A DNA stretch of 29,921 nt from Candidatus Krumholzibacteriia bacterium (GTDB lineage Bacteria; Krumholzibacteriota; Krumholzibacteriia; WVZY01). The translations under genes and the position numbers were made by a program. This document shows positions 1 through 29,921 of the stretch, one piece after another; within the stretch, counting starts at the first letter, position 1, and every line of letters begins with the position of its first letter. The DNA lies in assembly GCA_036478295.1 (NCBI GenBank), contig JAZGDW010000044.1, positions 1-29,921 on the forward strand, read 5' to 3'. The notes beneath the pieces were generated by a model. That model was not told where the DNA came from and made no database searches. It saw only the letters and a list, made by a program, of their open reading frames with translations.

Positions 1-1
1 C

Positions 2-106
2 GTCATTGGGCTCGTGTTCTGCTCTGCGATTGGGATTATCTTCGGTATATTGCCCGCGATAAGGGCATCGAGACTTCATCCCGTCGATGCGCTGCGCTAC
101 GAATAA
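2..106 (+). CDS. 3' end (partial) of MacB/FtsX-family ABC transporter permease
   Basis: Manual translation VIGLVFCSAIGIIFGILPAIRASRLHPVDALRYE* matches the typical C-terminal motif G..FG..PA.RA..L.PV.ALRYE of MacB-type permeases; runs off the left edge. Confidence 0.85.
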   Translation, partial: VIGLVFCSAIGIIFGILPAIRASRLHPVDALRYE

Positions 107-206
107 CCGCTGTTTCTCTACAGATGCAGGAGACGGTAAGAATCTAGGGAGTCGATCCACGAAATGCGGCCCCGAGCAGTGCCCAACCAGCTTGAAGTTG
201 GTAGAA

Positions 207-1679
207 TTACTTGGAGGCTCCGGACTCTGTGAGCGCAAGGTCAGGTTCCGCCGGTCGCACGTCGTCGATCAGTCGCGTGGTGCTGGATGGGGTCGAAACG
301 TCAAACTGCCCCGCACTGTGCCATGCGTCGATCATGATGAGCAGTACAATAACATGCGTTAGTGCACCGATTATGATGAGAGACGCGAAGGGCTGTCCCA
401 GCAGTGCTCCGACAGCAACCACCAGGACTCGCAGGTCGCGCCGCTTCAACCGGTCGAGAAGATTGTTGGGATACGGTTTCCCGAACCTCAGTGTGTACTC
501 TTTGGTCACATAGCTTGCAAGCGGAAAGCTCAAGATCGCGACCAGCCCGGCGGGCCAGATCCACGGCGCAGAGTACTGCCGGGATGCCGCGAACGTCACG
601 GCAATGCCGATGGCCAGATCCGCGTAACGATCCAGCATTGTGTCCAACCATGCCCCGCGGTGGCTGTGCAAAAGCTTGATACGCGCAATTTCCCCATCGC
701 AACCATCCACAATGGATGCTATTTGAATGAGTAACCCACCGATGACCCACGCCCACACGTTTGTAACAACCAGCGCGCCAGCGCCACAGAGTGCTAGAAG
801 GAATGACAGAACGGAAATCTGGTTAGGTGATACCGACGTTCTTGACAGCATTTTGGACATCCAGCGCGATATCGGACGATTCAAGTACTGCGACACAAAG
901 CCATCTTCCCGGCCCTTCATCAGGGACGCATCGACCAGAGCCTCGGCTTCACGGATGGCGTCAGGCGTGTCCACGTCCACCCAGCGGCTACCGGTAACAT
1001 CGATTGCTCGCACGCCGCGGGGGAGACACTCGCGCACGCCGTCCGTCAGGGAGAAGCGACCTCGCAAGCGCGCATGCGACAGGCCACGGAACAGCTCGGA
1101 CGTGCAGTAGAAAAGACCTGTGTCACCCGCGTCCCACGTCTTGAGACCTTTGCCGATTACAACAACGTGTTCGTCTTCGATGCGGACTTTGGTCAGGTCG
1201 GCTTCGTCGAATATATGGCTTTTGTTATGATCGACTGCCAGGGCGATTCCTCCTGGCGGCGGTGGCTGGGAGAGAAGCTTCAGAACCAGTTCGCGCGATA
1301 ACAGATGGTCAACCATGGTCAAGAGGAACGGCTCGTGACCGACCAGGGACTCGGCGGCCGCAGCCGAGCATCCGTTGCCCAGTTCCCAGTTCTTTGCGAC
1401 GATGAAATCGATCGCGCAGCATCGCCGCTTCGCAACGCTCTCAAAGTGGGCTCGCACGGAGTCCGCGTTGGCGCCGAGCACGACCACAAACCGGACCACG
1501 CCCACCTCTCGAAGCCGGGCGATGGAGCGCTCCGCCAGGGAAAGGCCTCTTACACTGATCAGCGGTTTGGGAATCACGTTCGAGCCGTTCTGCAGCCGGC
1601 ATCCATTGCCAGCCGCCAAAATCACGGCCAGGGGCGCCGAACATTGTTCGTTGCCGCTCTTCTTAAACAACAATCGCAT
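207..1679 (-). CDS. Bifunctional nucleotidyltransferase / CDP-alcohol phosphotransferase (IPCT/DIPPS-like)
   Basis: N-terminal NTP-transferase motifs (LAAGNGCRL, PKPL, GNG.S, MVDH, DTG, WVDVDTPD); C-terminal hydrophobic domain with the CDP-alcohol phosphotransferase signature DGCDGEIAR...GAWLDTMLDRYAD; RBS GGAGGAG upstream. Confidence 0.88.
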   Translation of the reverse strand: MRLLFKKSGNEQCSAPLAVILAAGNGCRLQNGSNVIPKPLISVRGLSLAERSIARLREVGVVRFVVVLGANADSVRAHFESVAKRRCCAIDFIVAKNWELGNGCSAAAAESLVGHEPFLLTMVDHLLSRELVLKLLSQPPPPGGIALAVDHNKSHIFDEADLTKVRIEDEHVVVIGKGLKTWDAGDTGLFYCTSELFRGLSHARLRGRFSLTDGVRECLPRGVRAIDVTGSRWVDVDTPDAIREAEALVDASLMKGREDGFVSQYLNRPISRWMSKMLSRTSVSPNQISVLSFLLALCGAGALVVTNVWAWVIGGLLIQIASIVDGCDGEIARIKLLHSHRGAWLDTMLDRYADLAIGIAVTFAASRQYSAPWIWPAGLVAILSFPLASYVTKEYTLRFGKPYPNNLLDRLKRRDLRVLVVAVGALLGQPFASLIIIGALTHVIVLLIMIDAWHSAGQFDVSTPSSTTRLIDDVRPAEPDLALTESGASK

Positions 1680-2496
1680 TGATAATCTCCTCCACTAAGT
1701 CGGGTGTTGCCGCCGCGATCAAGGTCGTACGGTCCCGTAGCCCGTCGAAAGGCCCCAGCGGTGAGCCGTCGAGCTGCACGACCTGACCTCCCGCCTCGAC
1801 TACCACAAGTGCCGCGGCCAGAAAACTCTCAGGCGTCAGCCGACGTCGAACGTCGACGTGTGCGTCGAGAGCCCCGGTCGCCACGAGACACATGGCTCGT
1901 GACGCGCAGCCATAGGTGCGCACACCAGCGCAGGCATGCAGCGTATCCGCCAGCGCGCGGTCTGGACTCCAGTGATTGAGCTCGAAAGACACCACCGCGT
2001 CGCGGAGCTTTCTAACTCCAGACGTCTCCAGCCGGCGACCACATTGGTGGGCACCGTTGCCGCGCGATGCGAGAATCGGGGTCGATTCTGCGAGGTCGCC
2101 GACCACCGCGTGAACCACGCTTTTCGGCGCGAGCGGGGCACTACGCGGCAAGACCGCAATCGAAAGAGCCGCCAACGGCAGGCCGCGAGCGTAGTTCTCG
2201 GACCCGTCCACTGGATCGACGACGAAACAATGGCCACCGGCGGCGACTCCAAACTCAACGTCGTCGAGTTCCTCGGACAAGACGACTCCGTCCACGCCTC
2301 GCCGGATCAACCAGTCCCGAACCCACTTGTCAATCAAGACGTCGAACCGACGCTGCCGGTCGCCCTTGGCATTGTATCCCGTCACGGCGTTTCCATCACC
2401 GTGCTGCATGATTCCTGCTAGATGTTCTCGATACCCCGCGTACAAAGCGTCCAATAACTCGATGATGTTTTCATCAAGAACCGGGATTTTTCCCAT
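1663..2496 (-). CDS. Inositol monophosphatase / FBPase family protein
   Basis: Motifs SEE, VVDPVDGS, R.YGC, EAGG. Start placed at ATG 2496 behind GAGGTG (ORF track starts at 2514); overlaps the IPCT/DIPPS start by 17 bp. Confidence 0.85.
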   Translation of the reverse strand: MGKIPVLDENIIELLDALYAGYREHLAGIMQHGDGNAVTGYNAKGDRQRRFDVLIDKWVRDWLIRRGVDGVVLSEELDDVEFGVAAGGHCFVVDPVDGSENYARGLPLAALSIAVLPRSAPLAPKSVVHAVVGDLAESTPILASRGNGAHQCGRRLETSGVRKLRDAVVSFELNHWSPDRALADTLHACAGVRTYGCASRAMCLVATGALDAHVDVRRRLTPESFLAAALVVVEAGGQVVQLDGSPLGPFDGLRDRTTLIAAATPDLVEEIINAIVV

Positions 2497-2559
2497 AGTA
2501 TACAAACACCTCACTCCCGTTACTCGTGTCGTCGTATGATCGCTGAGCTGGAAATGCTC

Positions 2560-3822
2560 TCAGAGCTTACTCAATGCCAACAACCTGGAACGATCCCGTA
2601 CGGGGACGCCGGCGACATCGGCAAAATCGCTGAACGCGTCCCTGTCGATGAGTTCGCGGTTGCAGGCTTCGGCCGCGAGCGCGGCCAATCGAGAACAGAG
2701 AGAATCCGTTTCGTACGGTGCGGCTTTCAACACCAATGCTTTCTGTGCACGCCGGCCCGCGTCGGTACCGATCATTCGTTCGAATCTTTCGATCTGTTCA
2801 TCGCTCAGGAGCCGGAGGTTCCGCAAGCGGTGTGCAGTCAGCGCGCGAGTCGAACCGTAGTAGTGAGCGAGTAGGGTCAGATCCGAGAAGTTGATCGGGT
2901 GTCGGCCCTCTCGAGTACGACCGTCGACGCGCAAGTTGTCTCCGCGCTCGCTCCCACGCTCGCCCTCGAAGTAGACGGAAAGAACGGTGCGTCCCGATCG
3001 GCCGAGCGTCTCTTTGCCCAACGTCTCGAGGTACCGCCGCACGCCGTGCTCGGGAAGCAGGAACCCCGCAGCAAACGCGTTCGCCCGCACCTCTTGAAAG
3101 TCCATCTCCGCACCGGTGCCGCAGACGCGCCACGGCAGATGGCGGTCGAACAGGGCGTGGGCCAGGCCGTGTGCGTAGTTGAGACGGCGGCGCCCGACAC
3201 TGGCGTCTTCATCCACGACCACGAGGCACCCGATCTCCGGAGAGTTCGCGAAAATCGAGCTCACGCCCCGGGGAAGTCGTGCTCTCGCCGTGCGGACGCC
3301 CATCGAGGTGACGAGTTCGTCGACGAACCGAATCGGGCTTTCACCGAGAGCGAGGCGCCGCCGCTCGTCTTCTGAGGCGCGGTATCCCTGACGAGCCGCG
3401 TGCCAGGAGGTCTCGGGCCGAGTGTCGGCGTAAATCGGCAAGACGTTCGCAATCGCCTCGAAGCCGAGTGTCGACTCGACGGTGGTCAGCATTCGAGCAA
3501 CGCGGAAAACCTGTTGAAACGAGAGGTGTTTCTCCTCCTCTTCCTGGAGCTCCGGTAGCGCCGCGAACAACTCACGCAAGACAATGTCTCCCCGTTGAGT
3601 CCCGCTGTGATACTCGATCGACAGCAGCTCGCCCGTACTACAGCCGTAGCGGAGCGCCAGCCGGTCGACATCTTTGGCTTTTACCGCACGCTTGCCGTTC
3701 TCCATCTGAGCGACGCTCGACCGTGAGACTCCGAGGGTCGGGGCGATGTCCGCCTGGGTCAGACCCCGGGACTTCCTGGCCTCTCGAAGAACCTGGCCTA
3801 TGTCTCTGGCTCGTTCCGCCAT
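2560..3822 (-). CDS. XRE-family HTH regulator fused to ImmA/IrrE (M78) metallopeptidase-like domain
   Basis: N-terminal HTH (LREARKSRGLTQADIAPTLGVSRSSVAQMENGKR); RRRLNYAHGLAH...QEVRANAFAAGFLLP matches the RRRF..AHE.GH...E..AN.FA...L.P pattern except Glu to Gly; RBS GAGG. Confidence 0.88.
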   Translation of the reverse strand: MAERARDIGQVLREARKSRGLTQADIAPTLGVSRSSVAQMENGKRAVKAKDVDRLALRYGCSTGELLSIEYHSGTQRGDIVLRELFAALPELQEEEEKHLSFQQVFRVARMLTTVESTLGFEAIANVLPIYADTRPETSWHAARQGYRASEDERRRLALGESPIRFVDELVTSMGVRTARARLPRGVSSIFANSPEIGCLVVVDEDASVGRRRLNYAHGLAHALFDRHLPWRVCGTGAEMDFQEVRANAFAAGFLLPEHGVRRYLETLGKETLGRSGRTVLSVYFEGERGSERGDNLRVDGRTREGRHPINFSDLTLLAHYYGSTRALTAHRLRNLRLLSDEQIERFERMIGTDAGRRAQKALVLKAAPYETDSLCSRLAALAAEACNRELIDRDAFSDFADVAGVPVRDRSRLLALSKL

Positions 3823-3863
3823 GGGGACCTCGTTTAAAAACCGCGCTCACCTGACTGCGCTTA

Positions 3864-3892
3864 TTTCTAACACAGGAGAGCACAAAGGTCAA
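3864..3892 (-). promoter_or_regulatory. Putative sigma70-type promoter of the XRE-IMPase-IPCT/DIPPS cluster
   Basis: Minus strand TTGACC-N17-TAGAAA with TG extended -10. Confidence 0.5.
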
Positions 3893-3896
3893 TAAC

Positions 3897-3911
3897 GTTC
3901 GATAATCGAAC
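3897..3911. promoter_or_regulatory. Palindrome, candidate operator
   Basis: GTTCGAT-A-ATCGAAC, perfect 7-bp arms, 4 bp upstream of the putative -35 of the XRE gene. Confidence 0.4.
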
Positions 3912-4158
3912 TTGGGCAGGCGTGTGTTTCCTCGCTAAGCGAACGAGGGGAGAAGGTTATAAATACTACTATAACAATAAGTTAAGACTCATCAGGTTGG
4001 GATGACCGAGTTCGAATTGGGCCCGTTGGGAGAACAGATTCTAACGTGGAGACGCAAAGGGGTTACAGCAGTGTGCCGGGGAGAGCGGGTACGATCCGAC
4101 GGCGACGGGGCCCGGCCCGGCCACCGCACCCCATTTCACCACCCAGGAGACGGTGCGA

Positions 4159-5244
4159 TCAAGGGATACAGTAGACCACCGCATTGATGTTCATGCCGGC
4201 TCCCACCGACGCAAAAACAATCGTCTGCCCGGAAGTCAACCGGTGGTCCTCGAGTTTCCCCTTGAGGAGCAGATCGAGCAGCGTCGGAAGGGTTGCGACG
4301 GAGCTATTGCCGAGCCAGGAAATTGTCATGGGCATCGTCAGGGGGGGCGCGGAGTCGGCTCCAAAAAGCTTATAGACTCTTTCGAGGATGGCCTCGTCCA
4401 TCTTGGCATTTGCCTGGTGAATCAGGACCTTCGATATGTCGCGTAGCGTCAGGTCGGCTTTGGTAATGCATTCCTTGACAACTTGGGGAACGAATCGCAG
4501 CGCATACTCGTACAGCTTGTGACCCTGCATCTTGAGAAACAGATCGGATCCGTCGAAATCGGGGTTGTACGAAGGGCCCATTTGCAGTAGGTGGGCATAC
4601 TTGTAGGTGTCCGATCGCGAGCAGTGAGCCATTATCCCGACGGGTGATTCACGAGTCACCCCTTCGACGACACAGGCGCCTGCCCCGTCCGCGTAAATCA
4701 TGCTATCACGGTCGTGCGGGTCAGACATCCGTGAAAGCGTCTCAGCCCCGATGACCAACGCCCGTTTGGAGTCGCCGGACCTTATGAAGTAGTCTGCCTG
4801 AATAAGAGCCAGCAGCCATCCGGCGCAGCCGAACGGCAGGTCGTAAGCGATGGTACCGGGGTTCTGTATTTCCAGGCGATGTTTCACCCGGGCTGCCAGT
4901 GTGGGAACTAAATTCGATCGGCGGTTATCGGCAGCAACGTCGCCGAAGTTGTGAGCGACGATAACGTAATCAAGACTCTCTTTGTCTAGTTTCGAGGAAG
5001 CGAGGGCGTCCTTTGCCGCGAAAAAGGCCATATCGGATGCTTGCAGATCATCTGCGACGTATCGTCGCGTCTTGATATCGGTGATCGCCTCGAACTTGTC
5101 GATGGTCTCCTGATTACTCCGCTCGATTTTCTGGCCGTCCGAGGTATAGAACTCGTTGCCAAGAAAGTCGGAATTGGCGACGAGCCTTTCGGGGATATAG
5201 CTGCCTGTTCCAACGATTGTGGTCCAAATCGTACGTGCGCTCAT
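4159..5244 (-). CDS. fabH: 3-oxoacyl-ACP synthase III family protein
   Basis: GTGSYIP start, catalytic Cys (PFGCAGW), HQAN and GNSS motifs, C-terminal SVGAG. Confidence 0.88.
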   Translation of the reverse strand: MSARTIWTTIVGTGSYIPERLVANSDFLGNEFYTSDGQKIERSNQETIDKFEAITDIKTRRYVADDLQASDMAFFAAKDALASSKLDKESLDYVIVAHNFGDVAADNRRSNLVPTLAARVKHRLEIQNPGTIAYDLPFGCAGWLLALIQADYFIRSGDSKRALVIGAETLSRMSDPHDRDSMIYADGAGACVVEGVTRESPVGIMAHCSRSDTYKYAHLLQMGPSYNPDFDGSDLFLKMQGHKLYEYALRFVPQVVKECITKADLTLRDISKVLIHQANAKMDEAILERVYKLFGADSAPPLTMPMTISWLGNSSVATLPTLLDLLLKGKLEDHRLTSGQTIVFASVGAGMNINAVVYCIP

Positions 5245-5454
5245 GTCACCACCAAATCCAGGCTAACCTAATAAGCACCAACGTGGTATGGCGTCTAGTC
5301 AATTCGACCGTGTGCATTATATGTCCCTGAGGAAGGCCCTGTCCAGTTCATTTCGGTGGTTGCGCGACCCTGGCGGCATGGGTTTTCCGGAAGTAACAGA
5401 GCCGGGTAGCACGTTCTCCACGTCGACCCACGTCTCGGACAGTGGATATTTTGC

Positions 5455-5482
5455 TTGCATTCCAATGTCTAGCTGTTATGTT
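5455..5482 (+). promoter_or_regulatory. Putative promoter of RRM gene
   Basis: TTGCAT-N16-TATGTT with TG extended -10, about 200 bp upstream of the ATG. Confidence 0.35.
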
Positions 5483-5680
5483 GCAGCGACTCAGAGAATA
5501 GGCCTGCCACGTTCGTTTCCGCACAATCCACGCCTGCTGTTTCGACGGTTCAGAGTACATTCCCGGAGCTTGAAGAGGATGGGCGATTTGACCCTCCCAA
5601 GACGTAACGATCGCGATCGCTGTTGAGCATTCAGGAGCGCTATCGCACGCTAGTAGAGCGTGGAAAAAAGGAGTCATTCC

Positions 5681-5953
5681 ATGTCCAGCAAGAGACTGTA
5701 TGTTGGCAATCTTCCGTTTGATGCAACGACAGAGGCCGTCCGCGCCGCTTTCGAAGCTTACGGAACCGTTCACGATGTCACGCTCGTTACCGACCGTGAC
5801 ACCGGTCGTCCGAGAGGGTTCGGATTCGTCGAGATGGACGCCGAGTCGGCCAACGCCGCGATCGAGAACCTGAACAACAAGGACTTCGGCGGCCGCGACC
5901 TCAACGTCAACGAGGCGCGCGAGCGGAACTCGGGCGGCGGCGGGCGCAGGTAG
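5681..5953 (+). CDS. RRM (RNP-1) RNA-binding protein with Gly-rich tail
   Basis: RNP2 LYVGNL and RNP1 RGFGFVEM; ATG at 5681 follows AAGGAG. Confidence 0.93.
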   Translation: MSSKRLYVGNLPFDATTEAVRAAFEAYGTVHDVTLVTDRDTGRPRGFGFVEMDAESANAAIENLNNKDFGGRDLNVNEARERNSGGGGRR

Positions 5954-5972
5954 CACGTCAAACCGTGTCAGG

Positions 5973-5996
5973 AGGGGGCCTCGCGGCCCCCTTTTT
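5973..5996 (+). terminator. Rho-independent terminator
   Basis: AGGGGGCC-TCGC-GGCCCCCT stem-loop followed by a T run, about 20 bp after the RRM stop. Confidence 0.85.
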
Positions 5997-6060
5997 GTTG
6001 CGGCCGCGATGCCGTTTGCGGCACGGAAACTGCTTGATACGCAATCCGAAAGGACGCAGA

Positions 6061-6267
6061 ATGGCGAAGCGTGGGAAATACGGCGCCGAGAAACGACAGA
6101 AGGAGCTAAAAAAGAGGAAAAAGCGAGAGGAAAAACTCTTGCGGAAACGGCTGAAAAAGCAGGAGACTTCCCAGGGCGAGTCGGAAAACGGTGGAGACGA
6201 GCAGGCGGAGAAGGCTGACGACGTTGTGGAACCGGGCAGCGTGACGAGCGAGGGTGGCAGTCGTTAG
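6061..6267 (+). CDS. Small hypothetical protein, Lys/Arg-rich N-terminus and acidic tail (68 aa)
   Basis: ATG at 6061 behind AAGGA; MAKRGKYGAEKRQKELKKRKKREEK...; coiled-coil-like charge pattern. Confidence 0.65.
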   Translation: MAKRGKYGAEKRQKELKKRKKREEKLLRKRLKKQETSQGESENGGDEQAEKADDVVEPGSVTSEGGSR

Positions 6268-6332
6268 AAGATAATCAGGGGCGGTCGGAAACTTGTGCCC
6301 ACTCACAGGTTCGAGAAAGGAATGACTGCAAA

Positions 6333-7370
6333 GTGACCACTTCCAGAGAATCAAAAGAAGGCCGGCAATCCTGGCGCAGGGTTGTCGCGAAGTATGAGGC
6401 GCCAAGCCTCGCTCGTAGTCTACGGCAAGTCGCAAATACGATCATTCCATACTTTGCGTTACTGTACGTGATGTACCTCACACTCGACGTTTCGTATTGG
6501 ATAACGCTGGGGCTCGCTATCCCTGCGGCGGGGTTTCTGACCAGGAGTTTCATTATTGCCCACGATTGTGGCCACGGTTCGTTCTTCAGATCGATGAAGG
6601 CCAACCGAATGCTGGGATTTTTCACCGCGTTGTTGACCTTCCTGCCCTCGTATTACTGGAGTCGTCAACACGCAAAGCATCATGCCCATGCCGGGGACCT
6701 GGATCAGCGAGGTGATGGCGACGTGTGGACCCTGACCGTGCAGGAGTACCTGGCGCTGCCGCGAGGGAGGAGACTGTGGTATCGGACCTATCGGAACCCG
6801 TTCTTCCTTTTCGGGATCGCGCCGCTATACCTGTTCTTCGTCCATTACCGCTACTGGCGCGCGAAGGACAACACGCGCGCGCGTTGGAGTACGATACGAA
6901 CGAACCTGGCTTTGCTGGCCATTGTGGTCGCGGCGAGCTTGACCATAGGTATCAAGGCATACCTCATGATTCAGCTACCCATCATGATTGTCGCGGGCTC
7001 GGGTGGCGTTTGGCTGTTCTACGTACAACACCAGTTCGAGAACACATATTGGGCGCGCCACGAGGAGTGGAGTTACGTTCGAGAGGCACTCGAAGGGGCA
7101 TCTTTCTACAAGCTGCCGCGCATCCTCCAATGGTTCAGCGGCAACATCGGTTTCCATCACGTTCACCATCTGAGCCCGCGAATCCCAAACTACTACCTGC
7201 AAGAGTGCCACGAGTCCCATCCGATGTTCCAGGAAGTAAAGCACGTCACCCTGTGGTCGAGTCTCAAGTCCCTTGGCTATCGTCTTTGGGATGAGGAACG
7301 CAAGAAGTTGGTAGGATTTAGCTACGTTGACGTTTATCTCGGCAAAAAAGCGATGCTCGCCCGGCCCTGA
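6333..7370 (+). CDS. Membrane fatty acid desaturase
   Basis: Three His boxes HDCGH, HAKHH and HHVHH, plus QH motif and hydrophobic segments; resembles Bacillus Des-type acyl-lipid desaturases. Confidence 0.92.
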   Translation: MTTSRESKEGRQSWRRVVAKYEAPSLARSLRQVANTIIPYFALLYVMYLTLDVSYWITLGLAIPAAGFLTRSFIIAHDCGHGSFFRSMKANRMLGFFTALLTFLPSYYWSRQHAKHHAHAGDLDQRGDGDVWTLTVQEYLALPRGRRLWYRTYRNPFFLFGIAPLYLFFVHYRYWRAKDNTRARWSTIRTNLALLAIVVAASLTIGIKAYLMIQLPIMIVAGSGGVWLFYVQHQFENTYWARHEEWSYVREALEGASFYKLPRILQWFSGNIGFHHVHHLSPRIPNYYLQECHESHPMFQEVKHVTLWSSLKSLGYRLWDEERKKLVGFSYVDVYLGKKAMLARP

Positions 7371-7435
7371 TCAGCGAATGCGGTTGCGGGCCAACATTCC
7401 ACTAGAGAAGAGGATTGCATCCGCCACAAACAAGG

Positions 7436-8083
7436 TTATGGGATAACGTAAAGGAGCACGGCGAAGAAGTGGCAAATGCTCCCGCCGAGGACAAAGACGT
7501 GCCACACCGCATGGTGGAATGGCCGTTTCCAGACGAAAAAGGTAACACCCAGCGTATAAGCAAGACCGCCTGCCAGGAGCAGCACGAGTCCCGCCGGGGC
7601 CAGTTCCCGTAGCAAAGGCCGGGCAGCACCCACAATACCCCACCCCATCACAAGGTAGAGCAGCAGCTGTATGCGACGCACTCGGCCGCGCGAGACTGCT
7701 TCCAGCACGATACCCCCGATGGCAAGCCCCCAGATCACACCAAAGACGCTCCACCCCCAGCCCCCACTCAGCGTTATTAGAGCGAACGGCGTGTAAGTGC
7801 CCGCGATGAGCAGGAAAATGGCGGCGTGATCGAGGATGCCGAAAACCCGTTTGCCACGTCCAGAAGGCAGCGCGTGATACAGCGTTGACGAGGCGTACAG
7901 CACAATCAGCGTGACGCCGTAAACGGTGCAAGAGACCACGTGTATGGCGGAGCCTTTCTGAGCCGCGAAGATGATCATGAATATGAGTGCCGCGATTGCC
8001 AGGAGCAGGCCGGCACCATGAGTCAGACTGTGGGCCAACTCCTCGGCGGCGGAGAAGGTTTCGTCGGGGTTTGTGCCAGCCAT
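7436..8083 (-). CDS. Haemolysin III / PAQR family membrane protein
   Basis: EE.AHSLTH, SSTLYH, LDHAAIFLLIAGTYTP, HAVWH.FVL.GS.CH motifs; start placed at ATG 8083 (ORF track extends to 8227). Confidence 0.9.
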   Translation of the reverse strand: MAGTNPDETFSAAEELAHSLTHGAGLLLAIAALIFMIIFAAQKGSAIHVVSCTVYGVTLIVLYASSTLYHALPSGRGKRVFGILDHAAIFLLIAGTYTPFALITLSGGWGWSVFGVIWGLAIGGIVLEAVSRGRVRRIQLLLYLVMGWGIVGAARPLLRELAPAGLVLLLAGGLAYTLGVTFFVWKRPFHHAVWHVFVLGGSICHFFAVLLYVIP

Positions 8084-8293
8084 GGTGGCATGGTGGCCTA
8101 CCGCGGCCGAATGCACCAGTGACTTTTTGCTTGAGAGGGATGACAAACAGATCCGCCTCCATCTGGCAACACTGACCGGATCCCGGTAAGGTTGAATCGC
8201 ATTGTGGGAACGAATCAATCCTTCCAACAGAACCTAGAATAACGGCTTACACGGACGGTGGTGGGATGGCGCCGATCCACGGCTGGGTATCTC

Positions 8294-8322
8294 TTGACGA
8301 TGGAATGAGAATTGCCTAATAT
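8294..8322 (+). promoter_or_regulatory. sigma70-type promoter of the dtxR-feo operon
   Basis: TTGACG-N17-TAATAT in an AT-rich patch. Confidence 0.65.
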
Positions 8323-8326
8323 TATT

Positions 8327-8342
8327 TATAGATATGTCTAAT
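8327..8342. promoter_or_regulatory. Candidate DtxR/MntR-family operator
   Basis: Near-palindrome TAGATATGTCTA (TAG-N6-CTA) at the predicted transcription start of an operon encoding DtxR-family regulators. Confidence 0.5.
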
Positions 8343-8367
8343 TTCTAATAACACCGAGGTTAAGAGT

Positions 8368-9045
8368 TTGAAACGTCCCATATTGAGTCAATCGATGCGA
8401 AACTATCTCAAGGTTATTTACGAGATTCTTGAGAAGCAGAATCGTGCGACGACGTCCGCTATCGCTGAGCGGATGGGATTGTCATCGCCGTCAGTGACTT
8501 CAATGATCAAACGACTGGCCGAACTCAATCTCGTGCGGCACAAACCCTACCAGGGCGTGAATCTCACGCGAAAGGGCGAGCGTACTGCAGTGGAGATCAT
8601 CCGCCATCACCGCCTGATCGAACTCTATCTGGCGGATTCTCTCGGGGTCCCTTGGGATCAGGTCCACGACGAGGCCGAGAAACTCCAGCACGCCATATCA
8701 GAGGATCTCGAGGGCCGTATGGCTGCAGCGCTCGGTAATCCCAGTGTTGATCCGCATGGGGCGCCGATCCCCGCGCGTGATGGCTCGGTCGTTCGTGTCG
8801 AGGGTGTTTCACTTTTCGAGATCGAACCGGGTGAATCAGTGATCGTGCTCGAAGTCGGTGACCGGAATCCGGAGTTGCTACGCCATCTCGGTAATTTGCA
8901 CCTCTACCCAGGTACCGAGATCGACGTCGTTCGTGTGGAGCCCTTTGGCGGTCCGTTGGTTATCCGCGCTGACGGGCGGGAGTTCATTCTGGGTCGTGCG
9001 GCGGCGGGGGAGATCCTTGTGTCGCGTTCCCGGGAACGGGGGTAA
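8368..9045 (+). CDS. DtxR/MntR-family metal-dependent regulator with C-terminal FeoA (SH3) domain
   Basis: YLKVIYE winged HTH, HRLIE, HDEAEKLQH, DPHGAPIP, LYPGTEI..PFGGP FeoA-like tail; TTG start behind GAGG. Confidence 0.9.
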   Translation: MKRPILSQSMRNYLKVIYEILEKQNRATTSAIAERMGLSSPSVTSMIKRLAELNLVRHKPYQGVNLTRKGERTAVEIIRHHRLIELYLADSLGVPWDQVHDEAEKLQHAISEDLEGRMAAALGNPSVDPHGAPIPARDGSVVRVEGVSLFEIEPGESVIVLEVGDRNPELLRHLGNLHLYPGTEIDVVRVEPFGGPLVIRADGREFILGRAAAGEILVSRSRERG

Positions 9046-9050
9046 TCGAT

Positions 9051-10085
9051 ATGGGTTCGCCGATCTCGATCATTATCTCGCTCGTCTTTCTGGTGGGAGC
9101 GGCCGTCGGCCTGTGGTGGCCGGGGATAGGCTTGTTGGTCCGCGGCACCGCGCGAGCCACGCGAGAACGGATCCTCACCGAGGACGCGCTCAAACACATC
9201 TACGACGGTGAATACCGCGGGCACACCGTGCCTATCACGAGTGTCGCGGGCGCGCTGGAGGTCTCGGTAACGCGTGCGGTCGAACTTGTTGATCGTATGC
9301 AGGCGGTGGGACTCGTCTCGCTCCGCGACGGACGACTGCTTTTGACCGAAGAAGGCAACCGTTATGCGCTGCAGGTCATTCGTGCGCACCGCCTTTGGGA
9401 GCGCTACCTGGCAGACGAAACCGGTATCGCTTCGACGGAGTGGCACGCCAAGGCAGAGCGACGGGAGCATACGATGACGCCCGTCGAGATTGACGAGTTG
9501 GCAAGCAAACTGGGTCACCCGAGGTTCGATCCGCACGGTGACCCGATTCCCACGGCCGACGGCACGATACAGGAGATTCCAGTCTTGGCGCTCTCCGATC
9601 TCGAAGTCGGTGATCGCGCCCAGGTTGTTCACATCGAGGACGAGCCGGAGATTCTCTACGCGCAGCTCGTCGCCATGGGCGTGTATGTCGGTATGGTTGT
9701 GCACGTCCAAGCCAAAACCGACAAACGTATGATACTTGATGCCGACGAGCGCGCCCTGGTGATCGCGCCGTTACTCGCCGCAAATATTTCGATCCAGCCG
9801 TTAGAGGTCATCGAGGCGCCGGAGCACGAGGGCCCAGAACGTACGCTCGCCGAACTCGGGGCCGGAGAGGTTGCGGTGGTCGACCGGATCAGCCCGGCGT
9901 GCCGGGGAATCGAGCGTCGAAGGCTGATGGATCTCGGGATCGTACCGGGAACACGTGTTGTGTTCGAGCGGAGAGGTATGACCGGAGGGCTCTCGGCATA
10001 CCGCGTCCGGGGCGCCTTGATAGCGATCCGTGAAGAACAGGCCGCCGTGATTTACATTCACCGCATCAACGAGGTGGCGCAATGA
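9051..10085 (+). CDS. DtxR-family protein with N-terminal TM helix and two FeoA domains
   Basis: Hydrophobic N-terminus, EDALKHI, HRLWERYL, WHAKAERREH, DPHGDPIP, then two FeoA-like repeats (LVAMGVYVG; RRLMDLGIVPG). Confidence 0.85.
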   Translation: MGSPISIIISLVFLVGAAVGLWWPGIGLLVRGTARATRERILTEDALKHIYDGEYRGHTVPITSVAGALEVSVTRAVELVDRMQAVGLVSLRDGRLLLTEEGNRYALQVIRAHRLWERYLADETGIASTEWHAKAERREHTMTPVEIDELASKLGHPRFDPHGDPIPTADGTIQEIPVLALSDLEVGDRAQVVHIEDEPEILYAQLVAMGVYVGMVVHVQAKTDKRMILDADERALVIAPLLAANISIQPLEVIEAPEHEGPERTLAELGAGEVAVVDRISPACRGIERRRLMDLGIVPGTRVVFERRGMTGGLSAYRVRGALIAIREEQAAVIYIHRINEVAQ

Positions 10086-12325
10086 GTGAGCGCACTCCAC
10101 AAGCCTGCGAGACGTGTCCCGCCCACCATGCCGGCAACCTGATCAAGCTCGGCGTGAATATGAAGCGGTTCGATTACGTGGTCGCGCTCGCCGGCAACCC
10201 GAACACGGGCAAAAGCACCGTGTTCAACGCCATCACCGGCCTGCGCCAGCATACCGGTAACTGGCCAGGCAAGACAGTCGCGCGCGCCGAAGGAGGGTTC
10301 GGGCTTGGCGACGCGCGGTACAAACTGGTCGATCTGCCGGGCACCTACTCGCTCATGACGACGACGGTCGATGAGGAGATCGCACGAAACTTTATCCTGT
10401 TTGCGCGACCGGACGTCACGGTGGTCGTGGTGGATGCCAACCACCTCGAACGCAACCTGAACGTGGTCCTACAAGTTCTTGAGATTACCGACCGAGCTGT
10501 TGTCTGTCTCAACCTGGTCGACGAAGCGAAGCGCCACGGACGACGCATCGACCATCGAAGGCTCGCGCGGGACCTCGGCGTGCCCGTCATACCAACCGTC
10601 GCAAATAAACGCGAAGGAATCGATGCGCTCCTGGATGCCATTGTACAAGTGGCCTCTGGCGAGACCGTGTGCGAGCCGCGACGCATCAAACGACGGGATG
10701 TCGGGGCAGAGCGTGTGGTGAGCGAGCTTGCGGAGGAGATCGAGAACTGGCTTCCGGGACTATCCAACGCACGTTGGGTGGCGCTTCGCCTTCTCGACGG
10801 TGACCGGCGCCTCGAAGAGGCGCTTCGGAGCGGCGAACTAATCGATCTTAGCCGCCAGGCCGCTTCGGCAGAAACGATGGCCGGCGCGGGTTCGACCGCG
10901 TTGCCCGATTCCGCGGCGGCCGGGATTCTCGCACACTCACGCACGCTGCGGTGGGAACTCGGTGTCGGGTTTCACGACACGATCACGGAGAATCTCTACA
11001 CAGAGGCGGCGCGGATCGCCGAGCGTGCGACACTGATCGACGACGAGAAACCTCGATTCGACCTCGACCGGTTTATCGACGACGTTGTGACGAGCCGATG
11101 GTTAGGCTTTCCGTTCATGTTATTGCTTCTGACAGGTGTCTTCTGGGTAACGATCGCCGGCGCTAACGTGCCTTCGGCACTGCTGTCGACGCTTCTGATC
11201 GACAAAGTCCATCCAGTGCTTCTGTCGCTCGGCGAGACACTCCGTTTTCCATGGTGGCTTTCAGGGTTCTTGTTCGATGGTGCCTACCTGGCCACCGCGT
11301 GGGTCATAGCGGTCATGCTTCCACCGATGGCAATTTTTTTCCCGCTGTTTACGCTGCTCGAAGATTTGGGCTACCTTGCTCGCGTCTCGTTCAATCTCGA
11401 CGGCATGTTCAAGCGCGCGGGCGCGCACGGCAAGCAAGCGCTGACAATGAGTATGGGGTTTGGGTGCAATGCGGCTGGTGTCGTTGCGACTCGGATTATC
11501 GACAGCCGCCGTGAACGGTTGATCGCGATCATCACGAACAACTTTGCGCTTTGCAACGGACGATGGCCGACCCAGATTCTGATTGCCACGATTTTTATCG
11601 GTGGCGTTGTTCCGGCGCATCTCGCCGGCCTGGCCTCCGCCTCAGCTGTAGTTGGCGTTGCGGTGCTTGGTGTCGCAATGACGGTCGGAGTCTCATGGTT
11701 CTTGTCGAGGACGATGCTCAGAGGGGAGCCGTCATCTTTCAGCCTCGAGTTACCACCGTATCGCAAGCCACGGTTCTGGCACACGCTGTATACATCTCTT
11801 ATCGATCGCACGATCTTTGTGCTCTGGAGAGCGATTGTATTTGCCGTGCCAGCAGGGGCGGTGATCTGGCTTTCGTCTAATATCGATGTTGGCAGCGCGA
11901 GCATCGCCGAACATCTCGTTGGTTGGCTCGACCCGGTTGGGTTGATCCTCGGGCTCAACGGCGTGATTCTGCTGGCCTACATCGTGGCGATCCCCGCGAA
12001 TGAGATTGTCATCCCAACGATTCTGATGCTCACCGTAACAACCGCCGGGGTCGCTGGGCTTGGCGAGGGGACCGGCGTGATGTTCGAGCTGGAATCGGTC
12101 ACCGGTACGAGCTCCATCCTGGCACTAGGGGGTTGGACACTGTTGACAGGCGTCAACCTTATGCTTTTTAGCTTGTTGCACAACCCCTGTACGACCACGA
12201 TATACACGATCTGGAAAGAAACCCATTCCAGGCGCTGGACGACAGTCGCGACGATGCTACCGCTGGTGATCGGGATCGGCGTCTGTCTCCTGGTCGCGCA
12301 GGTGTGGCACCTCTTTGCCGGTTAG
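10082..12325 (+). CDS. feoB: Ferrous iron (or Mn) transport protein B
   Basis: G1 GNPNTGKS, G2 NWPGKT, G3 DLPG, G4 NLVD; EDLGYLAR, GFGCNA, ELPPYRKP, PC motifs; ATGA overlap with the upstream gene. Confidence 0.95.
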   Translation: MSERTPQACETCPAHHAGNLIKLGVNMKRFDYVVALAGNPNTGKSTVFNAITGLRQHTGNWPGKTVARAEGGFGLGDARYKLVDLPGTYSLMTTTVDEEIARNFILFARPDVTVVVVDANHLERNLNVVLQVLEITDRAVVCLNLVDEAKRHGRRIDHRRLARDLGVPVIPTVANKREGIDALLDAIVQVASGETVCEPRRIKRRDVGAERVVSELAEEIENWLPGLSNARWVALRLLDGDRRLEEALRSGELIDLSRQAASAETMAGAGSTALPDSAAAGILAHSRTLRWELGVGFHDTITENLYTEAARIAERATLIDDEKPRFDLDRFIDDVVTSRWLGFPFMLLLLTGVFWVTIAGANVPSALLSTLLIDKVHPVLLSLGETLRFPWWLSGFLFDGAYLATAWVIAVMLPPMAIFFPLFTLLEDLGYLARVSFNLDGMFKRAGAHGKQALTMSMGFGCNAAGVVATRIIDSRRERLIAIITNNFALCNGRWPTQILIATIFIGGVVPAHLAGLASASAVVGVAVLGVAMTVGVSWFLSRTMLRGEPSSFSLELPPYRKPRFWHTLYTSLIDRTIFVLWRAIVFAVPAGAVIWLSSNIDVGSASIAEHLVGWLDPVGLILGLNGVILLAYIVAIPANEIVIPTILMLTVTTAGVAGLGEGTGVMFELESVTGTSSILALGGWTLLTGVNLMLFSLLHNPCTTTIYTIWKETHSRRWTTVATMLPLVIGIGVCLLVAQVWHLFAG

Positions 12326-12344
12326 AGGGTGTTGGCGCGGGGTG

Positions 12345-12710
12345 TTACCGGGCGACTGTCACCGTAAGCGTGTCGTCGGTTTTGGTTGAGCCGTTGCGGT
12401 ACCGGAGTTCCACCTGGGTTGGGTTGTGGCGGTCGGCGTTTTGCCAGTAGTCGAACCCGAGGTCCTTCCAATACGCCAGCATCGGGAACGAGTCGCGCAC
12501 GGGGGCGAGCGTAACCATAATGAGGTTGCTCGCCTCTTTATCCACGGAGAGGGCGACGAAAATGCTCTTTCCAATAACCCAGACCGAATCCGAGTTGGCA
12601 ACCACGGACGGCTGACCTCCCGCTGGGGGCGCCTCGATAGAGACCGTGCCTTCCTCGGTGCAGCCCCAGGCGAGGGCCAGCACGAACAGCCAAACAAAGA
12701 GCCTCTTCAT
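12345..12710 (-). CDS. Hypothetical lipoprotein
   Basis: Signal peptide MKRLFVWLFVLALAWG-C with lipobox; RBS AAGGAG. Confidence 0.7.
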   Translation of the reverse strand: MKRLFVWLFVLALAWGCTEEGTVSIEAPPAGGQPSVVANSDSVWVIGKSIFVALSVDKEASNLIMVTLAPVRDSFPMLAYWKDLGFDYWQNADRHNPTQVELRYRNGSTKTDDTLTVTVAR

Positions 12711-12913
12711 GGTTGTCTCCTTCCGCGCGCCCGTTGGTTGGCGCCTCGTGCGTGATCTCCTGTGCTTTCGTCACCCTGCCAGGCATTATTCGAGCCGGGC
12801 AATCCAGGAGAGCACGTTTTAAGGAGGGGGGTCTGCTTCGCTCCCAGGATAATGCAAAACCTCACGAATGGAAAGCCAAACTGTCACAGAGGCCAGGGTT
12901 CCGATGTCCCAAT

Positions 12914-15415
12914 CTAACCGCGGTCTCCACCGGCCGAGGTGCTGGCGGGCCTCAGGGGAGCCAGGATCAAAGCCAGCATAGCGATCAGATAGACGAGGGC
13001 GGCCCCGTATGCGACGTCCGTGAGACCGACGAACATGGCGATCAGAATAGAAGCAATCGAGCCAAGAACCGTGGCGCAGGCGTTGACGCACCAGGCCCAC
13101 GGGATGAGCTCGGTATCGATGCGTTCGACCATGCGAATACCGGTGGGGAAGGGCATGCCCATCGCCAGGCCGACGGGCATCAACGCGAAGACGGCCAGCA
13201 CACAGCGCGTGAGGTGACTCAACTCCATAAGGTTCGGCACCACGTGGTTGAGAAACCACATCGTGGCAATAACGGTGACGACGAGAACGAGCAGCGCCCC
13301 CGCACCTCCGAGTCGGAGCCTATTGCGCGTCAGACGCCCGGCCAGGAGGCTGCCCGTACCGCAGAACACCAGCAGGCTGAACAGGGTCACGGCCATGGAA
13401 TAAACCGGCCCCCCCAGAAATACCGCCAGTTTCTGCAGCAGCATGATCTCGATGCCGATAAACGCCAGACCAATGCAGGCGAAATAAACAAAGCCGTGCA
13501 CGGTCCCCTTCTTGCCGCGGAGCCCGGCCGCCTTGCTACGCATCGGCAGCAGGATGAACAGACCTCCGAGGATGACAATCTGCACCAGGCACGCGAGAAG
13601 GACAAAGAGGCCCAGGGGCAGGCGCGTAATCGGGTATCCGCCGGCCGTCGGCTGAGACTTGAAGAGATTCCCGAGCCGGTAAAAGTTGAAGAAAAAAGGC
13701 GCGTCGTCGACGGAGGGAGTGATGTTATAAAAGTAGCCCTGAATGTATTCCCTGAGGCCGTCGTCATCGGCGCGCAGGGCGCTGTCGAACTGCTGCGCGC
13801 ACATGATCGGGTCGAACTCGGGGGTCTTTTCCAGCGCGTCGTACTGGCCCCCGGCCACGTAGGGCAGTAGCGGGTTGTAAATCATTTCGAAATGGAGCCT
13901 GTCCGCCCAACGCTGCAGCGAGTCCACCTCGGCGGGTGTGAACGGCTGCCTCTTGATGAGTGTCTCGGCCCACGGGGGGTCGTACCCCCTGTGGCCGGCG
14001 ATGACGAGGATATTCCGCCCCGGGTTCCGGGTCCCGAGCCGCTCCAGGGCGATACGCGCGGTAACGACGAGGCGCAGGGTCTCGCGAGGCGGTGTGAACA
14101 ACCAGCGTGAGAAAGAAAGAACACCGTCTTCGCTCAGGTGCCCGAGGAAATCGGAAATCGCTTCGCGCGTGTAGAGGTAGTTCTCCGAGAGCGCGTAGGC
14201 ACCGGACGCGAGGGCGCTGAACGTGTCCACCCCGCTCAGCTGGATGACGTCGAATTTCTGATCCGTCGCCGTAAGAAAATGCCGGCCCTCCGCACAGATT
14301 ACCTCGACGTCCGGACGGCGATACAATCCGCCGGCGAAATCGTTGTAACGATTTTGCACAAAGTCGATCATCCACGGGTTAATGTCCACCGCTGTCACGT
14401 GGCTGCTGCCGTGGGCAAGGGCGATGGCCACGTCCACGCCGCCGCCGGGGCCGATGACCAGCACGTTCCCGCCGGGCCGGATCACGTAGGGGCATCCCTG
14501 CAGGTAGTGATTAAGAATACGCATGTCCTTCGGGTCCCGGTCCTGCAACTTGATAATACCGGTCGGGGCGATACCATCCTGGAACACCTGCCGGAAAACC
14601 AGCGGTGGCTCGGGCGCCTGATAGATGCGCGACAACTGGCCGCCGAACTGCGGATAGCCGGCCAGCGGCTCGGTCACATCGATGCGGGCCACGACGTGCC
14701 AGCGGTGCTCGGTGTCATAATGAGCGGCCGGTTTGGAATGCGGAAACGGAACCCGGATGAGACCGTCATCGAAGACGCTCCCTAGTGCCAGACCCGCCGC
14801 CACGGCGGCTGTCAGCGGATAGCGCCAGCGGATCCTTCCCCCGGTGCGGCCTCCGACCAGCATAGCGACCACGCACCCGGAGAGGGCCACCGAGAAAACG
14901 GTAGTGGGGATCCCCAGATAATTGATGGCGAAAAGAGAGCCCAGGCTGCCGAGACCGGCTCCCACGAGGTCAAAGAAGTAGAGCCGGTTAATTTGATCGC
15001 CGCTCTTGGTGATGAGGTAGCCAATGCCGAGTCCCGCAAAGAGGAAGGGCACCGAGGCCAGCACCAGGAGCAACAGGATACGGAAAATCTGTGAGTAGTC
15101 CCGCGACCGATAGAGCGCCATCGCGTCGACGCCGGTCCGCGTGATAAGCAGGAAGCAGAGCAAGACCAGAAGGCCGAACAACCACGCGCAATCGGCCAGC
15201 AGAACGGGATTGATGGTGTTGCCGGCAAAACGGCGGTTCACTGTCAGTACGGTCCCGGCGGCACCGAAGCCCAAAAGCGCAAGCCCTATGATGAGATAGG
15301 TGAAGTGGTGGTAGGTCATGACGGAGAAGACCCGCGTCAGGGCCACCTCGAGCACCAACACGTTCATTGCCAGAAGGAGGATCGCTGCGCCGGAGAAACG
15401 CGGCATGGGTTGCAT
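12914..15415 (-). CDS. Membrane-embedded spermidine-synthase-like SAM-dependent transferase
   Basis: N- and C-terminal multi-TM blocks flanking a Rossmann domain (VLVIGPGGGVDV, VDINP, EGRHF, FDVIQ, ENYLYT). Confidence 0.85.
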   Translation of the reverse strand: MQPMPRFSGAAILLLAMNVLVLEVALTRVFSVMTYHHFTYLIIGLALLGFGAAGTVLTVNRRFAGNTINPVLLADCAWLFGLLVLLCFLLITRTGVDAMALYRSRDYSQIFRILLLLVLASVPFLFAGLGIGYLITKSGDQINRLYFFDLVGAGLGSLGSLFAINYLGIPTTVFSVALSGCVVAMLVGGRTGGRIRWRYPLTAAVAAGLALGSVFDDGLIRVPFPHSKPAAHYDTEHRWHVVARIDVTEPLAGYPQFGGQLSRIYQAPEPPLVFRQVFQDGIAPTGIIKLQDRDPKDMRILNHYLQGCPYVIRPGGNVLVIGPGGGVDVAIALAHGSSHVTAVDINPWMIDFVQNRYNDFAGGLYRRPDVEVICAEGRHFLTATDQKFDVIQLSGVDTFSALASGAYALSENYLYTREAISDFLGHLSEDGVLSFSRWLFTPPRETLRLVVTARIALERLGTRNPGRNILVIAGHRGYDPPWAETLIKRQPFTPAEVDSLQRWADRLHFEMIYNPLLPYVAGGQYDALEKTPEFDPIMCAQQFDSALRADDDGLREYIQGYFYNITPSVDDAPFFFNFYRLGNLFKSQPTAGGYPITRLPLGLFVLLACLVQIVILGGLFILLPMRSKAAGLRGKKGTVHGFVYFACIGLAFIGIEIMLLQKLAVFLGGPVYSMAVTLFSLLVFCGTGSLLAGRLTRNRLRLGGAGALLVLVVTVIATMWFLNHVVPNLMELSHLTRCVLAVFALMPVGLAMGMPFPTGIRMVERIDTELIPWAWCVNACATVLGSIASILIAMFVGLTDVAYGAALVYLIAMLALILAPLRPASTSAGGDRG

Positions 15416-15498
15416 GCGGGGAGTATTCCTTTACTCAGTGCCTTGCCACTCTCTTGTGACTGCGGGCTGGTCGCGTGACATTATAACGTGAAAGGGAA

Positions 15499-15512
15499 TT
15501 GACTTCTATCAA
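15499..15512. promoter_or_regulatory. FNR/CRP-family-like box
   Basis: TTGAC-TTCT-ATCAA, one mismatch to TTGAT-N4-ATCAA, in the divergent intergenic region. Confidence 0.5.
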
Positions 15513-15536
15513 GTTTCCACGCCGGGCAATTTATGC

Positions 15537-15590
15537 TATAAGAGCTATTCACCGCATAAGAGCTTATGACCGTATAAGAGCTTATAACGC
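15537..15590. repeat. Three tandem 18-bp repeats, each with a 14-bp palindrome
   Basis: TATAAGAGCTATTCACCG / CATAAGAGCTTATGACCG / TATAAGAGCTTATAACGC. Confidence 0.9.
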
Positions 15591-15610
15591 GCGTTAACCC
15601 GCGAGTGACC

Positions 15611-16483
15611 ATGAAATACGGCAATCGACCTATCGGAATCTTTGACCTCACGAACGAGTGTCCGCTTCGGTGCAAGCACTGCTACTACTATACGAATGTA
15701 TCCCGACTTCCGCGCGAACTCGATGACCACGTATTTCTAACGAGGCTCAAGAAAACAAGAGACCAGTACAACATTCGTTCGGCTTTCTGGATTGGTGGGG
15801 AGCCACTGGTCAAACCGGAGCTTCTGCGACGGGCCTTGGAGTTTTTTCCACGGAACGCCGTGGCGACCTCCGGTGCGGTTTCGATTCCGACGGACCTCGA
15901 TGCGGGTCTCCTGGTTTCTATCGACGGTCCCGAGGAGGCGCACGATGCGCTGCGCGGTGAAGGCGCTTTCGCCACGGCCATGGCGAACATCGCCCCTCTT
16001 CGGCCGAGGTCGTTCGCTCTCGCTACAACAATCACTGCGGCTACGGTGGATTATATCGGCGCGCTTCCCGAGCTCGTGACTGCTACGCGTGCCCAGGGGG
16101 TTCTGGTTGGATTTCATGTCGGCCGGCCTGATGACCCTTCGCGCGTCGACGACGAACGCCGCGACGAAGCCGTCGATCAATTGCTCGAAATACATCGTGC
16201 CCACCCCGGCGCCATGCTGCAAACACGGGAAGCCATCGAGCTGCTGCGGCCACGCCACAGCGCCCGGCTCGCGAAGAAATGTATTTACCGGGACACGGCC
16301 ATTGCGTTCGACGTTCGTCTTGGCGTCAAGAGGCCCTGCACCTTCGCCGGCAATGCGGACTGTGACGCCTGCGGCTGTCCCATTGTTGCCACGCACGCGG
16401 CGTGGCGAGGTGACGATGTGGAGAGCGGTGTGTTGTTGCATGTCCTTTTTCCAAAACGGCAAGCCCTGGCAAGCGGTGCGTGA
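15611..16483 (+). CDS. Radical SAM protein with Cys-rich (SPASM/twitch-like) C-terminus
   Basis: CPLRCKHC (CX3CX2C), GGEP, SIDG..EAHD.LRG.G.F; C-terminal C...C...CDACGC. Confidence 0.9.
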   Translation: MKYGNRPIGIFDLTNECPLRCKHCYYYTNVSRLPRELDDHVFLTRLKKTRDQYNIRSAFWIGGEPLVKPELLRRALEFFPRNAVATSGAVSIPTDLDAGLLVSIDGPEEAHDALRGEGAFATAMANIAPLRPRSFALATTITAATVDYIGALPELVTATRAQGVLVGFHVGRPDDPSRVDDERRDEAVDQLLEIHRAHPGAMLQTREAIELLRPRHSARLAKKCIYRDTAIAFDVRLGVKRPCTFAGNADCDACGCPIVATHAAWRGDDVESGVLLHVLFPKRQALASGA

Positions 16484-16586
16484 GTCGGGGTGGCGGCACG
16501 TGAGCGATCTCGCGGTCCAGTCGCAGACCCACCGAAAAATCCGCTCCCCGCGCTCGCATCGAGCGCGCAAACCCATCGTATCCATA

Positions 16587-16615
16587 TTGACCCGAGTGAC
16601 GCATTGATCTACAAT
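16587..16615 (+). promoter_or_regulatory. sigma70-type promoter
   Basis: TTGACC-N17-TACAAT about 90 bp upstream of the lipoprotein gene. Confidence 0.65.
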
Positions 16616-16705
16616 TGACGCCTACTCCCGCTTCGAGGACGAACCCGTTGCTGCCAGGAGAGAGCCAAGCAGGACAGCTCTTCGCTTTACCGGGGGCGGA
16701 GCGCC

Positions 16706-18523
16706 ATGTTCGACTTCTTGAGAATGGTGACAAAAAGGCGCGCGTCGTGGCATCCACTATGCGTCTTGCTCGTGGTGAGCGCCCTTGCCGGCTGCTCCGG
16801 CAATGATCCGGTCACCGTAGCGAATACCCCCCCCGCTGCACCTTCCAACCCATCCCCGCCGGATAGCGTGAACGATCAAGGGGTGAATTCCCGGCTCGAA
16901 TGGGAAGCCCACGATGCCGAGAGTGATCCCGTGACCTACGACATTTATTTTGGTCAGGAGCCGGACCCACCGTTGGTTGAATCGGGTCACGCCGAACCGC
17001 ACTACGACCTGCCAACATTGGAATACGCGACGACGTATTATTGGAAAATCGTAGCCAGGACCACCCAGCACAAGCCGGTGTCTGGAGCCGTGTGGCAATT
17101 CACGACGATCGCGAACAAGACGCCGACCGTTCCCGCCAGTCCACTGCCCTTCGATGGAATAACCGAACAACCGGTCGACATAACACTGAGCTGGTTTGCC
17201 TCGGACCCCGAAGGTGCTTCGTTGACTTTCGATGTGCACCTCGGGACAGACGCCGACCCTCCGCTGGAGTACACGGATCTATCGCAAAACCACTACAAGC
17301 CCGCCCGGCTCGAGTTTCAGGCGATCTACTATTGGCGGATAGTGGCCAGGGACGACAGTCACAATGAGACGTCCGGGCCCGTGTGGCGGTTCACGACGGT
17401 CACCAACCTGCCCCCAGGGATTCCAAATAACCCGTCTCCGCGAAATGGAGATGACACCCAACCCCTTGACGTCACACTCGGCTGGCGTGCTTCCGACCCT
17501 GAGAACGACCCGCTGACTTACGACGTTTATTTCGGAACCAGTAACGATCCACCCCTGGTGGCCAGCGATCGTGCAACCGAATCGTATGCCCCCGGACCAC
17601 TTGAAATAGCGGCGACCTACTATTGGAAGGTTACGGTTAAGGACGATCACAACCACGCTGCGTCAGGCCCGTTGTGGAATTTCAGCACCGTGAACGGTAT
17701 GTGGACTGAGATGACCAGCGGAACGAACCAGAACCTCAGGGGCGTGTGGGCGGGCTCACCGAGCTCGGTCTTCGCGGTTGGCGGTGCCGGCGTCATCCGC
17801 CACTTCAACGGTGTGAGTTGGAACGTCATGGTAGCCGGTACAAGAGAGAATCTCGAAGCCGTTTGGGGAAGTTCGACCAACGATGTTTTTGCCGTGGGGA
17901 CCAGAGGGACGATCCTGCACTACGATGGATTCAGTTGGGTGGCCCAAAGCAGCGGTACTTTCGGTACGCTTCTCGGGGTCTGGGGGAGCTCGGCGAGTGA
18001 TGTCTTTGCCGTCGGCGAGAGCAATCTCATACGTCACTACGACGGTACGAGGTGGCTCAGCATGATAAGCGGCAGCAACCAGATTCAGAGGGGTGTATGG
18101 GGGGCATCGGCCAGCAGTGTTTTTAGCGTCGGAACCGCCGGCACGATACTTCGCTATGACGGCAGCGTGTGGAGGAGCATGGATTCTCCCAATGCAACAC
18201 CGACGCTTTTCGGCGTTTGGGGAAGTTCGGCAAGTGATGTCTTCGCCGTGGGATGGAGGGGCAACGTCCTTCGCTACGATGGTGCGGAGTGGAGCCCCAT
18301 GGCCAGCGGCACGACAAATCCTCTGAATGCCGTATGGGGCAGCTCGGCGAATGATGTCTTCGCCGTGGGGTCCTCCGGCATCATCCTGCACCACAGCGGA
18401 ACGGGCTGGATTGCGATGGCCAGTGGAACAACGCGCCACCTTTATGGAATATCCGGAAACTCAAAAAGCGACGTTTTCGCGGTGGGAGATTTTGGCGTCA
18501 TCCTTCATTTCGCATCACAATAA
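16706..18523 (+). CDS. Lipoprotein with three Fn3/Ig-like repeats and a C-terminal beta-propeller
   Basis: Lipobox LAG-C; three ~97-aa repeats (L.W.A.DPE.DPLTYDVYFG..DPPL...YYW...SGPVW.F.T); seven VWGSSASDVFAVG-type repeats. Confidence 0.85.
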   Translation: MFDFLRMVTKRRASWHPLCVLLVVSALAGCSGNDPVTVANTPPAAPSNPSPPDSVNDQGVNSRLEWEAHDAESDPVTYDIYFGQEPDPPLVESGHAEPHYDLPTLEYATTYYWKIVARTTQHKPVSGAVWQFTTIANKTPTVPASPLPFDGITEQPVDITLSWFASDPEGASLTFDVHLGTDADPPLEYTDLSQNHYKPARLEFQAIYYWRIVARDDSHNETSGPVWRFTTVTNLPPGIPNNPSPRNGDDTQPLDVTLGWRASDPENDPLTYDVYFGTSNDPPLVASDRATESYAPGPLEIAATYYWKVTVKDDHNHAASGPLWNFSTVNGMWTEMTSGTNQNLRGVWAGSPSSVFAVGGAGVIRHFNGVSWNVMVAGTRENLEAVWGSSTNDVFAVGTRGTILHYDGFSWVAQSSGTFGTLLGVWGSSASDVFAVGESNLIRHYDGTRWLSMISGSNQIQRGVWGASASSVFSVGTAGTILRYDGSVWRSMDSPNATPTLFGVWGSSASDVFAVGWRGNVLRYDGAEWSPMASGTTNPLNAVWGSSANDVFAVGSSGIILHHSGTGWIAMASGTTRHLYGISGNSKSDVFAVGDFGVILHFASQ

Positions 18524-18528
18524 GAGAA

Positions 18529-21500
18529 TTATCTGATCAGAACCATTTTTTGCGCGAGAACATTGCCAAAAAAGGCAAGCCTCAAAAAGTAAATCCCGGA
18601 CGCAACCTCTCTCCCGTGGTCGTCGCGGCCATCCCACGAGAGCGGGTAATCGCCCTCGTTCTGCTCGACGTCCAGAAGCACCCGCACCCTTTGCCCCCGA
18701 ACGTCAAATACCGTCACGCGCACTCGACCCCGTTCCGGCAGCGTATAGCGAATCGTGGTCTGTGGGTTGAAAGGATTGGGAAAATTCCTCTCGAGACCGA
18801 GGACGAACGAGGGCGGCTTCTTCGGTGGTGGCGGCGGAGGTGGCGCTATGTGGGGTGGCAGACCCATGCGCAGATCCGCTTCGGCGGTAGAATTGTTCGG
18901 TTGGGTCAGCCACCGGGTGCGTGGCCAGATGGGCGAACCAAAATCCAGCCGGACCCGCCAGTGGACATTCTCTGGAGCTCCGGCAACATGAATGAGTTCG
19001 GCCAGCGCCACCGCATCATTGGACGTTCTGTCCAGAGCGCTTAGTGGGTATCGCGCACTGGTTCCGGTATTCGTTCCGTCAAACGGTACGCCATAGGGTT
19101 TTGCCTCCCATTCCATCAGGATCGTCCTGGTGCCGGGCGGTGGCCGGGTGCTTACCTTTAGACGAATGCTGTCCGCATCGCCCGAATAGCCAAGCAAGCC
19201 CACGGAAGCAGAGCCATCGGTCCGAATCTGGCGTGGATTCAGGAAGGGTGCCCTTCCCGGCGTGGCGTACGTCAAGGCGATCCCGCTGCGGTTCGAGCCC
19301 GCCAGCCACCGTGGCGCCCCGACGACGATGTCCGCCAGGCCGTCCCCATTCAGGTCCCCGGCCGCGGCGACCGAAAATCCGAGCCATGCGCCGGACTGAT
19401 TCCCTTCGGCGGACCAGTCGGGGAATCTCGGTAGCCCGTTTGCCGACCCCATGTAAACCACCACTCTTCCCTCGTTCGCTTCGCCATCGTCGAAATGGGG
19501 GTCCCCGATGGCGAGGTCACCAAACCCGTCACCATTGATGTCTCCCGCGCTGGAGACGGCTCTCCCAAAGGCGCCTTCCAGCACATCGCCCTGGGCGGCC
19601 CAATCGGGCGAGCTGCCCGGACCCGACGGTGAGCCCAGGTACACAAACACGGTTCCGATGTCCTGCAACACGTCGAGATTTCCCTCGGCACCAATAACCA
19701 CATCTCCGTAGCCGTCTCCATTGATGTCTCCGGCGGAGGCTACCGAAACGCCAAAACGCCCTACCGCGTGGTCGATCTCCGCCGTCCACATCGGTTCGGC
19801 CAGGAGACCGCCGGCGGATCCGGCGTAGATCATCGCGCGCCCTTCATCCTCCTCCCCATTGTCGAAGTATGGAGCCCCGACAATGACGTCGCTGTAACCA
19901 TCGCCGTTGACGTCTCCGGCACCGGCCACGGAATACCCGAGCCAGGCTCCAGCCTGATGGCTCTCGGCCGTCCAGCTGAGTGAATCCGGCAGGCCGTAGG
20001 GGGAACCATACAAAACGACCGCCCTGCCTTCCTCCTCTTCACCGCCGCTGTATCGATAGGCCCCCACAATGACGTCGCTGTATCCGTCGCCGTTGACATC
20101 ACCCGCCCGCGCGACCGAAAACCCGTATTGCGCACCCGCCTGGTCACCCTCACCGATCCAATCGGCCGAACGGCCGAGTCCCGACCGTGCGCCGAGATAC
20201 ACGAAGACACCACCCTCGTCTCCCTGGCCGTTGGAATACCGAGGGGCGCCAACGATTACGTCAGAGAAGCCATCACCGTTGATGTCGCCTGCGGATGAGA
20301 CCGAATATCCAAACCACTCCGCGGTACCAGCGCCCCAACCTCGCCACCACGGTTCGACGATGAGACCTGAAGGCGACCCCAGGTAGAGAAAAGCGGCACC
20401 CGCGTCCTTCGCGGTGCCGTCCTGGAGATACGCACCGACGATCATGTCGGTCCACCCATCCCCGTTGACGTCGCCGGCGCTCGCGACGGAGTTGCCGAAC
20501 CAGGCGTCCCGCTGTCCCTCTTGAACGAGACCATGCGGTTCGGGTCCAAGCGTCCCCAGGAAAGGAACCGCGTGGTAGACAGATACTCTGCCGTCAGGGT
20601 TAGTGGTGCCGTCCAGTGCGTTTCCGACAAGGACATCGCTAAGGCCATCTCCGTTGACATCGCCCGCCGTCGCGACCGCCGGACTGACGTGGTTGGCCTC
20701 CGTAGAGGCCGCCCAATCGGGAGTACTTGCAAATCCTGAATCGGAGCTAAAAAACACGAACGCGAAGGACTTGGCGACCCCAAACTGGGGTGCGGGCTTG
20801 GCGCCGACGATGATGTCACTCAGGCCGTCGTCGTTCACGTCGCCCGTGGTCGCCACCGCGAAGCCGAAGCGGGTGCCCGAACCGACGGTCGCTTGCCAAT
20901 ACGGCTCCGTTTCGACACCGGAGGCGGACCCCAGGTAAACGTACGCGCGGCCGTCCGGCAGCCCCGAGTGGCTCCCGTAATCGCTCGCGCCAACGATAAT
21001 GTCGCTGAAGCCATCCCCGTTGACGTCTCCCGCCGTTCCGACGGCTTGTGCAAAGGCCGCTCCCGGCTGCTCCCCGACCCCAACCCAAACCGGCCGTCCG
21101 GAGAGTCCCTGTGGAGAACCCGTGTAAACAAAAGCCGCTCCCTGATCCGTCTCTCCGCTGTCATATCGGACCGCGCCGATAATCACGTCGCTGTAACCAT
21201 CGCCGTTGACGTCTCCCGCGGCCGCCACGGAAGATCCAAACCAGGCTCCGTCCTGATCCAGCTCCATGGCCCATGCAGGAATGAGCGATAAGCCGGCCGG
21301 CTCGCCCAGATACAGATACACACGGCCTTCGTCCTGCTGTCCTGAATCGGCAAATGGTGCGCTGACCAGGACGTCATCGAGACCATCGCCGTTGACGTCA
21401 CCGGCCCACGATACCGCGTAGCCGAATTGGGCGCCCGGTTGCCCCCCTGACAACTTCCAAAAGGGTGTGTCCATGAGACCGGCCGCACGGCCCATGTAGA

Positions 21501-21990
21501 CGTACACTCGTCCCTCATCCAGGAAGTCGTCGTCGTAGAGCGGCGCGGCCATGATGAAGTCCGCAAAACCATCTCCATTCACGTCCCCGGCACTGGATAC
21601 CGAAAAACCGAAGTCGGCCCCGCTCTGGCTCCCAAGCAATTCCACCGACGGAGTCGGGCTTAGCCCCGTCGTCGAGCCAAAAAAGACATATGACCGGTTC
21701 TGGCCCGGAACCCCGACAATAATGTCACCGAATCCATCGCCGTTGACATCACCTACGGGCGCAACGGACGTTCCGAGTCTCCCAAACTGCGCAAAAAAGG
21801 TCCAGTCGGGCCTGGACGTGAGGGGCACGCCGCCCGCTGGCTGATGCAGGCCGGTCACGGGACGGTCGGACACTCGAGCACCCGCTTTTGTTGAGGATGG
21901 ACAAAGAAATGGGAGGGAACTGACCGACAGCAAGGCCAGAACGACGGCGCGCCCAATAGCTCTTCCTTCTAGAGGAAATCGGTTTCTCAT
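18529..21990 (-). CDS. FG-GAP (integrin-alpha-like) repeat protein with C-terminal FlgD-Ig/T9SS-type sorting domain
   Basis: Signal peptide, 14 GD[VIL]N[GD]DG..D repeats, poly-Pro linker, then NFPNPFNPQTTIRY...WDGRD..G..VASGIYF. Confidence 0.9.
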   Translation of the reverse strand: MRNRFPLEGRAIGRAVVLALLSVSSLPFLCPSSTKAGARVSDRPVTGLHQPAGGVPLTSRPDWTFFAQFGRLGTSVAPVGDVNGDGFGDIIVGVPGQNRSYVFFGSTTGLSPTPSVELLGSQSGADFGFSVSSAGDVNGDGFADFIMAAPLYDDDFLDEGRVYVYMGRAAGLMDTPFWKLSGGQPGAQFGYAVSWAGDVNGDGLDDVLVSAPFADSGQQDEGRVYLYLGEPAGLSLIPAWAMELDQDGAWFGSSVAAAGDVNGDGYSDVIIGAVRYDSGETDQGAAFVYTGSPQGLSGRPVWVGVGEQPGAAFAQAVGTAGDVNGDGFSDIIVGASDYGSHSGLPDGRAYVYLGSASGVETEPYWQATVGSGTRFGFAVATTGDVNDDGLSDIIVGAKPAPQFGVAKSFAFVFFSSDSGFASTPDWAASTEANHVSPAVATAGDVNGDGLSDVLVGNALDGTTNPDGRVSVYHAVPFLGTLGPEPHGLVQEGQRDAWFGNSVASAGDVNGDGWTDMIVGAYLQDGTAKDAGAAFLYLGSPSGLIVEPWWRGWGAGTAEWFGYSVSSAGDINGDGFSDVIVGAPRYSNGQGDEGGVFVYLGARSGLGRSADWIGEGDQAGAQYGFSVARAGDVNGDGYSDVIVGAYRYSGGEEEEGRAVVLYGSPYGLPDSLSWTAESHQAGAWLGYSVAGAGDVNGDGYSDVIVGAPYFDNGEEDEGRAMIYAGSAGGLLAEPMWTAEIDHAVGRFGVSVASAGDINGDGYGDVVIGAEGNLDVLQDIGTVFVYLGSPSGPGSSPDWAAQGDVLEGAFGRAVSSAGDINGDGFGDLAIGDPHFDDGEANEGRVVVYMGSANGLPRFPDWSAEGNQSGAWLGFSVAAAGDLNGDGLADIVVGAPRWLAGSNRSGIALTYATPGRAPFLNPRQIRTDGSASVGLLGYSGDADSIRLKVSTRPPPGTRTILMEWEAKPYGVPFDGTNTGTSARYPLSALDRTSNDAVALAELIHVAGAPENVHWRVRLDFGSPIWPRTRWLTQPNNSTAEADLRMGLPPHIAPPPPPPPKKPPSFVLGLERNFPNPFNPQTTIRYTLPERGRVRVTVFDVRGQRVRVLLDVEQNEGDYPLSWDGRDDHGREVASGIYFLRLAFFGNVLAQKMVLIR

Positions 21991-22062
21991 TCGTTCCCCG
22001 CTTGCGACGGTCCACTCCTAAACACAGCCACAGAAAAACCGTACACCGGTCAAACAAGCGAC

Positions 22063-23295
22063 CTACGGTTCGGGATCGCTGTAGATGTCGACAAAGGTTT
22101 GATTCGGTATCGCGTCAAAAAGGTTGACGATCCACACTTCATCGTCCGAAATATCTCCGGGCAGGGGCTGTCCGAAATACATGATAAACCCACGGTCCGT
22201 CAAATGTTGAAGTCCGATCGCGTGACCCGACTCATGCAAGAACACCCGGTACAAGAACCCTGGATCCGAGAAATCATTAACGATATTAATGACGGCCTTC
22301 GTGAGGAACCCGTCGGCATCTACCGTATATCGCGTCACAGCGTTGTTCGCACCCATCTGCCCCGGTGACTTGACACTCACCTCGATCGGCGCGGGCGGTG
22401 AGTCGACAAAGGCAAAGAGGGTGATTCCCGTTCGATCCATCCACCGCTGCATGGCAGCCCGCGCGGCCGTTCCGTAATCCAGCCCCAGGGAGTTCACAAA
22501 CGGCGGAACGTAGGTGGATACGGGGAAACTCCACTTCAAAACCTGCCTGGAGGGTGAGCGAACAACCGCACTCTTGAACAGGCTCAACGCGCTTTCGGAG
22601 GGAAGGACATCGCTGCCCCTGTGTGGAATCAGCAGGAACGTCTGGACAATGTCGCTTGTGATAACGAATCGTGTATCCAAATTGAAATACCCCGGCTGGT
22701 TGCCGTCGAAGTGGATGGCAATCTGGTACTCCTGGGGTGTCACGTCCGGCTGCGAAAACTCGCCTCGAACATCCGTTGTTACCGAATGCTTCTTCTCGAC
22801 GCCCTGCAAACGCACCTCGATGCCCTCCAGGGGTGCGTCGGTAAACACCTGCCTGCACTGACCCGCGAACGTAAATCCCGGGACGGACAGCGCCGCGACG
22901 TTGCTTGGGGCAGAGAAGTTCCCCGAGTGGTCAATACTCGAGATTGCCAGGCTCAGATTTCGTCCGCGATCCGGATAACGGATGTGATAGGACTGCTCCG
23001 TCCCTGGGGGCGCCGGCAGGGGAGGGTCGACCACTGGGGCGGCGGTTGCCCAAGCGAACGGCTCATCGTATACAAACCGAATCTCGTAACGCTCGACGGT
23101 CCCACTGTTGCCGCGGCTCTGTGGTGATGTCCAGGTGAGAGTCGCGCCGCTTGTTGAATCCACAAAGGACAGGCGGGCGTCTCCAATCCGGTCGGGCCGC
23201 TGAGTGTCCGCGGAAAACGGTTGAGGATCCGAACAACCCATGAAGAGCAGTGGTAAGGCCAGAGATGCAGCGAATATTCGGTCCGCGGGATTCAT
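22063..23295 (-). CDS. Lipoprotein with Fn3-like and carboxypeptidase-regulatory-like domains and a matrixin/metzincin peptidase domain
   Basis: Lipobox FMG-C; HESGHAIGLQH zinc motif followed by Met-turn IMY. Confidence 0.8.
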   Translation of the reverse strand: MNPADRIFAASLALPLLFMGCSDPQPFSADTQRPDRIGDARLSFVDSTSGATLTWTSPQSRGNSGTVERYEIRFVYDEPFAWATAAPVVDPPLPAPPGTEQSYHIRYPDRGRNLSLAISSIDHSGNFSAPSNVAALSVPGFTFAGQCRQVFTDAPLEGIEVRLQGVEKKHSVTTDVRGEFSQPDVTPQEYQIAIHFDGNQPGYFNLDTRFVITSDIVQTFLLIPHRGSDVLPSESALSLFKSAVVRSPSRQVLKWSFPVSTYVPPFVNSLGLDYGTAARAAMQRWMDRTGITLFAFVDSPPAPIEVSVKSPGQMGANNAVTRYTVDADGFLTKAVINIVNDFSDPGFLYRVFLHESGHAIGLQHLTDRGFIMYFGQPLPGDISDDEVWIVNLFDAIPNQTFVDIYSDPEP

Positions 23296-23402
23296 CGAAG
23301 CTCGTGCGGATCTTGCGCGGCGGCGTGGATCCGACTCGTTGGTATCGCCAGGCAGCAGGGAGGGCGCCGGTTGCCGGATAGATCGAGAAGACTCAACGTT
23401 CG

Positions 23403-23431
23403 ATTGTACGACCCCTGCCCGAATTCGTCAA
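23403..23431 (-). promoter_or_regulatory. sigma70-type promoter for the metzincin and FG-GAP genes
   Basis: Minus strand TTGACG-N17-TACAAT. Confidence 0.65.
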
Positions 23432-23472
23432 ATCGTACTACCGCAGGGATGCCGCGATAACCGCCGCAAGTC

Positions 23473-23501
23473 TTGATCCCTGGCCGAGTTTTTGCTATGG
23501 T
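23473..23501 (+). promoter_or_regulatory. Putative ssrA promoter
   Basis: TTGATC-N17-TATGGT with TG extended -10, 23 bp before the mature tmRNA 5' end. Confidence 0.55.
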
Positions 23502-23524
23502 GTTATGTGGCAACACACTCGAAT

Positions 23525-23879
23525 GGGGGCGATTTGGGCTCGACGGGGATAGTGGAGTGTAGGCTGCGTGTCGAGATTGCCATGAGCTCGTAAAAACTGT
23601 GGTAAACCAAGAAGTGTCGACGAACCAGTCGCACTGGCTGCCTAACTAAGCAGCTCGTCCTGCGTGGGATGGGTCTCCAGGACCCACGTGAGGGCGTCAT
23701 CCACTGGGGAATAGCCGGCGAGGAGAGCCCTGGCTTCACTGGCGAAATTTAAGGGTGGGCCGCCCGGTGATCCTGTTTGTGGGGAGCCCGGGTGGCGGGA
23801 TCAAAACCACGAACTACACACGTAGACGCTTGCATGGATCTTTCTTCGGACGCGGGTTCGATTCCCGCCGCCTCCACCA
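23525..23879 (+). ncRNA. ssrA: tmRNA (transfer-messenger RNA), tag peptide (A)VDEPVALAA
   Basis: 5' GGGGGCG pairs with 3' CGCCTCC-A-CCA including the G3-U Ala determinant; T-arm GCGGG-TTCGATT-CCCGC; tag frame 23616-23645 ends LAA-TAA; 355 nt. Confidence 0.96.
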
Positions 23880-23935
23880 GTTTGCTCGTTGCACTCGCCA
23901 AGCAGGCGCCGGACAAGCTCCGCCGCCTCCACTAA
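23873..23935 (+). repeat. Left copy of ~62-bp tmRNA-linked direct repeat
   Basis: Aligns by eye to 29441-29502 at 50 of 63 positions; contains a second copy of the tmRNA end, CCGCCGCCTCCAC (23920-23932). Confidence 0.85.
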
Positions 23936-24064
23936 GTCTCTCTCCACCCAACTTCTTGTTGTCACTTGCGTGGCCAGTGTAGAGGGCTCCACCGGCTGCG
24001 GCCTCGAGAGCAACCCCAGAGGAACATTCTGGAAAAGCCCGGAGCGGGACGGTCTGAGGCAAAC

Positions 24065-24080
24065 ATTGACAATTGTCAAT
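24065..24080. promoter_or_regulatory. Perfect 16-bp palindrome (TTGAC-N4-GTCAA, CRP/FNR-like)
   Basis: ATTGACAATTGTCAAT in an AT-rich patch upstream of the kinase gene. Confidence 0.55.
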
Positions 24081-24244
24081 TAATAGCTTAATGCCTGAAT
24101 GTCAAGTTCATGGTACGTTTAGTCATCAAAAGCCGCTCGCCTGAGGGACCGCAGGTTCCGAAAATATCGCATGGGTGAATCGATTCGTCCCGCGCGTCCG
24201 CGCGGGTCGGTCCAAATACACAAATAGCGCTTTGCGGGGTGCAC

Positions 24245-26578
24245 ATGTTAGGGAAGACAATCTCCCATTACCGCATACTCGACAAACTCGGTGAGGGCGG
24301 TATGGGTGTCGTTTACAAGGCCCACGACACGAAACTCGATCGCACGGTTGCCCTGAAGTTTCTATCGCCTCGTGTCGTCGATCGGGATGCCGAAAAGACA
24401 CGATTTGTCCACGAGGCCAAGTCCGTGGCAGCGTTGCACCACCCAAACATCTGCACGATCCACGAGATCGACGAGTTCGAAGGGCAGTTATTCATCTCGA
24501 TGGCGTACATAGAGGGAACGAGCCTGCGCGATCAGATTGCCGATGGGCGGGTCGGTGTCGCAGAGGCAATCGACACCGTCATGCAAATCTGCTCCGCGCT
24601 CCAGGAAGCCCACGACAAGGCAATCGTCCACCGCGACGTCAAACCCGCGAACATCATGCTCGAGCAGTCCGGTCGAGCTGTGTTAATGGACTTCGGCCTC
24701 GCGCGCCAGAAAGACGCTACGCGACTCACGCGAACCGGCACAACGGTAGGGACAGTTGCGTACATGTCACCCGAACAGCTGCGCGGCGATGAACTCGACG
24801 GCAGGAGTGATCTGTGGTCGCTCGGCGTGGTCTTGTACGAACTTCTCGCTGGTTGCTTGCCTTTCAAGGGGGAAGTCGAACCGGCTCTCATCTACTCGAT
24901 CATGAATGAGGATACCGAGCCGATCGTCTCTCACCTTGCAGGCGCGCCCGCGGGTCTCGAAGGCATTCTGGCACGGGCGCTTGCGAAAGACCCAGTGGAG
25001 CGGTATGCCAGCGCGGCGGAGCTCCGTGCCGACCTGGAGGAGGTTCGCAGCGACCCCGAAGCGTTTCCCGCGGGGGTGCCCCGCCGCAGGTCCACTCGTA
25101 AGCGTGTTTTCGCCGGGGTCGCAGGTCTGCTGGCGGTTGTTGCGGCGTTTTTCCTCGTATCCAGGATTTTCTTCGACGGCCAGGCGCGTGCATCGATCGC
25201 CGTCTTACCGTGCATCAATGTGAGCGGTGACCCCGATCACGAGTATCTGAGCGACGGGATAACGGAAGATCTCATTTTGCATTTCTCCAGGCTCAACGGG
25301 TTCCGGGTCCTGAATCCGATGACCATGTTCCAGTATAAAGGAACCGAAAAGAGCTCGCGTGAGATCGCCGGGGAGCTCAACGCGACCGTCCTCCTTCGTT
25401 CGCGCATGCGAATGAACGGGGATCGGATCGAGCTATCCGTCCAGCTCATCGACCCCGGGACGGACGAGATCGCATGGGCCGATCAGTACAACGAGCCTGT
25501 CAGTAACATACAAAACGCTCAACGCAAGCTGGTCCTGGAAGTCGCACAATCGCTGAATGTGGTTCCGGCGTCGGCAGAGAGGCAACGCCTGGAGCAGACA
25601 TCCCCCGTCGACCGTGAGGCGTACCTGGCATATCAGCGCGGCAGGGCATTAATGAGAGCACGCACGCAACACGGCATGGAAAAAGCCATCGAGTACTTTC
25701 AGGCAGCGATCGCAGCGGACTCTACCTGGGCCCTGCCCGTTGCGGGGCTCGCCGAAGCACACATGGTGTTTGCTAACCCCTACTATCGGCAGGGACAGTT
25801 ATCCTACGAAGAGCTGACAAGCTTGGCAGAGAAAGACTCCATAAGATGGAAAGAAATGGCCAAGCGAGCGCTCACGCTAGACCCGAACCTCGCCGAGGCT
25901 CATATGGTCATTGGCGACTACGAGAAGGCTCTCGAGATTAACCCCAATCTTGCTTGGGGCTACTACTACCATAGCCTGGCTCTTGGCGAAATTGGACAAC
26001 ACGATCGCGCGATCGAGGCAGCCGAGACAGCGGTATCCCTGGATCCCGGAAACCTTGTCATGAACGTTATCCTGGGAAAGATACTCACGCTGGCACGAAG
26101 GTACGACCGCGCCGAGCGGCAACTGATCGAGAGCATAGACATGGATCCCGAACACAGCGCCGCCTACGTCGAGCTACTCTTGCTACACGTTATGAAGGGC
26201 GAGTACAAAAAAGCCATCGAGCCCATGAAGAAGTTCGTCGAAATCGAAGGGGGACAACCCGAAGCTTTCGTACCGATGCTCCGCGCCGCCGCGGGTGAAA
26301 TCGATGTCGACGAGCGCGTGCTTTCAATCGTTACTGCCGTCAAAAAGCTGTACGGACCCCACAGCGCCGCCTGGTGTTATGCGATGCTGTCCCGCTACGA
26401 CAACGCGCTGGACTGCCTCGAGGAGGCATTCGAGTTGGGCGGATCAAAGGTTTACCTTGTCCATCAGTACCCGATGTTCGATCCGATCCAGTCAGAGCCC
26501 CGGCTTGTAAAGCTGCGTCAGCGTATGGCCGAACGAATCGCTGAGATGCAGCGCGGGGAAAAGGAGGTTCGACGATGA
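24245..26578 (+). CDS. Ser/Thr protein kinase with TM helix, TolB-N-like domain and TPR repeats
   Basis: GEGGMGVVY, VALK, HRDVKPAN, DFG, YMSPE; TM VFAGVAGLLAVVAAFFLV; SIAVLP...YLSDGITEDLI; TPR-like ALxLDPN repeats. Confidence 0.93.
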   Translation: MLGKTISHYRILDKLGEGGMGVVYKAHDTKLDRTVALKFLSPRVVDRDAEKTRFVHEAKSVAALHHPNICTIHEIDEFEGQLFISMAYIEGTSLRDQIADGRVGVAEAIDTVMQICSALQEAHDKAIVHRDVKPANIMLEQSGRAVLMDFGLARQKDATRLTRTGTTVGTVAYMSPEQLRGDELDGRSDLWSLGVVLYELLAGCLPFKGEVEPALIYSIMNEDTEPIVSHLAGAPAGLEGILARALAKDPVERYASAAELRADLEEVRSDPEAFPAGVPRRRSTRKRVFAGVAGLLAVVAAFFLVSRIFFDGQARASIAVLPCINVSGDPDHEYLSDGITEDLILHFSRLNGFRVLNPMTMFQYKGTEKSSREIAGELNATVLLRSRMRMNGDRIELSVQLIDPGTDEIAWADQYNEPVSNIQNAQRKLVLEVAQSLNVVPASAERQRLEQTSPVDREAYLAYQRGRALMRARTQHGMEKAIEYFQAAIAADSTWALPVAGLAEAHMVFANPYYRQGQLSYEELTSLAEKDSIRWKEMAKRALTLDPNLAEAHMVIGDYEKALEINPNLAWGYYYHSLALGEIGQHDRAIEAAETAVSLDPGNLVMNVILGKILTLARRYDRAERQLIESIDMDPEHSAAYVELLLLHVMKGEYKKAIEPMKKFVEIEGGQPEAFVPMLRAAAGEIDVDERVLSIVTAVKKLYGPHSAAWCYAMLSRYDNALDCLEEAFELGGSKVYLVHQYPMFDPIQSEPRLVKLRQRMAERIAEMQRGEKEVRR

Positions 26579-29133
26579 TTTCCACAAAGGCCTGGTTTAG
26601 CTGTCTAGTTATGTTCGCCGCTGTTGCATCGGATGCATCCGCTGTAACGTCCCCTGTCGCTGGACGCATTGTCGACGTTTCGTCCCGGAAACCTGTTGCG
26701 TATGCGGCGGTCACGATGGTGGATAGTGCGGGTACCGTCGTTGGTTGGTTTCTTGCGACCGATCAGGGCGAGTTCTACTTCGAAAGGGACCTGGGTCAGA
26801 GTGTGACGCTCATGGCCAGCCATATTGGGTATCACCTTACCCGGCGTGAAGTTATGGCGGGTGATCGCGATACATCGGGCATCACGATTTCGATGGAGCC
26901 AAACCTCTTCGTGGCCGCGCCGATCGTAGTTAGCGCTTCAAGACGGCGTGAGACGAGCTTCGATGCGCCGGCCTCTGTGACCGTGATCAAAGGCTCGGAA
27001 GTCGGGCGGCAGCAGAGTTTCACGCCCTTGGACCCGATAAAGAACACTATGGGCATAACCTTTTCGAGAAAGGGGCTCCTCGCCGCTACTTTTAACACGC
27101 GGTTCAGGAGCGGCGTGATGAACGGCGGCACGCTGGTTCTACAGGATCACCGCTATACCCGGCTCCCGACCCTGCAACTCAACATTCCCTATCTTCTCGC
27201 TTCCAATCCGGCTGACATCGATCAAATCGAGATCATCCGAGGACCAGCGGCTTCACTCTACGGCCCGGAGGGAGGTTTGGGCGTCGTCCACATCAAGACG
27301 AAATCACCGTTCGATCAACAGGCTACGTCGGTGTCCTTCGCAGGAGGAGAGCGATCCGTGTTCGAGACCTGGGTGAGTCATTCGGCGTTGTTGGGCGAGA
27401 ATCTCGGTTATCGGGTCTCGAGCAAGTACTTTCGCGGCGAGGACTGGCTGCCAAGGGACCCCGCGATAAGAGAACAGGCACACGAAACGCTGGAGCAAGC
27501 CACGAGCAGCGCTCAAGTCGAGTGGCGGCCGGATGCGGAGACGAGGCTGATCGCGCGCGGCGGAACTGCCTACGTTTTCGAAATCCTGGACCAGGCTCCC
27601 GCAACTTATGCCCAGTTAAACGACTTCAGCTTCAATTATGCGCAGCTAGAGTTCCACAAGCGACGTTTCATGACGAATCTGGCCTACAGCGGGAACGACG
27701 CCGGTGAGACGTTCTTTGTTCCGAGCAATGTACGGTTTATTGACCGATCGTTTCTCCTTGCAGGCCAGATCCTGAATGCACAGGATGTGCGGATTGGAAA
27801 GACGCTGCATCAGTTGTCGTACGGGGTTGACTGGCGAAACTCGATCATACGATCCGAAGGCACGTTGACGGGTCGTTTCGAGGACGACGATACCGTGACA
27901 GAGATCGGTGCATACACTCAGGTGACGTCCGTTGTATCACCGAAATGGGATGTGGTGGCTTCCGTGCGCGCGGATCATCACGATCGGCTGGCAAATGGAA
28001 CTGCATTTCCGTTCCGATTGGGAGTTGTGTTCGAGCCCAAGCGATCGCGCCACGCGCTCCGGCTCACCTTCAATCGTTCCGATGGAGCGCCATCTCCCAG
28101 CGTGTTATTCGAGGACTTCCCAATTGGGGGACAGACGCCGTTCCAGCTGAAGGTCGTCGGGATTCCAAAGGGGGGGTGGACCTTTCCGCGCGACGCCAAC
28201 GGCGGGTTTCTCATGCGCTCGGCGTTCGTCCCAGGAGGGCTTGACGACTTTGGAACCGCCGATGCGACGCGCACGTGGGGCGCGTTGCAGGCGATGATCC
28301 CACAGCTCGCGTCCGTCCCGGCCCCGTCTTCCAGCGAAGCCCAAACGGATCTGCGGATCTTCCAAGTGGGAAGCGGATTTGTTCCCTTCAACCCCGGTGA
28401 GCTTCAGGATGTGCACCAGTTGGAGCGGACAGTCAGCGAGTACGTGGAACTCGGTTACAAGGGGCTGCCGATGGACAATCTGGAGATCAACATCGATGGC
28501 TTCGTGAATCGAAGAACGAAAGGTCTAACCACCGAGCTGCGAGCCATCACGCCGAACGTTTTTTATGACGTCAACACGCTCGAGACGTACTTGTCCGGGT
28601 TCATGACCCCTGCCGAGGCGGCCGCTGTCGCGCAGCAGGTGTCATCCAATCCGGTCGGCACCGTTGCACCCCGTGAGGCGGGGAGCAGTTCCGAAATCCT
28701 GTTAGCGTTTGCCCCGCTCGACGGGGCCCGAACGAGCTGGGGCATAGACATCAACGCCCGGGTTGCGCTGGTCGACCAGTTTTCCCTGGCGGCCACCTAC
28801 GGATATCACCGGGCCGATGCGCGGGACGAATTCACTTCTGTTCCGCAAAACAGAGGGGCCGTGCGGCTCGAGTATCAGCGACCGTCGGACAGCTTTGCCG
28901 CCGCGTTGCAGGTCCGGAGCCAGTCACCGTATACCATGGACGTGGCAGTCTGGACGGGTAAGGTCGAATCGTTCACAGTCGTCGATCTGGATGTCGCGTA
29001 CCGTCCCGATTGGCTGTCTCGTGTCCAACTCTTTGTTAATGTGAGCAATTTGCTTGACGAAGAGCACGTGGAAATCGTGGGCGGAAAAGAGCTCGGCCGT
29101 CTCGCAACCGCCAGAATCCAGTTTGATTTCTAG
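26575..29133 (+). CDS. TonB-dependent receptor
   Basis: Signal peptide, carboxypeptidase-regulatory-like N-domain, IVVSASRR, plug motif IEIIRGPAASLYG..GVVHI.TK, C-terminal NLLDE...F; ATGA overlap with the kinase. Confidence 0.92.
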   Translation: MISTKAWFSCLVMFAAVASDASAVTSPVAGRIVDVSSRKPVAYAAVTMVDSAGTVVGWFLATDQGEFYFERDLGQSVTLMASHIGYHLTRREVMAGDRDTSGITISMEPNLFVAAPIVVSASRRRETSFDAPASVTVIKGSEVGRQQSFTPLDPIKNTMGITFSRKGLLAATFNTRFRSGVMNGGTLVLQDHRYTRLPTLQLNIPYLLASNPADIDQIEIIRGPAASLYGPEGGLGVVHIKTKSPFDQQATSVSFAGGERSVFETWVSHSALLGENLGYRVSSKYFRGEDWLPRDPAIREQAHETLEQATSSAQVEWRPDAETRLIARGGTAYVFEILDQAPATYAQLNDFSFNYAQLEFHKRRFMTNLAYSGNDAGETFFVPSNVRFIDRSFLLAGQILNAQDVRIGKTLHQLSYGVDWRNSIIRSEGTLTGRFEDDDTVTEIGAYTQVTSVVSPKWDVVASVRADHHDRLANGTAFPFRLGVVFEPKRSRHALRLTFNRSDGAPSPSVLFEDFPIGGQTPFQLKVVGIPKGGWTFPRDANGGFLMRSAFVPGGLDDFGTADATRTWGALQAMIPQLASVPAPSSSEAQTDLRIFQVGSGFVPFNPGELQDVHQLERTVSEYVELGYKGLPMDNLEINIDGFVNRRTKGLTTELRAITPNVFYDVNTLETYLSGFMTPAEAAAVAQQVSSNPVGTVAPREAGSSSEILLAFAPLDGARTSWGIDINARVALVDQFSLAATYGYHRADARDEFTSVPQNRGAVRLEYQRPSDSFAAALQVRSQSPYTMDVAVWTGKVESFTVVDLDVAYRPDWLSRVQLFVNVSNLLDEEHVEIVGGKELGRLATARIQFDF

Positions 29134-29216
29134 TCGCCAGGTCGTCTGTCGCCTTTGCTTTCTCCTCCGTGCCGTCGTCCGACCGGCGTCGTGTGGTCGG
29201 GCGGGAAAGGGCTGCA

Positions 29217-29447
29217 TCAGCCCATCGGACGATTGGGGAGACGGTCAAGCCACGCGATCGCCTTGGATACCGTCTTATCTGTGACGTGGAGCCTCCTGGC
29301 GATCGCCGAACAGCTCATGCCAAGCTGTTGAAGGTGAAGTGCCTTCCCGGCGATTCGCTGGTAGGCTGGTGCGGCGCGTGTGTCCACGAGGGCAACTTCC
29401 AGGGGTACCTGAGCGGCGGTTCGAATTCTTTGCGTCCGTGTCCACCA
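29217..29447 (-). pseudogene. Start-less HTH-containing reading frame (candidate displaced recombinase C-terminus)
   Basis: Manual translation WWTRTQRIRTAAQVPLEVALVDTRAAPAYQRIAGKALHLQQLGMSCSAIARRLHVTDKTVSKAIAWLDRLPNRPMG*; in-frame TAA directly upstream; GMS.SAIARRL.V...TV is a classic HTH pattern; absent from the ORF track. Confidence 0.6.
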
Positions 29448-29502
29448 TTATGTTCGCTTCGCTCACCAAGCAGACGTCGGACAGGCCCGCCGCTTCCACC
29501 AA
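29441..29502 (+). repeat. Right copy of ~62-bp tmRNA-linked direct repeat
   Basis: Begins TCCACCA; ends with CCCGCCGCTTCCACCA (29486-29501), 15 of 16 identical to the tmRNA 3' end at 23864-23879. Confidence 0.85.
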
Positions 29503-29578
29503 CCTGTGCGGAAACCAGGCGGACAGTGCCGGGTTTCGTTTGTACGACGCATCTTTTCGGGCGGCATAGGTTGGTGGA
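29495..29578. repeat. 15-bp inverted repeat with 54-nt loop
   Basis: TCCACCAACCTGTGC (29495-29509) and GCATAGGTTGGTGGA (29564-29578), 14 of 15 complementary, abutting the stop codon of the YCF48-like gene. Confidence 0.75.
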
Positions 29579-29920
29579 TTACAATCCGCCGGCATCCGTC
29601 GTACGCAGGATCGTCCCGTCACGCCCCACGATTGTGCCCGTCTTGCTTCCGCTGAAGAAGACGGCCAGGAGGGCGTTCGTGGTACCACCGGGTTGACTCT
29701 CCCAGTTGATGCCACCGTCCGTCGTACGCCGAATGATACCGGTTTGGCCGACGACGGTGCCCGTTGATGCGCTTGTGAAGAACACACCGAAGAGATTGCC
29801 GCTGGTACCACTCGGCTGAAACACCCAGTTGTCACCGCCATCCGTCGTTCGCCGCATTTGCCCTTTGTCCCCAACCACGATCCCGGTGTTCGCGTCAGTG
29901 AAGAATACACCCGTGATATC
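29579..29920 (-). CDS. 3' end (partial) of YCF48/BNR-repeat beta-propeller protein
   Basis: Repeats of GVFF....TG.VVG..G.I.RTTDGG.NW; runs off the right edge. Confidence 0.85.
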   Translation of the reverse strand, partial: DITGVFFTDANTGIVVGDKGQMRRTTDGGDNWVFQPSGTSGNLFGVFFTSASTGTVVGQTGIIRRTTDGGINWESQPGGTTNALLAVFFSGSKTGTIVGRDGTILRTTDAGGL

Positions 29921-29921
29921 G

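Follow-up and report, generated by a model that had tools for sequence, protein, structure and literature searches.

A 5.6-kb segment behind the tmRNA gene (ssrA) of the window, the whole stretch of 29,921 nucleotides analysed here, is likely an immobilised composite, in which a deletion within a stack of islands at the tmRNA took away the left arm and the integrase of one element. With near certainty, as judged from the att geometry of the window and its relatives, its right end (29418-29447) represents the attR of a widespread family of large serine recombinases (LSRs) targeting tmRNA and tRNA-Ala. We regard the segment as a probable immobilised leftover because neither a counterpart at the other end nor the integrase was found; most likely it arose by fusion within a stack of islands and is not a cassette that could be excised.

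The integration target is the tmRNA gene (23525-23879, plus strand, ARAGORN), whose 3' end carries the motif GGTTCGA-N11-TCCACCA (23855-23879). A second motif, GGTTCGA-N16-TCCACCA (29418-29447), has 7+7 bases in common with the tmRNA end, and its halves are 5 bp further apart, as the sequence-only reading had noted. These are the only two matches in the whole window, and 100 shuffles yielded none (mean 0.00). In the tmRNA, the B half-site (23855-23872, plus strand) places the T-loop motif at -18 to -12 from the centre and is followed by the putative crossover dinucleotide TC (23873-23874), assigned from the centre of natural fused sites, and by CACCA. The proposed attR (29418-29460, plus strand) comprises a P half-site (29418-29440) with the motif at -23 to -17, the TC (29441-29442) and B' (29443-29460). 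The putative binding motif lies 18 bp from the centre in the B half and 23 bp in the P half, which is the 5-bp shift by which large serine integrases distinguish attB from attP (PMC3783163). The earlier proposal that the T-loop is read as an attB motif agrees with this spacing and with the fused sites of relatives. In nine such sites, 17-22 of the 23 positions match as an inverted repeat about TC; at the level of sequence they define an attP of 48 bp with TC at its centre and a 5-bp displacement of the motif, a pattern that the P half of the window fits. Since no P' arm follows the tmRNA-end site, we class it as attB-like and not as attL.

The assignment of 29418-29460 as an attR composed of a P arm and B' gains further support from a headless frame of 76 codons (29217-29447, minus strand; HTH_23, E 2e-5) that the sequence-only reading had overlooked. 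The frame begins inside the second motif, has an in-frame stop directly upstream and corresponds to an LSR C-terminal linker and HTH left behind at attR; the HTH (29447-29220, minus strand) equals the C-terminal ~70 residues of LSRs at other loci. All seven longer homologues align starting at the WW of the core; two of them (P0005, with PF07508 and PF13408, and P0001) run upstream into LSR sequence and the leaders of the other five are unrelated. The att-encoded decapeptide is present in 127 of the best 150 tail representatives, 14 of these lying behind an LSR-like end and 6 more having LSR-homologous leaders. In autonomous elements the tail is under constraint (pN/pS about 0.13-0.33), which is relaxed in three LSR-less units that have the same cargo (0.35-0.42), and the tail frame is broken at 31 of 90 sites. 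Expression of the tail on its own was considered and rejected, as 49 intact tails have no conserved in-frame start. The tail profile gave only weak HTH matches to PDB sequences (E 0.04-0.06). As the model of the fused protein is of low confidence overall (pLDDT 60, pTM 0.33), its structural use is limited to the HTH segment (pLDDT 84-93).

The cognate LSR family could be followed at 80 loci, which gave 59 distinct visible junctions after 9 duplicates and 12 cut-off loci were left out. Fourteen junctions lie at tmRNA, 19 at tRNA-Ala and 18 at a T-loop motif with tRNA spacing; three are fused to a tail and five are of other kinds. In 51 of the 59 distinct loci the LSR gene runs through the P' arm into the tmRNA- or tRNA-type 3' end, and the P' arm predicted by the sequence-only reading is what stands 3' of tmRNA or tRNA-Ala in intact relatives. 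The motif is therefore tied to recombinases elsewhere. The B' side has no motif bias across 73 sites, so we attribute to chance the TCG that both flanks in the window have at +12 to +14. Integration also occurs at tRNA-Phe and at copies of the tmRNA end (L049, L060, L153), and the family spans several phyla. Among complete metagenome elements, 12 of 14 measure 2687-2819 bp; the ~2.8-kb element encodes a MerR-like protein, a 63-aa protein and a 560-aa LSR. In its integrated form, the 560-aa enzyme retains all three Pfam domains; a relative (L036), not the window, provided the matches to PF00239, PF07508 and PF13408 (resolvase, recombinase and zinc ribbon). The predicted structure resembles that of solved serine integrases (Foldseek, E 8e-7), and NCBIfam gave only sub-threshold CcrB/XisF matches. 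Among viral contigs the pattern had two matches, neither of them a relative, and a search for the integrase of a second arm family returned only eight short unannotated matches.

At the left end of the segment, the sequence-only reading had cautioned that the expected inverted P' arm was absent and that the sequence after the tmRNA resembled B'. Both observations hold. Neither after the tmRNA nor elsewhere in the assembly was a P' arm found at up to 3 mismatches, the single match in the genome being the P arm read backwards. The flanks downstream of the two motifs share 76% identity across 51 nt, and 79% across 63 nt (E 1e-7). The sequence 3' of the tmRNA is a lineage-specific mini-repeat of ~55 bp, with copies at 23880-23934 and 29448-29501 (both plus strand), each closing with 16 nt of degenerate tmRNA 3'-end sequence (23919-23934 and 29486-29501). 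It is found behind tmRNA ends regardless of the preceding arm. Folding of both copies revealed no structure common to them.

Between these ends lie two accessory genes on the plus strand identified by Pfam, a 777-aa Ser/Thr kinase with TPR repeats (24245-26578) and an 852-aa TonB-dependent receptor (26575-29133). Neither has close orthologues in the relatives searched: for the kinase, 35 relatives of the same order contain only paralogues with 25-39% identity, and the receptor had no match in 120 relatives of the same class at E <= 1e-40, its closest non-self homologue being 40% identical. An identical receptor is carried by a longer contig of 48 kb. Relatives do not carry the pair beside ssrA, so that neither of the outcomes named by the sequence-only reading as refuting it was encountered. 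The GC profile of the segment shows no contrast (0.57-0.61), a scan of 23800-24300 found no promoter or terminator, and 29134-29216 revealed neither a deletion breakpoint nor any clear trace of the right end of a second island.

None of the 21 ORFs scanned in the window matched a recombinase family. A cognate LSR was not found in the genome either (no match at 1e-60), although it could be unassembled as the genome is 91% complete; four other LSRs of this genome end in different junctions. No close relative gave an empty or an intact allele, the same-genus genome G001 having no full tmRNA match, and no joint across the segment was seen in four of the ten listed runs, all with low-depth contigs, where one 75-nt skip lay inside the kinase gene. 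The earlier claim of an integrase-less island therefore stands for the attR site and the lack of a recombinase in the window, but a single mobilisable 5.6-kb unit with kinase and receptor as its cargo was not borne out, since the left end offers no cognate attL and neither a cognate LSR, an empty site nor a junction turned up.

The history that we favour would start from the ~2.8-kb element (MerR-like, 63-aa and 560-aa LSR genes), whose attP, two inverted 23-bp arms flanking TC, would lie within the LSR gene. This element would recombine at the TC of TCCACCA, either in the tmRNA 3' end itself or in a copy of that end further downstream, using the T-loop motif 5 bp nearer to the centre, and CACCA from P' would restore the RNA end. 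Integration would sever the C-terminal HTH of the enzyme, which would stay at attR; in intact elements, such a tail swap would, by analogy with Mx8, tune integration versus excision. Further islands, here with the kinase and the receptor, would have entered the same hotspot, and a deletion would then have joined their left part to the right end of the LSR element. The resulting unit would be stuck, because B plus non-P' and P plus B' correspond to attB x attR, which serine integrases normally do not recombine. Deletion-fused hybrids of neighbouring islands are common at tmRNA and tRNA loci of relatives, and mirror hybrids with P' on the left and a different arm on the right occur at L148, L153 and L154. 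On balance we lean slightly towards a composite history of the segment; the intact tail frame and P arm of the window, which a long-dead remnant would not require, argue against it.

That the second motif arose by chance or is a damaged tmRNA fragment unrelated to serine recombinases might be considered because 7+7 bases alone match the tmRNA end and the GC content of the segment equals that of the genome (0.60), but the same 16-nt arm, identical in 65 GTDB stretches, encodes the LSR tail. The homology of the tail to LSRs, the LSR junctions and the natural fused sites refute this reading, to which we attach practically no probability. Homologous recombination could instead swap the segment between the tmRNA and the tail or mini-repeat, with the att site as an old passive anchor. 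Different genes stand behind the tmRNA in every relative, and matches to the cognate LSR are rare (in 5 of the 208 genomes of the phylum, never over the full length), as such swapping would have it; the anchors, however, are short sequences that have diverged (tail DNA shares about 77% identity at most with other loci), which makes it very improbable.

More weight is due to readings in which LSR-less units move. GTDB units ending in the P arm were chosen by an exact P arm and are thus biased toward P kept and P' lost; among these 47, just 3 hold a whole LSR, 13 (including L169, L170, L203 and L223) retain P' but have no LSR, 6 resemble the window in having similar flanks at both ends and 25 are otherwise remodelled. 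As two-armed LSR-less units exist, a once-coherent cassette is a real alternative: kinase and receptor would have replaced the LSR in one non-autonomous element moved in trans, and P' would have been overwritten or deleted later. The same 409-aa cargo gene adjoining the tail in three genomes and the receptor stop only 84 bp from the tail stop are consistent with this. Behind the tmRNA, however, there is no trace of P' or of an LSR 3' end, and the similarity of the left flank to other loci ends at ~23932 and is entirely mini-repeat, whose copies are just 76% alike and which also occurs at non-LSR sites; we consider this history possible but clearly the less probable one. Doubtful, by comparison, are single-arm cassettes, in which an LSR acting in trans pairs P plus any flank with the tmRNA site and tmRNA-X-cargo-tail-P units are mobile like integron cassettes. 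The unconstrained B' would allow P plus any flank to serve as partner, P' is missing from 31 of the 47 units, P arms often stand in tandem arrays, and the six like-flank units exceed the 99th percentile of cross-locus pairs in similarity. Against them, attB x attR is excluded for the serine integrases studied (PMC3783163), an unbiased scan of the phylum gave P' and P arms at similar frequency (by our reading 25 of 46 rows for P', against 27 of 45 rows for P at <= 2 mismatches), and four same-family genomes present the mirror case, P' and no tail-bearing P arm. An extended version is similarly improbable: tmRNA/tRNA-Ala arrays would be a serine-recombinase analogue of integrons, in which a roaming 2.8-kb helper inserts single-armed cassettes, the kinase-receptor unit being one, and the severed HTH is a switch donated in frame to a neighbouring integrase gene, changing its direction.

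Decay of this kind is known, and the design has precedents in the Dehalococcoides ssrA islands and in Mx8. PMC3146451 describes Dehalococcoides islands in tandem behind ssrA, 15 of them without an integration module, and a DsiB gene that extends over attL and is perhaps whole only in the circular form or when placed behind an adjacent island. Relatives of our locus likewise have tandem islands behind ssrA, as has the C184 array, and an LSR gene overlapping attL. Dehalococcoides has a 20-bp direct repeat, insertion at the T-loop and a six-gene module (dsiB, dsiA, recF-like, parB, mom and others), whereas here we see a 7-bp identity and an element of three genes and ~2.8 kb with a probable TC crossover within the acceptor stem. 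The part cut off here is a folded HTH, tRNA-Ala and tRNA-Phe serve as additional targets, and the family spreads over several phyla. With A118/LI, phiC31 and Bxb1, as described in PMC3783163, the family has in common three domains, a 48-bp symmetric attP around a dinucleotide and the motif at -23 to -17 in P and -18 to -12 in B; it differs in a B' without motif, an attP inside the integrase gene and the 3' end of a stable RNA as target. The Int of Mx8 is a tyrosine recombinase. In this myxophage, attP likewise lies inside int and integration gives the enzyme a new C-terminus and altered activity (PMC6070905), but in our case it is an LSR that loses an HTH domain. The SSV-type 'suicidal' archaeal integrases, with att in the integrase gene at tRNA targets, are tyrosine enzymes inactivated by the split, for which tandem insertion would rebuild the whole gene and tandems were not seen (PMC7253208); here the enzyme is a serine recombinase that keeps all three catalytic and binding domains when integrated, and tandems are common. 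CIMEs and accretion, decayed integrase-less units stacked at one att site (PMC5704250), come close, but a CIME keeps attL and attR, as 13 of the 47 related units do, and the window keeps only attR. Compared with integron cassette arrays, the sites here fit LSR geometry.

The window locus itself is a modest result, a decayed island end, and the LSR family is the more useful one: it is compact, its attB is the conserved 3' end of tmRNA or tRNA-Ala, and B' is apparently free. With attB conserved and att sites and crossover legible in natural sequences, it is a candidate broad-host integration tool. We found no description of it in open-access papers, although it could be included in large catalogues of LSRs; according to the Islander paper of 2014, tRNA genes were not known as targets of serine integrases (PMC4383910). 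Both TIGER and Islander require an integrase gene (PMC12424338), so integrase-less units of this kind are invisible to them. McMurdie's question, whether the circle is the only form in which the integrase has its full function, becomes directly testable because the severed part is a discrete HTH domain. Beyond the second mini-repeat, the 3' part of a repeat-protein gene (29579-29920, minus strand) shares 56% identity with a gene from the array of tmRNA fragments on contig C184, a likeness which suggests that the array runs on beyond the contig end.

The two motif sites lie where the sequence-only reading had placed them, at 23855-23879 (N11), which is the end of the tmRNA gene, and at 29418-29447 (N16), and no other match was found in the window (mean 0.00 in 100 shuffles). 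The interval between them holds genes for a Ser/Thr kinase-TPR protein and a TonB-dependent receptor, and none of the 21 scanned window ORFs was a recombinase by Pfam; the window is the entire contig C256 of a genome with 91% completeness. Both genes are accessory: for the receptor, 120 class relatives gave no match at E<=1e-40, the closest database homologue shares 40% identity, and Gemmatimonadota account for most of the named homologues; for the kinase, 35 order relatives had only 25-39% paralogues. The fetched tmRNA loci of relatives all differ downstream. Neither of the findings that would have spoken against the island was made, namely stable carriage of the two genes beside ssrA in relatives and a second motif without ties to recombinases. 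No empty site or junction was seen in a same-genus genome, which had no full tmRNA match, or in low-depth contig sets. The tmRNA tag is likelier at 23616-23645 than in ARAGORN's call, which looks wrong; the frame at 23616-23645 ends in ALAA plus stop, as do the tags called in two relatives. Elsewhere, the window carries an HTH-IrrE (peptidase M78) gene (2560-3822) and an iron-uptake cluster (8368-12325; DtxR/FeoA, DtxR/FeoA, FeoB) with two regulator-FeoA fusions.

By homology, the second site (29418-29447) encodes the tail of a large serine recombinase (LSR). A 76-codon minus-strand frame, immediately preceded by a stop codon, begins in the core (WW) and contains an HTH (HTH_23, E 2e-5). In all seven longer homologues the alignment begins at the same WW. 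Two of them, P0001 and P0005 (recombinase plus zinc ribbon; 73% identity in the tail), carry LSR sequence upstream of it, and 5/7 have unrelated leaders. A profile of 15 tails retrieved 479 representatives at E<=1e-10, and the att-encoded decapeptide was present in 127 of the best 150 of these; in 14 of the 127 it immediately follows an LSR-like end, and a further 6 have leaders homologous to LSRs. In a structure predicted for one naturally fused protein, the tail folds as its own three-helix unit (pLDDT 84-93), preceded by a linker of low confidence; as a whole, the model matches solved serine integrases. Tails are intact at 59/90 sites, under constraint in autonomous elements and relaxed in three same-cargo LSR-less units; given this pattern and the lack of a conserved start codon among them, they behave as gene fragments. 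By likeness to the Mx8 precedent (PMC6070905), the tail might influence directionality.

A metagenome scan yielded 80 LSR loci, of which 59 remained after removal of 9 duplicates and 12 loci with the junction cut off. The LSR gene reads into tmRNA (14/59), tRNA-Ala (19/59), a tRNA-spaced T-loop motif where no gene was called (18/59), an HTH tail (3/59) or other sequence (5/59), and where LSR loci of relatives are joined to tmRNA- or tRNA-type ends, the predicted attP arm P' does follow the RNA end. Nine natural fused sites have 23-bp inverted arms (17-22 matches) with TC at the centre. As the arms flank this TC, the motif lies at -23..-17 in the P arm and at -18..-12 in the tmRNA half-site, and the 5-bp shift agrees with the rule for P versus B half-sites in PMC3783163; B' showed no motif at 73 sites. 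The att geometry read from the sequence was right, and the att site is both genuine and well accounted for; crossover probably occurs at 29441-29442 and 23873-23874. Twelve of 14 complete metagenome elements measure 2687-2819 bp and, among the ORF lists displayed, 12 elements (not L177 or L013/L199) have a MerR-like gene upstream of the LSR. The genes of locus L036 encode a 198-aa MerR-like protein (weak match, E 5e-4), a protein of 63 aa and an LSR of 560 aa in which all three domains are present; the two small proteins may be directionality or regulatory factors. At L168, L191, L207 and L223 the P' arm is one base nearer the core than canonical; the shift recurs across sites and is either a variant of the site or a lesion that arises repeatedly. 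L209, L210 and L218 combine an unchanged P arm with an altered core and target tRNA-Phe, a target switch within the family. Four other LSRs are encoded in the same genome (C36, C21, C195 and C98; L001-L004), three with a near-identical C-terminal tail of ~35 residues that follows a tRNA-like junction and one that reads into tRNA-Asn, which suggests the same attP-in-gene design in other LSR families.

Integrase-less units are the norm. A GTDB scan with the exact P arm, a set biased towards intact P arms, gave 65 stretches (including Krumholzibacteriota, Acidobacteriota, Deltaproteobacteria, Gemmatimonadota and Actinomycetes) and 47 distinct units in which both ends could be seen. Of these, 3 had P' together with an LSR and 13 had P' without one; in 6, as in the window, the two ends had similar flanks other than P', and the remaining 25 were remodelled in other ways. 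Across 208 phylum genomes, the tail was found in 18 and the cognate LSR in 5, the present genome not among them, with a full-length match in none; by our reading of the phylum rows, P' arms (25/46) and P arms (27/45 at <=2 mismatches) are comparable in number. In four genomes (L123, L124, L125, L139), at different array positions, the HTH tail has as its neighbour a 409-aa cargo protein that carries a P-loop-like motif. In several genomes a ~28-bp flank with a 7-bp direct repeat recurs downstream of tmRNA as well as of P arms (L176, L183, L188, L201, L205 and L167), and is possibly the left end of a tyrosine-integrase element.

The left end had been flagged as remodelled, and the inverted P' arm is indeed absent from the whole assembly, in which the four other LSRs end in different junctions. 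Starting from a stack in the order tmRNA - repeat - kinase - receptor - tmRNA-end copy - P' - LSR - MerR - tail - P - repeat, one deletion would give the arrangement of the window, and we infer such a history, although no breakpoint was found in the window. The segment is presumably immobile, because the serine integrases studied in PMC3783163 do not productively recombine attB with attR, and the 5.6-kb segment itself is most likely a fused remnant. Among known systems are the islands of PMC3146451, which lie in tandem at ssrA, with a serine recombinase that overlaps attL, and of which 15 lack the module; compared with this DsiB system as described there, the present family differs in repeat length, crossover and module, and therefore counts as a variant of it, not as a member. 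CIMEs and accretion are the subject of the review PMC5704250, and split integrases are treated in PMC7253208; no paper on this LSR family was found among open-access main texts.

The flanks 3' of the two sites are 76% alike over 51 nt, each closed by a degenerate 16-nt copy of the tmRNA 3' end. A profile of five seed copies of this mini-repeat, each directly 3' of a tmRNA-type end, found one further copy, and all six come from this genome or from relatives in the same family. Because the mini-repeat stands after the tmRNA itself, after the LSR arm and after a second arm family, it did not arise as a target duplication by the LSR. The second arm family punctuates contig C184 four times and is present in many relatives; our search identified no cognate integrase for it. 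At L148, L153 and L154 the hybrid is mirrored, P' standing on the left and the second arm on the right, and LSR insertion at tmRNA-end copies does occur in relatives. On C184 (L233), four more tmRNA 3' copies separate single cargo genes; ahead of each copy is a conserved arm of ~150 bp that encodes another headless peptide, and C224 has one decayed copy of this type. At L151 (2531-2700), directly behind tRNA-Lys stand just the final ~50 nt of tmRNA and then the mini-repeat, as though the bulk of the tmRNA had been deleted there.

Follow-up and report, generated by a model that had tools for sequence, protein, structure and literature searches.

A start-less helix-turn-helix frame at a tmRNA island is probably the stranded 3′ end of a large serine integrase gene with attP inside it

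RESULTS

Why should a helix-turn-helix (HTH) frame without a start codon open exactly at the core of an attachment site, at the far end of an island inserted at a tmRNA gene? The question arose with a contig of Candidatus Krumholzibacteriia bacterium (GCA_036478295.1, contig JAZGDW010000044.1), the whole 29,921-nt stretch of which was analyzed and is referred to here as the window. On its minus strand, positions 29450 to 29217 read as a stop, 76 codons running from WWTRTQR to NRPMG, and a second stop. The in-frame TAA preceding the frame lies at 29448–29450, and the opening codons, TGG TGG, are the reverse complement of the core TCCACCA at 29441–29447. An earlier reading, made from the sequence alone, had described this minus-strand HTH frame opening at TGG TGG after TAA, had noticed that no start codon is present at its opening, and had stated that the tmRNA end, read in the same way, gives WWRRRESNPRP. 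These observations held. Translation and Pfam recovered the frame (HTH_23 at 24.7 bits versus a cut-off of 24.6, i.e., barely above it, with an E value of 2e-5), copies in the family have no conserved start codon, and WWRRRESNPRP was reproduced from the tmRNA gene at 23525–23879. Evidence from sequence, Pfam, relatives, and AlphaFold2 indicates that the frame (29217..29447, minus strand), composed of the arm-coded WWTRTQRIRT, one beta-strand, and a three-helix HTH, is the stranded C-terminal module of a large serine recombinase (LSR) family; it is probably the 3′ end, stranded at attR, of a large serine integrase gene that has attP inside the gene.

The integration target is the tmRNA gene (ssrA, 23525..23879, plus strand, ARAGORN), the 3′ end of which is the core TCCACCA (23873..23879, plus strand), with the central dinucleotide placed at 23873–23874 by attP symmetry. 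The attB arm within the tmRNA (23855..23872, plus strand) carries a T-loop motif 12 bp from the crossover so placed. Next comes a 55-nt unit (23880..23934, plus strand) that closes with a degenerate second core, as seen in repeat comparison, followed by two cargo genes assigned by Pfam, a Ser/Thr kinase with TPR repeats (24239..26578, plus strand) and a TonB-dependent receptor (26575..29133, plus strand). At the far end, the attP-derived right arm (29418..29434, plus strand) has its motif 17 bp from the inferred crossover, and the same DNA provides codons 5 to 10 of the HTH frame. The attR core TCCACCA (29441..29447, plus strand) is followed by a 54-nt unit (29448..29501, plus strand), which is 79% like the 55-nt unit, closes with another core, and is the source of the in-frame TAA. 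The 3′ end of a YCF48/BNR-repeat gene (29579..29921, minus strand, Pfam), at which the contig ends, is probably cargo of the next island, if the locus is read as an array. The 7-mer TCCACCA alone is not beyond chance, with 3 copies on the plus strand and 4 on the minus strand of the whole window. The att site was judged real because a 63-nt repeat, 79% identical, opens at both cores (E value of 6e-8 against the genome), because the 17-bp arm of the family is present at 29418–29434, and because nearly all of 75 close homologues match the frame from WW onward, as described below.

ORFs and Pfam revealed no recombinase gene in the island and no LSR between 23880 and 29216, and therefore no tail swap takes place at the window locus. 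The left arm of the family is absent across the island, scoring 4/18 at both cores and at best 11/18 elsewhere. In the genome of the window, which is 91% complete, no family LSR was found, and the best match to the family profile (70.6 bits) is to other LSR clades. Judged by these features, the island is a non-autonomous remnant, in which the right arm and the HTH have been kept and neither the LSR nor the left arm is present. The island was also considered as a source of an LSR-HTH gene in its own right and was rejected, since in silico closure at each core pair yielded no recombinase or long frame before the HTH. Four DNA sequencing runs, inspected as contigs, gave scattered cover with no joint at either core, a result that speaks neither for nor against a circle.

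A TTCGCTNCGCTC-like motif is present in the core-to-core units of 54 to 55 nt (window 23880–23934 and 29448–29501), and a related CGAAG motif stands directly before the core in 9/114 distinct HTH copies. The units had no blastn match in the fetched loci; two homologues, P0009 and P0013, open with sequence resembling the translated 55-nt unit. The tag peptide called by ARAGORN, GEESPGFTGEI, is probably a miscall, and window 23619–23645 reads DEPVALAA-stop, which resembles the tags of other tmRNAs in the fetched loci.

Word-based protein searches identified 75 close homologues, comprising all 68 of 68 candidates of similar length and 7 of 72 longer ones. Nearly all of them align from WW onward and carry unrelated sequence before WW, and two of the seven longer proteins (P0005 and P0001) are LSR C-termini joined via SNSLR|WWTRTQR. 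A profile search extended the set to 683 proteins at E ≤1e-10 (50%-identity representatives), some of the weaker ones being generic HTH proteins. When 218 proteins were sorted by pattern, 19 had an LSR-like tail before the junction, 149 had something else, and 50 were without an arm-coded start. DNA scans yielded 50 genome loci and 72 metagenome loci, the latter from the best 80 of 293 matches, and none of these loci is viral. The pattern used in the locus scan contains WW and favors copies opening there, so that the sharp start is partly by construction in these loci; the protein searches were run without such a pattern.

The copies were drawn from records that carry the labels Acidobacteriota, Krumholzibacteriia, Gemmatimonadota, Actinomycetes, Spirochaetales, Deltaproteobacteria, and others. 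Viral contigs gave 30 pattern matches with 0 confirmed, plasmids gave no match to the 76-aa peptide, and phages gave distant LSRs only, with 24 to 31% identity in the top rows. Two strong and two weak matches were found in 60 other genomes related to that of the window, and the distribution of the element is therefore patchy. Two proteins, P0126 and P0091, contain two or three tandem copies of the family HTH.

Ten complete core-bounded elements of 2.76 to 2.82 kb were recovered, with the HTH frame at the far end. Their gene order is HTH frame, MerR-like gene, an ORF of 54 to 63 aa, and LSR in 9/10, the content of L018 being different from that of the other 2.8-kb elements. In the ten elements, the LSR frame meets the core in register with WW and then continues into antisense RNA. 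ARAGORN identified the target as tRNA-Ala in five elements; L018 sits at the tmRNA, L122 at an end of tmRNA type, and the remaining three at tRNA-like ends that are cut off. As read from these boundaries, insertion in this family takes place at the final bases of tmRNA or tRNA-Ala genes. When the elements were closed into circles in silico, an LSR-HTH ORF of 622 to 625 aa was formed in 9/10, the exception being L018, which is without an intact N-terminus.

With the C-terminal part of a fused LSR as the query and 8000 candidates scored, 112 LSR homologues were obtained. An antisense tail is present in 77 of them and the HTH in 5; another 8 stop at most 3 codons from the core, and the remaining 22 are truncated or of other kinds. 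The length of the integrated tail varies from 3 to about 150 aa. Natural LSR-HTH fusions via GSNSLR|WWTRTQR were found in P0005 and P0001 and at loci L006, L030, L090, L112, and L120. Resolvase, Recombinase, and zinc-ribbon domains, passing all three Pfam cut-offs, are present in the L122 LSR and in P0249. On the evidence of these genes, the integrated form is a complete canonical LSR of about 550 aa followed by a variable antisense tail, and the circle, or the junction of two family elements, encodes the same LSR with a conserved module of 72 to 76 aa.

These results bear on several claims of the sequence-only reading. It had expected matches as C-termini of serine recombinases, which are the natural fusions listed above, and start-less copies at distal island ends, with recombinases ending in WWRRRESNPRP; the latter were seen in the 10 elements and in 77/112 homologues, the ending being either WWRRRESNPR or tRNA-Ala antisense. 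The proposed exchange of an HTH tail on the circle for a tmRNA-antisense tail in the chromosome agrees with what was found in relatives, i.e., in the 10 elements and the fusions, and fails at the window locus, where the island has no recombinase. The tmRNA target that it named is correct for L018 and L122 and incomplete for the family, which uses tRNA-Ala too.

No circle was observed, the one fetched locus with a terminal repeat not being a fused element. Among chromosomal fusions with an intact junction, a catalytic N-terminus is present in 0/4 versus 76/107 (Fisher p 0.009; 4 cluster representatives), and the fifth fusion, P0249, is full length and has lost the junction. Loss of the N-terminus in the intact-junction fusions is as expected if intact ones resolve themselves, and it may be taken, in this small sample, as an indirect sign that the long form is the integrating enzyme; it is also explained by an attP junction that is unstable beside an active LSR, whatever the isoform. 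The 63-aa ORF adjoining the LSR has no Pfam match and only unnamed Atlas neighbours below 0.9. A 21-bp palindrome, ATGATAG-N7-CTATCAT, precedes this ORF in 9/11 elements checked (L016, L077, L079, L084, L086, L087, L106, L122, and L124). In five elements it is also found before the MerR-like gene, and it is a candidate operator.

Once rebuilt, attP forms an inverted repeat that spans about 48 bp and has its centre in the core. Each attP arm places TCGAAC 17 bp from that centre; in the RNA arm, the distance is 12 bp and the motif is the T-loop (10/10), and the other attB side is without TCGAAC in 10/10 elements. The zinc-domain motif of attB is thus closer to the centre by 5 bp than that of attP in 10/10 elements, and the same offsets are found in the two arms of the window. 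A 5-bp shift of this motif between attP and attB has been described as a rule for LSR sites (PMC3783163). The crossover point was inferred from symmetry, and the 5-bp difference is independent of its position. By its motifs, the attB of this family appears to be one-armed, with the T-loop motif on the RNA side only.

For the analysis of selection, 145 copies were available in 119/122 loci; 115 were distinct and long enough, 98 were intact and ungapped, 17 having been set aside as broken, truncated, or gapped, and 93 remained at 95% identity. The dN/dS value for codons 12 to 66 was 0.25 (38 disjoint pairs from the 93 non-redundant copies), and that for codons 12 to 20, upstream of the GTG of the window, was 0.27; shifted frames gave 1.37 and 1.68. 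Codons 3 to 11, which are the att arm, showed little synonymous change (pS of 0.06) and appear to be constrained as DNA. Beyond codon 11, pS was 0.37 and pN was 0.12, in the HTH frame only, and conservation drops to background upstream of the core. Codon 21 is start-capable in 12/93 copies and codon 18, the commonest such position before the HTH helices, in 29/93, while 38/93 copies have no start-capable codon within codons 3 to 30. These values argue for a selected protein without a start of its own.

The internal GTG at 29387 does open a 56-aa frame that contains the entire HTH, which the sequence-only reading had given as an alternative product, and a few such short forms are annotated in databases (P0073 and P0075). 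That the frame encodes such a stand-alone protein, its placement beside the core being incidental, is nevertheless very improbable: few copies could start at codon 21, selection upstream of the GTG equals that downstream, and no promoter-like site was found in 29100–29700. For the family, this alternative is contradicted by the upstream selection and by the lack of a conserved start codon, and the outcome that would have refuted the sequence-only reading, stand-alone small HTH proteins with starts of their own, did not materialize. Conservation of the frame as DNA only, i.e., as the att arm plus accessory sites and not as protein, is hardly credible, for although codons 3 to 11 behave as an att arm and a full LSR is absent from 31/42 complete segments, the excess of synonymous change in one frame past codon 11 and the confidently folded HTH helices described below contradict it for codons 12 to 66.

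To place the start-less protein on its presumed partner, we turn to the AlphaFold2 model of the natural fusion P0005 (mean pLDDT of 88.7, pTM of 0.67). The tail was modelled as two short helices, an 8-residue strand at 397–404, and three helices at 412–455, the HTH helices folding with a pLDDT of 95 to 98. The strand persists in a 176-aa fragment (pTM of 0.46), in which the only other strands are those of the last hairpin of the LSR. Since the tail has no second strand, its strand must pair with the LSR body, a partner deduced from DSSP, as the fold outputs come without contacts. The prediction for the tail is thus a three-helix HTH together with a single strand that joins the LSR sheet. Alignment of solved LI, SPbeta-type, and Bxb1 integrases with the model extends to about residue 369, and that of phiC31 to 391; because the canonical alignment ends at about 369 and the junction is at 385, the integrated form keeps the whole canonical LSR. 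Structural matches of the HTH are generic HTH folds only (best Z of 5.8, rmsd of 3.8, 54 aligned), among which it resembles regulator and sigma-4 domains. Searched against PDB sequences, the HTH profile produced only three matches, all weak and generic, and the ESM Atlas gave only unnamed or generic HTH clusters below 0.9.

The fetched loci contain 42 complete segments: 11 with LSR and left arm, 11 with the left arm only, and 20 with neither, a class to which the window belongs and in which 2 of the 20 carry LSR remnants. Among the 31 segments without a full LSR, 26 keep 64 open codons; HTH frames with stops amount to 5/31 in LSR-less segments versus 0/11 in those with LSR. The dN/dS of HTH frames from LSR-less segments was 0.22 (10 pairs). 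The HTH copy of the window falls in a 26-row group that includes 10 LSR-less and 0 LSR-bearing members, with a dN/dS of 0.21 among those 10; the support of this group, 83/85, is below threshold, and one of its members, L059 (3781), retains an LSR remnant. Selection on the LSR-less frames may be inherited from lost parents.

In L006, an LSR-less cassette is fused to an LSR, and L059 has six copies in 20 kb. It is conceivable, if rather unlikely, that an LSR-less cassette inserts itself next to the tmRNA, on the side of a resident LSR gene and thus between the two, supplies the missing domain of that gene, and turns on the form of the enzyme that moves the cassette; the HTH frame would then be kept under selection in LSR-less cassettes because they complete a resident LSR. 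The idea of supply by an adjacent island was raised briefly by McMurdie et al. in 2011 (PMC3146451). Against such a role, every intact-junction chromosomal fusion with a readable start has a truncated LSR. Were it true, the array would resemble an integron, operated by a serine integrase for which one specific arm in each cassette is enough.

Positions 348, 3248, and 4871 of L029 are successive junctions of one array, with the same 30-nt left flank and no family arm, which suggests arm-less cassettes spreading as such. On contig C184 of the window genome, cargo genes (kinase-TPR, FG-GAP-like, and YCF48-like) are set apart by four copies of the tmRNA 3′ end in which the T-loop is included, and a third 55-nt unit is present. 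The contig probably represents a further part of the tmRNA array, generated by a different element family, and no connection to C256 emerged.

DISCUSSION

If the HTH tail is encoded by the circle and stripped on integration, what may it do? Given this architecture, we consider it somewhat likely that the long form is the integration-committed enzyme. An incoming circle has the long form as its sole version of the enzyme, and the site into which it must integrate is one-armed; the long form is therefore read as the integrating enzyme. The HTH would give extra grip on DNA where attB has no second motif, and the strand of the tail would occupy the edge of the zinc-domain sheet, the usual docking place of directionality factors. 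C-terminal strands of SCCmec LSRs, it has been proposed, could likewise block the directionality-factor site (PMC12286644). Integration would strip the module, and the remaining enzyme would excise with the help of a directionality factor; the conserved 63-aa ORF directly upstream of the LSR is a candidate for this role.

With the same architecture, the tail could instead set the level of the enzyme, by stabilizing the protein or by repressing the element promoter. The BPs repressor offers a precedent for a level changed by a tail (PMC4557955), the widely varying lengths of integrated tails suggest filler that is possibly unstable, and the likeness of the HTH to regulator and sigma-4 domains fits with repression. 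The elements, however, have a MerR-like regulator of their own together with the 21-bp palindrome, and a degradation switch needs no conserved strand plus HTH, which leaves this reading doubtful. Quite improbable is the opposite assignment, in which the enzyme carries its own directionality factor as the tail, excision is the task of the long form, and the short form either integrates or does nothing. Most known directionality factors do add a strand to the zinc-domain sheet of the LSR (PMC12286644), as the tail is predicted to do, and artificial C-terminal fusions of integrase and RDF work (PMC5737554). Yet the incoming circle codes for the long form only and has to integrate, and the separate 63-aa ORF beside the LSR in complete elements could be the factor.

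An LSR gene that crosses its attachment site, as we favor for the family, has a published counterpart in DsiB, a serine integrase at ssrA, the gene of which always overlaps attL and has no stop of its own (McMurdie et al. 2011, PMC3146451). According to that paper, Dehalococcoides ssrA islands are tandem and 15 are without an integration module, and its authors suggest that DsiB is fully functional only on the circle or beside an island supplying the 3′ fragment. In both systems, the serine integrase has about 540 aa and is encoded beside ssrA on the reverse strand, and L018 and L122 share the att overlap too. DsiB, in contrast, crosses in the T-loop at a 20-bp direct repeat, whereas the window family crosses at the acceptor tip at the 7-bp core TCCACCA; the T-loop motif is spaced differently in the element arm of the window family. 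Six genes make up the DsiB module, among them DsiA and the ParB and Mom homologues, while the 2.8-kb elements have the MerR-like gene, the 63-aa ORF, and the LSR. The main text of the DsiB paper leaves the 3′ fragment unnamed, with 0 occurrences of "helix" (PMC3146451). The comparison of DsiB with the window family is by description, not by sequence.

LI/A118, Bxb1, phiC31, and SPbeta integrases resemble the family in their Resolvase, Recombinase, and zinc-ribbon domains, in fold, and in the 5-bp motif shift between attP and attB. Unlike these canonical LSRs, the family has attP inside the gene, a target at the tip of a tRNA or tmRNA that is read via the T-loop, an attB with one recognisable arm, and a folded domain added in the circle. 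The gene of Mx8 IntP also lies across attP and has its C-terminus altered by integration, but IntP is a tyrosine integrase, whereas the partner in the window family is a serine recombinase (PMC4383910). In BPs immunity, attP inside a gene likewise gives two C-terminal forms; there, the gene is a repressor, and the viral form carries a degradation tag and not a DNA-binding domain (PMC4557955). Archaeal suicidal tyrosine integrases of SSV1, pTN3, and pT26-2 have att in the gene and the whole gene in the circle only, a layout viewed as a directionality control of its own; their split leaves two inactive halves, whereas the integrated gene of the window family keeps all canonical LSR domains (PMC8371274).

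The layout and the circle encoding the full enzyme have already been published for DsiB at ssrA in 2011 (PMC3146451). Our literature searches brought up no report of a serine integrase that swaps an HTH, and they were leaky, having missed PMC3146451 itself; with the same reservation, the folded and selected HTH tail, the evidence of selection, and the one-armed T-loop attB were not found in print. According to Islander 2015, targeting of tRNA genes was not known for serine recombinases; Mx8 and SSV are its examples of integrases extending across attP (PMC4383910). The main text of Durrant 2022 contains no mention of tRNA, tmRNA, C-terminal, or helix-turn-helix (PMC10083194). Some Tycheposons are described as carrying an LSR.

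For a sister system, the present work would put a name to the missing 3′ fragment guessed at in the DsiB paper, as a folded and selected strand plus HTH domain, and it makes testable, on a single 2.8-kb element, whether the integration state alters the behavior of a serine integrase. Databases mostly show the integrated form (85/112 homologues are antisense-tailed or core-stopped and 5 carry the HTH), and miners of genome-editing tools may therefore assay the wrong isoform. Many phyla could be open to cargo insertion by an integrase that recognises the conserved T-loop plus CCA end through one arm.

Other tails and genes were encountered in the window genome. Contigs C21, C36, and C195 (L001–L003) hold three long LSR frames of another clade with a near-identical 35-aa tail, which follows M/V-(V)AGARC or MAPGVRC and has near-identical DNA behind its stop. 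This has the look of another tail that crosses att, with many strand residues and no HTH. On C98 (17376–18315), an LSR frame ends in tRNA-Asn antisense, and C132 (1–535) has a second tRNA-Asn with the same 40-nt flank as on C98 plus an LSR fragment. Within the window, 8368–12325 contains two DtxR/FeoA-type genes before feoB, i.e., an iron or manganese uptake operon (Pfam). Positions 207–3822 encode an NTP-transferase/CDP-alcohol phosphatidyltransferase fusion, an inositol monophosphatase-like gene, and an HTH_3-IrrE fusion (Pfam), the first two of which may belong to a compatible-solute pathway.
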